Positions 1 through 64,000 of a stretch of DNA of 64,000 nucleotides are shown piece by piece. The notes below the pieces were generated by a model that was given only the letters and a program-made list of their open reading frames with translations, did no database searches and was not told the origin of the DNA. The position numbers and the translations under genes were made by a program. Source of the stretch: Promethearchaeota archaeon (GTDB taxonomy: Archaea; Asgardarchaeota; Lokiarchaeia; Sigyniarchaeales; SOKP01); assembly GCA_016839585.1 (NCBI GenBank), contig JAEOTZ010000058.1, forward strand, positions 129,948 through 193,947, given 5' to 3'. How positions within the stretch are numbered: position 1 is the first letter of the stretch; the number at the start of each line of letters is the position of its first letter.

Positions 1-36
1 ATTATTCAAAAATAAAAAAGAAATAAAAAAATTAAC

Positions 37-1290
37 TTAAGAAAAAATTTCCTTTAGTTCTTCAGGTACCTCATCTGATTCATCCATTAAGGAAAGAGCA
101 TAGATAACTTCTCCACATTTACACTCTTTTCCCTCAAATAAGTAAAATCTAAACTGATTTTTCCAATTGCAAATTTGAACATTACTAATATTAGCAATAT
201 CCCCACAAAGACAAAATATTGCCAAATTTGGCGAATAAGCGGGAATTATTGTCTTGAAATCTTGGGGTGGTTTGCTAAATTCACAATTATTTAACATATC
301 GTTAATTTTTTCCGCTAAGGTATCTTTTAGAGTTGGAATAAAACTATTTATTATTCCACTGCTCCCTTTCATTTCTGTAAGAACAATGAAATTTTTTTCG
401 CGCTTTTCTAATTTAGCTTTTTCTGGAAAAATTGGCTGTTGGTATTGCAGAAGGTTCTCAGGTACAGGAATTGTTTCCACACCAGGAGGATAATCAAAAG
501 TATAGAAAAATTGATTAGTACCTTTTATACTTTTATGGCTAATCATTTTTAGATTTTCATAATCTCTACTAGATAATGTAAATTTTATCAATTGAAGTGG
601 AACTTTCAATTCAAGAAGTTTTGATCTGACATTATCTAAAATTTCGCCTGCAAAACTTTTTAGAATCATAATGTCTTCTCTATTCTCTGCATACATCTGA
701 TTTTTATTTTGCTCTTTAAATTGAAACCATTTTTTAACAACACTTCCCTTTATCAATTGAGGAACCATACAAAACACACATAAGAGTGGGAAGAGAAAGA
801 AGAGGATTCCCTCTATAAATGATAATCCAATGATAAGAACAAACATAGGGATTAAAAGTAAGAAAGTTAACTTCCGTAATCGCTTATCCATTGATGCTTT
901 AATTCCTTTGCTAAAAGCAAGCTCTTCAGATTTAGATTTTAACTGTTTTATAGTTTCAATAATTTTCTTTGATTCAAAGCTTTGTACCAATAATTTATCT
1001 TCTTCCCCTGTTTTAAAAGTTGTCATGTGACTTCCTATTTGATTAAGATATTGACCTATGGCACGTTCTTTGTAGATAAAATCTAAGGTCTCTTCAGAAT
1101 AATAATCTAAAAATCGTGCTATAAAAAGTTTTTTCTCAACATCTTGGATGGCTGTTGGACTTAAACCAAGAGCTTCTTGAATTAGTTGACCCTGCGTTTT
1201 TCTAACCGGTTTTTTAGATATTTTCTTTTCTTCAGTTTCCACTTTTGAAGCTTCTGATTCTACTTCTTTATCGCTATCAGTTTCACTCAT
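37..1290 (-). CDS. Hypothetical membrane protein (2 TM, C-terminal CxC...CxC domain)
   Basis: 417-aa ORF; hydrophobic hairpin at about aa 140-180; CLC and CKC near the C-terminus. Confidence 0.7.
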   Translation of the reverse strand: MSETDSDKEVESEASKVETEEKKISKKPVRKTQGQLIQEALGLSPTAIQDVEKKLFIARFLDYYSEETLDFIYKERAIGQYLNQIGSHMTTFKTGEEDKLLVQSFESKKIIETIKQLKSKSEELAFSKGIKASMDKRLRKLTFLLLIPMFVLIIGLSFIEGILFFLFPLLCVFCMVPQLIKGSVVKKWFQFKEQNKNQMYAENREDIMILKSFAGEILDNVRSKLLELKVPLQLIKFTLSSRDYENLKMISHKSIKGTNQFFYTFDYPPGVETIPVPENLLQYQQPIFPEKAKLEKREKNFIVLTEMKGSSGIINSFIPTLKDTLAEKINDMLNNCEFSKPPQDFKTIIPAYSPNLAIFCLCGDIANISNVQICNWKNQFRFYLFEGKECKCGEVIYALSLMDESDEVPEELKEIFS

Positions 1291-1489
1291 AATCTAATCA
1301 AAATAAGAATTTTTAAGAAATATATACTAATAAATTATACTTGGATAATTAACTTTTCTAAAAATTCTATTAAATTTAGCAATAAAGCACTCTTTTAATA
1401 AGTTCTCTCCAAAAATTGCGAAGAATTTTCCTATTAGGAAATTTATTGTTAGTAAAGTTTTATTAACCAGCTCATTTTATTTAATAACT

Positions 1490-1996
1490 ATGGAAGTATA
1501 TGAATCTCACAAATTTAGAACTTATGCTTTTATTGGTATTATATTGTGTTTAGCAGTTTTTTTTATAACAATAACTATTTTGGCAAGTCCCGAGGAAACG
1601 TTGTTCCTAGCATTTATTTTCATGGATTGCCTTATTCTTATACCTCTTGGTCTCTATTCCTTTTATTTTTATTACACAAATTTATGGAAAAAATTTGTAA
1701 TTGATGAAGAAAAATTTGAAATTGTTCGACCACATTCAAAAAAAACAATATTATGGTCCGAATTTGATATTATGAAGCTAAAAGTAAAAGGGCGTCACTA
1801 TGGGCTTACTGAAGCTACAACCAGAAGAAGAGTTGATTTTAAAATACGTCTTTTTCATCAGGGCAGTAAAAAAAATCTAAGATATATACATTTTGCGTTT
1901 ATTAAACAATCAAATGGAGAAACTATTTTAAATGCAATACTTACGTATAGCCAAGATAAGGGTAAAGACGTAATTTTAACTAAAAGGTATATGTAA
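1490..1996 (+). CDS. Hypothetical membrane protein (2 TM plus possible PH-like domain)
   Basis: Two N-terminal TM helices followed by a FVIDEE...ILWSEF pattern typical of bacterial PH-like domains. Confidence 0.6.
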   Translation: MEVYESHKFRTYAFIGIILCLAVFFITITILASPEETLFLAFIFMDCLILIPLGLYSFYFYYTNLWKKFVIDEEKFEIVRPHSKKTILWSEFDIMKLKVKGRHYGLTEATTRRRVDFKIRLFHQGSKKNLRYIHFAFIKQSNGETILNAILTYSQDKGKDVILTKRYM

Positions 1997-2092
1997 TTTA
2001 TTTTTTTATAATATTTTTCTAAAAAATAGGGAATTACCCGATTTAGCTTTATTTAAAAAGAGAGTATAAAAAAATTAATTTTCTGAAATACT

Positions 2093-2332
2093 TTAGTATG
2101 GAACACTTACAACTTCTTTAACTTCTGGAACAAATTGCTTAAGAGCTCGCTCAATTCCCAACTTTACCGTTTGTTGTGAATAAGGACAGCCTGCACAATG
2201 CCCTAATAGCTTTACTTTTACAGTACCATCATCTTCCACACTGAGAAGTTCCACATCTCCCCCATCCATCTGGAGCTGGGGTCTTATTTTTTCGATTACT
2301 TGTTTAATCTTTTCTTTATCCATTATTTTCAC
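2093..2332 (-). CDS. NifU C-terminal-like (NfuA-type) Fe-S carrier
   Basis: IRPQLQMDGGDVEL and GHCAGCP motifs. Confidence 0.9.
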   Translation of the reverse strand: MKIMDKEKIKQVIEKIRPQLQMDGGDVELLSVEDDGTVKVKLLGHCAGCPYSQQTVKLGIERALKQFVPEVKEVVSVPY

Positions 2333-2505
2333 ATAAAAGTTTTATACATCTTATTATACAATATAAAAACTAACTTTTAAAGCATTTGTTTTATATTTTA
2401 TTAATCTTTATTCAGAATATTTACATTTGACAAGAAATTATTCAATAGGATTAATAAAACAAAAGTAATCAAATTTCATAGTGAGATCATCATTGAATAA
2501 TAAAA

Positions 2506-3318
2506 ATGAGTGGAATATTAGAAATGAGTGAAAATTATTGTATTACGTCAGAAGACGTTATAAAAACGGCTGTAAAAGCCTCGAAGAAAAAAAGAGAAGA
2601 TTTTAATGTGGGTCCTTATGTTATCCTATTTTTCTCTGGATCCTTGTTGGAATATTTAAAAAAAGAAGTAAATGTAGAGAAGATTGAATGGCTTGCTCCT
2701 TATCATCCTTATGCGGCAGGTGAAATGTTTAAAGGGAACTATCAAGGGATATCAATTACAGCTATTTCTCCACCAATGGGAGCTTCACCAATTTCTTCAC
2801 TAACAGAAGATCTTATTTCTTGTGGAGCAAAAATTATCTTACTTGTATGTGGTGCTTGGGGAATTGGAAGGAACGTAAAACTTCTTGATTATCTTATTCC
2901 TACACATGGAATTGGAATTGATGGCACCTCAATTCATTATGGAAGAGAATTAGATGAAGAATTAGAAATAGATCCTGAAATTGTTGAAATCTTGGTTAAT
3001 GAAACAAAAAGTCGGACAAATAATTATCATGTGGGTAAGAATTATTCTAAAGAAGCATTTTATACAATAACATGTGAAGAAATAGGTAAACTACAAAATA
3101 AGGGCGTGATTTCTATGGAAAATGGGGAATTAAATGTTCTTGCAACCATATGCAAATTAAAAGGAGTTAGGTTTGGTGCTATTTTTTATAGCTATTGTAA
3201 TTTACTTGAAGGATGGAAAATTCCATGGGGAAGTGAAAACTATAGAGAATGTGTGTATCTTGAAGCTGAAATTGTATTAACAACCATCAAAAGAATTGAT
3301 AGTATGAAAATAAGTTAA
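2506..3318 (+). CDS. Nucleoside phosphorylase (PNP/UDP family)
   Basis: PMGASP...EDLISCGAK, DGTSIHY and SMENGE motifs. Confidence 0.75.
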   Translation: MSGILEMSENYCITSEDVIKTAVKASKKKREDFNVGPYVILFFSGSLLEYLKKEVNVEKIEWLAPYHPYAAGEMFKGNYQGISITAISPPMGASPISSLTEDLISCGAKIILLVCGAWGIGRNVKLLDYLIPTHGIGIDGTSIHYGRELDEELEIDPEIVEILVNETKSRTNNYHVGKNYSKEAFYTITCEEIGKLQNKGVISMENGELNVLATICKLKGVRFGAIFYSYCNLLEGWKIPWGSENYRECVYLEAEIVLTTIKRIDSMKIS

Positions 3319-3388
3319 GCATAAGAAAAGATTTAATATTTAAAATATAATATTTAAGATATAAATAATTGTATGTTGTTATTGCATT

Positions 3389-3766
3389 ATGGATGAAAAA
3401 GAATTTGTAGAACAATTAAATAAAGCACAAGACTTAATGATACAAGAAAAATACAATGAAGCTATTAATTTAATTGAAGAGATAAAGGAGATTGAGAAAA
3501 ATAGTGATTTTAATTATAACTTAACTCATCGCCTTTATCAACTTGATTCAAACATTCATTCACTTTTTAATCAACAAGTTATTTTAAACCATATTAATGA
3601 GATATCTAAAAAACAGGGATCAATTTCTTTTCAAGAAATAAACTTATTAATAAAAAAAAGTACCAAATTAGACTTGAGTGATGATATTTTAAGGAGAGAA
3701 ATTGAATTATTAATTTTAAGAAACCTTTTAAATTGCGAAATAGATGGAAATCTATTGAAATTTTAA
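3389..3766 (+). CDS. Hypothetical protein, helical N-terminus plus PCI-like winged helix
   Basis: ISFQEI...IELLILRNLLNCEIDG resembles a PCI-domain C-terminus. Confidence 0.55.
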   Translation: MDEKEFVEQLNKAQDLMIQEKYNEAINLIEEIKEIEKNSDFNYNLTHRLYQLDSNIHSLFNQQVILNHINEISKKQGSISFQEINLLIKKSTKLDLSDDILRREIELLILRNLLNCEIDGNLLKF

Positions 3767-3851
3767 AACCTGTTTTCTAAAAGTTCATCAAAAATTCTCG
3801 ACTTTTATAAATTTATTTTTAGAATTAACATAAAACAGATTAAATTAGAAC

Positions 3852-4445
3852 ATGATAATTGATCATCTTGATAGGGTACTGGCTCTTAAAGTAGTTTATT
3901 ACGGTCCGGCTCTGAGTGGTAAAACAACTTCTTTAAAAGCTCTTTTTAATCACTTTGGAAAAAAAGACAAAGTATTCAGCATTGAAAGTACGCGTAAAAG
4001 AACACTTTTTTTTGATTATGGGACTGTACTATTCCAAAACGAATTATGGAAGATTAAAGTTCATATTTATAGTACAACAGGTCAGGATTTTTACCTTGTA
4101 ACTCGTCCTATTACTTTAAGGGCGGTGGATGGAATCATTTTTGTTGCTGATTCTCGAAAAATTGTTTTTGATCGCAATCTTATTTCTTGGAATGAATTAG
4201 AAAAATATTTCCAAGATTCTTTATTAAGTCTTCCGAAAATTATAGCCTTTAATAAACAAGATTTGCCTGAAAAATTTAATCCAGAAGTTTTTTTGGATGA
4301 AATTGGCTATAAAAATTACGAAAATATTGATACTGAATATACTATTGCAATTAATTCGGAAGGAATTCTTGCTTCATTTGAAAATATTTTGAGATTAATT
4401 TTCAAGGATTACTATGAAAATCAATTGATTTCAGCTATTAGTTAA
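3852..4445 (+). CDS. Small GTPase, MglA-like
   Basis: KVVYYGPALSGKTT P-loop, RTLFFD, TTGQ and NKQD motifs. Confidence 0.85.
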   Translation: MIIDHLDRVLALKVVYYGPALSGKTTSLKALFNHFGKKDKVFSIESTRKRTLFFDYGTVLFQNELWKIKVHIYSTTGQDFYLVTRPITLRAVDGIIFVADSRKIVFDRNLISWNELEKYFQDSLLSLPKIIAFNKQDLPEKFNPEVFLDEIGYKNYENIDTEYTIAINSEGILASFENILRLIFKDYYENQLISAIS

Positions 4446-4461
4446 ACCTTCAATGTAATAA

Positions 4462-5292
4462 TTAACTAGTTCTTAGTGTAATTGGTTTTATATCATCTTC
4501 TTTACCGAATGTAGGAATTATCCATAAATATAAACAATAATTAAGAGTTTTATAATATGGTTTAGAAAAGTTGATATGACCTAAATTCCCAGGGAAAAAA
4601 ACTCCTTCTCCATCAGTAAGATCCTTACAGACTGATTGACCTTTAGAATTAATAAGATATTGAGTCACAGCGTAATGCTTATCATCAATACAATAAATAT
4701 ACACTTCAGGGTAATTTGGATGCACATGAGAATAGATTTCATTTTCTTCTAGATTTACACTTGTTAAGACACCTTCTTTCATTGATTCATTTGGAATGTT
4801 TGTAAAACCAGACATGAAAAAACCATTTTTAATAGCCGTCCAAACAGTTCTATACGTTGCCATTTTATGTTTTGAGCCAAGTTCTCCTCTTGGAATAAAT
4901 TTTCCTAAATTAAAACGTTGAATTTCAAATTTTGCATCTACATCTTTCACTGAAAGGCTAAAAACCAGACAAATTTTATTTTTATTTTTTGGTTTAATTC
5001 TAAATTCTTTTTCAGGAGGTATAAAGAATATATCAAATTGATTTAAATCAAATTTTGCCTTATTATAAGTTAAAATTGCCTTTCCTTCTAATAACGAGCC
5101 ATTTAATACTTCTTTATTCTTTGTTTTTAATTTCAATTCAGAATCAAAATAAAAATATTTCAATCTAACATTATTAAATTCTCTTTCAATTGATTCTTTA
5201 GGATCGTCAAAATAAAAAGAATTCATTGTTGATTTCGTTAACTCTTTATTCTGAAATGAAGAATTGCCTAGCTCTTTCAATTTTAAAACCAA
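4462..5292 (-). CDS. Cupin-fold protein, IolB/KduI-like isomerase
   Basis: HVHPNYPEVY...GH cupin metal motif; TTG start. Confidence 0.55.
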   Translation of the reverse strand: MVLKLKELGNSSFQNKELTKSTMNSFYFDDPKESIEREFNNVRLKYFYFDSELKLKTKNKEVLNGSLLEGKAILTYNKAKFDLNQFDIFFIPPEKEFRIKPKNKNKICLVFSLSVKDVDAKFEIQRFNLGKFIPRGELGSKHKMATYRTVWTAIKNGFFMSGFTNIPNESMKEGVLTSVNLEENEIYSHVHPNYPEVYIYCIDDKHYAVTQYLINSKGQSVCKDLTDGEGVFFPGNLGHINFSKPYYKTLNYCLYLWIIPTFGKEDDIKPITLRTS

Positions 5293-5319
5293 ACTTTAAT
5301 TAATTATTCAATTGAACTT

Positions 5320-6531
5320 TTAAAAAAAATCAGAAGAAACTGGCGATTGAAGCCTTATGTTCCGTTGTGAATTATCAGATAGTAGAGAAATTAATGCTGA
5401 AATATTTTGCTTAGTCTCATAAACAATTTCTTTTTCTTCTTCTTTTTTCCATCTGTTAAATCCAGTTAAGTATGGAGCTGTTTCAAATAAACCTTCCATT
5501 AGTCCAGAAACCTTAACTGTTACACCCTGAAGATCTTCTTTTGAAATATTCTTAATTCTTAAGCGATATTTTTCTAGATCAGAATCTATAGAAACAATTT
5601 TATAGAATTTTTGAAATTTCGAGGAGATCCCATCAAATATAGATGGAGCTCCAGTATGTTCTCCAGAAAATAGATCCAAATCTTTTCTACTTTCATCAAT
5701 AGGTTTTGAGATTATTGTTATGGGTAATTCAAATCTAATTGGTTCCTTGCCATATTCTGGTTTCTTCTTACCTATTATTAAAAGAGACCACTCAGTATAA
5801 TCTCCGTATTTGAAACCCCAATACTCCTTTTCTGTGGGTTTCCATAAATAGTTATGACTTGATTCAGCAATCTCAGGGACTTTTAATAGTAAAAAACCTT
5901 TATCAATATTAGAAGTCTTAGAAACCCCAGCAATAGCAGGAGGAAGTTCTTCAACCTTCCGGCAATTTTGTCCATATGCTTCACAATAGCAAACCAAATT
6001 CGCTTTTTCCAGTAATCGCACTTCAATTTGTTTGAGTTCTTCAGAAGTGAAACTTATTTTGATTGTTTCACCGGGTTTAAAAACATCCTTTGTAAGAAGC
6101 ACATTTAAGCCAGAAATTGAAAATGAGATTGGTTTAGGTGTTTTAGCTTGAAGACCTGATTCTTTTGCTTTTATTTCAATATCATGAGTTTTATTAATAA
6201 CAAAATCATCTTCTGGATTAAGAGGATGTGGTTGTCTTAAAATTAGTTTAATAATATAATTTAAATTTCTATTTTTTATACTAGGAACAACATTATTTTT
6301 TATCAATAACGACTTGTTTCTTATGTATCTACCTGCTTCAAATTTTCCCTTTGAAAATATTTCTTCTTTTGAAATATGAAGCTCTTTAGCACAAGGAGGA
6401 TTAGTAATTAATCTAATACCACTCCATAAAATAGAGGTATCTTCCTCAAAAGTAAATATGGTCCTAATATTTAATTTATCTCCAATAAATACAGAACCAT
6501 TATTTAAATCAGTTAACTCTAATTTTACCAA
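5320..6531 (-). CDS. Arrestin/Vps26-like beta-sandwich protein with extra C-terminal module
   Basis: Two arrestin-like units (VFIGDKLNI; LLTKDVFKPGETIKI...FELPITII) plus a ~95-aa C-terminal domain. Confidence 0.6.
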   Translation of the reverse strand: MVKLELTDLNNGSVFIGDKLNIRTIFTFEEDTSILWSGIRLITNPPCAKELHISKEEIFSKGKFEAGRYIRNKSLLIKNNVVPSIKNRNLNYIIKLILRQPHPLNPEDDFVINKTHDIEIKAKESGLQAKTPKPISFSISGLNVLLTKDVFKPGETIKISFTSEELKQIEVRLLEKANLVCYCEAYGQNCRKVEELPPAIAGVSKTSNIDKGFLLLKVPEIAESSHNYLWKPTEKEYWGFKYGDYTEWSLLIIGKKKPEYGKEPIRFELPITIISKPIDESRKDLDLFSGEHTGAPSIFDGISSKFQKFYKIVSIDSDLEKYRLRIKNISKEDLQGVTVKVSGLMEGLFETAPYLTGFNRWKKEEEKEIVYETKQNISALISLLSDNSQRNIRLQSPVSSDFF

Positions 6532-6623
6532 GTCTAGATTAATTTAATGAAGTGTTTTATATTAATTTTATAAAAGGATGAGATTTTATTAAAAACTTAT
6601 TATTAGTTGTTAAGATTTAAAGA

Positions 6624-6663
6624 TTTCGTAAATATTTTTCATAAATATTTCGTAAATATTTTT
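6624..6663. repeat. Three tandem TTTCRTAAATAT units in a divergent promoter
   Basis: tttcgtaaatat tt ttcataaatat ttcgtaaatat. Confidence 0.6.
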
Positions 6664-6778
6664 TATTGTTCATTTTTTATAAAATTAGTTTACTCATTTT
6701 CACGAAAAAGATAATAAGTAAATATTATAAGTTAGTTTTTATAATTACAATTAATAAGAGTTTAAAAATGGTAGAACA

Positions 6779-7501
6779 ATGAAGGAAAGTATGGATAGTC
6801 AAATAAAAGCTATTCTCTTTGATTTAGATGGCACTTTACTTGAGGTTAATTTAGATTTGTTTATATCCCACTATTTAAAGTTATTGGCTCAAAGTGTAGC
6901 TCATATTATCTCGCCTAAAAAGTTTATTGCCAAAATTCAAAAAGCCTCTAAAGCTGTCGAAGAAAATGATGGTCTTAAAACTAATATAGAAATTTATATT
7001 GATGCTTTTTTTCCATTAGAAGGTCATTCTCATGAGGAAATTGAACCATTTTTCGAAAAATTCTATGAAAAAGGTTTTTCTAATTTACGTCAATATACAC
7101 GTAGGAAACCAGAAGCTAGGAAAGTCATTCAAACTGCTTTTAATAAGGGATACGATGTAGTAATTGCTACTACTCCCTTACTTCCTTTAACGGCTATTGA
7201 ACAAAGATTGGAATGGGCTGGAGTGCCAGCAGAAGATTTTCCTTATCGGTTAATAACTACAATTGAAAACAGTAGAGCCACTAAATCGCTAACAAATCTG
7301 CATTACTATGAGAAGATTCTAAAAACCATTGGATATCCTGCTGAATCATGTTTGATGGTGGGTGATGAGGATAAGGATCTGATTGCTGGACAATTAGGAA
7401 TGCAAACTTTTCTTATTCTTAATTCTAACAAAGAATCAAATCAAAATAAGATGGAGCCTACATATAAGGGGGAATTAATAGATTTGTTAGATTTGCTATA
7501 A
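6779..7501 (+). CDS. HAD-family hydrolase
   Basis: FDLDGTL motif I; MVGDEDKD motif IV. Confidence 0.9.
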   Translation: MKESMDSQIKAILFDLDGTLLEVNLDLFISHYLKLLAQSVAHIISPKKFIAKIQKASKAVEENDGLKTNIEIYIDAFFPLEGHSHEEIEPFFEKFYEKGFSNLRQYTRRKPEARKVIQTAFNKGYDVVIATTPLLPLTAIEQRLEWAGVPAEDFPYRLITTIENSRATKSLTNLHYYEKILKTIGYPAESCLMVGDEDKDLIAGQLGMQTFLILNSNKESNQNKMEPTYKGELIDLLDLL

Positions 7502-7503
7502 AA

Positions 7504-7668
7504 TTAATCTTTCCATGTATATTCAAGTTTACTCATATTATAAATCTGGGAAGGATCTTCCATTAATATTTTAGCTAAACACTTAGCACAATAATAAGAT
7601 TCTTTTCTCCTGTCTTTAAAAAAACACATAAATAACCTTTGGTTTTGCAAACAACCTTCGCACCTCAT
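7504..7668 (-). CDS. Small CxxC-CxxC zinc-finger protein (54 aa, not in ORF track)
   Basis: Manual translation: MRCEGCLQNQRLFMCFFKDRRKESYYCAKCLAKILMEDPSQIYNMSKLEYTWKD*. Confidence 0.7.
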   Translation of the reverse strand: MRCEGCLQNQRLFMCFFKDRRKESYYCAKCLAKILMEDPSQIYNMSKLEYTWKD

Positions 7669-7758
7669 TTTTCTATCTCACTAAAAATTATTACTAAAGA
7701 AATGAAAAATATTATTATTAAATTAAAAATAATTTTTCCTTCTATATCTTTTTCTGAA

Positions 7759-8349
7759 TCAATCTTTCGATTTAACCACCATTTTATTTATCTCATTATA
7801 TCTAAAACAATCAACTACATGGTCGTTAACGATCCCAACTGCCTCCATAAAGCTATATATTATCGTAGGACCAACAAATTTAAAACCTCGTTTTTTTAAA
7901 TCTTTACTCATGAGCTCAGATTGTTCAGTTTTCGAGGGCAGTTCTGATAACTCCTTGAATTTATTTATTATTGGTTTGTGATTAACAAATTTCCAAATAT
8001 ACTTATCAAATGATCCAAATTCCTTTTGCACTTCCAGAAACGCCCTAGCATTTGCTATTACAGCATTTACTTTTAATCGGTTTCTTATAATACCTTCATT
8101 ATTCATTAGTTCTTCGATTTTCTGATTATTATATTGCGTAATTTTCTTTGCATCAAAATTATCAAATGCTTTTCTGAAGTTCTCTCTTTTCTGTAAAATG
8201 GTGCTCCAACTTAATCCTGCTTGAGCTCCTTCTAATATTAAAAATTCAAAAAGAAGTCGATCATTATGAATAGGAGTTCCCCATTCAGTATCATGATATT
8301 TCTTCATAGCGGCACTATTAGCCCATCTACATCTAAATCTATCCACCAT
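7759..8349 (-). CDS. tag: DNA-3-methyladenine glycosylase I
   Basis: RCRWA, YHDTEWG, LEGAQAGLSW, FKFVGPT and NDHVVDCF motifs; start probably ATG 8349 (ORF is open to 8397). Confidence 0.95.
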   Translation of the reverse strand: MVDRFRCRWANSAAMKKYHDTEWGTPIHNDRLLFEFLILEGAQAGLSWSTILQKRENFRKAFDNFDAKKITQYNNQKIEELMNNEGIIRNRLKVNAVIANARAFLEVQKEFGSFDKYIWKFVNHKPIINKFKELSELPSKTEQSELMSKDLKKRGFKFVGPTIIYSFMEAVGIVNDHVVDCFRYNEINKMVVKSKD

Positions 8350-8482
8350 TGTATTCATATTCTGTTCGTATAACATATATTTTTTATTATTCAACAAAAA
8401 AAAATTGGACTACAATTTTTATTAATTATAGAAAATATTGCTTTAATTAATAATATAAAAAATTAATAAAAGGTGTGAACTT

Positions 8483-8944
8483 TTGACTAAAATTTGGATT
8501 GTTTATAATACTAAACATGGAAATTGTGGTAAATGGTGCGAAGAAGTAGAAACAAAACTGCAAGAAAAATATGAGGTAAAAATAAATAGTGTAAAAGAGA
8601 TTACTCCTAACGACGTAGCAAATGATCCACCTGATATGCTAATTGTTGGTGCTCGTATCGTAGTAGGAAGCCCTGATAAAAAGATTAAAGGTTTTGTAAA
8701 AAAACTTGGTGGACTTCTGAAGGAACCAATCCCAAAAGCAGCGATTCTTTATACACATGGCTCTCCCTGGAATGAAACGTTCAATAAAATGGAAGCAATC
8801 TTAAAAGAAAACAATGTTGTAGATGATATTCTTCCAGAGATATTAGAAATAAAGATGGAAGGAATAAAGGGACCTGCTGAACCAGATCAAGATTATAAGG
8901 TAAGTAAATTTATCGATAATGTTTCTTACTTTGTTGAAAGGTAA
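8483..8944 (+). CDS. Flavodoxin-like protein
   Basis: IWIVYNTKHGNC flavodoxin loop; LIVGA. Confidence 0.75.
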   Translation: MTKIWIVYNTKHGNCGKWCEEVETKLQEKYEVKINSVKEITPNDVANDPPDMLIVGARIVVGSPDKKIKGFVKKLGGLLKEPIPKAAILYTHGSPWNETFNKMEAILKENNVVDDILPEILEIKMEGIKGPAEPDQDYKVSKFIDNVSYFVER

Positions 8945-9007
8945 ATAAATGTTGATTAAATACCTTGAAAATAAAGAAATATAAAAAATAGAATTAAATT
9001 TTTTTAT

Positions 9008-9916
9008 TTATTCTGTATGAGCTGAAATAATTAAATCAGCAAAAAGCTTCATATCGTTTAATAATGTATTCAATTTATCTTGTGAATCTCTATCAAGTTC
9101 CTTACTTTTCATAACAAGCACAGAAATTATATACTTGAAAATATGTAGTTCAACTTCCTTTCCATCCTCATTTCTACCATTAAAATCTGCAGAATCTGAC
9201 ATAAAAATATTTTCTCGAACTGCATTACAAGCATTAATGAAATCTCTTAAATCACCTCGTAATGTTAATCCACTACTCACTCCTTGAACATTATGAACTA
9301 TAACATTTCCTGAAATATCTGCAATTATAACTTTAGCTTTAATTTCGTCAAGTTGGGTTTCTGCTTTTTCTACATGAGACTTCAAATCAGCATAAGATGA
9401 GAGTAAAATGTCCCTAAATACCTTCGCTAATTCATCTTGTAAATATATACTTGTTAATTTATAGTCAAACTCATAATCTTTGAAAAGATCTAAAAACATA
9501 TCTTTCGCTTTTTTAACATTCGTGTCAAGGAGCTCCTTCTGAAAATCTTGTGTATCATATTTGTGAAGAAAGAGAAAAATTGTTGGTTTTTCATTACTTT
9601 TTCGATAAATATCTAATAATCCTATGAAATATTCCTTTGCTTGCTCAAAACTATTAGGATCATGTAAATCTACGATAGGAATAAGAATATCTGTGCCTCG
9701 AAAAATTTCAGGTTTTTCCATGTATTCTTTTCGATATTGTTCTTGACCTCCAAAATCAAAAATGCCAACTTGTAAACCTAAGAACGGATGGCGTCTTGTT
9801 TCATATAATATAGTCGGAGACAGACCTTTTGTTTCTTCTGCGCTCTTTTCTGCAAATGCCACAGAATATAGGCTCGTTTTCCCACTCCCAGATAAACCGA
9901 CTAATGAAATTTTCAA
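9008..9916 (-). CDS. Rag/Gtr-like small GTPase with C-terminal roadblock-like domain
   Basis: GLSGSGKTS, DFGGQ and LHKYD motifs; C-terminal VIIADISGNVI roadblock-like strand. Confidence 0.8.
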   Translation of the reverse strand: MKISLVGLSGSGKTSLYSVAFAEKSAEETKGLSPTILYETRRHPFLGLQVGIFDFGGQEQYRKEYMEKPEIFRGTDILIPIVDLHDPNSFEQAKEYFIGLLDIYRKSNEKPTIFLFLHKYDTQDFQKELLDTNVKKAKDMFLDLFKDYEFDYKLTSIYLQDELAKVFRDILLSSYADLKSHVEKAETQLDEIKAKVIIADISGNVIVHNVQGVSSGLTLRGDLRDFINACNAVRENIFMSDSADFNGRNEDGKEVELHIFKYIISVLVMKSKELDRDSQDKLNTLLNDMKLFADLIISAHTE

Positions 9917-10010
9917 CTTGGTTCAACCTTTTTTATTGTTTCTTTCTTTATTAATAAATTTTATAATTTTTTATTTCATTTAACTTTTTTAAAAAAAATT
10001 GCATTTTTTT

Positions 10011-11498
10011 TTATTCCTTTGGTGTTATTTTAAGAGTTCTGTAAAAAATTTTTCCAAAGGCTTCTGTTGATGCCTCAACCAAAATATTTGCATTAATAGG
10101 TTCACCTTCTTCTACTTCTAAAGGATAACCTATATCGACAGTTTCATATGGAAACATTTCCTTAATAGTAGTGATCCATGGTCTTTTTTCAAATACCTCT
10201 TCTACGGTTACAATTCTGATTTTCATGTTTTCTAATACAAACCCGATTGTGTTTGTTAGTGAGATATTCAATATTTTTTCTTCTTCATTTAAAATTTTTG
10301 AAACACTTAAGAATTTCCTTGGACCAAGAGGCTTAGCAACAGCAGGTTTTTCCTCCTCAGGACCCGTTCGAATCTTAGGTTCTTCTTTTTGTTCAGTATC
10401 TTTCACAATGAAGACCTTCCTTTTTTGTATAGTGTATTGAGAAACTTTTTTAAGTTTAGCTAAGAATAATACTGAGTTTAAATTAATAGTATCAAAGGGT
10501 TCTATTTTAAGGTAACCCTTCTCAGCAGCGTCTTGAATAATTTCAGTACCAATCCCTGTTCTAGCAAATACTGTATTTTTATTTGGACCACTTCCGACTG
10601 ATCCTACAGAAATATCAGCATTCTCAGCAGTTAAATCAGTACAAAAATTGCAACTGGATGATTTAAACTTGTCTAATTCTTTAATTGTGTATGACTTAAT
10701 TGGTTCTCCGTCTGCTTCATAATAAACATGAAATTTTCCCTTATTTATATTCATTTTTTGTACTTTTTCTAAGGCAATTCCATCTTTCTCAAAATAAGGA
10801 TATAGAGCTTCTGGAGCAAAGGAATCCATACAAAATAATCCAATCGTTAATATATGCGCCCGCATAAAGTATTTAAGCATTCCTGATGGAGAAATCATCA
10901 TTTTGTTAACAGCATCGATATTACAAGGAGTACCAACAAAAGCAATAGATCTATAATCTGCTCTTATAGCATCCATCAGAGCTTCAACAGTGTGAGAATG
11001 ACTATAAATAGAACCCGATGCTTTTATTGCATCATCCTTGTTTGTAATAATTTGAGCAACTGGGTGCCATGGATTATTCTCATCTTTCATTGTGACAACA
11101 GCGGCATCAATCAAATGTTCATCAAAAAGATAACAAAGAAGCGAAGTGACAGTTCCTCCATCCTGTCCTCCAATTACCTCGGGAATATTTGTATTTGCCA
11201 CATAGCCTGTCTTGAAATCTCCCATTAACTGAATGGGATCTGTGATGGTTCTAGGACATTGGTTATAACATATCCCACAACCTGTGCATTTTCCTATTAG
11301 TTTTGGCTGTGCTGCTAGATGATCCCATTCTAGAACAGGGCAAACAGCTGCACAAGTGCCACATTCAGTGCAGATACCCGTTCTAATTATCTCGCGCGTG
11401 AGCATTCCAAAGCTATCCTTTTTTCCTTCTAATTTCTTTTGAATATAATCGAAGGAATAATCGTATTTGGATTTATCTTCTATTTTTTCTTTACTCAT
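10011..11498 (-). CDS. FrhB/FdhB-family (F420 hydrogenase beta-like) protein with 2x[4Fe-4S] and extra C-terminal domain
   Basis: CTECGTCAAVCP, QDGGTVT, VGTPC, GLFCMD, CNFCTD and ADISVGSVG motifs; ~130-aa C-terminal extension. Confidence 0.9.
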   Translation of the reverse strand: MSKEKIEDKSKYDYSFDYIQKKLEGKKDSFGMLTREIIRTGICTECGTCAAVCPVLEWDHLAAQPKLIGKCTGCGICYNQCPRTITDPIQLMGDFKTGYVANTNIPEVIGGQDGGTVTSLLCYLFDEHLIDAAVVTMKDENNPWHPVAQIITNKDDAIKASGSIYSHSHTVEALMDAIRADYRSIAFVGTPCNIDAVNKMMISPSGMLKYFMRAHILTIGLFCMDSFAPEALYPYFEKDGIALEKVQKMNINKGKFHVYYEADGEPIKSYTIKELDKFKSSSCNFCTDLTAENADISVGSVGSGPNKNTVFARTGIGTEIIQDAAEKGYLKIEPFDTINLNSVLFLAKLKKVSQYTIQKRKVFIVKDTEQKEEPKIRTGPEEEKPAVAKPLGPRKFLSVSKILNEEEKILNISLTNTIGFVLENMKIRIVTVEEVFEKRPWITTIKEMFPYETVDIGYPLEVEEGEPINANILVEASTEAFGKIFYRTLKITPKE

Positions 11499-11677
11499 CT
11501 TCTTATTGCCATCAATAACTCTGAATTATATTATTTGATTAAAACCTTATTTAAAATAAATGGATTAAAAAAAATAAAGATTATTAAACAAATAGAAAAT
11601 TAATTACTCCTCATTACTTATTTCTGATAATTTTTAACCTTTTTTACCATAGATATTTCTCTATCGTTTTAAAAAGC

Positions 11678-13291
11678 TTATGATGAATTTTCTAATTCTT
11701 GGCTTTCTTCAAGTTTTTCTTCAATTTTTTTGATTGCATTTGAGGCATGAATTCTCACTATCCTATGAAAATCATTCACTCGTTTTAATAATGCACTTAA
11801 CGCAGGTTCCTCACCAAAAGTTTCTAAAAATTTTATCAAACTCAATTTGACTTTAAAATTTTCATCTTCTTTATTTTTTAAATATTCTGTTAATATCGCA
11901 ATATCTTTATTAAGCAATCTATTTAATTTATTGTTATCATCTTTCACTTTATACCAATTTTTTTGAAAAATATGATAAATTGCGTCAGTAGCAACCTTCT
12001 TAATTAACCAATATGCATCAATATCATCTAATATTTCTATAAGATGTTCCAATGGTTCAATACTTCCGATTTTTCCGAGAGCGATAATAGTATTTTTCTT
12101 AACATCAAGATTTCTTATCTTTAATAAATTAATCAAAGGTGTAACAAATTCAGCTTTCCCAATTTCTCCTAAAATAATTGGTATATTTTCCTTAATTGCT
12201 ATATTATCAGAGTTTAAATGTGAATACAAATAATCATAAGATGCCTTGCTATTGCTTATATAGATTTTTTTAATGGCTTCTATAATAAACCATTTTAGAT
12301 CTAAATCGGTATATTCAAAACTAATATCCTCGATGTTTAATATATCCAAAAGCTCTGGAACAGCGGCTATATTCCCGATTTCCCCTAATGCTACGATTGA
12401 TGCTATAGTTACTTCACTATAGATATCATCCAAATTTGATGTCAGAAAATCTACAGCTTCATTTAATTTCAACTTCCCAGATAAAAATATCGCATTTTTT
12501 TTAACAATAAAATCATCAATTAATAGTAATTTGATTAAATCATTGTTTACCTCGTTTCCTAAGATTTTAAAAATTGTAATAACGCACTCCATTAATTCTG
12601 AGTCTTCTTGATTTAAAATCAGGGTAACAATATCTAATATTAATGCTTTATTTTGGATTAATTCATCCACAATTTCAGGATATTTTGCTTTCAAATAGCT
12701 TAAATCTTTAAAAGATACATTAATGCTTGATAAATCATGTCCAATTAGCTTTAAAATCTCAATTTTATGTTCTTCTGAATACTTCTTTTTTCTTAAAGAT
12801 GTTACTAGCCGATTTATTAACAGTTCTGGAGTAAGACTTAATAGTTCATCTTTTACAAATTGTTTAATAGAAGTATATCTACTATCTAACTCATTAATGA
12901 ATAGTTGAATTTCAGGTTCTTCAAATTTGATTCTTTTAATAGCTTTTAGGACCGATAATTTAACATTATAATCCACAGGGTCTTGTTCTAATACCCACAT
13001 TAATGGTTTCAAGCCTTTTTCATAATTAATTTTACCTATAGCTTTTGCTGCTTCACGTTTAATTTCAACCCCTTCTTCAGTAATTAAAAGGTTTTCGAAG
13101 ATATCGAAACATGCTTTTTTCAATGATGTTGATTCCATGCAAATTAATCCTAAGTATTTAATTGCTTCTTGTCTTATATTATCGCTCTTATTTGATTCGA
13201 TAATTTCTGACAGCAAGTTTTTAGTATTGTCTAATCCAAATTCTTCACGTTTCTTATATATTTCCAGAGGTTGAATATTGAGTTTTGACAT
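11678..13291 (-). CDS. HEAT/PBS-lyase repeat protein
   Basis: Repeated A..ALGKIG...PL...L units. Confidence 0.85.
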   Translation of the reverse strand: MSKLNIQPLEIYKKREEFGLDNTKNLLSEIIESNKSDNIRQEAIKYLGLICMESTSLKKACFDIFENLLITEEGVEIKREAAKAIGKINYEKGLKPLMWVLEQDPVDYNVKLSVLKAIKRIKFEEPEIQLFINELDSRYTSIKQFVKDELLSLTPELLINRLVTSLRKKKYSEEHKIEILKLIGHDLSSINVSFKDLSYLKAKYPEIVDELIQNKALILDIVTLILNQEDSELMECVITIFKILGNEVNNDLIKLLLIDDFIVKKNAIFLSGKLKLNEAVDFLTSNLDDIYSEVTIASIVALGEIGNIAAVPELLDILNIEDISFEYTDLDLKWFIIEAIKKIYISNSKASYDYLYSHLNSDNIAIKENIPIILGEIGKAEFVTPLINLLKIRNLDVKKNTIIALGKIGSIEPLEHLIEILDDIDAYWLIKKVATDAIYHIFQKNWYKVKDDNNKLNRLLNKDIAILTEYLKNKEDENFKVKLSLIKFLETFGEEPALSALLKRVNDFHRIVRIHASNAIKKIEEKLEESQELENSS

Positions 13292-13443
13292 TAAAAAAGA
13301 CTTTCTATTTTAAAAATTCACTTTATTTAATTATTATCAAGATAAAACATTCCTTTATAAAAATATTTTCCAGTAGCTATTTTTGTGAATAATTATCAAT
13401 AATTATAAGAATAGTAGTTATGTAAATATGATAAATTAACTTG

Positions 13444-13878
13444 CTAATCGCTAACTTGTTTATTCTCTTTTAGTTTTAATATTATTAAAGCATAAATGTC
13501 AGTTATTATTAAAGAACTAGATAAAACAATTAATGTGTTTATGAAAAATAAATGTAACTTAAGAAAAATAGTATATATTCCTATTAAGCCTCCTAAATAG
13601 AAGAAAAGTATGTCCGTAAAAGAATTAATTTTAGTATCTCTTCTATGGTCATATTTAAGCTTTATTTCATAGAGAATAAAATTCTCTATCGTTTCCCAAA
13701 GTATTGCTGCGAGAAAATTCAGCCCAAAATAGGAGGGATTAAAAGAGATTCCAAAAAATAGATAGAACGCGCTATAGTACGCTAAAAAAATTAGATAACC
13801 CAAAGTTATATGAATAAAACTAAAGAAATCAATAGCAGAAATCCCAACATCTTCCTTACATCTAGCTATTATATTCAT
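13444..13878 (-). CDS. Small membrane protein (DUF2585-like D..S..H / WE..EN / NS..D motifs)
   Basis: About 4 TM helices; DFFSFIH, WETIEN, NSFTD. Confidence 0.6.
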   Translation of the reverse strand: MNIIARCKEDVGISAIDFFSFIHITLGYLIFLAYYSAFYLFFGISFNPSYFGLNFLAAILWETIENFILYEIKLKYDHRRDTKINSFTDILFFYLGGLIGIYTIFLKLHLFFINTLIVLSSSLIITDIYALIILKLKENKQVSD

Positions 13879-13934
13879 ATTTAATATTATATGTAATTTT
13901 ATCTATATCTATAAAAAAAAGGTTTGAATATTAT

Positions 13935-14585
13935 TTATGAAGTAGGAAGTGAAGCCCCCGATGGAAGAGAATAACCATGTACCTCCGCCCCTTGGAGTAA
14001 ATACCCAAAACCGATAAGAAGACTACTTAAAAGAAAACCTAGTCCCAAACAATATCCAAAATTATGGAAGAAGTAGTCTCTAAAATTAATATCATGGCTA
14101 CTAGTTGTGATTGCCCCTCCAGCCATAGTAACTATTGTAGTGCATATCAAAGTTAATATACTAATACCTATAGTCCAACCGACTAAAGAGTTATTATATT
14201 GGGTTTTTGAAGAGGGCATGTGTGTGTATATTAAGTAAATTGCTGGAAAGATGAATATGAGCGCTAAAAATAAGTGTAAAAAAATATAAATTATAGTTAC
14301 TAAATCCATCCATGGTATAGGATTATCAATTAAGATAATACCATGAATCCACATTGGTACCATGAAGATTATTCCATTGATAATTAACATGATTCCTTTA
14401 TTTCTGTAAGAAAGTCCAGACATAAGAAGCCCATACCCAATAGGAGGTAAAAAAAGCAGAATGTAAGCCAGAGGGGAAATCATAGCAATATGACCAAGTC
14501 CCATAGATAATAAGAGAGAACCGGTCCCTACTGCTAAAAAAATAGCACCTAATTTAATTTTTAGATCATCTTTCATATCAATCAC
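13935..14585 (-). CDS. Hypothetical multi-pass membrane protein
   Basis: About 6 hydrophobic segments. Confidence 0.65.
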   Translation of the reverse strand: MIDMKDDLKIKLGAIFLAVGTGSLLLSMGLGHIAMISPLAYILLFLPPIGYGLLMSGLSYRNKGIMLIINGIIFMVPMWIHGIILIDNPIPWMDLVTIIYIFLHLFLALIFIFPAIYLIYTHMPSSKTQYNNSLVGWTIGISILTLICTTIVTMAGGAITTSSHDINFRDYFFHNFGYCLGLGFLLSSLLIGFGYLLQGAEVHGYSLPSGASLPTS

Positions 14586-14695
14586 TATTTTTAAAAAGCA
14601 AGTGGATTATTCTAAATATGTGTAAAAAATATATTTAAGATTTATGGATTAAATCGAAGATGTAAGATTTTCATTAATTTTAAAAAAGATAGATA

Positions 14696-15427
14696 ATGAA
14701 AATCATTATGTCAATTCGCCAGTTTATTAATAAGATTAGAGCTAAATTTTACAATAAAGTAACTAATTATAACTTTATTAAGAAAAGTTCTATTATCGTA
14801 ATAGCAGTATATCTTATACTTCTTCTAATTGCCGTTATCATAGCAGTGATATGGGGTCCATATGGATATACTATTTGGACCCGTATGATTTCAGATTTAG
14901 GAGGAAGTAGATATACTCCTGTACCAATCCTATTTGATATCGCATGCATATTTGCTGGAATCATGACTATCCCCTTAACATTCTACATTGAAAATTTATT
15001 TGCGCCATTACCAAAAAGAAAAAATTTACAAGAACAGCACTTTTCACGCATGAGGTTTAGATTAGGGAGTAATGCATTTTTCTTTAGCTTGATGGGAAAC
15101 TTAGGTTATATTTTTGTGGGGATTTTTAGCGAAGATCGGAATCACCCATTATTAGATTTCGCTAGTTATCATGATGTATTCTCCTTTTTCTCATTCACAG
15201 GATTTGCATTAGGAGCCTTCTTTATTGGATGGATTATTGTACTTTATGATACTAAAATATCAAAATTATTTGGAATTTATGGGATAATAGGACCTCCCAT
15301 TATGCTATTTGCCTTCCTTTTTACGATGGAAGCATTATGGGAATGGATTTTATTATTCTCGATTCTTTTGTGGATAATACCACTTGTATTTATGATACTT
15401 CGAAAATCAGAATTAAGACCAAAATAA
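14696..15427 (+). CDS. DUF998-like membrane protein, paralog 1
   Basis: ISDLG, GIFSED, H and WEW motifs; 6 TM. Confidence 0.7.
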   Translation: MKIIMSIRQFINKIRAKFYNKVTNYNFIKKSSIIVIAVYLILLLIAVIIAVIWGPYGYTIWTRMISDLGGSRYTPVPILFDIACIFAGIMTIPLTFYIENLFAPLPKRKNLQEQHFSRMRFRLGSNAFFFSLMGNLGYIFVGIFSEDRNHPLLDFASYHDVFSFFSFTGFALGAFFIGWIIVLYDTKISKLFGIYGIIGPPIMLFAFLFTMEALWEWILLFSILLWIIPLVFMILRKSELRPK

Positions 15428-15521
15428 AAAATACTTTTTTTTCCCCCTGAAAAGTAAAAATCGCTAAAATATAATTATATTTATATTCGCTTAAGTCAAC
15501 TATAATTAATAAAAATAGAAA

Positions 15522-16256
15522 ATGAACACTATTATGACAGTACGCGAATCAATAAATAAAATAAGAGCAAAATTATACAATTTTGCGACAAGCTTTAATG
15601 TTGTGAAACTCAGTGCTATGATCGTTATGGTAGGATATATTTTGTTGCTTATAATAGGAGTTTTCATAGCAGCATTCCTTGATCCAGACGGATATACTAT
15701 TTGGGATAACTGGATTTCTGATCTTGGATCATCCAATCATACCCCAGCTCCATTTTTATATGATATTGCTTGTATCATAGCAGGATCTATGACTATTCCA
15801 CTTACATATTTTATGGAACAATTACTTGCTCCATTACCTAAGAGAAATGAGTTGGGAGAACGATATTACTCTCGATTACGTTTTCGACTGAGTAGTTTTG
15901 CCTTCTTATTTAGTATTATCGGGAATTTCGGCTATATTGGGGTAGGTATCTTTAGTGCAGATCGAGATTACGATTTCTTATCGGTTTTAGGACAAGGACC
16001 CCACGGTATTATGTCATATCTCGCTTTTGGTGGATTTACATTTGCGGCGTTTTTTATGGGCTGGTTAATAGTGTTATATAAAACTAAGATTCCAAAAATT
16101 CTGGGAATCTATGGGATATTTGGGCCATTAATTGTTGCTATTCTGAATCTCATAGATAGCACTCCATTATTAGAATGGATGCTACTCTTCTCAATACTTC
16201 TCTGGATAATCCCTTTATCTTTAACAGTATTCTTGAAATCAGAATTAGCGCCTTAA
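15522..16256 (+). CDS. DUF998-like membrane protein, paralog 2
   Basis: Collinear and highly similar to the upstream ORF; tandem duplication. Confidence 0.7.
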   Translation: MNTIMTVRESINKIRAKLYNFATSFNVVKLSAMIVMVGYILLLIIGVFIAAFLDPDGYTIWDNWISDLGSSNHTPAPFLYDIACIIAGSMTIPLTYFMEQLLAPLPKRNELGERYYSRLRFRLSSFAFLFSIIGNFGYIGVGIFSADRDYDFLSVLGQGPHGIMSYLAFGGFTFAAFFMGWLIVLYKTKIPKILGIYGIFGPLIVAILNLIDSTPLLEWMLLFSILLWIIPLSLTVFLKSELAP

Positions 16257-16378
16257 TAGCATAAATTAGTAAGTTCTCATTTTTTTTATTTTTCTTATGT
16301 CTTTACTCTTAGCATCAATTTAGATATCTATAACTCTAATTTATTAAATATACTCCAACGATTTTTAATTGATGATAA

Positions 16379-16477
16379 AGTACATCAAATTTCTGTCCTT
16401 ATTGTGGAAAACCTTTAGAAAAGGGCGCTAAATTTTGTATTGATTGTGGTCAACTTTTTGTAATTCCATTACTTTAA
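16379..16477 (+). pseudogene. Start-less double zinc-ribbon remnant
   Basis: STSNFCPYCGKPLEKGAKFCIDCGQLFVIPLL*; preceded by in-frame TAA at 16376 with no start codon. Confidence 0.55.
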
Positions 16478-16493
16478 ACTTATATTAATTATA

Positions 16494-16525
16494 ATATTAG
16501 ACTAGATATATCTATGATAGATATA
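16494..16525. promoter_or_regulatory. Putative PadR operator (TATATC-N7-GATATA inverted repeat)
   Basis: TATATCTAT-G-ATAGATATA at 16507-16525 overlaps palindrome TAGATATATCTA at 16503-16514, 25 nt upstream of the PadR gene. Confidence 0.55.
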
Positions 16526-16549
16526 ATATACTCAAAATATTGATTATAA

Positions 16550-17119
16550 ATGAGTCAAGAGAAGATAGATAAGATTGCTGATGCGATAGAACAATCAATG
16601 AAAAAAGGACATATCAGTACTCTAATATTGTTAGCATTAGAAAAAGGTCCCTCTCATGGCTATAATTTAATGCAAGTAATAAGTGATGGAACATATGGAG
16701 TTTGGAATCCGACAGCATCTTCTCTATATCCTCATCTTGCATCATTGACGGAAAAGGGCTTAATTAAATTTACATCTGAAATGGATGGGAAAAGAGAAAG
16801 AAAAGTTTATGAGATTACACCAAAAGGAAGAAGGACATTGAAAAAATTAATTGAAAAGCAGCAAAATATGCGTAAATCTCTTCTTTCAATGATACTATCT
16901 ACAATGGGAATTACAGATGATACTATCCCTAACGAGTTTGAAAACTTATTTGGACCGGATATAATAGATGATCAAAGTTTGATTGATAAAAGTACTGAAG
17001 ATAAACTAGAAATCCTTAAAAAACGAAAAGCAGTATTATCAAGTATAATTGAGAAATTACATAATGTTGTAGGTGAAATTGATTTAAGGATCCAAGATCT
17101 AGAAAGATCCAATCCTTAA
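16550..17119 (+). CDS. PadR-family transcriptional regulator
   Basis: SHGYNL, SLYPHL and RKVYEITPKGR motifs. Confidence 0.9.
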   Translation: MSQEKIDKIADAIEQSMKKGHISTLILLALEKGPSHGYNLMQVISDGTYGVWNPTASSLYPHLASLTEKGLIKFTSEMDGKRERKVYEITPKGRRTLKKLIEKQQNMRKSLLSMILSTMGITDDTIPNEFENLFGPDIIDDQSLIDKSTEDKLEILKKRKAVLSSIIEKLHNVVGEIDLRIQDLERSNP

Positions 17120-17221
17120 ATTACCTATTTCTTTTGAAAATTGTTCCTTCTAAAATGACCCTTTTTAGCTTTAATCCTTGCTTTATGAGTTGGAGCATAA
17201 AATTTATATGTCCAAAAAACA

Positions 17222-17256
17222 TATATTAGATAACGATATATCTAACTTTTATATAT
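17222..17256. promoter_or_regulatory. Second putative PadR operator
   Basis: ATATTAGA-TAAC-GATATATCTA matches ATATTAGA-CTA-GATATATCTA at 16494-16514. Confidence 0.5.
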
Positions 17257-17297
17257 ATAAATAAAATATTATTTAAATTCTGTTGGAGGAGACATAT

Positions 17298-18410
17298 TTG
17301 AAAATTCTATTAACAGGTCCATTTGGAAATGTAGGGTTGAGCACTTTAGAAGAATTAATTACTAAGAATTACAATATACGAGTATTTGAAATTAAAAACA
17401 AGAAAAATAGAAAAGTAGCTAAAAAATTTGAGAATCAAATTGAGATTATTTGGGGAGATCTACGTAATTATGAAGATGTTGAGAAAGCTGTAAAAAGTGT
17501 TGATGTTATTATTCATTTGGCAGCTATTATACCTCCACTTGCGGATAAACTCCCTGAATTATCAGAAGAAGTAAATGTAGAAGGGACAAAAAATATAATA
17601 AAAACTATAAAAAATCAAATTAATAAACCAAAATTAATTTTTACGTCATCAATAGCTGTTTATGGTGACCGCAGGAAAAACCCCATGATCAATCTCACGG
17701 ATCCTCTTAATCCAAGCAAGGGCGATTATTATTCACTTACTAAAATTAAAGCAGAAAAGATTATTCGAGAATCAGGTATTGATTTTTCAATTTTTAGGTT
17801 AACTTACATCACTTCTGTACATAAACTTGAAATGGATCCTTTGATGTTTCATATGCCCTTGGATACTTGTATAGAAATCTGCGATACAAAGGATGTTGGA
17901 TTAGCTCTAGTTAATGCGATCGAATGTAATGAAGTATGGGGTGGTACATTCCATATAGCAGGAGGGGAACAGTGTAGAACTACATATCGAGAATATATTA
18001 ATGATATGATGGAAATTTTTGGCTTAGGTAGGGATTTTTTACCTGAACAGGCATATGAACAAAAAGACTTTCATTGTGGATTTATGGATACAGAAAAGTC
18101 TCAGAATCTTTTAAGATACCAAAAACACACCCTCAAAGATTATTATGATGAAGTAAGAAAGAAAGTTGGGCCAAAGAGAATTTTTATGCCAATGGTTAAA
18201 TGGGCAATTCGTCTAAACCTTTTGAAACGTTCTGAAGCATATAAAAGAAATAAATTCTTTAGAAAAAAGATTGGTGCTTTCACTGTGTCTGAGAATAAAT
18301 TAATAAGAAAGATCCTTTACAATAATTTTAAAAAGATTGATATACTTGAACAAAAAGTTTATGAATTAGAAAAAGTTATACAATTTTTAACTGAAAAAGA
18401 TGAATTTTAG
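17298..18410 (+). CDS. NAD-dependent epimerase/dehydratase (extended SDR)
   Basis: ILLTGPFGNVG, HLAA and YSLTK motifs; GGAGGAG SD precedes TTG at 17298. Confidence 0.9.
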   Translation: MKILLTGPFGNVGLSTLEELITKNYNIRVFEIKNKKNRKVAKKFENQIEIIWGDLRNYEDVEKAVKSVDVIIHLAAIIPPLADKLPELSEEVNVEGTKNIIKTIKNQINKPKLIFTSSIAVYGDRRKNPMINLTDPLNPSKGDYYSLTKIKAEKIIRESGIDFSIFRLTYITSVHKLEMDPLMFHMPLDTCIEICDTKDVGLALVNAIECNEVWGGTFHIAGGEQCRTTYREYINDMMEIFGLGRDFLPEQAYEQKDFHCGFMDTEKSQNLLRYQKHTLKDYYDEVRKKVGPKRIFMPMVKWAIRLNLLKRSEAYKRNKFFRKKIGAFTVSENKLIRKILYNNFKKIDILEQKVYELEKVIQFLTEKDEF

Positions 18411-18696
18411 ACCTATTTGAACAAAAGGAGCAATATTAAAGGTTTTATTTAGACAAATCTTTCAAATGAATCTGTAATTGATTATTTTTTAAAAAATTTT
18501 TTTTATTCCTTTTAATTTTCTAAATTAAAATTTTCTGTATGGTATATTTCAATTAAAAATATTAAACTGGATAATGGATTTCCCTTATCTTGATAAATGA
18601 ATAAATTTAAAAATTTAAATACCATAAAGATTGTAATAGTTAAAAATAGAAATTATTGAGTTTGAAAGAGTAATTGAGGTGAAAGGGGAAAGGAGA

Positions 18697-20637
18697 ATGA
18701 AAGATGAGAATAATCATCGGATTGGATACTATGCTTGTCAGTGAGGTATAAATATTAAAGGTAAAGTGGATTGCGGTAAACTAGTAGAATTTGCTAAAGA
18801 GATGGACGATGTCGTCATTTCAAAGAGCCATGCCTTTTTGTGTACTGAAAGTGGCCAGAATGAAATTATAGAGGATATAAATGAAAAAAAATTAACCAGT
18901 ATAGTTGCTTCTGCTTGAACACCTCGAACTCACGAACCTATTTATCGAGATTCAATTGCAAAAACAGATCTAAATCCATACTACTTTCAAATGGTTAATG
19001 TAAGAGAACATTGCTCATGGTGCACTGAAAGTAAGGAAGAGGCATTAGAAAAAGCAAAAATCTTAGTAAGGAGTGGAATCGAGAGAGCTAAAACTTTAGA
19101 AGTGGTACCTATTAAAACAGTTCCGGTAGAAAAAGCCACTTTGGTAGTTGGAGGAGGAATTGCAGGAATGAATGCAGCTTTAGATCTTGCAAATGCAGGA
19201 ATAAAAGTCTATTTAGTTGAGAGTAAAACGACAATTGGCGGAAGAATGGCTCAATTAGATAGAACATTCCCTACAGATGACTGTGCCATATGAATTTGCG
19301 GTCCAAAAATGCTAGAAGCCAATAGAAATGAAAATATTGAAATTCTCAGTTATGCTGAAGTGAAAAATGTAGAAGGTTGCGTCGGAAACTATGAAATAGC
19401 TGTGGAAATGAAACCACACTTCGTAACAAATGACTGTAATGGCTGTGGAGCGTGTTCAGAAGTTTGTCCTGTTTACACTTCTAACTATTTTGATGAGAAT
19501 CTTGGAGCTCGTAAAGCTATTGATATTGCTTTTGGTCAAGCTGTACCCTTCTTATACGATATTCAAAGAGATTGTTGCGTGGAATGTTTTAGTTGTGTAG
19601 AAGCCTGTGAACTAGACGCTATAGATTTTAGTCAAATACCAGAAGAAGTGAAATTTAAGGTAGGTACTATCATTATTGCCACGGGGTGGGATATCTATGA
19701 GCCTTATGGTGAATATGGCTATGGTGAATTCGATAACGTAATTACACAAGCCCAATTAGAACGAATGTTGGCACCTAACGGTCCATTAGAAGGCCATGTA
19801 AGGAGAATTTCAGATAATAAAAAACCAAAAGAAATTGTATTTATTCAATGTGTTGGAAGTAGAGATACGGAAAGAACTTATTGTAGTGGCGTATGCTGCA
19901 TGTTAGCACTTAAGAATGGGAAACTGATAAAAGAAGAATTTCCCGACGCAAATATTACTATTTGTTATATAGATATGCGAACTAACGAAAAAGGTTTTGA
20001 AGAATATTATCAACGAGCGAAAAACTCCGATATTCGTATGATTCGAGGTAAAGTAGGTGAGATATCTGAAGATCTTGAAACTAAGGATGTCAAAATACGC
20101 GTATACTCCTCTTTAACGGATGAAATTATTAAAATTGATGCTGATTTAGTTGTATTGTCTAGTGCAGCATTACCTTCAAAAGGGACAGAACAAATTGCTA
20201 AAGTACTGAATTTGGATGTAGATCGAAATGGATTTCTAACTGAGAGCCATTTTGGACTTATGCCACAAGAAACAAAGACAAAGGGTATTTTTATTGCCGG
20301 CTTTGCTCAAGGACCGAAAGATATTTCATATTCTGTCTCTCAAGCTAGAGCTGCAGCAAGTAAAGTCGCAGAATTAACAGCTCCAGGAAAAGTAGATATT
20401 GAATTAATAACTGCGGAAATAGATAAAGATTATTGTATCTCTTGTAGAAGATGTGAAAAAGAATGTCCTAAAGGTGCTATTAAAATTGTTGATATCGAAG
20501 GAGCTATTGTTGACGAAATAAATTGTGATGGATGTGGTATATGTGCTACTTGCTGTCCTACGCAGGCTATTGATATACGATATTATAGAGATTATCAATT
20601 ATATGCTGAAATTGAGGGGATATTAGGAGGTGATTAA
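18697..20637 (+). CDS. hdrA: Heterodisulfide reductase subunit A, selenoprotein (Sec16, Sec74, Sec199; 646 aa)
   Basis: One frame from ATG 18697; TGA at 18742 (CQUGINI), 18916 (SAUTPRTHE) and 19291 (DCAIUICGPKM), each matching a Cys in the Cys-HdrA at 25110. Confidence 0.93.
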
Positions 20638-20641
20638 ACAG

Positions 20642-21085
20642 GTGGATAATAATTTAAACATACTAATGTTTGCTTGTTTAAAATGAGGATATGGTGCTGC
20701 TGATCTAGCGGGTGTGTCACGTTTTAAATATACACCTTCGGTTAAAATAATAAAGGTACGATGCACTGGACGAGTTGATGTAAAACATATCTTATATGCG
20801 GTTAAATCTGGAGCTGATGGTGTTATGGTGGTTGGATGACGACCAGATGAATGTCAATTTAAGAGTGGAAATTTTAAAGCTCAGACTCATGTTGATTTAG
20901 CGAATAGGATCTTAGATCGAAGAGGTTTTGGAAATCAAAGAGTCAATCAATATTGGCTGAGTAGTGCTGAATCTGAAAAATTGGTGAAGAGTGTGGAAGA
21001 TACTCTTGAGAAAATTAGAAAGATTGGACCCAATCCATTAAACTTACAAGAAATAAAAGGAGTAAAAAAAGGAAAAATCCATTAA
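20642..21085 (+). CDS. mvhD: MvhD/VhuD [2Fe-2S] subunit, selenoprotein (Sec15, Sec66; 147 aa; absent from ORF track)
   Basis: GGAGGTGA SD then GTG; FACLKUGYGAADLAG...RCTGRVD...GADGVMVVGURPDEC; TGA at 20684 and 20837. Confidence 0.93.
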
Positions 21086-21088
21086 CTA

Positions 21089-21156
21089 CTCCCATAGAAT
21101 GATTCTTATAAAAAAATTATTGTTATAAGAGAACTATCCACGCGATGGAGGGAGTT
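21089..21156 (+). promoter_or_regulatory. Putative eukaryote-like SECIS element
   Basis: ATAG-A-ATGA-T-TCTTATAA-[AAAAATTATTG]-TTATAAGA-GA-A-CTAT, closed by CTCCC/GGGAG, directly after the mvhD(Sec) stop. Confidence 0.7.
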
Positions 21157-21208
21157 TTAAAAAATTTATAAAAAAGTTATAAAAAATTATTATAAAATTG
21201 AAGGAAAT

Positions 21209-22714
21209 ATGGTTCAAATAATAAATAGTAAATTGTTCGAAAAAATCTCTCCTAATGATTTGATCGAAGCTACATATAAAGCTTCAGGAAATTTCCAAGT
21301 AAGAGCATTTTTTGAAGCTAAAGATGAAATCTTAAAAACAGGCAAATATACAGAAGAAGAATTCTATGAAATCTTAGATGGAATGGTTGATGCAGAAACT
21401 GAACGATACTTAATTTTAAATAAAGTAAAGGGAAAGAAACCTCTTTTTTTAGAAGAAATTGCTGAAATAATCAAAGAATTTCCTCCTGAAAATGTAATAA
21501 GAGATATCATTTACTTAAAGGAACAAGGATATATTGAGGAACATATTGAGATTAAAACTAAAACTGTTATAAAAAAAATTAAGGGAGAAGAAAAGGAAGT
21601 TGAAGAAAAAGAATATTTTTATAGATATCAAGTAAAGGAGCTTCCAGATAATTTTATTGAACATTATTTTGAACCAATTTCTATTGTATATGATGCTGGT
21701 GTATGTTGTCAATGTGGATGGTGTGCTTCTATTTGTCCTGTCAATGCAATTGCAGTCACTGCAGACACTCTTGAGATAGATGATGAGGTTTGTATGAAGT
21801 GTGGATTATGTTATTCTGTTTGTCCTCGTTCCTTTTCAATTGAACAAGCTTTATTGAGTATGAAAAAAATTGATAAATCTCTTCAATTTTCTGAAAAGAT
21901 TAACGGATATCTTAATACATATTCAGCCACAACAACTAAAGATAAGATTAAAAAAGTACGCCAAGATGGAGGAATAGTAACCTCCTTACTTGAGTATTTA
22001 TTAAAGAATAAATTAGTTGATGCTATTGTAGCAGTGCAACATTCAAAAGATTTCTGGAAACCAGAACCTGTTATTGTAGATAATTTAAACGATTTGTATA
22101 AAACGGGTGGAACTAAATATGCAAATGCATCGACTTTAGCTATTATAGGTCAAACAAAAAATTATAAGAATATAGCTGTTGTTGGAACACCATGTATGAT
22201 TAATGCAATTGAAAAAAGTAATTTATTTCCAACTAGAGTACCTTTTTTCAACAACATTAAATATAAAATTGGGCTTTTTTGCATGGAATCTTTTCCTTAT
22301 GAAGGTGTGCTTAAACTAATCAAAGAGCAATTTGATAAAGATTTTACGAAAGTAACAAAGATGGATATAAGCGGTGGAAAATTTATCATTTATTTGGATT
22401 CAGGGGAGGATTTAAGAGTCCCCCTTAATAATGTTAAATCCTATGCTCGAGCCAATTGTCATTATTGTGAAGATTTAACTTCTGATTATGCAGACATTTC
22501 TGTAGGCTCAATAGGCTCTCAAGCAGGTTGGTCTTCCGTTATCACTCGTTCAAAGAAAGGTGAAGAAATTTTCCAAGGAGCTGTTGAAGTAGGTTTAATT
22601 GAGTTTCAGAATCTAAAAGATGTTAAACCAGGACTAGGTCTTTTAGAAAGAATTGCTGATACTAAAAGAAAAAATTGTAAACCAATTGAATTAATTAAAA
22701 ATCAAAAAACTTAA
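21209..22714 (+). CDS. FrhB-family protein with 2x[4Fe-4S] and ~150-aa N-terminal extension
   Basis: CCQCGWCASICP, QDGGIVT, GTKY, VGTPC, GLFCME and CHYCED motifs. Confidence 0.9.
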   Translation: MVQIINSKLFEKISPNDLIEATYKASGNFQVRAFFEAKDEILKTGKYTEEEFYEILDGMVDAETERYLILNKVKGKKPLFLEEIAEIIKEFPPENVIRDIIYLKEQGYIEEHIEIKTKTVIKKIKGEEKEVEEKEYFYRYQVKELPDNFIEHYFEPISIVYDAGVCCQCGWCASICPVNAIAVTADTLEIDDEVCMKCGLCYSVCPRSFSIEQALLSMKKIDKSLQFSEKINGYLNTYSATTTKDKIKKVRQDGGIVTSLLEYLLKNKLVDAIVAVQHSKDFWKPEPVIVDNLNDLYKTGGTKYANASTLAIIGQTKNYKNIAVVGTPCMINAIEKSNLFPTRVPFFNNIKYKIGLFCMESFPYEGVLKLIKEQFDKDFTKVTKMDISGGKFIIYLDSGEDLRVPLNNVKSYARANCHYCEDLTSDYADISVGSIGSQAGWSSVITRSKKGEEIFQGAVEVGLIEFQNLKDVKPGLGLLERIADTKRKNCKPIELIKNQKT

Positions 22715-22718
22715 TTGA

Positions 22719-23828
22719 ATGATTTTTATGAGTGTAAAAACATTTCAAGATTTAATAACAGAAGTTCATGAGAGAGGAATATGTCAAGAATGTGGAGGCT
22801 GCGTAAGTTTTTGTAGTTCAGCTGAGTATAATGTTATTGGTCTCAAAGATCCATATAAACCTCCTGAATATATTAATAAGGAAAAATGTCTTGAATGTGG
22901 AATTTGCTATTATATATGTCCTCAGACTCATATTTTGGATAATGAGCTTAATAAAACGTATAAATTTACTGATTATTCTTCAATGCCAATAGGGTATTAT
23001 GAAGATATTTACTCTTGTCAAGCTACTGACGCGGACTTTTTGAAATATGGAACTGATGGTGGGGTTGTAAACTCTATTATAAATTTTCTAATAGAGAAGA
23101 AGTTAATTGATGGTTCTGTAGTTTCCAAAACAGAGGCTCCGTTTTCTAGAGAAGCTACATTTGCGAATAGTAAAACTGATTTATTAAAAGCTTCTGGAGC
23201 TAAATTAGATATTTCAGCTCAATTGGATGAGATCCAAAAGTTTTGCACATATACTCATTCGATTCCTAAATTGAATCATTATAAATTCAAAAAATTAGCA
23301 GTCGTAGGTACACCTTGTCAGATTTATACAATGAGATGTATGCAAGATTTAGGGGTAACTCCTTCAGAAAATATTGAAATATGTCTTGGACTCTTCTGTT
23401 ATGAGAATTTTTTATTTGATATCTCCAAAATTACTAAACTTGAGAAAGATTTCAATATAAAATTTACAGATATTGAAAAAATCAACATCAAGGAAGATTT
23501 AATTTTTAGATTAAAAGGTGATAAGGTAATTCATGTACCTTTTAACCGATTAAAATATTTTATGCGCCCTGCTTGTAATGCATGTGGTGATTTTACAAAT
23601 ATCTATGCAGATATTTCTTTTGGAGGTCTAGGTTCTCCTGATAAATATACTACTGTTATAACTCGAACAAAAAAGGGAAAAAATATCTTTTCCAGAGCAT
23701 TAGATGCGGGTGTAATTAAAAATTTAGATTTAAATCAGGCAAAAAAGAAAAAAATGTTTGATTTAATTAGCCAATATTCTCAATCAAAATTAAAACGTCA
23801 AGAAAAATTTATGAATAACCTAAAATAG
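22719..23828 (+). CDS. FrhB-family protein
   Basis: CQECGGC, TDGGVV, VGTPCQ, GLFCYE and CNACGD motifs. Confidence 0.9.
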   Translation: MIFMSVKTFQDLITEVHERGICQECGGCVSFCSSAEYNVIGLKDPYKPPEYINKEKCLECGICYYICPQTHILDNELNKTYKFTDYSSMPIGYYEDIYSCQATDADFLKYGTDGGVVNSIINFLIEKKLIDGSVVSKTEAPFSREATFANSKTDLLKASGAKLDISAQLDEIQKFCTYTHSIPKLNHYKFKKLAVVGTPCQIYTMRCMQDLGVTPSENIEICLGLFCYENFLFDISKITKLEKDFNIKFTDIEKINIKEDLIFRLKGDKVIHVPFNRLKYFMRPACNACGDFTNIYADISFGGLGSPDKYTTVITRTKKGKNIFSRALDAGVIKNLDLNQAKKKKMFDLISQYSQSKLKRQEKFMNNLK

Positions 23829-23877
23829 AGATGAGCTCACAATAACAGAATCAAAAAGAGATATTGAACGGAAAAAA

Positions 23878-25113
23878 TTGTATAATGATACATTAGATTA
23901 TTTAGAAAAGATATATGAACCAGATTTAAGAAATCTTCTAAAAAGATGCTATCAGTGTGGACGGTGTAGTGGAGTATGTCAATTAAGTAAAGTTCAAAAA
24001 TATGCACCAAGTAAAATAATTGAACTAATATTAGAAGGTTTTGAAGATAGAGTACTAGAAAGTGGCGAATTGTGGGATTGTTTAACTTGTAATCAATGTC
24101 TTAAGGATTGTCCCGAAGACATTAATTTCGCGGATATCGTAAGGATTGCAAGATATAAAATGAGACATTTTGCTAATCAAAATCCTGACGAAATTGTTGC
24201 TCATAAAGGGATTTATACAACTATTTCTGAAATCATGAGTCGTCCCTATATAACGCCAGAAAGATCACTTGACTGGGTTCCAAAAGGATGTAAAATATCA
24301 GATAAAGGCAATGTATTATATTATGTAGGGTGTTTACCTTTTTTTAATTATGAATTTGAGAATTTAGATTCAATTGCGACAAGCACATTAAAAATATTAT
24401 GTCAAATTGAAAAAGAACCTATTGTAGTATTTAAGGAAGAAAATTGCTGTGGTCATGATATTTATTGGGGTCAAGGTAAATTGAAAACCTTTATAAAGCT
24501 CGCTATGAAGAATATGGAGATGTTTGAAAAAGCAGGTATATCCAAAATTGTAACCGCTTGTGCTGAATGCTATAGGACATTTAAAGTTGATTATCCTAAT
24601 ATATTTGAAGATTTTAATGATAAATTTGATGTGAAACACGTTATTGAATATATTTATGAAAAATGGAAAGAAAATCTAATTCAATTTCATAATCCAAATA
24701 AAAAAAGTGAAAAAATACCTTTCACATATCATGATCCATGTAGGCTAAGTAGATTTTTACCTAAAGATAATAATATTATGGAAAAAGTTCGAGAGATCTT
24801 TAAAGAATTCAAAGACTTAGGTTATGATTTTAATGAAATGGAACATAATCAGAAAAACGCTTTATGTTGTGGAGTAAGTTCTTGGATGAATTGTAATGAA
24901 AAATCTAAAGCACTAAGATATAAAAGAATGTTAGAAGCAAAATCAGCGGGAGATATAATGGTTACTTCCTGTCCAAAATGTAGAATACATCTTAGCTGTC
25001 TTCAGGATGATTTTGAGGATATTGCTTCAATTGAAATTTTAGATTTTTCAGAATTTCTAATTAACCATATAAAGTTAATAAAACCTGATATAAAAGGTGA
25101 GGAAAAGAAATGA
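23878..25113 (+). CDS. HdrD/GlpC-like Fe-S oxidoreductase (HdrC-like plus CCG domains)
   Basis: CYQCGRCSGVC, CLTCNQCLKDCP, NCCG, YHDPC, LCCG and SCPKC motifs. Confidence 0.88.
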   Translation: MYNDTLDYLEKIYEPDLRNLLKRCYQCGRCSGVCQLSKVQKYAPSKIIELILEGFEDRVLESGELWDCLTCNQCLKDCPEDINFADIVRIARYKMRHFANQNPDEIVAHKGIYTTISEIMSRPYITPERSLDWVPKGCKISDKGNVLYYVGCLPFFNYEFENLDSIATSTLKILCQIEKEPIVVFKEENCCGHDIYWGQGKLKTFIKLAMKNMEMFEKAGISKIVTACAECYRTFKVDYPNIFEDFNDKFDVKHVIEYIYEKWKENLIQFHNPNKKSEKIPFTYHDPCRLSRFLPKDNNIMEKVREIFKEFKDLGYDFNEMEHNQKNALCCGVSSWMNCNEKSKALRYKRMLEAKSAGDIMVTSCPKCRIHLSCLQDDFEDIASIEILDFSEFLINHIKLIKPDIKGEEKK

Positions 25114-28100
25114 TGGAAGGTTCTGTTTTAGTTATAGGTGCTGGAATTGGTGGAATCCAATCCGCTTTAGATTTAACTGAATTAGGCTTTAAAGTCTATT
25201 TAGTGGATAGAACTCCCTCAATTGGAGGTCGTATGGCTCAACTTGATAAAACATTTCCTACAAATGATTGCAGCTTATGTATTCTTGCCCCTAAAATGGT
25301 AGAAGTATTTCGAAATCCAAATATAGAATTAATGACGTATCATGAAGTGCAAAAACTTGCTGGTAAACCAGGAGATTTTACTGTTACTGTTCTTAAAAAA
25401 CCTCGTTATGTTGATGAAATAAAATGTAAAGGATGTGGAGATTGTGCCGCTAAATGTCCAAAAATAGAGGTACCTAATCTCTTTGACATGAATTTAGGTA
25501 AGAGAAAATCAGTATATATTCCTTTTCCTCAAGCAGTTCCTCCAGTCTATCTAATAGACCCTGAATTATGTTTGAAACTTACTAAGGGGGTATGTGGTGT
25601 ATGTGCTAAAGTATGTCAAGCGGAGGCTATTGATTTTGATCAAAAACCTCAAGAAATAGAATTAAAAGTTGGAGCGATTGTAGTTGCTACTGGATTCGAT
25701 ATGCCTGCAAAAAATTTATCTTCACGGTGGGGTTATCATTATGAAAATGTAGTAAGCGCTCTTGAATACGAAAGGATTTTGTGTGCCTCTGGACCATTTG
25801 GTGGTCATGTTTTAAGACCAAGTGATCAGAAAGAACCTGAAAAAATAGCTTTTATTCAATGCGCAGGCTCAAGAGATTTGCATGAGGGGGTGCCTTATTG
25901 TTCTAGTGTTTGTTGCATGTATACTGCTAAAGAAGCAATAATAACGAAAGAACATTCTGATAACTCACAATGTTTTGTATTTCGACATGATATCAGAGCA
26001 TTTGGTAAAAATTTTTATGAATTTACGCAAAGAGCACAAAAAGAATATGGAGTAAAATATTTTCAAACTAAGATAAGTAAAATAGTAGAGGATCCGGAGA
26101 CAAACGATTTAATTATTCATTATGAAGATTTAAAAACAGGTACATTTCATGATTTTCAAGCTAATTTAGTTGTATTAGCGACTCCTTTAGTCCCCTCCAC
26201 AGGATCTAAAGATTTAGCAAAGATTTTAGAAATAGAACTGGATGAATATCACTTTTTCAAAGAAAAAGATTATTTTAATAAATCTAAATCAACTAAAGAT
26301 GGAATATATTTATGTGGATTCTGTCAAGGTCCGATGGATATACCAGAAACTGTTGCTGATGCAAGTGGAGTAGCAGGTCAAGTTGCAGCATTCTTGAATT
26401 CTGTTAAATTTGATCATATAAAAGAGAAGTTAGAAGTTCCCGAATTAGATATAAAAGCTACTGATGAACCAAGAATAGGGGTTCTAATCTGTCATTGTGG
26501 AATTAACATAGGTAAATATGTTCATGTACCTCTACTTGCTGAATATGTAAGAACTTTGCCTAATGTAGTTCAATGTGAAGATAATTTATACTCATGTAGC
26601 TCTGACTCGCAGACACGAATTAAAGAATTAATTAAAGATCACAAATTAAACCGATTTATTGTTGCTTCTTGCACACCAAGAACCCATGAAGCTTTATTTC
26701 AAGAAACCTGTCAAGAAGCAGGTTTAAATAAATATTTATTCGAAATGGTTAATATTAGAGATCAATGTTCTTGTGTTCATATGGACGATGCAGAAGCAGC
26801 AACCCAAAAAGCTAAAGATTTAATAAGAATGTCTGTTGCTAAATCAAGATTATTAAAACCTCTGAAAGAAGAATTATTAAAGATTACTCCAACCTCATTA
26901 ATTATCGGCGGTGGAATTGGTGGAATGAGTGCAGCCTTAAACATTGCTGAACAAGGTTTCAAAACATTTTTAGTAGAAAAAGAGAGCTTTTTAGGAGGAA
27001 ATTTGAATTACCTAAATGTGTTATACCCCATTGAAGAAAATGCTTCAGACTTCTTAAATGAGACTATCGAAAAGGTTAATCATAATAAAAATATTCAAAT
27101 CTTCCTAAATGCAAAAATTGGAGATATTAAAGGATATGTTGGTAATTACATCGTATCTATTGTTGATTCAAAAAATGAAACTCACGAATTAAGTATAGGA
27201 ACTATAATTGTAGCTACTGGAGGTAAAGAATATAAACCTAAAGATATGTTTCAGTATAAAAAAGAGAATAAAAATGTCATAACCCAATTAGAACTAGAAC
27301 AAAAACTAAAAGAAAAAGGGAAATCTTGGCTTGATGATATAAATAGAATAACAACAATTCTGTGTGTAAATGCACGGCAAGTTGAAGGAATAACCTATTG
27401 TTCTAACATTTGCTGTGGGAATTCTATTAAAAACATTGGACTCTTAAAAAAGTTAAAGCCTGAACTTGAAATTGCGGTACTTTATAGAGATCTTCAAATG
27501 GCTAAGAAAAAGTATGAAGAGTATTATCGTGAACGTAGAAAAGATGCTATATTTTTAAGATATGACTTGGATAATATACCAATCATCAGTAAAGTAAACA
27601 AAGATCCAGAAAAATACAATATAAAATTTTACGATACTAATCTCCAAGATTTCATAGAATTTAATACAGATTTAATTGTATTATCAACTCCTATGATTCC
27701 GGCGGATAATTTGGAAGAATTAGCAAAAATGCTTAAAGTTCCTTTAGATAGAAATGGTTTTTTCCTAGAAGCCCACGTAAAATTAAGACCATTAGATTTT
27801 GCCACAGATGGAATTTTCTTATGTGGATGCGCACAATGGCCAAAAAATATACAAGATACTATTTCTCAAGCAAATGGAGCTGCGGGTAGAGCAAGTAGAT
27901 TTTTAAGCGCCAAAGAAATTAAAACTTCGGGAATAGTTGCAGAAGTAGATCCAGTAAATTGCATTGGGTGTGGAAAATGTGAATCAGTATGTCCTTATAA
28001 CGCTATTGATATTTTAGAATCTGCAAAAGATTATGAGGAAGTAAGCTTAATTGTAAGAAAATCATTTGTTAATTCAGCCTTATGTAAAGGGTGTGGTACA

Positions 28101-28196
28101 TGCGCTGCAACTTGCCCAAATGGAGCTATATCTATAATGCAATACGATTTTGATCAAATAACTGCTATGATAGAATCATATTTATTAGAATTATAA
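25110..28196 (+). CDS. Large HdrA-like protein with two FAD domains (Cys-encoded)
   Basis: GAGIGG...DKTFPTNDCSLC; internal CHCGINI/CTPRTHE; second GGGIGG; C-terminal ferredoxin. Confidence 0.92.
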   Translation: MMEGSVLVIGAGIGGIQSALDLTELGFKVYLVDRTPSIGGRMAQLDKTFPTNDCSLCILAPKMVEVFRNPNIELMTYHEVQKLAGKPGDFTVTVLKKPRYVDEIKCKGCGDCAAKCPKIEVPNLFDMNLGKRKSVYIPFPQAVPPVYLIDPELCLKLTKGVCGVCAKVCQAEAIDFDQKPQEIELKVGAIVVATGFDMPAKNLSSRWGYHYENVVSALEYERILCASGPFGGHVLRPSDQKEPEKIAFIQCAGSRDLHEGVPYCSSVCCMYTAKEAIITKEHSDNSQCFVFRHDIRAFGKNFYEFTQRAQKEYGVKYFQTKISKIVEDPETNDLIIHYEDLKTGTFHDFQANLVVLATPLVPSTGSKDLAKILEIELDEYHFFKEKDYFNKSKSTKDGIYLCGFCQGPMDIPETVADASGVAGQVAAFLNSVKFDHIKEKLEVPELDIKATDEPRIGVLICHCGINIGKYVHVPLLAEYVRTLPNVVQCEDNLYSCSSDSQTRIKELIKDHKLNRFIVASCTPRTHEALFQETCQEAGLNKYLFEMVNIRDQCSCVHMDDAEAATQKAKDLIRMSVAKSRLLKPLKEELLKITPTSLIIGGGIGGMSAALNIAEQGFKTFLVEKESFLGGNLNYLNVLYPIEENASDFLNETIEKVNHNKNIQIFLNAKIGDIKGYVGNYIVSIVDSKNETHELSIGTIIVATGGKEYKPKDMFQYKKENKNVITQLELEQKLKEKGKSWLDDINRITTILCVNARQVEGITYCSNICCGNSIKNIGLLKKLKPELEIAVLYRDLQMAKKKYEEYYRERRKDAIFLRYDLDNIPIISKVNKDPEKYNIKFYDTNLQDFIEFNTDLIVLSTPMIPADNLEELAKMLKVPLDRNGFFLEAHVKLRPLDFATDGIFLCGCAQWPKNIQDTISQANGAAGRASRFLSAKEIKTSGIVAEVDPVNCIGCGKCESVCPYNAIDILESAKDYEEVSLIVRKSFVNSALCKGCGTCAATCPNGAISIMQYDFDQITAMIESYLLEL

Positions 28197-28214
28197 AAAA
28201 TGTTGTAATATATT

Positions 28215-28652
28215 ATGCCAAAAGCAAAAACAAAAGTAATAAGAAAAGACTTTACTCCAGAAATACTAGTTTTTTGTTGTAATTGGTGTTCGTATGCAGG
28301 AGCAGATTTAGCAGGGGTTTCCAGATTTCAATATCCCCCTAACATGAGAATAATACGAGTAATGTGTTCTGGAAGAGTTGATCCTGCATTTGTAATAAAA
28401 GCTTTAAAAGAGGGAGCTGATGGAATACTCATCACAGGATGCCATATTGGCGATTGTCATTATATTTCTGGAAATGAGTATGCTCAAGAAAGATTTGGAC
28501 GATTACATGAAATAATAATTAAACAATTAGGTATTAATGAAAAAAGAGTCAGGTTAGAATGGGTAAGTGCATCAGAAGGAAAGCGGTTTGCTGATTTGAT
28601 CACAGAATTTACAAACCAAATAAAGGAATTAGGACCTTTGAAGGTACTTTAG
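28215..28652 (+). CDS. mvhD: MvhD [2Fe-2S] subunit (Cys version)
   Basis: FCCNWCSYAGAD, MCSGRVD and GCHIGDCHY motifs. Confidence 0.95.
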   Translation: MPKAKTKVIRKDFTPEILVFCCNWCSYAGADLAGVSRFQYPPNMRIIRVMCSGRVDPAFVIKALKEGADGILITGCHIGDCHYISGNEYAQERFGRLHEIIIKQLGINEKRVRLEWVSASEGKRFADLITEFTNQIKELGPLKVL

Positions 28653-29083
28653 TTAAAACCATTTAAAGATTAAAGAAGAATCCTGTTTTTCTTATAAATC
28701 TTAATTTTTTAATACCTATTTAAGAATAAATTTTTTTATATAAACCTCAAGTTCCATATTATCATAGCTGAATTCAATAAAAAATAGGAGTTAATATTAT
28801 TAATAACGATAAATGATAAGGAAAAATTTATCGATATTGATCAAAGTTTACTAAAGTGATAGCCATTTATTGAAAGAATTTTTGCTTTCAATAAAATATA
28901 TATGAAAGATTTTCAGAAATTTACTTTATTATTAATGGAATTCGACATTTTTGAGCATAATACTTAAATAAATGCTTTTACTTATCTTATGATTAGCACA
29001 TATTTTCTTGACCGAATTGTTAAGAAATTTTTCCAATAAAATTGAATAATTAAGTTATTACATTGTTCTATGAGGTAATTTCT

Positions 29084-31849
29084 TTGGAAGGTTCTGTGTT
29101 AGTAATTGGTGGAGGAATGGCTGGAATACAAACCTCTTTAGATTTAACTGAATTAGGGTTTAAAGTTTATTTAATAGAAAAAGAAGCATCAATTGGCGGT
29201 CATATGGCTCAATTTGATAAACAATTCCCTGCAAACGACTGTAGTTTATGTATGCTTGCTCCAAAAATGGTTGCAGTTTATAAGAATCCCAATATTGAAT
29301 TATTTACTTTATCTGAGATTAAAAAAGTTAGTGGAAACCAGGGAAATTTTAAAGTTTCGATAGTTAAAAATCCTAGATATGTTGACGAAACCAAATGTAG
29401 GGGTTGTGGAGATTGTACTGCGAAGTGCCCAAAGATTGAAGCTCCGAATATTTTTGACATGAATTTAGGAAAAAGGAAATCAATTTATATCCCTTTCCCT
29501 CAAGCAACTCCTCCTGTATATTTAATAGACCCGGAATTATGTTTATTTTTAAATAGAGATGTATGTGGGGTATGTAAAAAAGTTTGTAAGGGTGATGCAA
29601 TTAATTTTTATCAAAAATCTCAAGAAATTGAATTGAATGTAGGTGCTATCGTCGTTGCTACAGGGTTTGATATGCTTGGAGAAGAATTATCTTCAAAATG
29701 GGGGTATCAATATAAAAATGTGGTAAATGGTTTAGAATATGAAAGAATATTATGCCCAACAGGACCATTTGGTACACATATCTTAAGACCAAGCAATGAA
29801 GAAGAGCCTGAGAAAATAGCATTTATACAGTGTGCAGGATCTGGTTATCAAGAAAATCAGATTCCTTATTGTTCCCGTGTATGTTGTATGTATACAGCAA
29901 AAAATGCAATTTTAACAAAAATTTATGCCGAAACTCCTCAAATTACAGTTTTTAGACATAATATTCGGGTTTTTGGTCGAGATTTTTATGAGTATACTAA
30001 AAATGCTCAAGAAGAATATGGCATTAAATATATTAACAGTAAGATACAAATTATTGAAGAAGAACCAGAAACAAACGATATAATTATATATTATAGAGAT
30101 ATGAAATCTGGAGAAGATAAAACTTATAAAGCAAATTTAGTAGTTCTGGCAGCGCCATTGGTACCTTCAAAGGGGACAGAGAAATTAGCTAAAATCTTAG
30201 GAATTAAATTAGATAAATACAATTTTCTCCAATCAAAATCTTACTTTAATAAATCTTTATCAACTAAAGAAGGGATTTATCTATGTGGTTTTTGTCAAAG
30301 TCCCATGAATATTTCAGAAACGGTTGCTAATGCAAGCGGAGTTGCAGGGGAAGTAGCAACGATATTGAATCCAGTTAGATACTCGCAAATAAAAGAAAGG
30401 GAGATTAATATCTTACCAGAAGGGGATATAATTAAAATCACTCCAAGGGCATTAGTTATAGGTGGTGGAGTCTCTGGTATGACTGCTTCCTTAAATCTTA
30501 GTAATCAAGGATTTGAGACTATTCTTTTAGAAAAAGAGAATCAATTAGGAGGAAATATCAATTATATTAATGTGTTGTACCCTACTAAACAAAGTGCTCC
30601 AGATTTCCTTTTTAATATTGAAGAAGAGGTTAGGATCAATACAAATATTAAAATATTTTTAAATTCAAAAATTGAAAGTATTTCAGGGTCAATTGGAAAT
30701 TATGACGTATCATTTTTAGATATAAATGATAAAATCCATGATATTAGAGTCGGAACGATAATCCTTGCTACAGGAAGTCAAGAATTTAAACCGATAGGTC
30801 TTTTTCAATACAATAAAAATAATAAAAATGTTTTAACTCTTTTAGAACTAGAGAAAAAGCTGAAAAGTAAGGATAATTCTTGGCTTACCAAGATAAATCA
30901 TATTACTATAGTTTTATGTGTTAAAGCAAGACAAAAAGACGGATTCTCATATTGTTCAAATGTATGTTGTAATAATACTATAAAAAATATTGAAATTTTA
31001 AAGGAAATTAATTCAAAAATCAAAATACTCGTTCTATTCAGAGATCTTCATATGGCTAAAAAAGAGCTTGAAGATCTATTTAGTAAAAGGAAAAAAATCG
31101 CTGAATATATTAGATATAATTTAGAAAACATCCCTGAAGTTGTTAAGATGAGACAGAATCCAGAAAAATACATAATAAAATTGCGAGATGATTCTAATCC
31201 GGATAATATTATTGAATTTAATACTGATTTAATTGTATTAGCAACTCCAATGATCCCACCTGATGATTTAAAGGATTTGTCACATATGCTTGATGTTCCT
31301 CTTGATGAAAATGGATTTTTTATTGAAGCACATACAAAATTAAGACCTTTAGATTTTGCAGGGCATGGAATTTTTGTTTGTGGATGTGCACAATGGCCAA
31401 AAAATATACAAGATTGTATATCACAGGCAAATGCAGCAGCTGGTCGGGCAAGTAGATTCTTAAGTGTAAAACAAATTTCAACGACAAAATTGGAATATCT
31501 CTCATTTATGCTCTCTATTCAGTGTTTCTTCAAAGATATGAAAGTTAATGCTGAAAGATGTAATGGTTGTGGTAGATGCGCTGAAGTTTGTCAATTCAAA
31601 GCAATAACACTTACAGATTCTAAACAAGAATATGAGGATGTTAGTATTGCCGCTAAAAAAGCTATTATTAATCCTGCTATATGTAAAGGATGTGGAAAAT
31701 GTTCTGCAACTTGTCGATTAAAGGCAATTGATGCAAGACATTATGACTTTAAACAAATCTCTGCTATAATTGATCCATATTTTTTAGAAAAAGCAAAACC
31801 AGAGGAAAAATTTGATGATGGGACAACAGAACTTACAATAATTAAGTGA
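29084..31849 (+). CDS. Second large HdrA-like protein, lacking the internal Fe-S domain
   Basis: Paralog of the 25110 ORF; GAGGT SD then TTG at 29084. Confidence 0.88.
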   Translation: MEGSVLVIGGGMAGIQTSLDLTELGFKVYLIEKEASIGGHMAQFDKQFPANDCSLCMLAPKMVAVYKNPNIELFTLSEIKKVSGNQGNFKVSIVKNPRYVDETKCRGCGDCTAKCPKIEAPNIFDMNLGKRKSIYIPFPQATPPVYLIDPELCLFLNRDVCGVCKKVCKGDAINFYQKSQEIELNVGAIVVATGFDMLGEELSSKWGYQYKNVVNGLEYERILCPTGPFGTHILRPSNEEEPEKIAFIQCAGSGYQENQIPYCSRVCCMYTAKNAILTKIYAETPQITVFRHNIRVFGRDFYEYTKNAQEEYGIKYINSKIQIIEEEPETNDIIIYYRDMKSGEDKTYKANLVVLAAPLVPSKGTEKLAKILGIKLDKYNFLQSKSYFNKSLSTKEGIYLCGFCQSPMNISETVANASGVAGEVATILNPVRYSQIKEREINILPEGDIIKITPRALVIGGGVSGMTASLNLSNQGFETILLEKENQLGGNINYINVLYPTKQSAPDFLFNIEEEVRINTNIKIFLNSKIESISGSIGNYDVSFLDINDKIHDIRVGTIILATGSQEFKPIGLFQYNKNNKNVLTLLELEKKLKSKDNSWLTKINHITIVLCVKARQKDGFSYCSNVCCNNTIKNIEILKEINSKIKILVLFRDLHMAKKELEDLFSKRKKIAEYIRYNLENIPEVVKMRQNPEKYIIKLRDDSNPDNIIEFNTDLIVLATPMIPPDDLKDLSHMLDVPLDENGFFIEAHTKLRPLDFAGHGIFVCGCAQWPKNIQDCISQANAAAGRASRFLSVKQISTTKLEYLSFMLSIQCFFKDMKVNAERCNGCGRCAEVCQFKAITLTDSKQEYEDVSIAAKKAIINPAICKGCGKCSATCRLKAIDARHYDFKQISAIIDPYFLEKAKPEEKFDDGTTELTIIK

Positions 31850-31905
31850 TTTTTTTATAAATGGAAAACTTAAATCTATACTAATTTTTATTTATTTCTT
31901 ATTAT

Positions 31906-33126
31906 TTATTTAAAAGTTCTCTTTCCTAAGGTGTATAATAAGGAAAAAACAATAATGAGAAAGATAGATATTATAAAAACAGTAAAATAAACCATTTTAA
32001 TACCTTTATCATGAAAAGTTGAATCATAAATTATAGGTACGAGGGCAATTCCTATAAATTGACCCGCTGTCGCTAGTCCTGCTAAAGCTCCACGTCTCTC
32101 CTTTGATAATGTTTGGCTATAATACATAATTGAAGGAATTAGAGATCCTCCAGCGACACCTATAAACATAAGACCTAAAGTCGTAAATAGAAGTAGGTTA
32201 TTGTTCGTAATATCACTAATTAATAATAAAATCATTAATCCAATATATAATGAAATGATTCCAATTAGTATTGCTATTCTAACTCCTTTTTTTATTATTA
32301 AGTAACCTATTAAAATTCCTGTAATCGCTCCCATGATTCCTGCACTCCCAATAATTATCCCTGCAAGGGTTTCATCAATTATATGCGTAAAAGCTCGTGA
32401 AGTCCAAACAATAATTGCTAAATAAGTTTGTGAACTTAGAAAAGCGGATATTATCATTAATATTACAACAGATCTACGAAATTCTTGAAATAAATGAGAT
32501 AGAAAAAGTCGGAACCCTGAATCCTTACTGGTTCTTTGGGGAGCTCGGTTTAAATTAATCAATATTAGTATACAAATTCCAGTAATTAATATAAATAACA
32601 AATAAAGAAATCGCCATCCTATAATAACTATAAATCCAGCGAGTATTGGACCAATTGCTACTCCTAAATTAGCTGCAGATCCAAGATAACCCATTTTCTT
32701 AGGGATATTTGGTCTAGGTGTTATGTCAGTTATTAAAGCTATTAAGACCGGATTTACAAATCCAAAACCAATCCCACCAAGAATGTTGGCAATTAAGAAC
32801 ATTATTAATGAAAATGAAGTAGCTGCTACAAGCATTCCCACTCCAAAAAGTGATAAACCAAAAATTATAACAGGAAACCTTCCTTTAATATCAGAAATTG
32901 CTCCTGAAAAAAGTTGAATTATTGCAAAAGGAAACATAAATGAAGGAATAGCAATTGATATTAAGCTAGCAGATACGTCAAACTCTCCCGAAAGAATTCC
33001 AAATAGAACTAAAATAACATTTCCAGTTAATGGCCCTAAGAAAAAAAGTATATATACGATACTTTCAATTAATATTGATCCATTCTTCATTCCACTGATT
33101 TCTTTTTCCTTAATCTCTTGATTCAT
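31906..33126 (-). CDS. MFS transporter
   Basis: 12 TM; GAISDIKGR motif A. Confidence 0.9.
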   Translation of the reverse strand: MNQEIKEKEISGMKNGSILIESIVYILFFLGPLTGNVILVLFGILSGEFDVSASLISIAIPSFMFPFAIIQLFSGAISDIKGRFPVIIFGLSLFGVGMLVAATSFSLIMFLIANILGGIGFGFVNPVLIALITDITPRPNIPKKMGYLGSAANLGVAIGPILAGFIVIIGWRFLYLLFILITGICILILINLNRAPQRTSKDSGFRLFLSHLFQEFRRSVVILMIISAFLSSQTYLAIIVWTSRAFTHIIDETLAGIIIGSAGIMGAITGILIGYLIIKKGVRIAILIGIISLYIGLMILLLISDITNNNLLLFTTLGLMFIGVAGGSLIPSIMYYSQTLSKERRGALAGLATAGQFIGIALVPIIYDSTFHDKGIKMVYFTVFIISIFLIIVFSLLYTLGKRTFK

Positions 33127-33567
33127 AGCAATTCTTAATCAAAGAATCTACTTAATTTAATTTTTATTAAATTGAATTTATATATAAACCTAATTCATAT
33201 ATCTAATAAATTAGAAATAACAATCTGAATCGAAGAATAATATCAGAATATATATCCAGATATTATTGAGATATTGATAAAAATTCGTAAAAGAACGGTT
33301 TCACGAAAAAAAAGTAAAAAGATCTATATCTTACTCTTTAGGTGGTATGTACATTTCTAATGGTAATAATTCACGACTGTAGAATATGACCAATTAACAT
33401 TCAAGAAACAAGAATTAGAAAAATTCGGTTTCCCTTCTCTTTTAGTACTTTTAAGTCTTTAAATCCCATTTCAAATTCTCTAGAATTTTTTGTAGGAATC
33501 TATGAGAAAACTTTCTATTATTGACAGCTTTATTGCAATTAATAATATTAATTAATATTAAAAACAA

Positions 33568-34842
33568 ATGATTAGTGAGCTAGCAGAAATATTTAACAAA
33601 ATAGAACTCGAATGGATTGATTCTTCAGAAGATTTAACAAATAGTGAGCAATACCGCAATTTTATGGAATTTTTTCCAAACTTAAAATCAATCTTTAAGT
33701 TAGGTAAAAAAAAGAGCGAAAATGAATTTAATAGAACTCTAAAACACATATTTAGAGTTTTCAAAGTATTTTTTCAATTAAAAGATGGAACTTTTACTCA
33801 TGAAACCCTATCTTCTAAATCAATACAACTTATTAGCGCAAAAGTTATTAATCAGCTATGTGAAAATGAAAATATTTTACCATTGATTCTTATATATCAT
33901 GATATTGGTAGATTCTTCGACCGAAAAAATCATCCTTATCAAAGTTATCTATTATTATCTGAGAGAAAATTACTTGATCCATATGGTCTTTCTGAAAATA
34001 AACAGTTACTAATTAAAAAAATAATTCAATACCATCTTTTATTTGCTACTATTTATACTGGTGAATCTACCTTTTACGGAATATATGCCTTACTTAATGA
34101 CAAAGAATTCATTCCAATATTATCTAAGAAAAAGAATAGGGAACTTTTCATTAATCTTTTAGAAATTTTTACTTTTATCGATATTTTAGGATATAATTAT
34201 GCTAAAATTTATGATCATTATGTTGACTATTATAATGAAATTAATTTTATTTTGAAAGACATTTTAAATTGTTGGCTAGATAAAGAACTAATTTTAAGAC
34301 GAGCTTATACTTATTCTCAGGAATGGCTTGAGTGGAGAATTGCTGGAGCCCTTAGAATATTTCAATTTGTTGAAACAAAGCCCCATTTAACCAAAGAATT
34401 TTATTTTAATAAATTGATAGAAAGTATTAAGGAGACTAACAATGAATTGATTAATAATCTCAACTGGGAAATATTAAAAAGTCAATATTTAACCCATTCT
34501 TACAAAATTCAAATCAAGTATGGTTTAGCTTTTTTAATGATTTTAGCATTTGGCAATTTTCAGCGGATGGGATTAAAAATAGATGCTGGAATTTCATATA
34601 AATTAATTTTTTTTTGGACCCTACTTTCAAAAGAAATAGAATCACGAACTAAGGATAAAAAAGTTTACTTATGGAATGTCTATTTAGTAGGAATGCCCCA
34701 TTGGTCAAAAATAGATAAAATATTTATAAATAAGTTAAACGATAATGCAATTGAATTAATTATTAAGAATGCTTCTCAAGAATTCATAAAGGAACGAAAG
34801 GAATATAACCTTTATTTGAATTTAAAACAAATAATGGATTAA
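33568..34842 (+). CDS. Hypothetical protein, HD-domain-like
   Basis: H...LIYHDIGR...H...HLL...D pattern. Confidence 0.55.
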   Translation: MISELAEIFNKIELEWIDSSEDLTNSEQYRNFMEFFPNLKSIFKLGKKKSENEFNRTLKHIFRVFKVFFQLKDGTFTHETLSSKSIQLISAKVINQLCENENILPLILIYHDIGRFFDRKNHPYQSYLLLSERKLLDPYGLSENKQLLIKKIIQYHLLFATIYTGESTFYGIYALLNDKEFIPILSKKKNRELFINLLEIFTFIDILGYNYAKIYDHYVDYYNEINFILKDILNCWLDKELILRRAYTYSQEWLEWRIAGALRIFQFVETKPHLTKEFYFNKLIESIKETNNELINNLNWEILKSQYLTHSYKIQIKYGLAFLMILAFGNFQRMGLKIDAGISYKLIFFWTLLSKEIESRTKDKKVYLWNVYLVGMPHWSKIDKIFINKLNDNAIELIIKNASQEFIKERKEYNLYLNLKQIMD

Positions 34843-34876
34843 ATATATAAATTTAATTTAAAAGAGTTGGTCTTTT

Positions 34877-35860
34877 ATTAGAGCTGCTGTTCTTGAAGAT
34901 GTCCAAAAAATTGTATACAGAGAAGACTACCCAAAGCCAGTTATTGGAACTAATGACGTTTTAGTTAAAGTTCATTATTGCGGGATATGTGGAAGTGATA
35001 TACCAAATTTTAAATATAAATTGTATCAAGTTCCCCTAATACTGGGCCATGAAATATCTGGAGAAGTAACTGAAATTGGTGAGAACATAACTGATGTGAG
35101 AGTTGGAGATAAAGTAGTAGCGATGAATGTTTTACTTGATGTACGTAAAGGCCAATTAGAAGGAATGGGAATATTTGACAATGGAGGATTTGCAGAATAT
35201 GTTAGAGTAAAAAGCAAGAATTTATTTCTTTCTCCTAAAAATATCTCTATTAAAGGAGCCACAATGATTGAATCATTTGCAAATATAACAAGAGCGATAA
35301 GAATATCAAAAATGAGTAAAAATGAAAAGGTTCTTATCATTGGTGGGGGGAATATTGGATTGGCTTTCTTAAGTACAGTATTAAGTGAAAGAAATCCTGA
35401 TTGTATCATTGTTGTTGAACCTCATCAATTTTTAAGAGAAAAAGCTATAGAGCTCGGAGCAAATGAAGCAATTCTCCCAAGTAAGACAAAGATAAAAAAA
35501 ATTTTAAAAAACTTTGGTGCTCCTACATATATTTTTGATAGTGTAGGAAGTGAACAAACTATATTAATGGCAATAGATTTAATTGAAAGAGGTGGTACAA
35601 TTTTAGTAGAGGGTATTCAAAGAACGAAGATTTCATTACCTATCTTTTCAATAATTAACAAAGAAATCACACTTAAAGGATGTTTAGGACATGATAGTGA
35701 AGATATCTTAGCTGCAATTGATTTATTTGCCAAAGAAAAAATTGATCCACATAAATATATTTCTGATGTTGTTGATTTGAAAGATCTTCAAATCACTTTT
35801 CAAAAATTTCTTGAACCTGGGGAAAGAAAATTCATTAAAATTTTAGTAAAACCTAATTAA
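34877..35860 (+). CDS. Zn-dependent alcohol dehydrogenase (MDR); probable ATT start
   Basis: In-frame extension (I/M)RAAVLE...CGICGSD upstream of LGHE; GGGNIG; in-frame TAA at 34859 and no ATG/GTG/TTG before 35021. Confidence 0.85.
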   Translation: MRAAVLEDVQKIVYREDYPKPVIGTNDVLVKVHYCGICGSDIPNFKYKLYQVPLILGHEISGEVTEIGENITDVRVGDKVVAMNVLLDVRKGQLEGMGIFDNGGFAEYVRVKSKNLFLSPKNISIKGATMIESFANITRAIRISKMSKNEKVLIIGGGNIGLAFLSTVLSERNPDCIIVVEPHQFLREKAIELGANEAILPSKTKIKKILKNFGAPTYIFDSVGSEQTILMAIDLIERGGTILVEGIQRTKISLPIFSIINKEITLKGCLGHDSEDILAAIDLFAKEKIDPHKYISDVVDLKDLQITFQKFLEPGERKFIKILVKPN

Positions 35861-35975
35861 TATTTTCTACAAAGTTAATACCCTAACTGGCAAAAAGAAA
35901 CCTTATTATACATTTTCAGTTAAATAATATTATTACCATATCTAAAAAAATAAGATTCGAGGCTAGATTCCAGTA

Positions 35976-37337
35976 ATGGAAAATGATTACCATTTGAAAA
36001 GAGAGAAGAACTTTCATTCATTATTTCGTATTTATTTCATGATATATTTTTGTATTGGCATCCTTCCTGTGAATATTGACAATCTATTAGAAAATCTTCC
36101 TGGAACCACAGAATTCGGTATAGGAGTAGTAATAGCATCTTTTTTAATCGTGGGGATGATAAGCATATTAACATTTGGATACTATGCTGATAAAATAACT
36201 GAAAAAGTATCACGAAAAAGAGTATTTATTTTTACTAATCTATTTTGGGTAATAACTTTTGGTCTAGTTTCATTATCATTAAATTACTATTTTTATCTCC
36301 TTTTTATCACTCTTAGTGCAATCGGTACTGGAGCTTTTTTACCGATTGGGTTCTCAATAATAGGAGACTTTTACTCACCAAAAGAAAGAGGAAAAAAATT
36401 TGGTGTTATGCAATTTGGTTTAATACTAGGTAATGGAATGGGTATTATATTCGGGGGGATATTAGGAAGCTATACTGGACCCTTAGGTTGGAGATTTGCC
36501 TATGGTTTAGGTTCAATTTTGGGATTATTATCTGTTTTAGGATATATTTTTTCAGGAGTTGATCCTGAAAGAGCTCGTACTGAACCGGAATTTAAAGATT
36601 TTGAGGGTGAAATAAATTATAATTATAAAATAACTTTCAAAAATCTAGGTCAATTGTCTAAAATGAAATCCATTTCAGCTATTCTATTATCTGTACTCTG
36701 TTCTGGAATAGCAACTTCTACACTTGGAATATGGGCTATTTTCTACTTAAGCACAAAATTAAGTGGATCTGATGCCGAATTAATTGCTACAACAATATAC
36801 GTTTTAGTTGGAGCAGGAGGGCTTCCTGGAGCTATTATCGGGGGGAGATTAGGTGACCGATTCTTTCGTGCAGGGAAAATACATGGTCGTGTGATTATAT
36901 CATTATTTGGACTTCTATCAGGAATATTATGTATGTTAGGATTTTATCTAATTCCCTTCTTCACTGAAACAACCCTACAAATAGTTGTATCATGGATTTT
37001 TTTCCTTATACTAGGATATTTAGGATATCTTCTTGTATCATTTTCATTGGGAAACCAATTTGCAATATATTCAGAGGTTTGCGTCCCAGAATTGAGGAGC
37101 ACAGCAAATGCATTAAATGGTTTAATGGTAAATTTAGGGGGTATTATTGGAAATTTACTTATTTCCTCCTTAATTGAAAGAAATATGTCATGGCTACCGT
37201 TCGCAATTGCTTTAGTTTTACTAATTTGGCTATTTGGATCATTATTGTGGATATTACCATATTTTTATTACCCAACAGAATCAAAAGAATGTAGAGATTT
37301 AATGGCTAAACGTAGATTAGAATTAGACAAAATTTAG
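35976..37337 (+). CDS. MFS transporter (spinster-like)
   Basis: 12 TM; GYYADK, IIGDFYSPKERG and GGRLGD motifs. Confidence 0.88.
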   Translation: MENDYHLKREKNFHSLFRIYFMIYFCIGILPVNIDNLLENLPGTTEFGIGVVIASFLIVGMISILTFGYYADKITEKVSRKRVFIFTNLFWVITFGLVSLSLNYYFYLLFITLSAIGTGAFLPIGFSIIGDFYSPKERGKKFGVMQFGLILGNGMGIIFGGILGSYTGPLGWRFAYGLGSILGLLSVLGYIFSGVDPERARTEPEFKDFEGEINYNYKITFKNLGQLSKMKSISAILLSVLCSGIATSTLGIWAIFYLSTKLSGSDAELIATTIYVLVGAGGLPGAIIGGRLGDRFFRAGKIHGRVIISLFGLLSGILCMLGFYLIPFFTETTLQIVVSWIFFLILGYLGYLLVSFSLGNQFAIYSEVCVPELRSTANALNGLMVNLGGIIGNLLISSLIERNMSWLPFAIALVLLIWLFGSLLWILPYFYYPTESKECRDLMAKRRLELDKI

Positions 37338-37456
37338 AATAAATTTTTTTTTTCACTAAAATTTATTATTACGTTGTATTATATTTTAATTAACCTTTTA
37401 GATTAAGAATTATTTAATTCTTTAGAACTTAGAATAATCAATCAAATTGGTTGTAA

Positions 37457-38506
37457 TTGGCTGAATTATTTGATTCATCATCATCATCGGATAAGAATCC
37501 TTTTGAAGAATTAGCTATAGTATATGTCTTATATTTTGATGAAGCTCAAGGACATGTTCCTTTATTAATCTATCCAGATGATCGATATAAAGATGATAAA
37601 AAGTTTATGAGACCTATCAAATATCATCCAATATGGTTTTTAAGTGCAGATGAACAAGAAGTTCTCGACCATATAGACTTAGAATTTAAAGGTTATACCT
37701 TTTTTGGTAAAAAATTTTTAACCATTTCCAAGAGAAAAAAAAGAAGGGCAGGATTAGAAGAGGAAACACCTGAAACTATTGTAGTTATCGTATCACTACC
37801 AACTAAACTTGAGATTTTGGGTGATGAACTTATCAAACAATTGACAACTGAGATTAGAGGAAATTTTGAGAAAAATTTATTCGAAATCATCGAATCTGAA
37901 ATCGTGAGAGATGCTGTAATCAAATCTCCTAAAATCGAGAAAATAATCGAAAAGGGGGATAAAATTAAAATTGAGTTAAGAGAATTGATAGAAAAAATAG
38001 TGAATATGTATTTTTCTAGCACAATAAATCAAGCTGATACAACTTCAATAAAAATGCAGAAAGCCATCTCTTACTTAGCTTTAAAAGGTATCGATGTGTC
38101 TCATATCTCAAGTGGAGATTATAAAGATTCATTCTCAAGTATTAAACTATTTGATCCTACCGAAAAATCTAAAGTTGATTTTACAAATAAATTTCAATTT
38201 TCAATTAAAAAAGTAATTATAATGGAAGATAGTCAAGAGTTTGAGATTATAACTCAGAATGATAGTAAGAACGAATTTCATAACCTTTTAATTAAAATTA
38301 CAAATGTAAAAGAGTATTTCGAAAAAGAAATAATGAATGAACACATTGATATTTGGTTTCCAGAAGAAGAATTAGTATTTTTTTCACCAATTATACCTCA
38401 TATTGATGAATATCTATTCTTTATAATAGAAGAAAAGTCTAAAGAAAGATTAATATCAAAAAGAATTGATTTAAATATATTAAGAAATCAAAAAAATAAA
38501 AATTAG
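37457..38506 (+). CDS. Longin/uDENN-like protein with C-terminal beta-sandwich module
   Basis: VLYFDEAQGHVPLLIYP matches the uDENN/longin FD..xG....YP pattern. Confidence 0.6.
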   Translation: MAELFDSSSSSDKNPFEELAIVYVLYFDEAQGHVPLLIYPDDRYKDDKKFMRPIKYHPIWFLSADEQEVLDHIDLEFKGYTFFGKKFLTISKRKKRRAGLEEETPETIVVIVSLPTKLEILGDELIKQLTTEIRGNFEKNLFEIIESEIVRDAVIKSPKIEKIIEKGDKIKIELRELIEKIVNMYFSSTINQADTTSIKMQKAISYLALKGIDVSHISSGDYKDSFSSIKLFDPTEKSKVDFTNKFQFSIKKVIIMEDSQEFEIITQNDSKNEFHNLLIKITNVKEYFEKEIMNEHIDIWFPEEELVFFSPIIPHIDEYLFFIIEEKSKERLISKRIDLNILRNQKNKN

Positions 38507-38519
38507 GGATAAAAAACTT

Positions 38520-38996
38520 ATGTCCGAAGAAATTCTTGAAGAGGAAGAAATAATAATCAGAAATTACAGAACTTCTGATTATCAAGCAACATTAATAATT
38601 TTAAGAGAACTTTCAGATAAATATAATATTGGTATGAAAGAAGAAAAATGGATAGAATCTTCTGGATTAAGACAATTTAAGCCCAATCTAAAGAGAATTA
38701 CTTTAGTGGCAGAAATAAAATCAACAGGAAAAGTAGTAAGCATGGGGATAATTGAAGCAGTTAAAAATACATTAGGACAATACGTAGGGTATCTAGATAA
38801 TTGGGCAACTAAAAAAGAATACATTGGCAAGCATGTAGGTAAGCTCTTAGCAGATAAGGCTATTCAAATTCTAAAATCTTGGGGTTGTGAATCAGTAAGA
38901 ATCAATCTTGCTTATGGATCTACCCAAAAATTACTTGATATATTCGGCAAAGTAGGATTTAAACCTATAATTACAGTATTAGAAAAGAAATTTTAA
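38520..38996 (+). CDS. GNAT-family acetyltransferase
   Basis: YIGKHVGKLL motif A; FGKVGF. Confidence 0.75.
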   Translation: MSEEILEEEEIIIRNYRTSDYQATLIILRELSDKYNIGMKEEKWIESSGLRQFKPNLKRITLVAEIKSTGKVVSMGIIEAVKNTLGQYVGYLDNWATKKEYIGKHVGKLLADKAIQILKSWGCESVRINLAYGSTQKLLDIFGKVGFKPIITVLEKKF

Positions 38997-39269
38997 ATTA
39001 GTTTATTTTTTCAAATCTAGATTGAAAGAAGCGTAAATATTTTGGTACATTTACCCTTTTTTATTCCCGCGATAATATGCTTATATATTACTTTATTTTA
39101 ATTTTAAATGAAAATTTACTCTCTAATCGAAAAAACCTTTCTAAAACTAAATAACATGAAAGGATATATTTTGATAATTATTGAGCTTAGCACCTAACCC
39201 TTTAATAAAATATTTATATACTCATGATTACTTACTAATTTTATCAAGCTATAAAATTAATTATCTTAT

Positions 39270-40091
39270 GTGATCGAAATGGATAAAAAAGGTCTTATTG
39301 GAATCGTCATAGTGATCTTTCTTGTAGGTGGATTAGCAGGTGGATTTATTGGTTATTTCTTCCCAAGGGAAGAAAAAGAACCAACCAAAGGTTCATTTAA
39401 TGCTGTTATTGATGGATATTTCAATGAAGGCGAGGGATGGCAATATTCCGATTGGCAATTTACTGAATATTTATTAACTGATAATGATAATTTAGATTGT
39501 TTTAACTTCTTTTATGTTCATTTAACACTTTCATCGCTTTATATCTTAGTAGATTTTGTTAGCGATATTACGAATGATACCACCGATGAATATCTTGCTG
39601 TCTGGATAGATACCGATAATTCTCAAACAATATTCTATAATGATGACACTTGGAACCTTAACGTTGGTAATCCTGGACATGAACTGCTCTATTTCATACC
39701 AGAAACGAAATCTATTAATGATACATTGCAAATTGATGTCAATCTCAATCCAAATATATTTTTAACAACTTTAAATGAATCCGAAGCCACAGTTGAGTTT
39801 GGATTCCAATCATCAATGAATGGGGGACAATTGCATCGAATTTTTGAAATTGAAATAAATAGAGATGCTTTAAGTGCTTTTAATGCTACTAACTTTAATA
39901 TAGGTTTTCTAGGTTACGGTACAGTATTTATACCACTATATTTTTACTCCGGTTTTTGGGGCGCTCCTACCCTGTTTTCCTCAGATTTTTATTATTCTGC
40001 TTTTTTCTTTAGTGAAGGATATATAAAAGAAGCGGCTTTCTTTAAATGCGGATATGGAACTGGTATATATGATTTAAAAGATACACCTTAA
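39270..40091 (+). CDS. Membrane-anchored extracellular protein (DOMON/CBM9-like)
   Basis: N-terminal TM; IDG...W, LYILVD, VWIDTDN and FEIEI patterns. Confidence 0.6.
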   Translation: MIEMDKKGLIGIVIVIFLVGGLAGGFIGYFFPREEKEPTKGSFNAVIDGYFNEGEGWQYSDWQFTEYLLTDNDNLDCFNFFYVHLTLSSLYILVDFVSDITNDTTDEYLAVWIDTDNSQTIFYNDDTWNLNVGNPGHELLYFIPETKSINDTLQIDVNLNPNIFLTTLNESEATVEFGFQSSMNGGQLHRIFEIEINRDALSAFNATNFNIGFLGYGTVFIPLYFYSGFWGAPTLFSSDFYYSAFFFSEGYIKEAAFFKCGYGTGIYDLKDTP

Positions 40092-40122
40092 AAATATACG
40101 ATTTAAAAGATACACCTAAAAA
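40065..40122 (+). repeat. 29-bp tandem duplication of the gene 3' end
   Basis: atatatgatttaaaagatacaccttaaaa / atatacgatttaaaagatacacctaaaaa. Confidence 0.85.
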
Positions 40123-40368
40123 TTTTTTTTTTCTATTATACTTTCTTAATCTTTCAATATTTTTAAAGAAAAGATTTTTAGAATTTCATTATTAAGGTAC
40201 TTTTTCAAACCTTGCTTGAAAAAACCGTAAATTATACAATGAATCTTTTTAATAAGTCTCGTAATTCAAATTTAGGGATGGATTAATGAATATATATTTA
40301 AATAAAAGATACTTGTTAATGTTTAGAAGTTCAAAAAAAAACATTGTTTTAATAAGGAGGGTAAAAAT

Positions 40369-41583
40369 ATGGACAATAATAATCTTATAAAACAAGCACA
40401 GAATCTAATTGAGGGGGGAAAGCCTCAAGAAGCAATTCCGATCTTTCAGTCACTTTTAGAATCAAATCCTAATAATCATTTGTTATGGTTTTTATTGGGG
40501 AGAACTTATGACATGATTGGTGAAAAAACTTACGCTATTAAATGCCTTTTAAAATCTAGTAAATTAAATAAAGGTTTTTGGGACGGATATTTATATCTAG
40601 CTCAGATTTATGTAAATTCTAATGATCTGAATAATATTAAGAAGTATATCAATAAAGTTTTAGATATAAATCCTGAGTTAGCATCAGCATGGGCATTGCT
40701 AGGAGTAGCTTATGGCAAGAGTAAAATACATTCAAAAGCCCTTGAGTGTTTTTTAAAAGCAAATAAATTAGATCCTACGGATGAGCAGATCCAAAGAAAT
40801 TTAAGCATGACTCGTGCTAAAATGGCTAAAGAACAATTAAGGAGGAACGGAGTACCAAGAGTATCAATGACATTTTTTGGTGATGGATTAGATATAACCG
40901 ACGAAGTTGAGAAATCTCGTAGAGAGTTTGAAAAAGATCCCTCAAAATTCGACGATCTTTTCCCTGGACCACATTTAAAACTAAGTAATGATGATGAAGA
41001 GGAAGAAAAAGTAGATTCTAAACAAGAGTTCTTAGATAATTTCTGGAAAGATTTGCAAAAAGCTCGAGAGGATGCGTATCGAAGAGTAAGCGAACAAACT
41101 AACTACTTTAAAAGTTTAGATACATCCAAACTCGTTGATTTTGAATATGAAGATGAGGAGGATGAAGAAGAACCTCATTATAAAATCGGATTCTTTTATG
41201 AATGGGGCGGTCATATGTTTTGGGCTCGTAATGACAATACCTCAGAAAAATTCGGATCCCCTATTGATCCCCTGAAATTGCCTATACCTTCAGAGTATGC
41301 TCAAAAATTTAAGGAATTAAATTATCTTTGGGAAAAACTTAATCGCAAAGATTCTGAATATAGTTCTCAATACTCAGACTGGGAACGGTTATTTAGGGAG
41401 ACAGGAGAATTACTCGAAAAAACAGCAAAAGAATTAGGTCCTGAATTTATTTTGTGTGAAGATTTTGATTGTTACATGAATGTCTGGAAAAAATTGCATG
41501 AATTAGATGGTGATATAAGTAAATCAAGAGTAAAAGCTCTATTAAATGAAGCTATATCAAGAAGGGATGAAAAAATTATTTAG
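40369..41583 (+). CDS. TPR-repeat protein with acidic C-terminal region
   Basis: About 4 TPR units (LWFLLGRTY, AWALLGVAY). Confidence 0.8.
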   Translation: MDNNNLIKQAQNLIEGGKPQEAIPIFQSLLESNPNNHLLWFLLGRTYDMIGEKTYAIKCLLKSSKLNKGFWDGYLYLAQIYVNSNDLNNIKKYINKVLDINPELASAWALLGVAYGKSKIHSKALECFLKANKLDPTDEQIQRNLSMTRAKMAKEQLRRNGVPRVSMTFFGDGLDITDEVEKSRREFEKDPSKFDDLFPGPHLKLSNDDEEEEKVDSKQEFLDNFWKDLQKAREDAYRRVSEQTNYFKSLDTSKLVDFEYEDEEDEEEPHYKIGFFYEWGGHMFWARNDNTSEKFGSPIDPLKLPIPSEYAQKFKELNYLWEKLNRKDSEYSSQYSDWERLFRETGELLEKTAKELGPEFILCEDFDCYMNVWKKLHELDGDISKSRVKALLNEAISRRDEKII

Positions 41584-41709
41584 AAGAAAAAAATAAGAAT
41601 AATTTCCTTCAAAATATGTTTAATAAAAACCATTCTACTTATATTTTTTTAGGCTAAAACTATTTTTAAAATTAAATAATCCATTATTTTTGAAGAGGAG
41701 TTGGATTAG

Positions 41710-43080
41710 TTACAATTTCTCGAAACGTGCTTGGAAAAACCGTAAGTGTTTTGGCTCAAAGACCATCTTTAATCCTGTAATTTCTTCTCGTTTTTCATGG
41801 AGTCTTATCAATGACTCTGCTACATACTCCATGTGTGTGTTAGTATATACTCTGCGAGGAATCGTGAGTCTAACAAGTTCTAATTTTGGAAAGACATTTT
41901 CTCCTGTATCTTTATCTCGACCTTTTGAGACAGCCCCTCTTTCCATGCTCCTAACTGCCGAATCCTCATAGATCGCAGCTGAGAGAGTTTGTGCTGGCCA
42001 TTGGTCCCGTGGAAGGTGGGGCAGGAATTTTAAAGCATCAAGAAAAACACCATGACCACCAATTGGTCTTACGATAGAAACTCCCGCTTTAATCAACAAT
42101 TCACCTAAGTAACGTACTTGGTTTATTCTATATTTCAGATATTGATATTGAGCGCCTTCCCGTAAACCAAGAGCAACAGCTTCCATATCTCGACCAGACA
42201 TCCCGCCATAAGTATGAAGTCCTTCAAATAAAACAACCATTCCCCTTGTATAATCGAATATTTCCTCACTATGAGTAGCTAAAAATCCACCCATGTTTAC
42301 TAAACAATCCTTCTTAGCACTATATATACATCCATCTGAATAACTCATCATCTCTCTAAGAATGTCAATTATTGGTGTATCTTCATAACCTTTTTCTCGC
42401 TCTCTAATAAAATAAGCATTTTCACTAGATCTGGTTGCGTCAAATATAATCTTTAGATTATAGTCATTGCAAAATTCCCTCAACTCACGGAGATTTTGCA
42501 TAGAGACAGGTTGGCCGCCACTCATGTTAACATTGAGCTCCACATTTACAAAAGCAATCTTTTCAAGACCGTATTCATCAATATATCCTTGGAGTTTTTT
42601 TAAATCCATATTTCCTTTAAAGGGGTATAAATTTTGTGGATCATGTGCTTCATCGATTATAGCGTCAACCATAGTTCCTCCTGCTAATTCTACATGAGCC
42701 TTCGAGGTTGTGAAATACATATTTCTTGGAACGATTTGTCCTGGTTTCGTAAGATGACCATACATTAAATGTTCCGCGCCACGCCCCTGATGAGTAGGTA
42801 CAACATATTTATATCCTAAAACATCTTGTATTGCTTTCTCAAGGTTATAAAAGCTCCGTGCTCCAGCATAAGCTTCATCACCAAGCATCATTCCTGACCA
42901 CTGAACATCTGACATAGCAGATGTACCAGAATCAGTTAGGAGATCAATATAAACATCCTCAGATTTTAAAAGGAATGTGTTATAGCCAGCTTCTCGTATT
43001 GCTTGACTTCTTTTTTTTTGATCAGGCATATTAACATGCTCGATCATTTTAATCTTAAAAGGTTCAGGGGGACCGTTCAT
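41710..43080 (-). CDS. tpl: Tyrosine phenol-lyase
   Basis: DLLTDSGT and SAKKD (PLP Lys); TPL-type NMYFTT, RSMERG and LRFF motifs (tryptophanase has FDTT and LRHF). Confidence 0.85.
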   Translation of the reverse strand: MNGPPEPFKIKMIEHVNMPDQKKRSQAIREAGYNTFLLKSEDVYIDLLTDSGTSAMSDVQWSGMMLGDEAYAGARSFYNLEKAIQDVLGYKYVVPTHQGRGAEHLMYGHLTKPGQIVPRNMYFTTSKAHVELAGGTMVDAIIDEAHDPQNLYPFKGNMDLKKLQGYIDEYGLEKIAFVNVELNVNMSGGQPVSMQNLRELREFCNDYNLKIIFDATRSSENAYFIREREKGYEDTPIIDILREMMSYSDGCIYSAKKDCLVNMGGFLATHSEEIFDYTRGMVVLFEGLHTYGGMSGRDMEAVALGLREGAQYQYLKYRINQVRYLGELLIKAGVSIVRPIGGHGVFLDALKFLPHLPRDQWPAQTLSAAIYEDSAVRSMERGAVSKGRDKDTGENVFPKLELVRLTIPRRVYTNTHMEYVAESLIRLHEKREEITGLKMVFEPKHLRFFQARFEKL

Positions 43081-43345
43081 TTCAACATTCTCATTCTTAA
43101 TTAATTAGTTATAAATGAGTTAAGAATAATAATTTGAAAAAGATTTTGGTGTATTCTCCCATAGACTTCCCATTAAGGAGAGTTCTTTTAAAAGTTCTTG
43201 GAATTGCATGAAATCGTTATTTAGTTGGGAAGTTACTTTTTTTCGTGAATTTGAGGAAATATTTTAATCTTAATACATTCAAATTCATATATATTATAAA
43301 TGTTAAAAGAAAATACTAAAATCAAATAAGAGGAGAATATTAAAA

Positions 43346-44785
43346 TTGATTGGAATTAAATCGTATGGAGCTTATTTGCCCAGGTATTTATTACCTAGAG
43401 AACTAATAGGTAAAGCTTGGGACTTTCCAATAGTTCCTGGCACTAAAGCAGTAGCAATGGCAGATGAAGACAGTCTAACAATGTCAGTTGAAGCTGGTTT
43501 AGATTGTTTAGTTGGAATTGACCCAAAAACTATTGATGGATTATTTTTCGCATCAACAACTCAAGTATATACAGAAAAAGACTCTGCATCATTGATCGCC
43601 ACTGTATTAGATATGAGAGAAGATATCATTACTGCCGATTTTACAGACTCTTTAAAGGCAGGAACCACAGCAGTTACACGAGCAGTAGATACCATTAAGG
43701 CAAACAAAGATATTAAAAACATTCTAGTAGTTGCGGCAGATACTCGAGCACCAGAACCATCAACGATGTGGGAGTATGGATTTGCTGATGGCGCTGCTGC
43801 TTTACTTATAGCGGAAGATGATAATTTACCTTTATCAATTGATGATTATTATTCCGTTTCCGCTAATGTTACTGGACCCTGGAAAAGAACAGATAAGGAC
43901 AAATTTATACGAACTTTCGAAGTGAAAATGGATGCAAAATTTTATCTTGAAAATATAATCAAAGTAATGTCAGAAATCTTAAAAAGAAATGAATTGAAAC
44001 CTGAAGATATCGGTGCTGCTGCATATTATTATAATAATCCTAGAATGTATGGGAGAGTTGCGAAAATGATGAAATTTGCACAAGGAGTCGCGCAAAATAG
44101 TGTGTTTTTTCAACTTGGTGATTTAGGAACTCCAATGTCATTTGTGCTTTTAATTGCTGCTCTTAGAAGACCTAAACCTGATGCAAAAATACTTATGGCA
44201 GGATTTGGTGATGGAGCAGACGCAATCCTAATGCAAGTTCGAGACCGAGATGCCCTAAGAAATCTTGGTAAAACAAGAATGGGTTTTATTGGACATCAAA
44301 AATCCATGAAAGCCCTAAAGAATTATAATAAGTTCCTTGATTTTAAGGAGGTTCTTGAAAAAGATAGATATACTAGAAAGAGCTCTGCTGTAACAATATG
44401 GCGAGATACAGCATCAGTATATAAATGGTATGGTGTTAAGTGCAAAAGTTGTGGAACTATTCAATATCCTGATATGCTACGTTCTTGTTATGTTTGTAGA
44501 GCAGATGATCAGTTTGAACGCGTAAAACTTGCGTTAAAGGGAACTATCTTTACTTATACATTAGATCACTTAGTGGGTGGTGCATACTTAGATATTCCTG
44601 TACCTCGATGTGTGATTGATTTAGATGGTGGTGGAAGGGTTTTATTAAATATGACCGAAATTGAGAAACCAGAAGAAACCGTTCAAATAGGTATGAGAGT
44701 GGAGTTAACCTTCAGAAAAGAACATGAAGGTGCTGAATTTAAAAATTATTATTGGAAATGTCGCCCCGAAAGAGGGAGACCATAA
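43346..44785 (+). CDS. HMG-CoA-synthase-like (catalytic Cys absent) fused to DUF35 zinc-ribbon/OB-fold
   Basis: DEDSLTMSVEA; TDSLKAGT in place of ACKAGT; CKSCG..P...CYVC; VELTFR. Confidence 0.85.
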   Translation: MIGIKSYGAYLPRYLLPRELIGKAWDFPIVPGTKAVAMADEDSLTMSVEAGLDCLVGIDPKTIDGLFFASTTQVYTEKDSASLIATVLDMREDIITADFTDSLKAGTTAVTRAVDTIKANKDIKNILVVAADTRAPEPSTMWEYGFADGAAALLIAEDDNLPLSIDDYYSVSANVTGPWKRTDKDKFIRTFEVKMDAKFYLENIIKVMSEILKRNELKPEDIGAAAYYYNNPRMYGRVAKMMKFAQGVAQNSVFFQLGDLGTPMSFVLLIAALRRPKPDAKILMAGFGDGADAILMQVRDRDALRNLGKTRMGFIGHQKSMKALKNYNKFLDFKEVLEKDRYTRKSSAVTIWRDTASVYKWYGVKCKSCGTIQYPDMLRSCYVCRADDQFERVKLALKGTIFTYTLDHLVGGAYLDIPVPRCVIDLDGGGRVLLNMTEIEKPEETVQIGMRVELTFRKEHEGAEFKNYYWKCRPERGRP

Positions 44786-44801
44786 TGGAGGTAGATAAAA
44801 A

Positions 44802-45989
44802 ATGGTAAGAAAAGGAATAAAGGATAAGGTTGCGATAATTGGCTGTGATATGACTAAATATGGAGAACTTTGGGATAAAAATCAATATGACTTACTTTTT
44901 GAAGCTTTTCAAGGCGCCTGTAAAGACACTGGAATTAAAAAAGATGAAATTGATGCTAGCTGGATTGGAATATTCTACTACTTTACTGGACTTTCTGGCG
45001 CTATGGTTGAAGATATTTTAAGAATGGATGGGAAACCCTCTACTAGAGTTGAAAATTATTGTGCTAGCGGAATGGATGCATTCAGAAATGCAAGTTTTGC
45101 GATTGCATCAGGTGCATATGATGTTGCGCTCGCTTGTGGAGTAGAGAAACTAATGGATGAGGGAGGTAGTGGACTTCCAGGATTTAAACTTTTTGGACAT
45201 CCCTTATATCCGACTCCATCTGCACCAGCAATGTTTTCCATGGCTGCAACAAGATGTTTCCATGACTATGGATGGACAAAAGAAGATCTTGCTAGAGTTG
45301 CTGTCAAAAATCATGATAATGGTTCATATCATCCAAAAGCACACTTCAGAAGTAAAATCACAATTGATCAGGTAATGAAAGCTCCCATGATCGCTGATCC
45401 TCTTGGTCGATTCGATTGCTGTGCAATGTCTGATGGTGCAGCTGCCTTAATCTTGACTACACCAGAACTTGCTGAGAGTTATGCTCATGCAGATGATTAT
45501 ATTTTAGTCAAAGCTAATGCTATTTCATGTAGAACGAACTTTCCATGGTATATACCTCCTAATGGTCCTGGAGCAGATTTAACCAGCTTCCCAGCAACCG
45601 TAAAAGCAGCTGAATATGCGTATAAGGAAGCAGGAATTACTGATCCTCGAAAAGAAATCGATTGTGCAGAGGTTCATGATTGTTTCACAATTACAGAATT
45701 AATAAATTGTCAAGATTTGAAATTTTGCGATCGTGGTCAAGCTGCTGAAGAATTAAAGAATGGAACCTTTAATTGGGATGGTGAAACCGCAGTGAATCCA
45801 TCAGGTGGGTTAAAGTCATTTGGCCATCCAATCGGATCTACAGGTTGTCGAATGTTAACAGAGATTACAAAACAATTACAGGGACGTGCAGAAGGAAGAC
45901 AAGTACCAGATGCAAAAATCGGATTATGTCATAATCTTGGTGGAGCATTTACAGTCTGTTCTACTACAGTTTTAAGTCAAAGAGATTAA
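44802..45989 (+). CDS. Thiolase (SCP-x/archaeal type)
   Basis: VENYCASG, EVHDCF, NPSGG and GHPIGSTG motifs. Confidence 0.92.
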   Translation: MVRKGIKDKVAIIGCDMTKYGELWDKNQYDLLFEAFQGACKDTGIKKDEIDASWIGIFYYFTGLSGAMVEDILRMDGKPSTRVENYCASGMDAFRNASFAIASGAYDVALACGVEKLMDEGGSGLPGFKLFGHPLYPTPSAPAMFSMAATRCFHDYGWTKEDLARVAVKNHDNGSYHPKAHFRSKITIDQVMKAPMIADPLGRFDCCAMSDGAAALILTTPELAESYAHADDYILVKANAISCRTNFPWYIPPNGPGADLTSFPATVKAAEYAYKEAGITDPRKEIDCAEVHDCFTITELINCQDLKFCDRGQAAEELKNGTFNWDGETAVNPSGGLKSFGHPIGSTGCRMLTEITKQLQGRAEGRQVPDAKIGLCHNLGGAFTVCSTTVLSQRD

Positions 45990-46057
45990 AAAAATATAAA
46001 TTATTAAAAAATTTTTTTTTCTTTTTGTTTTTATTTTTTTTCTATTATAGAAGTGAG

Positions 46058-46456
46058 TTATTCAATCCCTAATTTAGTGGCATATTTAACTATTAGAAAT
46101 ATGATAAACGCAATTATTATGAAATTAATAAAAGCTGCGATAAATTTTCCGGTGTAGAATACGGTAACACCAATGTCAAATTTAATATCTCCAATGTCTT
46201 CAAAATTAGGTACAAAAATCCCTATAATTGGAGTTATTATATCTTGAGCTAGTGATAAAATTAATGCATTTACAGCAAGACCGATAATAAATGCCGATGC
46301 AAGTCCAAGTACCTTATATTTTTTGATAAAATTTAAAAATTCTTGAGCTAGATTCTTTGGTTTTTCCGGTTCTGGTACTGGTTTAGGGGTAAGAAATTCG
46401 CGAATTTTTTTTAATTCCTCTAACATATCGTTTTCTTTAGACAATTTTTTTTTCAC
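46058..46456 (-). CDS. mscL: Large-conductance mechanosensitive channel family protein
   Basis: EFLNFIKKYKVLGLASAFIIG, DIITPII and GKFIAAFINFIIIA motifs. Confidence 0.85.
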   Translation of the reverse strand: MKKKLSKENDMLEELKKIREFLTPKPVPEPEKPKNLAQEFLNFIKKYKVLGLASAFIIGLAVNALILSLAQDIITPIIGIFVPNFEDIGDIKFDIGVTVFYTGKFIAAFINFIIIAFIIFLIVKYATKLGIE

Positions 46457-46658
46457 TCATTCATTTTTTTATTTAAATTGGTTCTATTTCAATTTTATAA
46501 CTATATAGGTAGAAATTAATAGAGCGATATATAAAGATTCTCTAAATACATTATAATAAATAATTAAACCATAAGAAGAATTTGTCAAGCATTAAAATTC
46601 TTCCTTATTGGTTTAAAAAGTAAAAAAATATTTAATTTTAAATTAATTTTAGTTAATT

Positions 46659-47513
46659 ATGAGTAAAAGTACATTTAATCAATTTAGGGGAGACGTAAAT
46701 ACTGACAAAATTAAATATATCGCTGACCCTCAATTACGTAATATTGTTAATGTTTCAATAGCTTTAGGTAGACCTCTCCTAGTGAAAGGAGAACCGGGAA
46801 CTGGGAAGACACTTCTGTCTCATGCTATTGCTGAAGCATTAGGAAAGCGATTGATTATCTGGAATATAAAAAGTACCACTGAAGGTATTGATGGTTGCTA
46901 TATGTATGATACTGTCCAACGTTTAAACGATAGTAGATTTGGTTCTGAGGATCGAAATGTAGATAACATAAAAGATTATATAACTTTAGGACCTTTAGGA
47001 GAAGCTTTTGTTTCTAACGAACAAGTTATTTTATTGATAGATGAAATAGATAAAGCAGATATCGAGTTTCCAAATGATCTTCTGCAAGAATTAGATGTAA
47101 TGGAATTCTATGTAAAAGAGACAAAAGAATTTATAAAAGCAAAAACACGACCTATCGTGGTTATTACCTCTAATAATGAAAAGGAACTTCCTGATGCCTT
47201 TTTAAGAAGATGCGTATTTCACTGGATTGAATTTCCTTCCAAAGACTTTATGGCAGAGATTTGTAAACTACATTACCCTAACTTAAAGCAGAACTTATTA
47301 GATCAATGTCTTAAGCATTTCTATGCGTTAAGAGCCATTACAAAATTAAGAAAAATGCCCTCTACATCTGAACTCCTTGATTGGATAGGTGTTCTACTAA
47401 AAAGTGGTATATCAGTCGAGGAAATGAACAAAAAAATACCATTTTTAGGTGTATTAATCAAAAAAGAAAAGGATTATGAAGTTGTCCTAGATAAAATTAA
47501 ATTTCCAACTTAA
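46659..47513 (+). CDS. MoxR/CoxD-type AAA+ ATPase
   Basis: GEPGTGKT, LLIDEIDKAD and ELPDAFLRRC motifs. Confidence 0.92.
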   Translation: MSKSTFNQFRGDVNTDKIKYIADPQLRNIVNVSIALGRPLLVKGEPGTGKTLLSHAIAEALGKRLIIWNIKSTTEGIDGCYMYDTVQRLNDSRFGSEDRNVDNIKDYITLGPLGEAFVSNEQVILLIDEIDKADIEFPNDLLQELDVMEFYVKETKEFIKAKTRPIVVITSNNEKELPDAFLRRCVFHWIEFPSKDFMAEICKLHYPNLKQNLLDQCLKHFYALRAITKLRKMPSTSELLDWIGVLLKSGISVEEMNKKIPFLGVLIKKEKDYEVVLDKIKFPT

Positions 47514-47639
47514 TTTAAAATAAAAAATGAAAATTTTCTAAATGTTTATCGAATTTTTTTATTACTTAAAAGAGAGATTGCCGGTAAGTATTACAGAATA
47601 TATGACCCTAATATAAAGAATTCAGTGATAAGCTCTAGT

Positions 47640-48740
47640 TTATAGAAAATTATCTAAATCTTTTAAGTCATACCATTCAATAAGATGGTTATATTGCTTT
47701 ATTTTTGTTAATCTATAACCTGTATTTCTCTCAAATTCATCTAAAATAAATCCTTGAATTATTGCGGGGTGGTTCATTTTCATATCAATTTTCTGAGGAA
47801 AAACAATAAGAATTATTCCATTATCTTCACATAATTCTTTTTTTTCATTATCATATCGTTGTTGTTCCAAAAAGTCTTGATAAATTTTATGAAAGAAATT
47901 AGGGAATTCATCGTGTTGTATGCCATTAAATTCAAAAGCTAACTTAATTTGATTTTCAGTAATCCTTACTAAAGCAAATCCATCTAAATGCATCTGACCA
48001 TCATAACAAGGTATTAGTCTAGACAGTTTGATTTTATTAAATTTTTCTTTGAAAATTTTTTCAAAATACCAACGACAGATCTCCTCATATCTACCTTCAG
48101 CACATCCTGGACACCCCTTACCTTGTTGTATGTCATTATACATAGCAAACCATTCATGGGATTGTTCACATTTCCATTTCAATTTTGATTTACTTGGAAC
48201 TTTAATTTTTTTCTTCATTATTTGATGGTACTCCTTTTCTGACGTTAGAATATCAAAACCCCTTAACATTGCTAACTTTTTACAATTTTGATAGGATATT
48301 GGTAAATTTCCATAGCAATAAGGGCATCCAGTTTTTATATGTTTTAAATTATTATATGTTGCATTCCATTCATGACCTTGAGAACAACTCCATCTTAATT
48401 TTACTTTACTTGGAACCTTATTTCGATTTTTCATTGATTTATTAAATTCGTTAGTAGTAGTAATTAACTGAAACCCTCTTAATTTTGCTAAATCCTTACA
48501 TGCTTGATAAGATATTGCCACATTTCCATAACAATAAGGACAGCTGGATTTACGTTGTTTTACATTGTTATATGAAGCGGTCCATTGGTGTCCCTGGTCA
48601 CATTCCCATTTGAGTTTAATTTTACTTGGAACTGTCTTTCTATTATTTATTAACTTGCTAAACTCCATTTCTGAAATTTTTAACTCAAAACCTCTTAATT
48701 TTGCCAATTCTTTACAATTTTGATATGAAATCTTTCTCAT
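47640..48740 (-). CDS. Triple zinc-finger repeat protein with C-terminal PD-(D/E)XK-like nuclease
   Basis: Three ~72-aa repeats KW.C.QGH.W...Y......CP.C; LDGF...AFEFNGIQH. Confidence 0.75.
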   Translation of the reverse strand: MRKISYQNCKELAKLRGFELKISEMEFSKLINNRKTVPSKIKLKWECDQGHQWTASYNNVKQRKSSCPYCYGNVAISYQACKDLAKLRGFQLITTTNEFNKSMKNRNKVPSKVKLRWSCSQGHEWNATYNNLKHIKTGCPYCYGNLPISYQNCKKLAMLRGFDILTSEKEYHQIMKKKIKVPSKSKLKWKCEQSHEWFAMYNDIQQGKGCPGCAEGRYEEICRWYFEKIFKEKFNKIKLSRLIPCYDGQMHLDGFALVRITENQIKLAFEFNGIQHDEFPNFFHKIYQDFLEQQRYDNEKKELCEDNGIILIVFPQKIDMKMNHPAIIQGFILDEFERNTGYRLTKIKQYNHLIEWYDLKDLDNFL

Positions 48741-48968
48741 AGCGAGTAGCCTTTTAATAATAATACAAAATAATAATTATCGAAATAAAATTAACGAGTT
48801 TTTTGAATTTCAGATTTTTAAATGAGTTTTTCATATGATTAGTTTTCTATTATAAGATCATTTTGATTTTTAAGAAAATTAAAACAGTATAGAACTCGTC
48901 CAAAAACTAATATTATATTGTTAACTCTATATAATTAATCATCATTGAAAAGATTAAGATTTAATTAA

Positions 48969-50393
48969 ATGTTTATAGAATTTTTTTATTACCTTAAAGA
49001 GCGACTTCCTGTATCAATAACAGAGTATATTACTTTGTTAGAAGCCTTAAATAAAGGGCTTATCCATAATATGGTCGAGTTTTATTACGTTTCAAGATCT
49101 ATTTTATGTAAAAATGAACATCATTTTGATATCTATGATATTGCGTTTGCTAATTTTTTCAAGGATAAAATGGTAAATTTCCCTGAAAATATTAAACAAG
49201 AAATTTGGGATTGGCTCAATAAAGATATTACCTTACCTGAGCTGATAGAAGGCTTACAAATACTTTTAAGAGAATATCAACAGTATCTAAATATCGAGGA
49301 TTTACAACAGTTTCTTGAAGATTTGTTGGAAAAATACGGTGAAGATGCAGAAAAATTACTATTAATAAACGCCCCAGATGAGATAAAAGATGAAATTTGG
49401 AACTGGCTACAAAAAAATCTTGATCTCTCAGAAATAGATGCCACTTTTCAAGAGATGGCAAGTCAATTTTTTGACCTAGAAGATTTACAAAAACATTTCG
49501 AAGAATTAATGCAAAAACAAGATGGAGAACATAATTTTGGCCATCACTGGATTGGAACTCAGGGACAATCTCCATTTGGGCATTCTGGTCAAAATCCAAT
49601 GGATATGAGAGTCGGTGGATCTTCAGGTATGCGAATGGCTGTCCAAATAGCTCAAAAAAGAATCTTTAAAGATTATAGAAAAGATATCGTGCTAGATACA
49701 AGACAAATTAAAGTAGCATTAAAAAGACTCAGAAAACTCGAAGAAATTGGTAAAAAAGATGAGCTAGACATTGACGAGACAATTGATAAAACCGCTAAAA
49801 ATGGCGGTGATATTGAAATTGTGTTTAATAAACGCAGAAAAAACGACGTTAAACTTCTTCTCTTAATGGATGTCGGTGGAAGTATGACACCATATGCCCA
49901 TTTAGTTAATCTGCTATTCTCCGCAGCTAATCACATGTCACACTGGAAGGATTTTAAATACTTTTACTTTCACAATTGTTTATATGAAAGTTTATATCAT
50001 AATGCAAAAAGAAATCCTGAAGAATCAACCCCATTCGAAGATTTTTTGAAGAAGTTCAATAATAAATATAAAGTAGTCGTAGTTGGCGATGCAGCTATGG
50101 CTAGCTGGGAATTGACGGAACGTTATGGTTCTATTTATTATTACCATCGGAATGAAATGCCTGGAGTCTATTATATCAAAGAACTCGCTCGACATTTCAA
50201 AAATAATGTTGTATGGTTGAATCCAGAGTTGATCAGACCAGAGTGGGCACCCTGGACTAGAAAGATTATTTCTAGTATAATTCCTATGTTTGACTTAACA
50301 ATAGAAGGGATTGAAGAAGCGATGGATTATCTTCGCAAGGGCGGAAAAGATATATATACGACCGTTCAACTACTTAAGGGATTTAGCTACTAA
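48969..50393 (+). CDS. vWA-domain CoxE-like protein
   Basis: MDVGGSM MIDAS motif, YFHNC, VGDA and WLNPE; partner of the upstream AAA. Confidence 0.88.
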   Translation: MFIEFFYYLKERLPVSITEYITLLEALNKGLIHNMVEFYYVSRSILCKNEHHFDIYDIAFANFFKDKMVNFPENIKQEIWDWLNKDITLPELIEGLQILLREYQQYLNIEDLQQFLEDLLEKYGEDAEKLLLINAPDEIKDEIWNWLQKNLDLSEIDATFQEMASQFFDLEDLQKHFEELMQKQDGEHNFGHHWIGTQGQSPFGHSGQNPMDMRVGGSSGMRMAVQIAQKRIFKDYRKDIVLDTRQIKVALKRLRKLEEIGKKDELDIDETIDKTAKNGGDIEIVFNKRRKNDVKLLLLMDVGGSMTPYAHLVNLLFSAANHMSHWKDFKYFYFHNCLYESLYHNAKRNPEESTPFEDFLKKFNNKYKVVVVGDAAMASWELTERYGSIYYYHRNEMPGVYYIKELARHFKNNVVWLNPELIRPEWAPWTRKIISSIIPMFDLTIEGIEEAMDYLRKGGKDIYTTVQLLKGFSY

Positions 50394-50396
50394 TTT

Positions 50397-51779
50397 TTAA
50401 AACAACTTTTTTTGTTCATATTTAGGGGGTATTTTAAAATACTCATTAATTGATCTCTTAATTAGTCCTTTTTGCTTTAACTCTCTCCTTAATTGGATTT
50501 TATTATTCCATTTAATATTATTTTGTTCATGGATTTTTGTCAAAGTATCAATATCTACATTATCATTTAAGTCTATGATTTGCTCAAAATGTTCTTTAGC
50601 TTTTCCTTGGAGTCCGATGAGATCTGTGAAGAGTTCATGACTAATCACTTTGATATTTTCATGATAGATTATGGACTGGTCTTTTGGGAGAGGTTTCAAA
50701 GGGTCATAAGGGTACCATCGAATACCAACAATATATAACATTATATCTGGGCGTTGATATTTAAAGTTTTTCCTAATAATATTGTTATCTGAAATATCAT
50801 TAGTAAAATCGAATTGAATGGCTTTGATATGGTCAAATTGGGTATTTAAAGATTTAGCAGGAATGTTATGGATGAGGAATGAGAGATCATTTGTATTGTT
50901 GAGATCTTTTAAGCGATTTTGAAGGAATTTTTGATCATTTAGTATTAATCCGTCACCACCTTTAGAATTATTTGGATAAATTTTTGGTTCAGCGAAAAAA
51001 GTTTCTTTATGATATTTTTGAAAATAAAGGGTCAATTCATCAAGAATGCAAAAATGTGTTAGAGTTCCTAAGAGTCTATAAATATCATTTGGAAATCGAT
51101 TTTCATAAGATTTATCCTCATCTTTAAATACATATTCTTTTGCATATTTCTTAACAGAACCGGCCGAGATATCATACTTATCTGCTATCTGAATCATATT
51201 TAAATTAGTATTTTTTATATCATTAATAATTGAATTACGTGTTTCATCTGATATTTTCTCTCGAGCGGGCCATTTTCTTTCATATTCTTCTTTAGTATTT
51301 TCTTTTTTAGCAATTCTCTCAATTGCATTTCTTGAAACACCCAATTTTTTGCTAATCCATCTTTGAGGGATAGGATAAAATTTTTTAACTTCTTCTTTAA
51401 TTTTTTCATATAATTCAATTGAAATAATTTCAGTAGGACTCGGAAATCTCTCGATTTTAGCATTTTCATTTTCAAGAACATGTTCACGGGCATAATCTCC
51501 GATAGCATGATGCGAGAGATAAATTCCTTTTTCCTTCAACTCATTTGAAATTGCTCTCATGGATAAATTGGAATTGATGGTCTTTTGCATTACATATTGG
51601 GGGATTTCACCATTTTCATTTACTCTTTTAGCGGCATTAATAAATTTTTTTCTTAGCTTAAAATTTTTTTCAATTTTACGGATCCAATTAATAAAAAGGG
51701 TGGTGATTTTAGCACCCCTGTTTGCATATTTTGTCTTCAGATTCTTTTTTTTATTATTATTTTTTGATATTTCATCCAT
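50397..51779 (-). CDS. Multi-HTH protein with putative PD-(D/E)XK-like C-terminal domain
   Basis: About 3 HTH-like units; AEPK...GDGLI...QFDFT. Confidence 0.55.
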   Translation of the reverse strand: MDEISKNNNKKKNLKTKYANRGAKITTLFINWIRKIEKNFKLRKKFINAAKRVNENGEIPQYVMQKTINSNLSMRAISNELKEKGIYLSHHAIGDYAREHVLENENAKIERFPSPTEIISIELYEKIKEEVKKFYPIPQRWISKKLGVSRNAIERIAKKENTKEEYERKWPAREKISDETRNSIINDIKNTNLNMIQIADKYDISAGSVKKYAKEYVFKDEDKSYENRFPNDIYRLLGTLTHFCILDELTLYFQKYHKETFFAEPKIYPNNSKGGDGLILNDQKFLQNRLKDLNNTNDLSFLIHNIPAKSLNTQFDHIKAIQFDFTNDISDNNIIRKNFKYQRPDIMLYIVGIRWYPYDPLKPLPKDQSIIYHENIKVISHELFTDLIGLQGKAKEHFEQIIDLNDNVDIDTLTKIHEQNNIKWNNKIQLRRELKQKGLIKRSINEYFKIPPKYEQKKLF

Positions 51780-51798
51780 CTCCTTATTTATTATAATA

Positions 51799-52767
51799 TT
51801 AACTATAAAACCTCTTAAAAACGCGACAGACTTCCAAATCGAACCAATAAGAGTTGTCAGGATCGTTTTTCATCATCATAAAGTGTAAACCCCAGCGACC
51901 GTTTGATTGTTACTCATCTATAAAGTATTGAAGTCCTTTGTTAATCTTAGGTTCATCTCTAGAAAATCCAAGCTTTGAAACAGTATCCAAAGCTGATAAA
52001 AGGTCAGTCCAAAAAAATGGAATGTAAAATTTGAACCAATAACTTTTATCTTGTCGTGAGCTATATTTATCTCTTTGAAAAAATCGGGAAATTAGAAGAT
52101 TTCCGGCCTCTCTTGCCTCATTACAATTTTTGTATTTGGGATGAGCAGCAAACGCTCGCAGCACCATTCCAGTTAACCAATGCGAGGAAGGTTTCGTTTT
52201 ATCAGGGGATATTGGCGCGGGTAAGGCGTAAACCTCTTGCCAAGTGCAGGGTTTTGTTAACATAGGCAGCCCCCAACCGCCATCCGTGTGTCTCATCGAG
52301 AGAAACCATTGAAAGCCCTTCTCTATTCTTGGATCGTCATGGAACTCTGCCTTATTTAAAAGTTCCAGTAAAGCACCCATGTAATTAGGCATATACTGAT
52401 TGCTGTAAATACCTCTAATATCACCTTCCTCTGTTTGACATCTAAAGATAAACTCGGCGGCTTTTCTCGTACACTTATGTTTTTTATTTAAGCTGTATTT
52501 AGGTACAAGTTCTCTCAGACTTTTAAAAACCGCCCACAAATGTCTATTTTCGTTGTACTGGCTAGGTTTTCCCGTTGGTTTCCACGATCCATCGGTTAAT
52601 TGCTTCCGTATTATTTTTTGTGCATATGGTTCTTCCCAAATTGTTTTGATTGGTTCAACTTCCTCTTCTAAAAGGTCTCGCTTTACGAAATATTGAATTG
52701 CTTTATTTTTTGTGCTAGATAGACTCGATAAAGGATCGTATTTTAACTTTTTTAACCAATTATTCAT
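51799..52767 (-). pseudogene. Prenyltransferase/squalene-cyclase-repeat protein interrupted by TAA
   Basis: QW-like repeats (QLTDGSW, RHTDGGW); TAA at 51910-51912 followed in frame by QSNGRW...CRVFKRFYS*. Confidence 0.7.
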
Positions 52768-53143
52768 ATTATATTAAAACCTCATTTAATTTATGGTTCT
52801 ATATATTATTGTCACAGGAATGAAATGCTTGGAATTTACTTTCTAGATGTCCAAATTTCTTTCTAGATTTTAATAATTTATTAAAATATCCTATAATATT
52901 ATTATTTTTTGACAAAAATAGAAACCATCCAATAGATATAAATACTCAATTTTGAATAATAACCTACAAATTCCAATCCCTATTTAAATTAATTTGTAGT
53001 ATGACAAAACGACCAAAATTAAAAATTGTTTTATTATTAATTGTTGTATTATTTTTCTCAGTTTTCCATTAACTTTCTAATCTAATCATTCATAAAAGCT
53101 AAAAAAAAAAATAATTATTAAGGATTTTAATACTCTTTATCTA

Positions 53144-54169
53144 TTATTTTGTATGATTATATCTTTTCTTCTTTAGTGCCGAATAAACGGTAGCTATTAT
53201 TAAAACAAATAATGAACTAACAAGGATTCCAATGTTATATCCTGCAATTACTTCCCCATTTCCCCTTTCTTCTGGGCATTTCATTAAGGGATAGTTGTCT
53301 TGGCTTCCTGCAGAACCAGGAATATCATAAGGGATATCACCAATTCCATCGTTGTCTCCATCCGTCCCAATATAATCATGCCAATAATTTCCTTTATCTC
53401 CATTATCCCAATTATTAGTAGTACCATCATCTACAGCATTAGAAGTATTATTAAGACAATTTAGATATACCTCATTATTAGCAGTACCAGGATCCAATTC
53501 GATTCCATAGTTAGTATTATTACTGATAAGATTATTTGAAATAACGTTATTCACACAGCCAGATCGCAAAGATATTCCAGTATCTAGGTTGTTTGACACA
53601 ATGTTATTCGAAATGGTATTAAAACGAGTTAAACCCATCGAACCTTCTAATAATATTCCATATACTAAACCATATGAAGCTATATTATTGGAAATAGTAT
53701 TATAACTTGAATTTCGCATATATATTAATGCTCCTGTAGGGGGTGCCATGCTATTTCCTGTTATCTTACCATTAGTAACATTCCTTAAAAAAATCCCTGC
53801 ATAACTGCTATGTCCTATATAAAGACAATTTTCTATTTCGAAATACTTTCGAGAATTTTCAATTACTAAAGGGGTCGTAGAAAAAGCAGAAGTATTGAAT
53901 ATATGATTTTTAATAACATATGGACTACCTGATGTTCCAGATCCAGTACAATATCCTTGATCTTTTGCCCAACTCCAATTTGTAAGACTCCCAGGAAGGT
54001 CGTCTATCGATATTGGATCAGTATATATTGTAGAAATTTGTGGGCTATTGTTTCTAGAGAATTCTTCAGATCTATGATTTGAAATCATTGACATGCTGAA
54101 ATATATGGGAAATATAAACAAACTCAGCAATAAAAAACAAAATATAAATCTTTTTGCATTTAATTTCAT
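53144..54169 (-). CDS. Secreted NosD-like right-handed beta-helix protein with Loki-CTERM-like anchor
   Basis: Signal peptide; NxISNN repeats; GNYWHDY; C-terminal IAGY-TM-KKKR. Confidence 0.8.
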   Translation of the reverse strand: MKLNAKRFIFCFLLLSLFIFPIYFSMSMISNHRSEEFSRNNSPQISTIYTDPISIDDLPGSLTNWSWAKDQGYCTGSGTSGSPYVIKNHIFNTSAFSTTPLVIENSRKYFEIENCLYIGHSSYAGIFLRNVTNGKITGNSMAPPTGALIYMRNSSYNTISNNIASYGLVYGILLEGSMGLTRFNTISNNIVSNNLDTGISLRSGCVNNVISNNLISNNTNYGIELDPGTANNEVYLNCLNNTSNAVDDGTTNNWDNGDKGNYWHDYIGTDGDNDGIGDIPYDIPGSAGSQDNYPLMKCPEERGNGEVIAGYNIGILVSSLFVLIIATVYSALKKKRYNHTK

Positions 54170-54366
54170 ATTCTTAACCCATTTAAATTTTAAATTATAT
54201 TTGGATTAAAGTTAAATTAAGCATTCTTACTTATTAATAATTACTAATTTTTCATTAAAGATGAATGAGATTTTTCTATAAGTCCAATACTTAAATTATA
54301 AAGAAAAGATATGCTATATAGATCATAAATATATTTAATATCCAAAAAAGTAAATTCTTAAAGAAA

Positions 54367-54720
54367 ATGTCAAGTCTCGCAGAAATTTTAAAAAGAAAAG
54401 CAGAAAGAAAGAAAAAATTACAACAATCTTTAGAATCGTTAATTAATCAATTGAAAAGTTTAGGTGCACTAAAGATTATACTTTTTGGTTCACTTGCAAG
54501 AGATAAAATAGATATAAACAGTGATCTTGATGTATTCGTGCTAATGCCATCAAATAAGAGCGGAAAAGAATGGATGGATATAATTTACGAAAAGCTCGAA
54601 ATAGGAGTTGCAGTGGATATAATAGCATATAATCTGGAAGAATTTAAAAAAAAACTACCTTTAAGTTCTTTTTTGGATAATATTATTAATTCAGGAAGAA
54701 TGCTATATGAAAAAACCTGA
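54367..54720 (+). CDS. MNT minimal nucleotidyltransferase (antitoxin)
   Basis: LFGSLAR...SDLD motif. Confidence 0.9.
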   Translation: MSSLAEILKRKAERKKKLQQSLESLINQLKSLGALKIILFGSLARDKIDINSDLDVFVLMPSNKSGKEWMDIIYEKLEIGVAVDIIAYNLEEFKKKLPLSSFLDNIINSGRMLYEKT

Positions 54721-55123
54721 AAAAGAAGAAGCATTACGATGGCTAATCCATGCACAGGATGAATTTAACGATGCAGATGAGTTAAGGAAAAGAAACCGGT
54801 TTTATCTTGCATTATTTCATTTTCAACAGGCTGCTGAAAAAGCCCTTAAGGCACTTCTCTATTTAAAAGTGAAATCCATTGAAATTTTTTATACACATTC
54901 TATTCATGAATTATTAGGTATGATGATTGAAATAGATCCTGAATTTAAGAACGTTCTCTTAAGTAAAAAATTGGATCAGTATTATATTCCAACAAGATAT
55001 CCAAATGGTCTCCCTGGTGGAATACCTTCCAGATATTTCGACGACCCTAAAGAAGCGGAGGAGGCAATGAGACTTGCGAAAAATATTATTGAATTAGTGG
55101 ATAAGAAAATTAACCAAGATTAA
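54707..55123 (+). CDS. HEPN-domain protein (partner of MNT)
   Basis: QQAAEKALKA, THS and RYP motifs; overlaps the MNT gene. Confidence 0.9.
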   Translation: MKKPEKEEALRWLIHAQDEFNDADELRKRNRFYLALFHFQQAAEKALKALLYLKVKSIEIFYTHSIHELLGMMIEIDPEFKNVLLSKKLDQYYIPTRYPNGLPGGIPSRYFDDPKEAEEAMRLAKNIIELVDKKINQD

Positions 55124-55353
55124 AAAGTTTTTAAATTAATTTAAATATAAAAACTTTCCAAAAAAATAAAGCTTTTTAACCTATTTCTTTTAATGTAATA
55201 TTTAAATTTCCTTTTTTCTTTTTTTTCTCAAGCAGTATACCCTTGATTAATTTATAAATTGATTAAATCAATTAAATACAAATTAAGAAAATTATAAATT
55301 TAATGTGAGAATTTTTTTACTTACTTAATATTATTTAATGTGAGGAAATTTAA

Positions 55354-56904
55354 ATGAATCTTAGAGAATTAGTCGAAAATCAGGCAGAAAAATATAAAGA
55401 CAAACCATTTTTATATTGGCAAGATGAAACAGTTTCTTATTCCCAAATAAATGAACTTACAAACAAAGTAGCGAATTTTCTATATGATTTGGGAATTAGA
55501 AAAGGAGATAAAGTTAGTGTTTACTTGCCGAATATGCCACAATATGTGTATTTATATTTAGGAATTCCTAAAATAGGTGCTGTTACTGGTCCTGTTAATG
55601 CATTATTTAAACCACGTGAAGTGAAATTTGTTGTGGGTCATTCAGAAGCTAAAGCTATAGTTACGATACCAAAATTCATACCATTAGTTAATGAAATTAA
55701 AAAAGATCTTCCGAATCTAAAACATGTGATTGTAATTGGAGAACCTGTTGAAGGAACTTTGAATTTTACGGAATTGATGAATAAAGCATCAACAGATGCT
55801 CCCCATGAGGTTGATATCGATGAAAAAGAAGACCCTGCTGCTATCCTTTATACATCAGGAACAACCGGGTTTCCAAAAGGCGTATTACAAACTCACTTTA
55901 ATATCAGGAGAAACGCAGAAATGATAAAAGATTTCTTAAAAGCAGGGGAAGATTATCGATTCATGCTAATTTTACCATTATTCCATGTTAATGCTCAAAT
56001 TGTCACAATTATGGGACCCTTTACAATTGGAGCTAGTTGTATTCTAACACCTGGATTTTCAGCTCAAACCCATTGGGAAACTGTAGCGAAATATAAGGCT
56101 TCTACTTTCAGTTGTGTTCCGACAGTGCTTTCTATCTTGCTTAGAATGCCTCATGAAAATCTAGATCTTTCTTCCTTAAAATTTATTATTTGTGGAGCTG
56201 CTCCTTTGCCTGTGGAAGTATTTAGAGAATTTGAGAAAACATTTAATTGCAAAATTGTAGAAGGTTACGGACTTACGGAAGGTACATGTGCTTCTTCAGT
56301 AAATCCACTTCCTACAGAAACCGAAGATAGGCGAAAAATAGGAAGTATTGGTATACCATTACCGGGTAATGAAATGAAGATTGTAGATAACGATGGTAAT
56401 GATGTTCCTCCAAATTCTAAAGGTGAAATTATTGTTAAAGGAGATAATATCATGAAAGAATATTTCAAAAACCCAGAAGCTAATGCTGAAACCCTTAAAG
56501 GTGTTTGGTTATATACTGGAGACATTGGTTATATGGATGATGATGGTTTTTTTTACATTACAGATCGAAAGAAAGATATGATCATCCGAGGTGGAGAAAA
56601 CATTTATCCTCGAGAGATAGAAGAAGTACTTTATTCACATCCAGATGTCTCATTAGCAACAGTTATTGGAGTACGGGATAAGATCTATGGAGAACTTCCT
56701 AAAGCATTTGTAGTATTGAAAGAAGGCAAATCTGTATCTGATGAAGAAATTATAGGATATTGCAAAAAGAACCTAGCTGATTTTAAAGTTCCTAAATATG
56801 TGGAATTTAGAGATGATCTACCTAAAACGCCTACTGGTAAAATAATGAAACAACCACTACGCGAAGAAGAAGAAACAAAAACAGGTAAAATATTTAATCC
56901 TTAA
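55354..56904 (+). CDS. Long-chain fatty acid-CoA ligase
   Basis: YTSGTTGFPKG, EGYGLTE, TGDIG and PKTPTGK motifs. Confidence 0.92.
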   Translation: MNLRELVENQAEKYKDKPFLYWQDETVSYSQINELTNKVANFLYDLGIRKGDKVSVYLPNMPQYVYLYLGIPKIGAVTGPVNALFKPREVKFVVGHSEAKAIVTIPKFIPLVNEIKKDLPNLKHVIVIGEPVEGTLNFTELMNKASTDAPHEVDIDEKEDPAAILYTSGTTGFPKGVLQTHFNIRRNAEMIKDFLKAGEDYRFMLILPLFHVNAQIVTIMGPFTIGASCILTPGFSAQTHWETVAKYKASTFSCVPTVLSILLRMPHENLDLSSLKFIICGAAPLPVEVFREFEKTFNCKIVEGYGLTEGTCASSVNPLPTETEDRRKIGSIGIPLPGNEMKIVDNDGNDVPPNSKGEIIVKGDNIMKEYFKNPEANAETLKGVWLYTGDIGYMDDDGFFYITDRKKDMIIRGGENIYPREIEEVLYSHPDVSLATVIGVRDKIYGELPKAFVVLKEGKSVSDEEIIGYCKKNLADFKVPKYVEFRDDLPKTPTGKIMKQPLREEEETKTGKIFNP

Positions 56905-56967
56905 TTTTTTTTTATTTTAATGAGTATTTTTAGAAAGAAGATAGGAATAAAATGTTTTAAGTTAACT

Positions 56968-57102
56968 TTAACTTACTTCCTCTATTAGAATATCTTTTAT
57001 TATTAGTTTTTCGTTAAAATCCACTTCCCCATGTTTTTGAACGATTTCCTTACCAAAAAGATCTTCTCTATAAGGATTTTTTTTAACTTTTTCTAGGGTC
57101 AT
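56968..57102 (-). CDS. Possible 44-aa small protein
   Basis: MTLEKVKKNPYREDLFGKEIVQKHGEVDFNEKLIIKDILIEEVS*; codon-like composition in an AT-rich gap. Confidence 0.35.
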   Translation of the reverse strand: MTLEKVKKNPYREDLFGKEIVQKHGEVDFNEKLIIKDILIEEVS

Positions 57103-57219
57103 TAAAATTTATAGATAAAATATTAACTAAATAGGTAGCTATTAGAATTTGTAAAATATTTACTAAATTTCTTTATAATTAATAATGATTGAATTAATTT
57201 TTTTTATTTTAAATAAAAT

Positions 57220-58899
57220 TCAATAAATTTTTCTAAGGTGTTCTTTATCTATTGATATAGTTAAGGAATCATAAAATATTGAGCTGTATTTCTGGTAAAA
57301 ATCTTCCTTCCTAGAGAGAATTAATTTTTTAGCTTCCTTTTTCTCAATTTTCCCTTCTGTCCAAAAGATCAAGCCGTTTGATTCTAAATCGATATTCTCT
57401 TCCTTTTTAATTATTTTGCCTGCTTTAATAACATACTCAATATTTGAAAAAGCAGTTTTTAATGTTTCAAAATCCTTTTCTAAATTAATGTCTCTAATAT
57501 CAATATCCAAAATATTAATATCCGCATCAGCTCCAACACCCAGATTTCCTTTTATACTTCCTAATCCAAGTGATTTTGCTGGACTTGCGCGAGTCAATAT
57601 TACAAGTTCATTGAATGTAAGACATTTATCACTATTTTGTAACTTATTGTTTTTCAGAAATTCTTTATTCATCTCTTTCATAAAATTAGCTCGCGCATTT
57701 TTACTTATCAACCAAGTAGCGATTTCAGGTATATTATTAATATTACTATAATTTGGATAATTTAGGGATAAACTGATTTGAAATTTATTTCTAATATTTA
57801 ATGCTAAATCTATAGCATTTGCCCATAAAATACAATCATTATAATTTTCTTTTTTGAATTTTCTCATTGATACAAATGAATCCCCTTCAGATTCTATAGC
57901 AGAACTTACTAATTTATAAGGATTTTGTAGAAAATCAGGGTTTAACCTTGAATTTATTAACCTTCTATCTGAAGTAATCAATGGATTGATCTCATCGAAG
58001 CCTATAAAGCCTAAATCGATATCAAAAGTTTTATTTTCATTTAAGAATTTTATTAATCTTTCATTGTTCCCATCATGAATGTAGACATTAGCATGAGCGA
58101 TATGAAACAATTGGTCTCTCTTGATATCCAAACTTATTTTTGGATTTGGCTTTAAATCTAAACTTTTTATTGTCTCTAAAATTGTAAAAAGATTTTTTTC
58201 TCCAATTTCATTTTCATATCCTTCAATATGACAATGAGTAGAGTGTGGTAAACCTAAATATTCAACAGCTTTAGTTATATTTTCATAAACGTCCAAAGCA
58301 TTAAAATTATATAATCTACCTGGACTTGTAATGTCATCTCTTAACTCTTTAAAATTCCATGCCTCAGATTCAAATGGATTATATACTTTAAATCCAAATC
58401 CATAAGTTTTTGATAAAAGATCAGAAAGAAATATTGCCATATCTTCAATCTTAGCCCTTTGAAATTCTAATTCTAGAGCCCATAAATTACTCACATTCAA
58501 AAGCATACCTTTATCAATAACAGGAATTTGCTTAAAGTTAAATAATGTCTGTTTAGCTATGGAAGGGAATACATTTGCTTCAAGAATAAAAGTGTAACCA
58601 TTTGAAATGTAATTTATTGCGATATTTTTAAGCGTTAAACCTTCCCAGATTTCGGTAAATAACTTATTTTTCATCCCTAATAATCTAGCCCAGTTAACTT
58701 GTTGAGAAGCTACATGAGTATGTATATCGAGGCCAGAAGGAATTACGGTTTTACCTTTGGCATCAATTTCTTTAACATCTTTTGGATTAGAAAATTTTTC
58801 TACAAATTTTCCTTGTTCAATTAGAATATCTTTAATTTCACCTTTAATCGAGTTTATGGGGTCATATATTAGTCCATTCTTTATAATCAGTTTTTCCAT
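57220..58899 (-). CDS. fwdA: Formylmethanofuran dehydrogenase subunit A-like amidohydrolase (divergent)
   Basis: DIHTHVAS, FKVYNP, LPHSTHCH, TRASPAKSLGL and GADADI motifs. Confidence 0.82.
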   Translation of the reverse strand: MEKLIIKNGLIYDPINSIKGEIKDILIEQGKFVEKFSNPKDVKEIDAKGKTVIPSGLDIHTHVASQQVNWARLLGMKNKLFTEIWEGLTLKNIAINYISNGYTFILEANVFPSIAKQTLFNFKQIPVIDKGMLLNVSNLWALELEFQRAKIEDMAIFLSDLLSKTYGFGFKVYNPFESEAWNFKELRDDITSPGRLYNFNALDVYENITKAVEYLGLPHSTHCHIEGYENEIGEKNLFTILETIKSLDLKPNPKISLDIKRDQLFHIAHANVYIHDGNNERLIKFLNENKTFDIDLGFIGFDEINPLITSDRRLINSRLNPDFLQNPYKLVSSAIESEGDSFVSMRKFKKENYNDCILWANAIDLALNIRNKFQISLSLNYPNYSNINNIPEIATWLISKNARANFMKEMNKEFLKNNKLQNSDKCLTFNELVILTRASPAKSLGLGSIKGNLGVGADADINILDIDIRDINLEKDFETLKTAFSNIEYVIKAGKIIKKEENIDLESNGLIFWTEGKIEKKEAKKLILSRKEDFYQKYSSIFYDSLTISIDKEHLRKIY

Positions 58900-58923
58900 T
58901 CTATCTTAACACTTGTGTTTTTT

Positions 58924-59304
58924 TTATTTAATTGAATTCAGTAAATTCTCAAAAGATAAAACAATATCCCTGGTAGCTTCCACATTTACCTTAATATTCT
59001 TAAAAATTAATTCATTATTTTCAATTCCAGTAATTTGGTTAGCCCAAATTGAAACTGGCATAATGATTGTACCTTGGGGTATATCTTTATCTTGTTTAAC
59101 CTTAATAATAACTTCTCCAAACTTGCTAGTTACTTTTAAATTTAAGCTTGGACTTAAATTCAATTTTTTGAAATCTTCAGGATTTACTATTCCTAAGGCT
59201 AAATTCTCTTTTAATGTTTCATTATTACCAACAGAATATTCTCTAACTTGATCATAATCAACCATTCTAACTGTATTAACTAGCATTTCCAATTTAATCA
59301 CCAA
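58924..59304 (-). CDS. fwdD: FwdD-like molybdopterin dinucleotide-binding protein
   Basis: NPEDFKKL, VTSKFGEV and MPVSIWAN motifs. Confidence 0.8.
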   Translation of the reverse strand: MVIKLEMLVNTVRMVDYDQVREYSVGNNETLKENLALGIVNPEDFKKLNLSPSLNLKVTSKFGEVIIKVKQDKDIPQGTIIMPVSIWANQITGIENNELIFKNIKVNVEATRDIVLSFENLLNSIK

Positions 59305-59307
59305 ATT

Positions 59308-60606
59308 TTATTTAAGTTTAAATTTTTCTATAATTTGGTTGAGAATCTCTTCATCTGAAAAAATATTACTTGGTGGGTTTACAATTTTTTTTAATTCGAT
59401 GGGTACATGATCTAATCTAAATGCTAAACCTTCACTTTCAATCCCAGTTATAGTTGAAGGTAAAACTACATCTGCTATGCGTAATGTAGCAGATTTTTTA
59501 TTATCTACTAGGATTAAAGGTTTTTTAGCCAACTTTTTACTTAATTCCTGTGGTAAATGAGAGATAGGGTCAGTCCCTACTATTATTGAACAATCAAAAT
59601 CTTCTCTCTCTATTTTTGAAACAATAGTATCATCAGTATCAATCAATTGATTATTTGAAAATTGTAAACTATGGTTTTTTCCATAATTTGATAAAGCTAC
59701 ATGGTCAAAACCAAGCATATTATAATGTCCTCCAATTAGTATGACAGAAATGCGTCCTTTTTGTTGTTTTACGTTAATCATTTGAACTAATTCGAGTAAT
59801 TCTCTTATTACACTTTTTTTTGATTGAGTCTTTAAAAGACCTTGTCCGATAAATATAATCCCGTTTTCAGCGCCAGTTAAATGAAGTAATAGTCTTTTAA
59901 GATCGTCATTATCAATTCCAGCAACACCTTCTGAAGCTATACTTCCCGGATTGCAACACTCTTCTTTTAAGACTTTAATAAGATTAATATCTTCTCCTGG
60001 GTTAATTTGAAGTGCGATATCACGCACTCCCATAACACCAAAAGAGGCAGTCTTAACGGGATCTATTATAACAAGAGTTTTTATTTCACGCCCTGTCATT
60101 CGAAATTTTCCTCGAGAGAATAAGGTTTTATTAAATAATCGAGGAATAGATTCAGCTGCATTTGCACCCCAAACAATTAATAGATCAGCTTTATTTATGG
60201 CTTCAGATATTGTTGTAAGTGTTAATCCGGTCTCTTTAGCCATATTTAATACTTTCCCTTGGCAGATTGTTGAATTTGAATCAATAAATCCATTTAATAA
60301 ATTTGCTAACTCTAATCCTTTTAATTGAGCCTCACAACTTACAGTCGAGAAACCATATAATAAAGGTTTATTTGAATTTTTAAGAAGTTTAGTTACTTTT
60401 TTAAATGCTTCATCCCAAGAACTTTTTTTCAAATCAGAATCATCACGAATCATTGGAGTAACAATTCGATTTTTAGCAGTTACTTGGTCAAATCGTTCCT
60501 TTCCCTTTAAACAAGCGCCAATAACTTCATCAATAAATATACCATCGCTCCTCACAATAATGTCATCACATAGCAAAGAACATCCTGAGCAAGGAATCTT
60601 TCTCAT
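59308..60606 (-). CDS. fwdB: FwdB-like subunit (divergent)
   Basis: CSGCSLLCDD, WGAN, GHYN and GIESEGLAFRLD motifs. Confidence 0.82.
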   Translation of the reverse strand: MRKIPCSGCSLLCDDIIVRSDGIFIDEVIGACLKGKERFDQVTAKNRIVTPMIRDDSDLKKSSWDEAFKKVTKLLKNSNKPLLYGFSTVSCEAQLKGLELANLLNGFIDSNSTICQGKVLNMAKETGLTLTTISEAINKADLLIVWGANAAESIPRLFNKTLFSRGKFRMTGREIKTLVIIDPVKTASFGVMGVRDIALQINPGEDINLIKVLKEECCNPGSIASEGVAGIDNDDLKRLLLHLTGAENGIIFIGQGLLKTQSKKSVIRELLELVQMINVKQQKGRISVILIGGHYNMLGFDHVALSNYGKNHSLQFSNNQLIDTDDTIVSKIEREDFDCSIIVGTDPISHLPQELSKKLAKKPLILVDNKKSATLRIADVVLPSTITGIESEGLAFRLDHVPIELKKIVNPPSNIFSDEEILNQIIEKFKLK

Positions 60607-60645
60607 TTATTAATTCACCCTTAAAAACATAATATAAAATTAATG

Positions 60646-61113
60646 TTATACATATTCTATTTTTACAGCTTCCCGTGGACAGTAAGTTTCACATACACGA
60701 CATTCTCGCTCTCTTCCTTCTGACTCTAACCTTCGGCAGTGTTCTAAATTTAATAATTCACATTTACCTCCTTTTACTTGAAATAGTTGATGTTTTTCTG
60801 GAGGATAATCTGGGGCTTTCCCACTTAGGGTTGGAGGACAATATCTCGCATTAACAGGACAGACAGTAACACAAATTCCACAGCCATCACACAAATCAGT
60901 GTCAACATTTATTTTAAGCTCTTTAATTATGCCCTCCTCAGCGCCTAATAATTCCTTTAAAGTTTCATACTGTTTTTTATATTTTGGCTCTAATAGTGGT
61001 GTACAATCATCAACTTTCACTTTTCCCTGCAATAAATCTAAAGCAAATGCCATACAGGTTGGTTTACCACATTCCTTACAGTTAGTTTTAGGCAGATACT
61101 TATATAATTCCAT
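60646..61113 (-). CDS. Fe-S protein (LPxxNC Fe-S domain plus ferredoxin; FwdG-like)
   Basis: LPKTNCKECGKPTCMAFA; CDGCGICVTVCP; CRVCETYCP. Confidence 0.8.
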   Translation of the reverse strand: MELYKYLPKTNCKECGKPTCMAFALDLLQGKVKVDDCTPLLEPKYKKQYETLKELLGAEEGIIKELKINVDTDLCDGCGICVTVCPVNARYCPPTLSGKAPDYPPEKHQLFQVKGGKCELLNLEHCRRLESEGRERECRVCETYCPREAVKIEYV

Positions 61114-61266
61114 GAAATTCTGAACTGGAATTTATATCACCATCTTATAAGTAATTTTATTTTCTTCCTCGTGTTTTATAAAATTTAAAACTTTATTAAT
61201 TGTTTAAGGTTTTTGATTATAAATTATGATAATTAAATCATGTTTTCATATAAGAAGAAAATTAAA

Positions 61267-62193
61267 TCAGCTATTTGACCATAATATATTTTTCAGATTA
61301 GAATATATTTCTTTAATTGCTAAACTCGCATCAGAATTCGGTTTATGATTCACAACAGGTTTAGCAAACGAAATGGATTCTGGAATGGATAAATCAAAAT
61401 TTATTCGACCCAACAAATGATATCCTGTTTTTTTAATAAATTTCTTAAACTGCTTCTGAAAGTTACTTTTAAGATCTGCCTTATTTATTATGATTCCAAA
61501 TTTTATGTTGAATTGCTTAATTACTTCAATGACTCGTATTAGATCATGTAAGCCTGAAGGTGTAGGTTCTGTAATAGTAATAACATAATCTAATCCTGAG
61601 ATGGTAGAAATAACGGGACAGCCAATCCCAGGAGGACCATCTATTAAAATCATATTAGATTCATTAACTTCCTCTAATTGTTGAGCATATTGTTTAACAT
61701 CTGAAACTAATTTCCCTGAAGTTGTACTCCCTAATCTTGTTTTACCGTAAATCAATGGTATTCCTAAATTTGATTCATAAGAAATAATTTCTCCACTTTT
61801 AACTGATTCTATATCAAAAGCATGTTCAGGGCATAATACCTTACAAGCATTACATCCTTCACATGCTAGATAATCTAATATGGGAATTTGATTATTTTCA
61901 TCCCATTTTAAAGCATTAAATTCACAAAAATGATTATCAATACACTGTTTACAATGAACACATTTATCTTCAATAAAAATGCCTTTTAGGCTAGTAAAAG
62001 TTTCTTTTTTATTGATCTTATCCTTTGAATTAAATGGGAGGATTATTGATAAATTTGGTGCATCAACATCACAGTCAATAATAATGGGTTTTATTTCTGA
62101 ATCCTCACTTGCTAAACTAGCTAAAGATGCAGCTAAAGAGGTTTTCCCAACTCCTCCTTTTCCTGAAAGTACACCAATTACTTTTCTTTCCAA
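61267..62193 (-). CDS. MinD/ParA-like P-loop ATPase with 4Fe-4S insert
   Basis: SGKGGVGKT, DCDVDAPN, CEGCNAC and DGPPGIGC motifs. Confidence 0.88.
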   Translation of the reverse strand: MERKVIGVLSGKGGVGKTSLAASLASLASEDSEIKPIIIDCDVDAPNLSIILPFNSKDKINKKETFTSLKGIFIEDKCVHCKQCIDNHFCEFNALKWDENNQIPILDYLACEGCNACKVLCPEHAFDIESVKSGEIISYESNLGIPLIYGKTRLGSTTSGKLVSDVKQYAQQLEEVNESNMILIDGPPGIGCPVISTISGLDYVITITEPTPSGLHDLIRVIEVIKQFNIKFGIIINKADLKSNFQKQFKKFIKKTGYHLLGRINFDLSIPESISFAKPVVNHKPNSDASLAIKEIYSNLKNILWSNS

Positions 62194-62198
62194 TTATT

Positions 62199-63131
62199 CT
62201 AACCAGTTATTTCTATTTGTTTAGATATTAACCAATTATCTAATTCTTTAAAAATTATCTTGAATGCTTTATATCCCTTACTATGCTTAAATTTATTGCT
62301 TTGGTCCATTAATGGTAAACCCTGACAATAAGATGAGACAATATCCTCATCAAAAGGTATATCCCCAAGAATATGAATATTATTTTCTTTCAAGTTTTTT
62401 AAAAATTCATCCCTAAAGCCTAGTAAAGAAGATCTATTTACAATTGTTCGATAATCCTTTTTTATTAAATCAATCAATTCAATTATTCTTGTTAAATCTA
62501 TTTTTCCAAATTTTGTTGGCTCAGTTACAGGAATTACAATATCTGCTTTACTTATTAATAATTCTACATCACAATGAGCACCTGGGGCGGTATCTAAAAT
62601 AATAATATCAAATTTTTCAGGTTCATTTCTTATAATCTCGTCAAGATCTTCCATTAAAGCTTCTACTATTGTTGCTGATCGTGCTTCTGATGGTTTTAAT
62701 TCTCCTATCAAAAGTGAAATATTTTTAATTTTAGTTTTATAAATCCAACCCATTACCTTCGAATCGGCTTCAATTGCTTCTTCTGGACAAATTTTATAAC
62801 ATAATTTACAACCAGTACAAACTGTAAGCATAGGTATTGGAAAAGAATTCTCTATATGTAATAAAGCATGTGCAACACAATTTTGTGCGCATAAACCACA
62901 CTTAGTACATTTTTCTTCAACTATTTTTGGAATAAAATAAGGAACTTCTTTTTTATTTTCTAATTGGGCACCCATTAATAAATAAGTATTTGGATTTTCA
63001 ACATCTCCATCAATGAGTAAAACATCGTTACCATTATTTTTGAACATTATTGCTAAGTTAACAGCAACAAAAGTTTTACCAGTACCCCCTTTACCTCCAG
63101 TAACACATATTATTATGGCTTTTTTAGGCAT
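62199..63131 (-). CDS. MinD/ParA-like P-loop ATPase with 4Fe-4S insert (partner)
   Basis: GGKGGTGKT, DVENPN, CTKCGLC and DTAPG motifs. Confidence 0.88.
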   Translation of the reverse strand: MPKKAIIICVTGGKGGTGKTFVAVNLAIMFKNNGNDVLLIDGDVENPNTYLLMGAQLENKKEVPYFIPKIVEEKCTKCGLCAQNCVAHALLHIENSFPIPMLTVCTGCKLCYKICPEEAIEADSKVMGWIYKTKIKNISLLIGELKPSEARSATIVEALMEDLDEIIRNEPEKFDIIILDTAPGAHCDVELLISKADIVIPVTEPTKFGKIDLTRIIELIDLIKKDYRTIVNRSSLLGFRDEFLKNLKENNIHILGDIPFDEDIVSSYCQGLPLMDQSNKFKHSKGYKAFKIIFKELDNWLISKQIEITG

Positions 63132-63172
63132 AATTTGAATTCTAGTTTTATATTATGAAAAAATTATATATA

Positions 63173-63628
63173 TTAAAATTGATCTCTACGACCCATACCT
63201 CTACCAGCACCTCTACCCATACCTCGACCACCACCCATACCAGGACCCATTCCATAATGAGCACCTACATTAGCGCTATTCATTTCCAATAATTTACCTT
63301 GAAGATATAATTCTATACATTGTTTAACTGTCATTTGTTGATTAGGCGCTTGATATATTTTTATATTTAAAGCATTTAATGATTGTGCTGCATTTGGTCC
63401 TAGGAAGCCTGCTATTAATTCTTTAGCTCCATTATTACCGACAATTTGTGCTGCCTGTATCCCGGCACCTCCCATAGCACCTGAAGCAGAGTTAGAAACA
63501 GTTCTAACTTCTTTAATATTCCCTTTCTCAATTGTAATGAATGTAAATGAGTCACAGCGGCCAAATCTAGGATTTAATAATTCATTTAAACCACCATTTC
63601 CAAATGTTGGAACTGCTAAGATTACCAT
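63173..63628 (-). CDS. NifB/NifX-family protein with Gly/Arg-rich tail
   Basis: RFGRC, GAGIQAAQ and GPNA motifs; GMGRG tail. Confidence 0.88.
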   Translation of the reverse strand: MVILAVPTFGNGGLNELLNPRFGRCDSFTFITIEKGNIKEVRTVSNSASGAMGGAGIQAAQIVGNNGAKELIAGFLGPNAAQSLNALNIKIYQAPNQQMTVKQCIELYLQGKLLEMNSANVGAHYGMGPGMGGGRGMGRGAGRGMGRRDQF

Positions 63629-63872
63629 TTTTTTAATATCAACCTCATTTCTAAATTCTTAATAATTTATTATTATTTTATTTTAATTTACAATAAACTT
63701 TAAATTTTTTTGAATATTTATTCAATAAAAATAAAAATTTAAAGAATAAAAAATTATCGATTATTAAATTTAAATTGTAATTGATAAAAATTAGAAAAGA
63801 TTAAATTATTAAATTTAAATTTTTTACCAAATTAAATTAATATATTAATCTTAAAGGAGAAAAATATAAAAA

Positions 63873-64000
63873 ATGAGAATTGCAATAAGTACTGATGGAG
63901 ATGAAGTGTGTCCTCATTTTGGTCGTGCTCCTCAATTTACTATAATTACAATTGAGAATAATGAATTATTAGAAAAAAAAGTAGTATCTAATCCTGGACA
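63873..64000 (+). CDS. NifB/NifX-family protein (partial, runs off the window)
   Basis: MRIAISTDGDEVCPHFGRAPQF...NPG. Confidence 0.8.
   Translation, partial: MRIAISTDGDEVCPHFGRAPQFTIITIENNELLEKKVVSNPG

Follow-up and report, generated by a model that had tools for sequence, protein, structure and literature searches.

How can a full-length HdrA be made from a gene whose reading frame is broken three times by TGA? The question is raised by a locus in a 64,000-nucleotide stretch of a Promethearchaeota genome (the whole stretch is called the window here), for which an earlier note, made from the sequence alone, had proposed selenocysteine (Sec) at all three sites. Its case for Sec recoding stands, while its account of the gene missed a two-Sec vhuD directly downstream and a single shared SECIS. 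The locus is best read as a two-gene selenoprotein unit, hdrA and vhuD, whose five UGAs would be served by one SECIS (Table 1); we put the probability of this reading at about 93%.

The hdrA frame and its UGA codons

Retranslation of the plus strand with TGA read as U yields a single frame of 646 residues that runs from ATG 18697 to a TAA stop (20635-20637) and, as described previously, is broken only by the three TGAs at 18742, 18916 and 19291. A frame of 647 codons without TAA or TAG at 29% G+C, matching HdrA from end to end (E 2e-194), excludes chance. The standard-code ORF list holds the gene only as two fragments, 18991-19293 (100 aa) and 19309-20637 (442 aa), as had been seen in the ORF track. 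A GTG start at 18679 (VKGERRM...) is used in the PMC11227280 catalogue. ATG 18697 is favored here because orthologs have in common an ATG-type start that precedes the RIGYY motif by 8-9 residues. Neither candidate, GTG 18679 or ATG 18697, has a Shine-Dalgarno sequence at the ideal spacing.

Alignment of the read-through protein to the HdrA family, which the earlier note had put forward as a check, pairs residues 7-644 with the solved HdrA chains 9sfi_A, 5odc_A, 8rvu_a and 7bkb_A, with a best E value of 2e-194. HdrA is subunit A of heterodisulfide reductase, an electron-bifurcating flavoprotein. The protein is composed of the N-terminal cluster domain, a FAD/thioredoxin-reductase-like domain, an inserted ferredoxin and a C-terminal 2x[4Fe-4S] ferredoxin; Pfam recognizes the Pyr_redox_2/FAD fold and several Fer4 (4Fe-4S ferredoxin) domains. 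The Cys set of the family, comprising the N-terminal Cys, DCxxC near residue 197 and CVGSRD...YCSxxCC of cluster HA4, is complete, with three members replaced by Sec. A conserved Cys stands opposite each of the three UGAs, both in the in-window paralog and in five solved HdrA structures. The segments CHCGINI, ASCTPRTHE and DCSLCILAPKM of this paralog (25110-28196), already singled out from the sequence, place Cys at the three U sites in BLASTP alignments. The counterparts of U199 are Cys197 in 5odc_A and Sec197 (printed X) in Methanococcus maripaludis 9sfi_A (PMC13518236; PMC9012536).

Table 1. Positions of the hdrA-vhuD-SECIS features, counted from the first nucleotide of the window
Feature	Position	Strand	Details
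hdrA CDS	18697..20637	+	646 codons + TAA; matches 9sfi_A (E 2e-194) and 5odc_A (E 3e-191) over residues 7-644
UGA codon 16 (Sec)	18742..18744	+	context YACQ-U-GINI; Cys13 of PDB 5odc_A; TGA in 65/65 aligned orthologs
UGA codon 74 (Sec)	18916..18918	+	context VASA-U-TPRTHE; Cys71 of PDB 5odc_A; TGA in 66/66 aligned orthologs
UGA codon 199 (Sec), canonical HdrA Sec site	19291..19293	+	context DCAI-U-ICGPKM; TGA in 65/65 aligned orthologs
vhuD/mvhD (FlpD family) CDS	20642..21085	+	147 codons; GTG start 4 nt past the hdrA stop, preceded by GGAGGTGA; Pfam FlpD E 1.6e-43
vhuD UGA (Sec) codons	20684-20686 (U15), 20837-20839 (U66)	+	coincide with both Sec sites (printed X) in M. maripaludis VhuD 9sfi_K
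SECIS (lokiSECIS, type I eukaryote-like)	21088..21155	+	fold z = -2.7; covariance model 87.6 bits
SECIS lower/outer helix, ACUCCC/GGGAGU	21088-21093 / 21150-21155	+	
SECIS AUGA core	21099-21102	+	starts 13 nt after the vhuD TAA
SECIS upper stem, 9 positions	21103-21111 / 21123-21131	+	
SECIS apical loop, 11 nt, A-rich	21112-21122	+	AAAAAUUAUUG
SECIS 3' core AA	21132-21133	+	
SECIS side hairpin	21138-21141 / 21145-21148	+	

A genome scan recovered 72 orthologous hdrA loci, all from Asgard MAGs, and 65-66 of them cover each TGA site in a codon-aware alignment. The aligned orthologs belong to Promethearchaeota (Lokiarchaeia) MAGs and share 78-96% identity. Codons 16, 74 and 199 are TGA in every ortholog that covers them (65-66 of 65-66) and never TGT, TGC, TAA or TAG. 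Relatives with stops at non-Cys positions, which had been named beforehand as evidence that would speak against recoding, do not occur among these orthologs, in which TGA falls only on Cys columns. Position 49, Cys in the window HdrA, is Sec in 39 of 67 orthologs and Cys in the other 28, and position 300 is Sec in three of the 67. The description of this HdrA as unusually Sec-rich thus holds against Methanococcales, which have one Sec, but not within its own ortholog group, where three is the minimum and most members carry the fourth at position 49.

Codon differences among the orthologs are mostly synonymous, with a share of 58-76% in residues 17-73, 75-198 and 200-646, a pattern that signifies purifying selection on every segment between the UGAs. 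The stretches dropped by standard gene calling are thus as constrained as the remainder. The hdrA stop itself is TAA or TAG in 63/63 orthologous loci. A protein search returned more than 100 relatives as truncated 442-aa calls (from Promethearchaeota, Hod-, Heimdall-, Thor- and Odinarchaeota MAGs), together with 16 full-length relatives of 79-96% identity. All 16 have W at the three Sec sites, which implies that their TGAs were called under code 4.

vhuD, the SECIS element and the Sec machinery

The second gene of the unit, vhuD, is absent altogether from public gene calls. Its U15 aligns with Cys16 of Methanothermobacter marburgensis MvhD. VhuD and HdrA's N-terminal domain are presumably homologous, yet BLASTP between the two is not significant (E 0.19), and for this reason the relationship was not counted as evidence on Cys/Sec ligands. 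Past the SECIS, a same-strand Hdr supercluster (21209-31849) comprises two FrhB-like genes, an HdrB/C-like CCG protein (23878-25113), a 1028-aa fused double HdrA of the Cys type (25110-28196), a Cys-type MvhD and a third HdrA-like protein of ~910 aa. Hydrogenase subunits are not found within the 64-kb window. This arrangement suggests a module for electron input, connected with F420 or some other cofactor, in which Sec and Cys isoforms lie next to each other.

The same SECIS element follows vhuD at nearly every orthologous locus. In an alignment of 58 such sequences AUGA is invariant (58/58), as are three As of the loop and the last A in the 3' core. Pairing in the upper stem reaches 94%, with compensatory changes at each of the nine pairs; the observed pairing and covariation were reached in 0/500 shuffles, and all slid controls gave ~50% pairing. 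The 3' core reads AA in the window and its closest relatives and GA in most other orthologs. The window element thus lacks the canonical 3' GA (tandem sheared G.A pairs of a kink-turn core) that serves as a criterion of lokiSECIS. The AUGA_AA core is nevertheless described as a variant for Lokiarchaeia hdrA/frhD in PMC11227280; it is a variant within the lokiSECIS family and no ground for exclusion. The side hairpin (21138-21148) is 82% paired across the 58 orthologs, with compensatory double changes at three of four pairs, and is not mentioned in the accessible portions of PMC4989117 and PMC11227280.

A covariance model built from the 58-sequence alignment was used to search the window (with the filter off) and the genome. 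It has one strong match in the window, at 87.6 bits, and the next best scores 17 bits; hdrA is consequently without a SECIS of its own. No match was obtained when the window was scanned with Rfam at gathering thresholds, so that no curated SECIS family fits the element. The genome contains seven strong matches, each located just downstream of an ORF with an in-frame TGA: four follow hdrA-vhuD pairs, and the others follow a Prx-like gene, a vhuU gene that reads FDC-U-LSCAAH and a small membrane ORF. For the last of these matches (66.6 bits; contig C31:25700-26023) the distance from the membrane ORF is 22 nt; that ORF has one helix and an in-frame UGA (GGPS-U-LC), and no known selenoprotein family is recognized in it. 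The three further hdrA-vhuD-SECIS units are on contigs C45, C59 and C79. Their HdrA proteins have two Sec each, at 16 and the canonical site, and Cys at the equivalent of 74, which makes the window HdrA the most Sec-rich of the four units found in the genome. A fifth unit appears in the PMC11227280 catalogue.

The genome (3.45 Mb, 29% G+C, 99% complete) encodes the machinery for Sec synthesis and insertion. SepSecS is identified at E 3e-116, and directly beside it the Rfam tRNA-Sec model finds a candidate tRNA-Sec whose anticodon is UCA and whose T-loop contains a 31-nt insertion. The candidate scores 34.6 bits against a gathering score of 47, a shortfall attributable to the 31-nt intron. A T-loop intron of the same kind is reported for the tRNA-Sec of Lokiarchaeum (PMC4989117). 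EFSec/SelB, 3.5 kb from SepSecS and tRNA-Sec, scores right at the TIGR00475 cut-off; the three genes are clustered within ~5.5 kb (contig C86:58379-63929). A PSTK of the KTI12 family and two tandem selD genes with one TGA each (contig C5:26616-28714) are also present. A search for tRNA-Sec, EFSec, SepSecS, PSTK and SelD, suggested in the earlier note, thus accounts for all five. The SECIS model, which is based on hdrA-vhuD, has no match at either selD, consistent with the type II SECIS reported for selD. ARAGORN detects no tRNA-Sec in the genome with intron mode on or off, and only 11-18 tRNAs in total despite 99% completeness; the low count and the missed tRNA-Sec suggest that non-canonical tRNA introns or split tRNAs are widespread.

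Taken with these components, the locus would function as follows. hdrA and vhuD would be transcribed as one bicistronic mRNA with the eukaryote-like SECIS hairpin near its 3' end. This hairpin would direct the archaeal Sec-specific elongation factor, carrying Sec-tRNA with anticodon UCA, to the two UGAs of vhuD and to the three of hdrA, 1.8-2.4 kb upstream (the farthest ~2.36 kb away). Termination of hdrA would be independent of UGA, since its stop is TAA. Insertion of selenium at all five codons would produce full-length HdrA with Sec16, Sec74 and Sec199 and VhuD with Sec15 and Sec66. By homology to the solved Hdr-Mvh/Vhu complexes, the two proteins are predicted to form a flavin-based electron-bifurcating module, in which Sec199, as the canonical Cys/Sec197, would be flanked by FAD and the N-terminal [4Fe-4S] 'shuttle' cluster. 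To our knowledge, no organism offers a precedent for a single SECIS that works over 2.4 kb and across a cistron boundary.

Other readings of the in-frame TGAs

That distance is the starting point of the alternative that survives best, although we consider it improbable. Only part of the UGAs would encode Sec, UGA199 for instance, with UGA16 and UGA74 inefficient or read as Cys; or the UGAs would act mainly as selenium-dependent attenuators, with a large share of translation stopping early and full-length HdrA being made only when selenium is plentiful. The first UGAs indeed lie 2.2-2.4 kb from the sole SECIS of the window and across a cistron boundary. Cys-type HdrA and MvhD paralogs 4.5 kb downstream in the same cluster are possible substitutes, and Methanococcus is known to switch between Sec and Cys isoforms depending on selenium (PMC11097638). 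However, UGA16 and UGA74 are conserved as strictly as UGA199 (65-66 of 65-66 orthologs), whereas at an inefficient or harmful UGA one would expect reversion to TGT or TGC in at least some lineages. Such changes are accessible, as position 49 is freely Cys (28 orthologs) or Sec (39). The N-terminal segment of HdrA is also under purifying selection.

Far less probable is a reassignment of TGA to Trp or Gly in the organism or in this gene, as several metagenome gene callers assumed; 16 database orthologs are deposited with W at each of the three sites. These W calls stem from contigs of 2-7 kb, and the code-4 call is an artifact. TGA is a genuine terminator elsewhere, as at 25113, 31849 and 54720, sites also listed in the earlier note; it ends 4/38 long ORFs in the window and 208/1592 (13%) in the genome, which indicates an unchanged genetic code. 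Moreover, every in-frame TGA falls on a Cys-aligned column of a Cys-rich redox protein, and the UCA-anticodon tRNA that adjoins SepSecS has a Sec-type architecture. The initial proposal of site-specific Sec recoding under an unchanged code is upheld by the Sec machinery of the genome and by relatives with TGA at Cys positions only.

Decay of hdrA to a pseudogene, or an assembly error, with expression of only the 442-aa ORF (19309-20637) or of nothing, is about as implausible as reassignment: standard ORF calling and most public annotations do give the 442-aa piece only, but this piece would lack both the GGGIAG motif for FAD binding and the N-terminal domain, the same three TGAs recur in 72 independent assemblies, hdrA has neither TAA/TAG stops nor frameshifts, the synonymous share is 0.76 upstream of the third TGA against 0.71 downstream, and neither a loss of conservation upstream of codon 199 nor stops at non-Cys positions in relatives are seen. 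Pseudogene, changed genetic code and assembly error were all considered and rejected for hdrA.

Known Sec-HdrA systems and the N-terminal cluster

The three-Sec HdrA, the HdrA-VhuD pair and the shared eukaryote-like SECIS are real, well supported and already known, since the phenomenon was published in 2016 (PMC4989117) and the exact protein was catalogued in 2024 (PMC11227280). Mariotti et al. (2016) described in Lokiarchaeota a multi-Sec HdrA with up to four Sec, an invariable HdrA-VhuD tandem, the rule that hdrA stops at TAA or TAG, and a single shared lokiSECIS for up to six UGAs over ~2 kb (PMC4989117). Huang, Xiao and Zhang (2024) catalogued 1439 Asgard selenoproteins (PMC11227280). In supplementary files 77 and 75 of that work, Lokiarchaeia_GCA_016839585_U_3 is identical to the window HdrA over the ~310 residues shown and to the whole of VhuD, the Sec residues being printed as X; an hdrA on another contig and two vhuD paralogs of the genome appear under the same assembly name. 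The background given in the earlier note, that HdrA is a selenoprotein in Methanococcales and that Lokiarchaeota have Sec proteins, agrees with Sec197 of 9sfi and with PMC4989117.

Set against the published Loki/Asgard HdrA-VhuD (FrhD) pairs, the locus has the same Sec on Cys columns, including the one near residue 200, and the same two-Sec vhuD directly downstream. The single SECIS past vhuD (AUGA, 9-bp stem, 11-nt A-rich loop), the TAA/TAG stop of hdrA and the 31-nt T-loop intron of tRNA-Sec are likewise the same. The window copy has an AUGA_AA core, three Sec where the published maximum is four, and a start at ATG 18697 rather than GTG 18679; nothing of substance differs. M. maripaludis HdrA (PDB 9sfi; PMC13518236) belongs to the same family over its full length, with Sec at U197 where the window protein has U199, and the two Sec sites of its VhuD partner are also those of the window VhuD. 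HdrA of Methanococcales and Methanopyrus has one Sec rather than three. In methanogens each gene has a classical archaeal 3'-UTR SECIS, in contrast to the eukaryote-like element here, and HdrA serves the reduction of CoM-S-S-CoB, whereas the present host is a presumed non-methanogen in which any physiological substrate assigned to HdrA is putative.

Outside archaea, the closest parallels are the type I SECIS of eukaryotes and the multi-Sec SelenoP. These share a kink-turn-type AUGA core and unpaired apical As with the window element, as well as a 3'-UTR site acting at a distance and the use of one element for several UGAs. The archaeal element differs in its AA 3' core, its putatively polycistronic mRNA and its extra conserved side hairpin. 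No SBP2 is known in Asgard archaea (PMC4989117).

The role of the Sec residues touches on recent structural work on HdrA. In the crystal structure, Cys197 is the fourth ligand of the N-terminal cluster and is given by the partner protomer (PMC9012536). In the cryo-EM work, Sec197 and a Cys form a pair that lies between cluster A3 and FAD, in a role that is called unresolved (PMC13518236), and the equivalent Cys202/Cys205 pair carries an unknown ligand (PMC13580544). MvhD Cys16, the equivalent of VhuD U15, is named as another 'additional' conserved Cys (PMC13580544). Among the aligned solved HdrA sequences and the in-window paralog, N-terminal Cys is conserved in just four columns (14, 16, 49 and 74). 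If three of these and Cys197' bind the cluster, U16 and/or U74 would be a ligand. From these alignments it is plausible, as the earlier note had proposed for two of the three Sec residues, that U16 and U74 occupy N-terminal Fe-S ligand positions; residue numbers for the ligands of cluster HA3/A3 were not found in the HdrA literature searched.

A bolder suggestion, which we advance tentatively and regard as somewhat doubtful, is that the Sec sites 16, 74 and 199, together with 49 in most orthologs, are the residues that bind the mobile 'shuttle' cluster HA3/A3, the N-terminal [4Fe-4S] cluster, or take turns on it. They would then not be dispersed 'extra' redox Cys, as they were taken to be in 2016, when no HdrA structure was available and the Sec sites were said not to be cluster ligands (PMC4989117). 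The ligand role is the only part of the present analysis that might exceed the published literature. If it is correct, Lokiarchaeial HdrA would have a largely selenolate-ligated Fe-S cluster, with two to three of four ligands in the window protein and three to four in the four-Sec orthologs, and a ligand swap between Sec16 and Sec199 could accompany the movement of the arm by which electron bifurcation is gated. The mechanistic interest of the locus lies in why this lineage has selenium at three to five sites near the shuttle cluster and the Cys/Sec197 relay, which has a role that the cryo-EM papers of 2026 call unresolved.

The locus is also of value for annotation, because public gene calls cut hdrA to a 442-aa fragment or render its UGAs as Trp. 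Beyond the single gene, the shared eukaryote-like SECIS links the archaeal and eukaryotic Sec systems.

Follow-up and report, generated by a model that had tools for sequence, protein, structure and literature searches.

A predicted two-selenocysteine VhuD encoded behind hdrA and followed by a lokiSECIS-type element in an Asgard archaeon

Results

The gap behind hdrA contains a vhuD gene with two in-frame UGA codons

The window, which denotes the whole stretch of 64,000 nucleotides analysed here, derives from the MAG of an Asgard archaeon (Promethearchaeota, Loki-type) with a genome of 3.45 Mb and 29% G+C. The features found at the locus are collected in Table 1. The upstream gene, hdrA, has in-frame TGAs at 18742 (Sec16), 18916 (Sec74) and 19291 (Sec199, the canonical CxxU site), and its part from 18991 onward matches NCBIfam HdrA2 with 646 bits. 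The same three Sec contexts were found in nearly all related loci. Only 4 nt separate the TAA of hdrA from the start of vhuD, and this adjacency to HdrA, which is characteristic of the FlpD family, is likewise present in the related loci.

Under translation table 11, there is no ORF of at least 60 aa in the vhuD frame at 20642-21085, which means that standard gene callers would leave this stretch empty. An earlier reading of the sequence only had placed in this apparent gap a 147-codon gene with a GGAGGTGA Shine-Dalgarno sequence, a GTG start and TGAs at 20684 and 20837. All of these coordinates agreed with our analysis, and every peptide string it quoted was found in the read-through translation. 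The same Shine-Dalgarno sequence is also kept in the closest relatives (L042-L045).

The read-through product matches Pfam FlpD (PF02662) over the entire domain (1-123 of 123 positions, 148.1 bits against a cut-off of 22.3, E 1.6e-43), which answers the profile search that had been proposed as a check. With the NCBIfam VhuD model (NF045873) it reaches 161.5 bits, under the curated cut-off of 215; the window VhuD is thus not a methanococcal VhuD equivalog, though it belongs to the same family. The proposed match to the Cys-type MvhD paralog starting at 28215 was reproduced with 39% identity over 130 aa (E 3e-36), both TGAs lying opposite Cys. The VhuD and MvhD chains deposited in the PDB are matched with E values from 5e-37 to 4e-27. 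The best match among solved structures is the VhuD from M. maripaludis (9sfi_K, E 4.7e-37, 128 residues aligned), whose deposited sequence contains X at exactly the two positions aligned with the TGAs. We take these X to stand for Sec, and the parallel drawn earlier with methanococcal VhuD carrying Sec at equivalent sites therefore holds. Moreover, C12, U15, C41, U66 and C71 of the window VhuD align with Cys of the paralogs and of the solved MvhD chains, and all five Cys/Sec columns of FlpD/MvhD proteins (CxxC, C-[ST]-G-R and G-C-x4-C) are thus occupied.

Table 1. Features in and around the hdrA-vhuD pair, numbered by position in the window
Feature	Positions	Strand	Basis or remark
hdrA, 646 codons, three Sec-UGA, TAA stop	18697..20637	+	read-through translation; upstream cistron of vhuD
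Shine-Dalgarno-like GGAGGTGA	20625..20632	+	9 nt 5' of the vhuD GTG (sequence)
vhuD/mvhD (FlpD family), predicted selenoprotein gene	20642..21085	+	147 codons, GTG start, TAA stop 21083-21085
UGA, predicted Sec15	20684..20686	+	codon 15, motif C-L-K-U-G-Y-G; TGA column invariant in ortholog alignment
UGA, predicted Sec66	20837..20839	+	codon 66, motif G-U-R-P-D-E-C; aligned with MvhD Cys67; TGA column invariant
lokiSECIS (type I eukaryote-like, AUGA_AA variant)	21088..21155	+	fold, genome-wide pattern, conservation in relatives, covariation
SECIS outer helix	21088-21093 / 21150-21155	+	fold
SECIS AUGA	21099-21102	+	13 nt past the vhuD TAA
SECIS 9-bp stem	21103-21111 / 21123-21131	+	ninth pair U-G
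SECIS 11-nt A-rich loop AAAAAUUAUUG ending in G	21112-21122	+	
AA after the SECIS stem	21132-21133	+	not canonical GA
FrhB-like protein, 501 aa (N-terminal extension, 2x[4Fe-4S], FrhB domain)	21209..22714	+	NCBIfam; synteny
Second FrhB-like protein, 369 aa	22719..23828	+	NCBIfam
Cys-type MvhD paralog, 145 aa	28215..28652	+	behind 1028-aa double-FAD HdrA-like gene

A lokiSECIS-type element lies just past the vhuD stop codon

Just past the stop codon of vhuD, an AUGA directly precedes a 9-bp stem closed by an 11-nt loop that starts with AAAAA and ends in G, which is the pattern of a lokiSECIS. The GA that follows the stem in the AUGA_GA core is replaced by AA. This replacement does not exclude the element from the lokiSECIS group because an AUGA_AA variant has been reported, namely for VhuU (PMC4989117) and for hdrA/frhD genes of Lokiarchaeia (PMC11227280). 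The ninth pair of the stem, U-G in the window, is U-U in the closest relatives.

The element was found behind all 15 orthologs examined and at two paralogous loci. In the alignment, 93% of the cells are paired and 9 of the 15 pairs show changes on both sides, the covariation in stem II coming mostly from the two paralog rows. None of 500 shuffles reached the observed value, and registers slid along the alignment pair at 46-60%. Searching the genome for the lokiSECIS pattern returned 11 hits, seven of them just behind UGA-containing ORFs: three two-Sec vhuD genes (including that of the window), one vhuU, one hdrA and two more on contigs C31 and C60. Rfam searches with the whole window at the gathering threshold, and with 21040-21210 at E values up to 10, gave chance-level matches only; Rfam has no model that recognises lokiSECIS. 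A side hairpin at 21138-21148 has two conserved C-G pairs, and we do not claim it, as its third pair appeared inconsistent across the orthologs when the alignment was inspected by eye.

The 3' end of vhuD varies among the relatives, as seen when 21086-21102 is compared with the orthologs. The window and its four closest public relatives have a TAA as the vhuD stop, 13 nt ahead of the AUGA. In most same-genus orthologs (L013-L026), the vhuD frame crosses the outer SECIS helix in its 5' arm, with the tail ...TTPAE, and ends at the UGA of the AUGA itself. The C-terminal tail in the window is frame-shifted relative to theirs; the nucleotide sequence of the outer helix is kept, and two of its pairs show compensatory changes with respect to the same-genus orthologs.

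Five Sec-UGAs fall within the hdrA-vhuD pair: hdrA has three of them and vhuD the other two, and their distances to the AUGA downstream range from 262 to 2357 nt. We found neither a further SECIS-like element belonging to the pair nor another pattern hit nearby. Together with the 4-nt spacer, this suggests that one SECIS probably serves all five UGAs.

Other lokiSECIS elements of the genome, outside the window, deserve a brief description. At C31:25965 and C60:22053, short UGA-containing ORFs are followed by perfect lokiSECIS, each with AUGA, a 9-bp stem, an A-rich loop of 11 nt whose last base is G, and then GA. One ORF encodes a small, hydrophobic protein in which the motif S-U-L-C occurs, and the product of the other has the motif T-U-T-L-A-F-C; these are possible further selenoproteins, perhaps Prx-like or new. 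On the minus strand of C59, an HdrA-like read-through ORF of about 696 aa, ending at about 33919, continues directly as a short tail similar to the C-terminus of a Sec-VhuD paralog (C45) and ends at the UGA of a lokiSECIS AUGA. There is no VhuD domain between the HdrA part and the tail, as if a deletion had joined hdrA to the 3' end of vhuD while keeping the SECIS.

FrhB-like genes follow the pair

Behind vhuD and its SECIS, an FrhB-like gene is present in 26 of 26 related loci. A second FrhB-like match (tblastn, at paralog level) comes just after the first in 9 of 12 public MAG loci, and the loci lacking such a match end too soon to show one. In the window, the two FrhB-like genes are followed by an HdrB/C-like gene with CCG domains. 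The window vhuD does not lie in a vhuDGAUB [NiFeSe] hydrogenase cluster of the kind to which the NF045873 group belongs. Conserved synteny is the basis for a putative partnership with VhuD, and judged from the gene order, the two downstream FrhB-like proteins, not a [NiFe] hydrogenase, are most likely the input module of the pair.

An alternative partner that we considered for the Sec-containing VhuD is a [NiFe(Se)] Mvh/Vhu hydrogenase with genes at another locus, the situation in Methanococcus. Among characterised proteins, the closest homologs are indeed hydrogenase-associated, and methanogen MvhD is known to serve several different input modules (PMC12350162, PMC13518236). [NiFe] large subunits are encoded on contigs C49 and C59, where a Sec-VhuU piece, which has a SECIS of its own, comes after the one on C49, but on these two contigs only: NiFeSe_Hases had no match on the 194-kb contig of the window (C47). 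Since the hydrogenases could be served by at least three further Sec-VhuD paralogs of the genome, and the FrhB-like gene stands directly after vhuD in all 26 loci, we regard a hydrogenase as a less likely partner of this VhuD. The name VhuD, as used in the sequence-only reading, suggests a closer link to a hydrogenase than the FrhB-like neighbours and the contig free of [NiFe] hydrogenase bear out.

The spacer between the SECIS and the first FrhB-like gene (21156-21208) is very AT-rich and contains TTTATAAAA- and GTTATAAAAAA-like boxes as well as a GAAGGAAAT ribosome-binding site. These boxes raise the possibility that the FrhB-like genes may have their own promoter and are not co-transcribed with hdrA-vhuD. 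The idea that the SECIS marks the split point of an MvhD-wHTH-FrhB fusion was dropped for want of sequence-level support: when the N-terminal extension and ferredoxin region of the FrhB-like protein (its initial 230 residues) were compared by BLASTP with a 274-aa MvhD paralog (C10), the match had only E = 9.

Further downstream, the window encodes a Cys-type set. The 1028-aa HdrA-like protein ahead of the Cys-type MvhD paralog (25110-28196) has two FAD/NAD-binding Rossmann regions according to Pfam. On the other side of the paralog lies a 928-aa protein (29063-31849) that we judged from its sequence to be HdrA-like; all of these are Cys versions. Hence, a Sec-type and a Cys-type HdrA/MvhD set stand 7.5 kb apart on one strand. 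In the relatives, the Cys-type matches about 7.5 kb downstream of the vhuD ortholog have longer open frames (265-279 aa). Extending the window paralog by reading through its TAG was rejected, the sequence past the TAG being AT-rich and full of stops.

The UGA codons are conserved and followed by sequence under purifying selection

Among 30 related genomes searched, an ortholog with two in-frame TGAs was found in 15 of the 18 genomes of the same genus, at 66-78% identity. Both TGA columns are invariant in all 13 aligned same-genus orthologs, and both TGAs are present in 12 of 12 further public Asgard MAG loci at 73-95% identity, which goes far past what chance would give. The relatives bear the label Promethearchaeota. 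In comparison with the same-genus orthologs, dN/dS was 0.05 between the TGAs and 0.12 past the second, with dS saturated; these values indicate that the sequence past the apparent stops is protein-coding. As in archaeal selenoproteins, the UGAs align with Cys or Sec, are conserved among orthologs and precede sequence under purifying selection. The comparisons support the prediction of a true, functionally constrained selenoprotein gene of the MvhD/VhuD family with two Sec codons.

We also weighed the possibility of a decaying pseudogene, that is, an MvhD paralog with two nonsense mutations that has left its work to the Cys paralog at 28215. Table 11 gives a frame with two breaks and no ORF call, and Cys-type paralogs are plentiful (13 FlpD matches in the genome), but decay is hardly compatible with the same two TGAs in all 25 related loci (the 13 aligned orthologs and the 12 from public MAGs), whose protein identity goes as low as 66%, with the low dN/dS past the TGAs and no other stop or frameshift, or with a conserved SECIS and a complete Sec machinery; we give this explanation almost no credence.

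That machinery was located elsewhere in the genome. Next to SepSecS lies a tRNA-Sec whose anticodon is UCA and whose T-arm contains a 31-nt insertion, and EFSec is encoded 3 kb away. ARAGORN reported no tRNA-Sec in the candidate loci, and the Rfam tRNA-Sec model gave 34.6 bits for the intron-containing sequence against a cut-off of 47, a shortfall explained by the insertion. We accepted the tRNA-Sec because of its anticodon, its adjacency to SepSecS and the identical description in PMC4989117. The PSTK candidate is matched over its full length with 145.6 bits, below the curated cut-off. Two tandem selD genes with one in-frame TGA each lie outside the window (C5:26616-28714 of the same genome); a duplicated selD has been mentioned for Loki- and Thorarchaeia (PMC11227280). 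We counted tRNA-Sec, PSTK, SepSecS, EFSec and SelD as present.

That UGA has been reassigned throughout the genome to an ordinary amino acid (e.g., Trp, Gly or Cys), as several genes with in-frame TGAs might suggest, can be practically dismissed: TGA ends 153 of 1238 long ORFs (12%), about as often as TAG; the in-frame TGAs of the recognisable genes examined fall in known selenoprotein families and face Cys where aligned; the TGA-containing genes examined have the SECIS motif behind them; and a dedicated UCA-anticodon tRNA-Sec adjoins SepSecS.

Discussion

The best explanation for the locus, to which we assign a probability of about 0.93 from sequence comparisons, is that vhuD encodes a two-Sec VhuD connector within an hdrA-vhuD pair, with a lokiSECIS shared by both genes and likely with FrhB-like proteins as the input. 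The gene would form the second cistron of hdrA-vhuD, its product acting as an MvhD/VhuD-type [2Fe-2S] electron connector, and both of its UGAs would be decoded as selenocysteine. During translation, the lokiSECIS presumably brings the archaeal EFSec-tRNA-Sec complex to the ribosomes.

As a rule, a [2Fe-2S] cluster has four ligands of the Cys type. Sec15 aligns with Cys16 of MvhD from M. marburgensis, which, together with Cys202 and Cys205 of HdrA, has been described as additional conserved cysteines between the cluster and FAD (PMC13580544). By this alignment, Sec15 is not at a [2Fe-2S] ligand but at a conserved non-ligand position. As there are five conserved Cys/Sec columns for four ligands and Cys16 is the additional one, Sec66 is left by elimination as a probable ligand of the cluster. 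We looked in open papers for an explicit list of the [2Fe-2S] ligands of MvhD and found only the designation of Cys16 as an additional Cys. Thus, the claim of the sequence-only reading that both TGAs fall at Cys positions of the [2Fe-2S] site likely applies to Sec66 and fails for Sec15. R67 and E70, which follow Sec66, match the conservative replacements of His by a basic residue and of Asp by Glu noted in PMC13580544.

The Sec of the partner protein could be involved as well. Cys205 of HdrA corresponds to the canonical Sec site, which is Sec199 in the window hdrA, and density consistent with a Cys-Sec197 selenylsulfide was observed at this place of HdrA from M. maripaludis (PMC13518236). Sec15 and the Cys196/Sec199 pair of HdrA would sit in the space separating the [2Fe-2S] cluster from FAD, where they may act as a selenol/thiol relay. 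The mechanism of the electron transfer from cluster to flavin is called unknown in the studies of methanogen structures (PMC13580544, PMC12350162), and the Sec-for-Cys variation in Asgard VhuD and HdrA could provide a natural probe of it.

By analogy to the FdhB/ElpB-MvhD-HdrA complexes (PMC12350162), the HdrA-VhuD pair may serve an F420-type input module. It is tentatively conceivable, if somewhat doubtful, that an electron-bifurcating complex in a non-methanogenic Asgard archaeon is built around the Sec-rich HdrA-VhuD and driven by FrhB, independently of a hydrogenase, with F420H2 or another flavin/deazaflavin as the donor. For genome analysis, the practical consequence is that standard callers miss vhuD and break hdrA into fragments, and any metabolic reconstruction of this MAG would be wrong if it left out the pair.

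The hdrA-vhuD layout with a lokiSECIS is already known from Mariotti et al. 2016 (PMC4989117) and Huang et al. 2024 (PMC11227280), the latter covering 227 Asgard genomes and 1439 selenoproteins. In Lokiarchaeota, VhuD of about 150 aa contains two Sec, a multi-Sec HdrA that always ends in UAA or UAG is always located directly upstream, a single lokiSECIS after vhuD is believed to act for as many as six UGAs across about 2 kb, and the tRNA-Sec has a 31-nt intron in the T-arm (PMC4989117). The window shares with these Asgard HdrA-VhuD (FrhD) pairs the two-Sec VhuD, the multi-Sec HdrA upstream on the same strand, the very short spacer, the TAA stop of hdrA, the single SECIS with AUGA, 9-bp stem and 11-nt AAAAA...G loop, and the 31-nt T-arm insertion. 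It differs from them in nothing of kind; in its sub-lineage, vhuD ends at a TAA 13 nt before the AUGA. In the supplements of PMC11227280, a search for the nearest MAGs by accession prefix and isolate name found only other bins of the same sample series. The window adds one more case to the published Asgard layout of one eukaryote-like SECIS for two cistrons, which is not new and matters for the origin of eukaryotic Sec decoding.

VhuD from Methanococcales (M. jannaschii, M. maripaludis; Wilting et al. 1997 as cited in PMC4989117) belongs to the same family, and its two Sec stand where those of the window VhuD do (CxxU and GU...EC), with about 50 codons between them; the adjacency to hdrA and a SECIS with AUGA in the 3' UTR are shared as well. 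However, the methanococcal SECIS is of the euryarchaeal type and hdrA has its own element (PMC4989117), whereas one lokiSECIS was found for the pair in the window. Furthermore, methanococcal vhuD sits in the operon of the Vhu [NiFeSe] hydrogenase, while the window vhuD adjoins FrhB-like genes.

The Cys-type MvhD/ElpC proteins from methanogens (5ODC_D, 9SW2_D, 7BKB_F and 8RVU_F) have the same fold family and the five conserved Cys/Sec columns in common with the window VhuD. They function as the HdrA-bound [2Fe-2S] connector for input modules comprising hydrogenase, formate dehydrogenase or the F420-dependent Elp. Unlike the window VhuD, they have Cys at both Sec positions, and their GCH(H/I)GDCHY motif corresponds to GURPDECQF in the window, with replacements of His by Arg or Lys and of Asp by Glu that agree with the conservative substitutions reported for this family (PMC13580544).

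Follow-up and report, generated by a model that had tools for sequence, protein, structure and literature searches.

The locus described here lies in a metagenome-assembled genome (3.45 Mb, 29% G+C) of an Asgard archaeon of the Loki type, inside a 64 kb stretch of DNA that was analyzed as a whole and is referred to below as the window. Two neighboring genes on the plus strand define it. The first, hdrA, occupies positions 18697–20637 (646 codons, ATG start, TAA stop at 20635–20637) and contains three in-frame UGA codons at 18742, 18916, and 19291, corresponding to residues 16, 74, and 199. The second, mvhD (or vhuD), spans 20642–21085 (147 codons, GTG start, TAA stop) and contains two in-frame UGA codons, at 20684 and 20837. 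Only 4 nt separate the hdrA stop from the mvhD start, in agreement with the coordinates of the initial annotation of this DNA; the start codon of mvhD is ATG in relatives L021 and L023, versus GTG here.

HdrA has a FAD/Fer4 architecture in Pfam and matches the solved HdrA 9sfi_A over its full length (E = 2e-194), with residue 199 aligned to an X (Sec) and residues 16 and 74 aligned to Cys. The mvhD product matches FlpD (PF02662, E = 2e-43). All five UGA codons of the two genes fall at known Sec/Cys positions, and hdrA paralogues of the same genome have Cys or Sec at the corresponding places. The next gene of the cluster to be considered, at 23878–25113, does end in TGA, as the initial annotation had reported, and its stop overlaps the following ATG. 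In the window, positions 25110–28652 also encode an HdrA-like protein of the double-FAD kind (1028 codons) and, after it, a Cys-type MvhD of 145 codons with an NCBIfam VhuD/HdrA2 C-terminal match; thus, Sec and Cys versions of the pair stand side by side in one cluster.

Just 3′ of mvhD, a hairpin spans positions 21089–21154 (plus strand). Its closing, or outer, helix pairs CUCCC (21089–21093) with GGGAG (21150–21154), and helix I pairs AUAG (21094–21097) with CUAU (21134–21137), with G21097–C21134 as the closing base pair. The 3-nt bulge AAU and the GA next to it (21098–21102, from the sequence and the alignment) jointly contain the AUGA motif at 21099–21102, which begins 13 nt past the mvhD stop. 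Helix II has nine positions, 21103–21111 pairing with 21123–21131, of which the first is a U–G pair here and is non-Watson–Crick in about half of the relatives. It is capped by an 11-nt apical loop, AAAAAUUAUUG (21112–21122), which opens with a run of adenines and closes with a conserved G. On the 3′ side, the core dinucleotide reads AA (21132–21133), i.e., the AUGA_AA variant, at a place where most relatives have GA. Between helix I and the 3′ strand of the closing helix, a third arm is formed by the side hairpin CCA-CGCGA-UGG (21138–21148), whose loop is of the YGCRA type. Read from the sequence and alignment, G21101 is opposite A21133 and A21102 is opposite A21132. The succession of helix I, the 3-nt bulge AAU, and the G.A and A.A pairs fits the canonical kink-turn layout, and the RNA may adopt that fold. 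The first of the two pairs, G21101.A21133, includes an invariant adenine (A21133), whereas the second is A.A here and A.G in most relatives.

The pieces of this structure that the initial annotation had listed, namely CTCCC/GGGAG, ATAG/CTAT, ATGA, the helix TCTTATAA/TTATAAGA, the A-run loop, and CCA-CGCGA-TGG, are all present where it had placed them, and its core register requires one correction. It had put the core GA at 21131, which is off by one: G21131 is a U in the nearest relatives (L019–L022), so the core is the AA at 21132–21133. In the same columns, L119 reads ...AAGAG-GA, i.e., a G and then GA. It had also described helix II as short, with a bulged U. However, G21131 is the 3′ partner of U21103 in the ninth position of helix II and therefore no U is bulged; nine positions and an 11-nt loop are the standard geometry. 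Among 27 sampled orthologous elements, the core columns are GA in 23 and AA in four.

The hairpin is real and conserved, with strong support from covariation. Relatives were chosen by similarity of the MvhD protein alone, and the choice is therefore independent of the RNA. A homologous structure is found directly 3′ of mvhD in all relatives identified in this way, from Loki-type, Borr-, Jord-, and Freyarchaeial loci, and a looser version stands behind mvhD at the Methanothermococcus locus. The AUGA is invariant in 13/13 aligned elements (alignment A1), as are loop adenines 2–4 and the final loop G; the 11-nt loop length is common to all Loki-type copies. Covariation was scored on two alignments, of 13 and 22 sequences. 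Helix II has compensatory changes in 9/9 pairs, with 94% of cells paired. Changes on both sides were seen in 4–5 of the five closing-helix pairs, compensatory changes in three of the four helix I pairs (the closing pair of which is G–C in 19/20 sequences), and changes on both sides in two of the three side-hairpin pairs, of which the first is C–G in 21/21 and the third covaries. None of 500 shuffles reached the observed covariation and pairing values, and shifting the partner strand by 1–3 columns halved the pairing.

Folding of individual sequences and pattern searches gave a similar picture. The element folds better than its shuffles (z = −2.7), and RNAalifold recovers helix II unaided (the inner eight pairs). 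The closing helix is present in the single-sequence minimum-free-energy fold of most homologues, and the closing helix, helix II, and side hairpin appear together in ~20 of 25 elements folded singly. A strict core pattern has 5–6 matches in the 3.45 Mb genome, as compared to 0–2 in reversed or (locally) shuffled genomes, and every match sits behind a UGA-containing gene. The distribution of the element was surveyed in a class-level sample of 61 genomes; a covariance model built from the alignment finds it in 49/49 sampled genomes of the same family.

Run without filters over the whole 64 kb window, the covariance model gave 91 bits at 21087–21158, the sole accepted element. The runner-up scored 21 bits; it falls within the coding sequence of the second frhB-like gene (23433–23506) and, lacking an AUGA, was dismissed as a chance match. 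No second lokiSECIS-like element was therefore found by this model in or near hdrA, or anywhere else in the window.

Genome-wide, eight elements were identified by the model, all just behind UGA-containing ORFs: three behind hdrA–mvhD pairs (contigs C45, C47, and C79), one behind a lone hdrA (C59), one on C49 behind a vhuU-like 34-codon gene with a D-x-U-x-x-C-x-x-H motif, and three (C60, C31, and C9) behind UGA-containing ORFs with no family name. Each hdrA–mvhD pair has one element, in 3/3 pairs of this genome and 27/27 sampled from relatives. The two pairs outside the window, on C45 (about 36468–36541, L099) and C79 (46851–46920, minus strand, L110), likewise have one SECIS apiece, located after mvhD; the C45 copy of mvhD uses the UGA within the AUGA core as its stop codon.

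The lone hdrA on C59 (about 33864–37600, minus strand, L101) is informative. This hdrA has two UGA codons; ~400 nt of mvhD are lost, and the element is kept directly behind hdrA. The hdrA frame continues through what is left of the 3′ end of mvhD, and the UGA in AUGA serves as its stop. Identity to the C45 paralogue is 88% for the element, against 77.6% for the hdrA coding sequence. Retention of the element despite the loss of mvhD is expected if hdrA itself depends on it. The loss could be either a real deletion or an assembly artefact.

The remaining elements stand behind ORFs of various kinds. The lokiSECIS on C60 (22041–22113, L102) has a GA core and follows an ORF of ~116 codons (about 1678–2028) with one in-frame UGA (...SSSTUTLAFC...) and no Pfam match, which may encode a Prx-like or undescribed selenoprotein. 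The lokiSECIS on C31 (25954–26024, L109) follows an ORF (about 1255–1476) for a predicted membrane protein of ~73 codons, with a UGA near the C-terminus (...GGPSULC...) and no assigned family. The SECIS-like element on C9 (62039–62115, L111) is a weak match of 35 bits with an 18-nt apical region. The ORF that ends 4 nt before it has 311 codons, no Pfam match, and a single UGA near, or possibly before, its start. A search for 5′-acting SECIS found no convincing same-strand UGA-containing gene downstream of the C9 and C31 elements.

Judged by its sequence, the element is a lokiSECIS, also called an Asgard type I eukaryote-like SECIS, with all the defining motifs present. As described by Mariotti et al. 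(2016, Mol Biol Evol, PMC4989117), a lokiSECIS combines a 9-bp stem, preceded by AUGA and followed by GA, with an 11-nt loop whose first nucleotides are adenines and whose last is G; AA after the stem is given there for VhuU only. The same description has one SECIS common to HdrA–VhuD on a polycistronic mRNA, serving up to six UGAs over ~2 kb, an HdrA that always ends in UAA or UAG, and an AUGA that can double as a stop codon. The element studied here resembles the published one in the AUGA before a 9-bp stem, the 11-nt loop, the GA/AA after the stem, and the position just behind vhuD, and likewise in having a single element per pair, several Sec in HdrA, an hdrA that never ends in UGA, and a vhuD that may stop at the AUGA. 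It differs from the 2016 description in having an AA core outside VhuU and U rather than A before the final loop G. The sharing of a SECIS by HdrA and VhuD was reported again for hundreds of Asgard genomes by Huang, Xiao, and Zhang (2024, ISME J, PMC11227280), who described AUGA_AA cores in hdrA/frhD of Lokiarchaeia; as compared to the Asgard type I element presented there, this one shows no difference in kind. The lower stem has no conserved nucleotides in that account. The main text of neither paper mentions a side hairpin or three-way junction, and that of PMC4989117 does not mention the closing helix.

The layout is eukaryote-like rather than methanogen-like, as the initial annotation had recognized: the AUGA is present, in its AUGA_AA variant, and the GAA_A bulge is absent. 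Like eukaryotic SECIS (RF00031 SECIS_1 and related families), the element has an AUGA, unpaired loop adenines, and a G.A core with a kink-turn-type layout, and it would act from a distant site 3′ of the coding sequence. Unlike them, it has a third arm, would serve two cistrons, and occurs in a genome where no SBP2 gene was found. None of the Rfam SECIS families matches positions 18000–22000 (cmscan, E up to 10); the Rfam matches obtained in that interval (S15 leader and sau-59 among them) were attributed to chance. In place of the GAA_A bulge of methanogen-type archaeal SECIS (eaSECIS), there is an internal loop of AAU followed by G.A and A.A. The element behind VhuD of Methanococcales (Methanothermococcus okinawensis, L033) is similar in that it belongs to the orthologous gene, starts with AUGA, and is followed by a small G+C-rich hairpin, but its stem and loop lengths are different and the covariance model barely detects it. 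That SECIS likewise serves two distant UGAs in vhuD (PMC4989117), and hdrA of Methanococcales has its own SECIS element (PMC11227280).

The genome encodes SepSecS, SelB, and two tandem UGA-containing selD genes. A weak tRNA-Sec candidate adjoins SepSecS, with a score of 34.6 bits, below the Rfam cut-off of 47 bits; ARAGORN found no tRNA-Sec at that locus. A Sec gene cluster on C86 (about 57500–64500; loci L001, L003, and L018) comprises NF045535 'Sel_Asgard' (231 codons) next to SepSecS, the sub-threshold tRNA-Sec candidate, a Nudix gene, a zinc-ribbon protein, SelB (472 codons), and a Roadblock/LC7 protein. In eukaryotes, SECIS is read by SBP2, an L7Ae-domain SECIS-binding protein. The genome has no SBP2-like L7Ae protein; its L7Ae family consists of two small genes, with 125 and 133 codons.

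The stop codons of the genes around the element bear on its reach. No hdrA ends in TGA, whether in the 17 loci found by protein (0/17) or the 27 found by the model (0/27), where model-found loci were taken one per genome. Such avoidance is expected if hdrA is within the element's reach. By comparison, mvhD ends in TGA in 8/17 protein-found and 20/28 model-found loci; all these stops are inside the element, and nearly always the stop is the UGA of the AUGA. The background in this genome is 12.7% TGA stops among long ORFs.

Taken together, these data make it very probable that a lokiSECIS behind mvhD, on an mRNA shared by both genes, directs Sec insertion at all five UGAs of both cistrons. The element would be a kink-turn-type RNA that meets the side hairpin and closing helix at a three-way junction. 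The mRNA, presumably a co-transcript, would carry at least hdrA, mvhD, and the element, which would let the Sec-specific elongation factor deliver Sec-tRNA(Sec) to five UGAs located 262–2357 nt upstream of the AUGA. Both the reading of the element by a protein and Sec insertion itself are steps that we infer; a search of the literature surveyed found no experimental Sec insertion by any lokiSECIS in any organism. Features counted against this explanation are the A.A in the core instead of the canonical A.G, the failure of Rfam's models of eukaryotic SECIS to match the element, and the lack of an SBP2-like protein in the genome. All the comparative evidence gathered supports the proposal of the initial annotation that one eukaryote-like SECIS serves the UGAs of hdrA and mvhD, namely the sole model match in the window, the same layout in all pairs of this genome and all those sampled from relatives, the absence of TGA stops in hdrA while mvhD frequently stops at the UGA of the AUGA, and the loss of mvhD on C59. 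The shared-SECIS interpretation is right in its main point and has already been published (PMC4989117, PMC11227280).

The element is followed by an A+T-rich spacer (21155–21208, plus strand) with UUUU at 21155–21158, a TATA-like TTTATAAA at 21165–21172, i.e., 7 nt after the UUUU and 37 nt before the next ATG, and that ATG at 21209. The spacer is thus a candidate transcript end and internal promoter. In each of the 20 Loki-type relatives whose loci were extended, the element is likewise succeeded by a spacer of ~50–60 nt, which is room enough for an archaeal promoter. A scan for bacterial-type promoters and terminators returned nothing at the element, archaeal signals being outside the scope of the tool. 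Two sediment metatranscriptome runs contained only 5–7% of sampled words, and the contigs that fell on the window were 151–260 nt long, many of them from relatives; none of these short contigs spans the hdrA–mvhD or the mvhD–element junction.

The initial annotation had drawn from the TGA stop at 25113 that the element might act directionally. This would require one long operon mRNA, running on into the frhB-like, hdrD-like, and further genes, on which only the UGAs 5′ of the element are recoded, and we consider it unlikely. The conclusion does not follow from that stop, which is 4 kb away on the 3′ side, with a U-run and a TATA-like box in between, and by itself calls for no special mechanism; most likely, it would be on a transcript from a promoter in the spacer after the element. 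Directional action draws some support from the stop codons in the Loki-type sample, where the three genes 3′ of the element end in TGA at the background rate (7/59), as opposed to 0/27 for hdrA. However, the difference is not significant (one-sided p ~0.06 in a hand calculation that treats related genomes as independent). Furthermore, with the U-run and TATA-like box found here, and the ~50–60 nt spacer present here and in the 20 Loki-type relatives, separate transcripts account for the same counts, which fit equally an action on 5′ UGAs only or downstream genes on a transcript of their own. Selection against read-through of a terminal UGA may also be weak since it adds few residues (WKVLF at 25113). 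The contrast between hdrA and the downstream genes is confounded by separate transcripts and related genomes and is suggestive at best.

An arrangement more favorable to directional action occurs in Borrarchaeum (L027–L029, about 3404–3500), where the next gene begins ~4–12 nt after the element. The SECIS is therefore probably intercistronic and there is no room for a promoter. In L028, the next gene probably ends in TGA, which makes this locus a single weak hint of co-transcription with a tolerated downstream UGA. The mvhD of L027 ends at a UGA that belongs to the 5′ strand of helix II.

Less probable still, and in our judgment quite improbable, is that the element serves mvhD only and that another, undetected signal, located within hdrA or its 5′ leader, recodes the three UGAs of hdrA. 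The idea draws some weight from the distance involved, since a reach of 1.8–2.4 kb across a stop and a restart is unusual for prokaryotic recoding, and from the covariance model, which detects lokiSECIS-like elements only. Yet, with filters off, there was no second match in the window, and Mariotti et al. (PMC4989117), using RNAz, reported no other conserved structure in or around HdrA. Dependence of hdrA on the shared lokiSECIS is also favored by two observations at the gene itself: hdrA avoids TGA stops, and the C59 paralogue without mvhD kept the element directly behind hdrA. Finally, it is barely conceivable that the hairpin is just a transcript-end or stability structure, with the UGAs read by a SECIS-independent route: the UUUU after the G+C-rich closing helix and the position at the probable end of the hdrA–mvhD unit are what such a structure would have, but the invariant AUGA, A-rich loop, final loop G, and core A play no part in termination, the element is behind UGA-containing genes only (8/8 in this genome), and it overlaps the stop codon in many relatives.

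The service of two cistrons, with up to six UGAs over 2 kb, by one SECIS is unusual and bears on the origin of the eukaryotic Sec system, a point made in 2016 (PMC4989117) and repeated in 2024 (PMC11227280). With the shared arrangement published in both years, the reading of this locus is correct but ordinary. What the locus adds is a clean instance, the AUGA_AA register, the C59 paralogue in support of hdrA's dependence on the element, the stop-codon counts on both sides of it, and the conservation of the third arm and closing helix throughout the elements studied.

The side hairpin and three-way junction may not be in print. The side hairpin accompanies each of the 10 elements of this genome, the two type II elements of selD among them, and is likewise present in all 14 relatives identified by protein alone. 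We tentatively suggest, as a minority view, that the Asgard SECIS is a three-armed RNA that requires its conserved side hairpin and closing helix in order to work. These parts could contact the kink-turn arm by docking, or be bound by the archaeal SECIS reader, and either role, if true, might let one element serve many UGAs across a cistron boundary. A three-arm SECIS that acts only on the mRNA 5′ of the element is a possibility.

The two tandem selD genes on C5 (about 26560–28960; L103, 1560–3961) each contain one UGA and have their own type II SECIS, which the covariance model missed. These elements carry an apical mini-stem as well as the same side hairpin with its GCGA loop. Unlike hdrA and mvhD, these two neighbors do not share one element.
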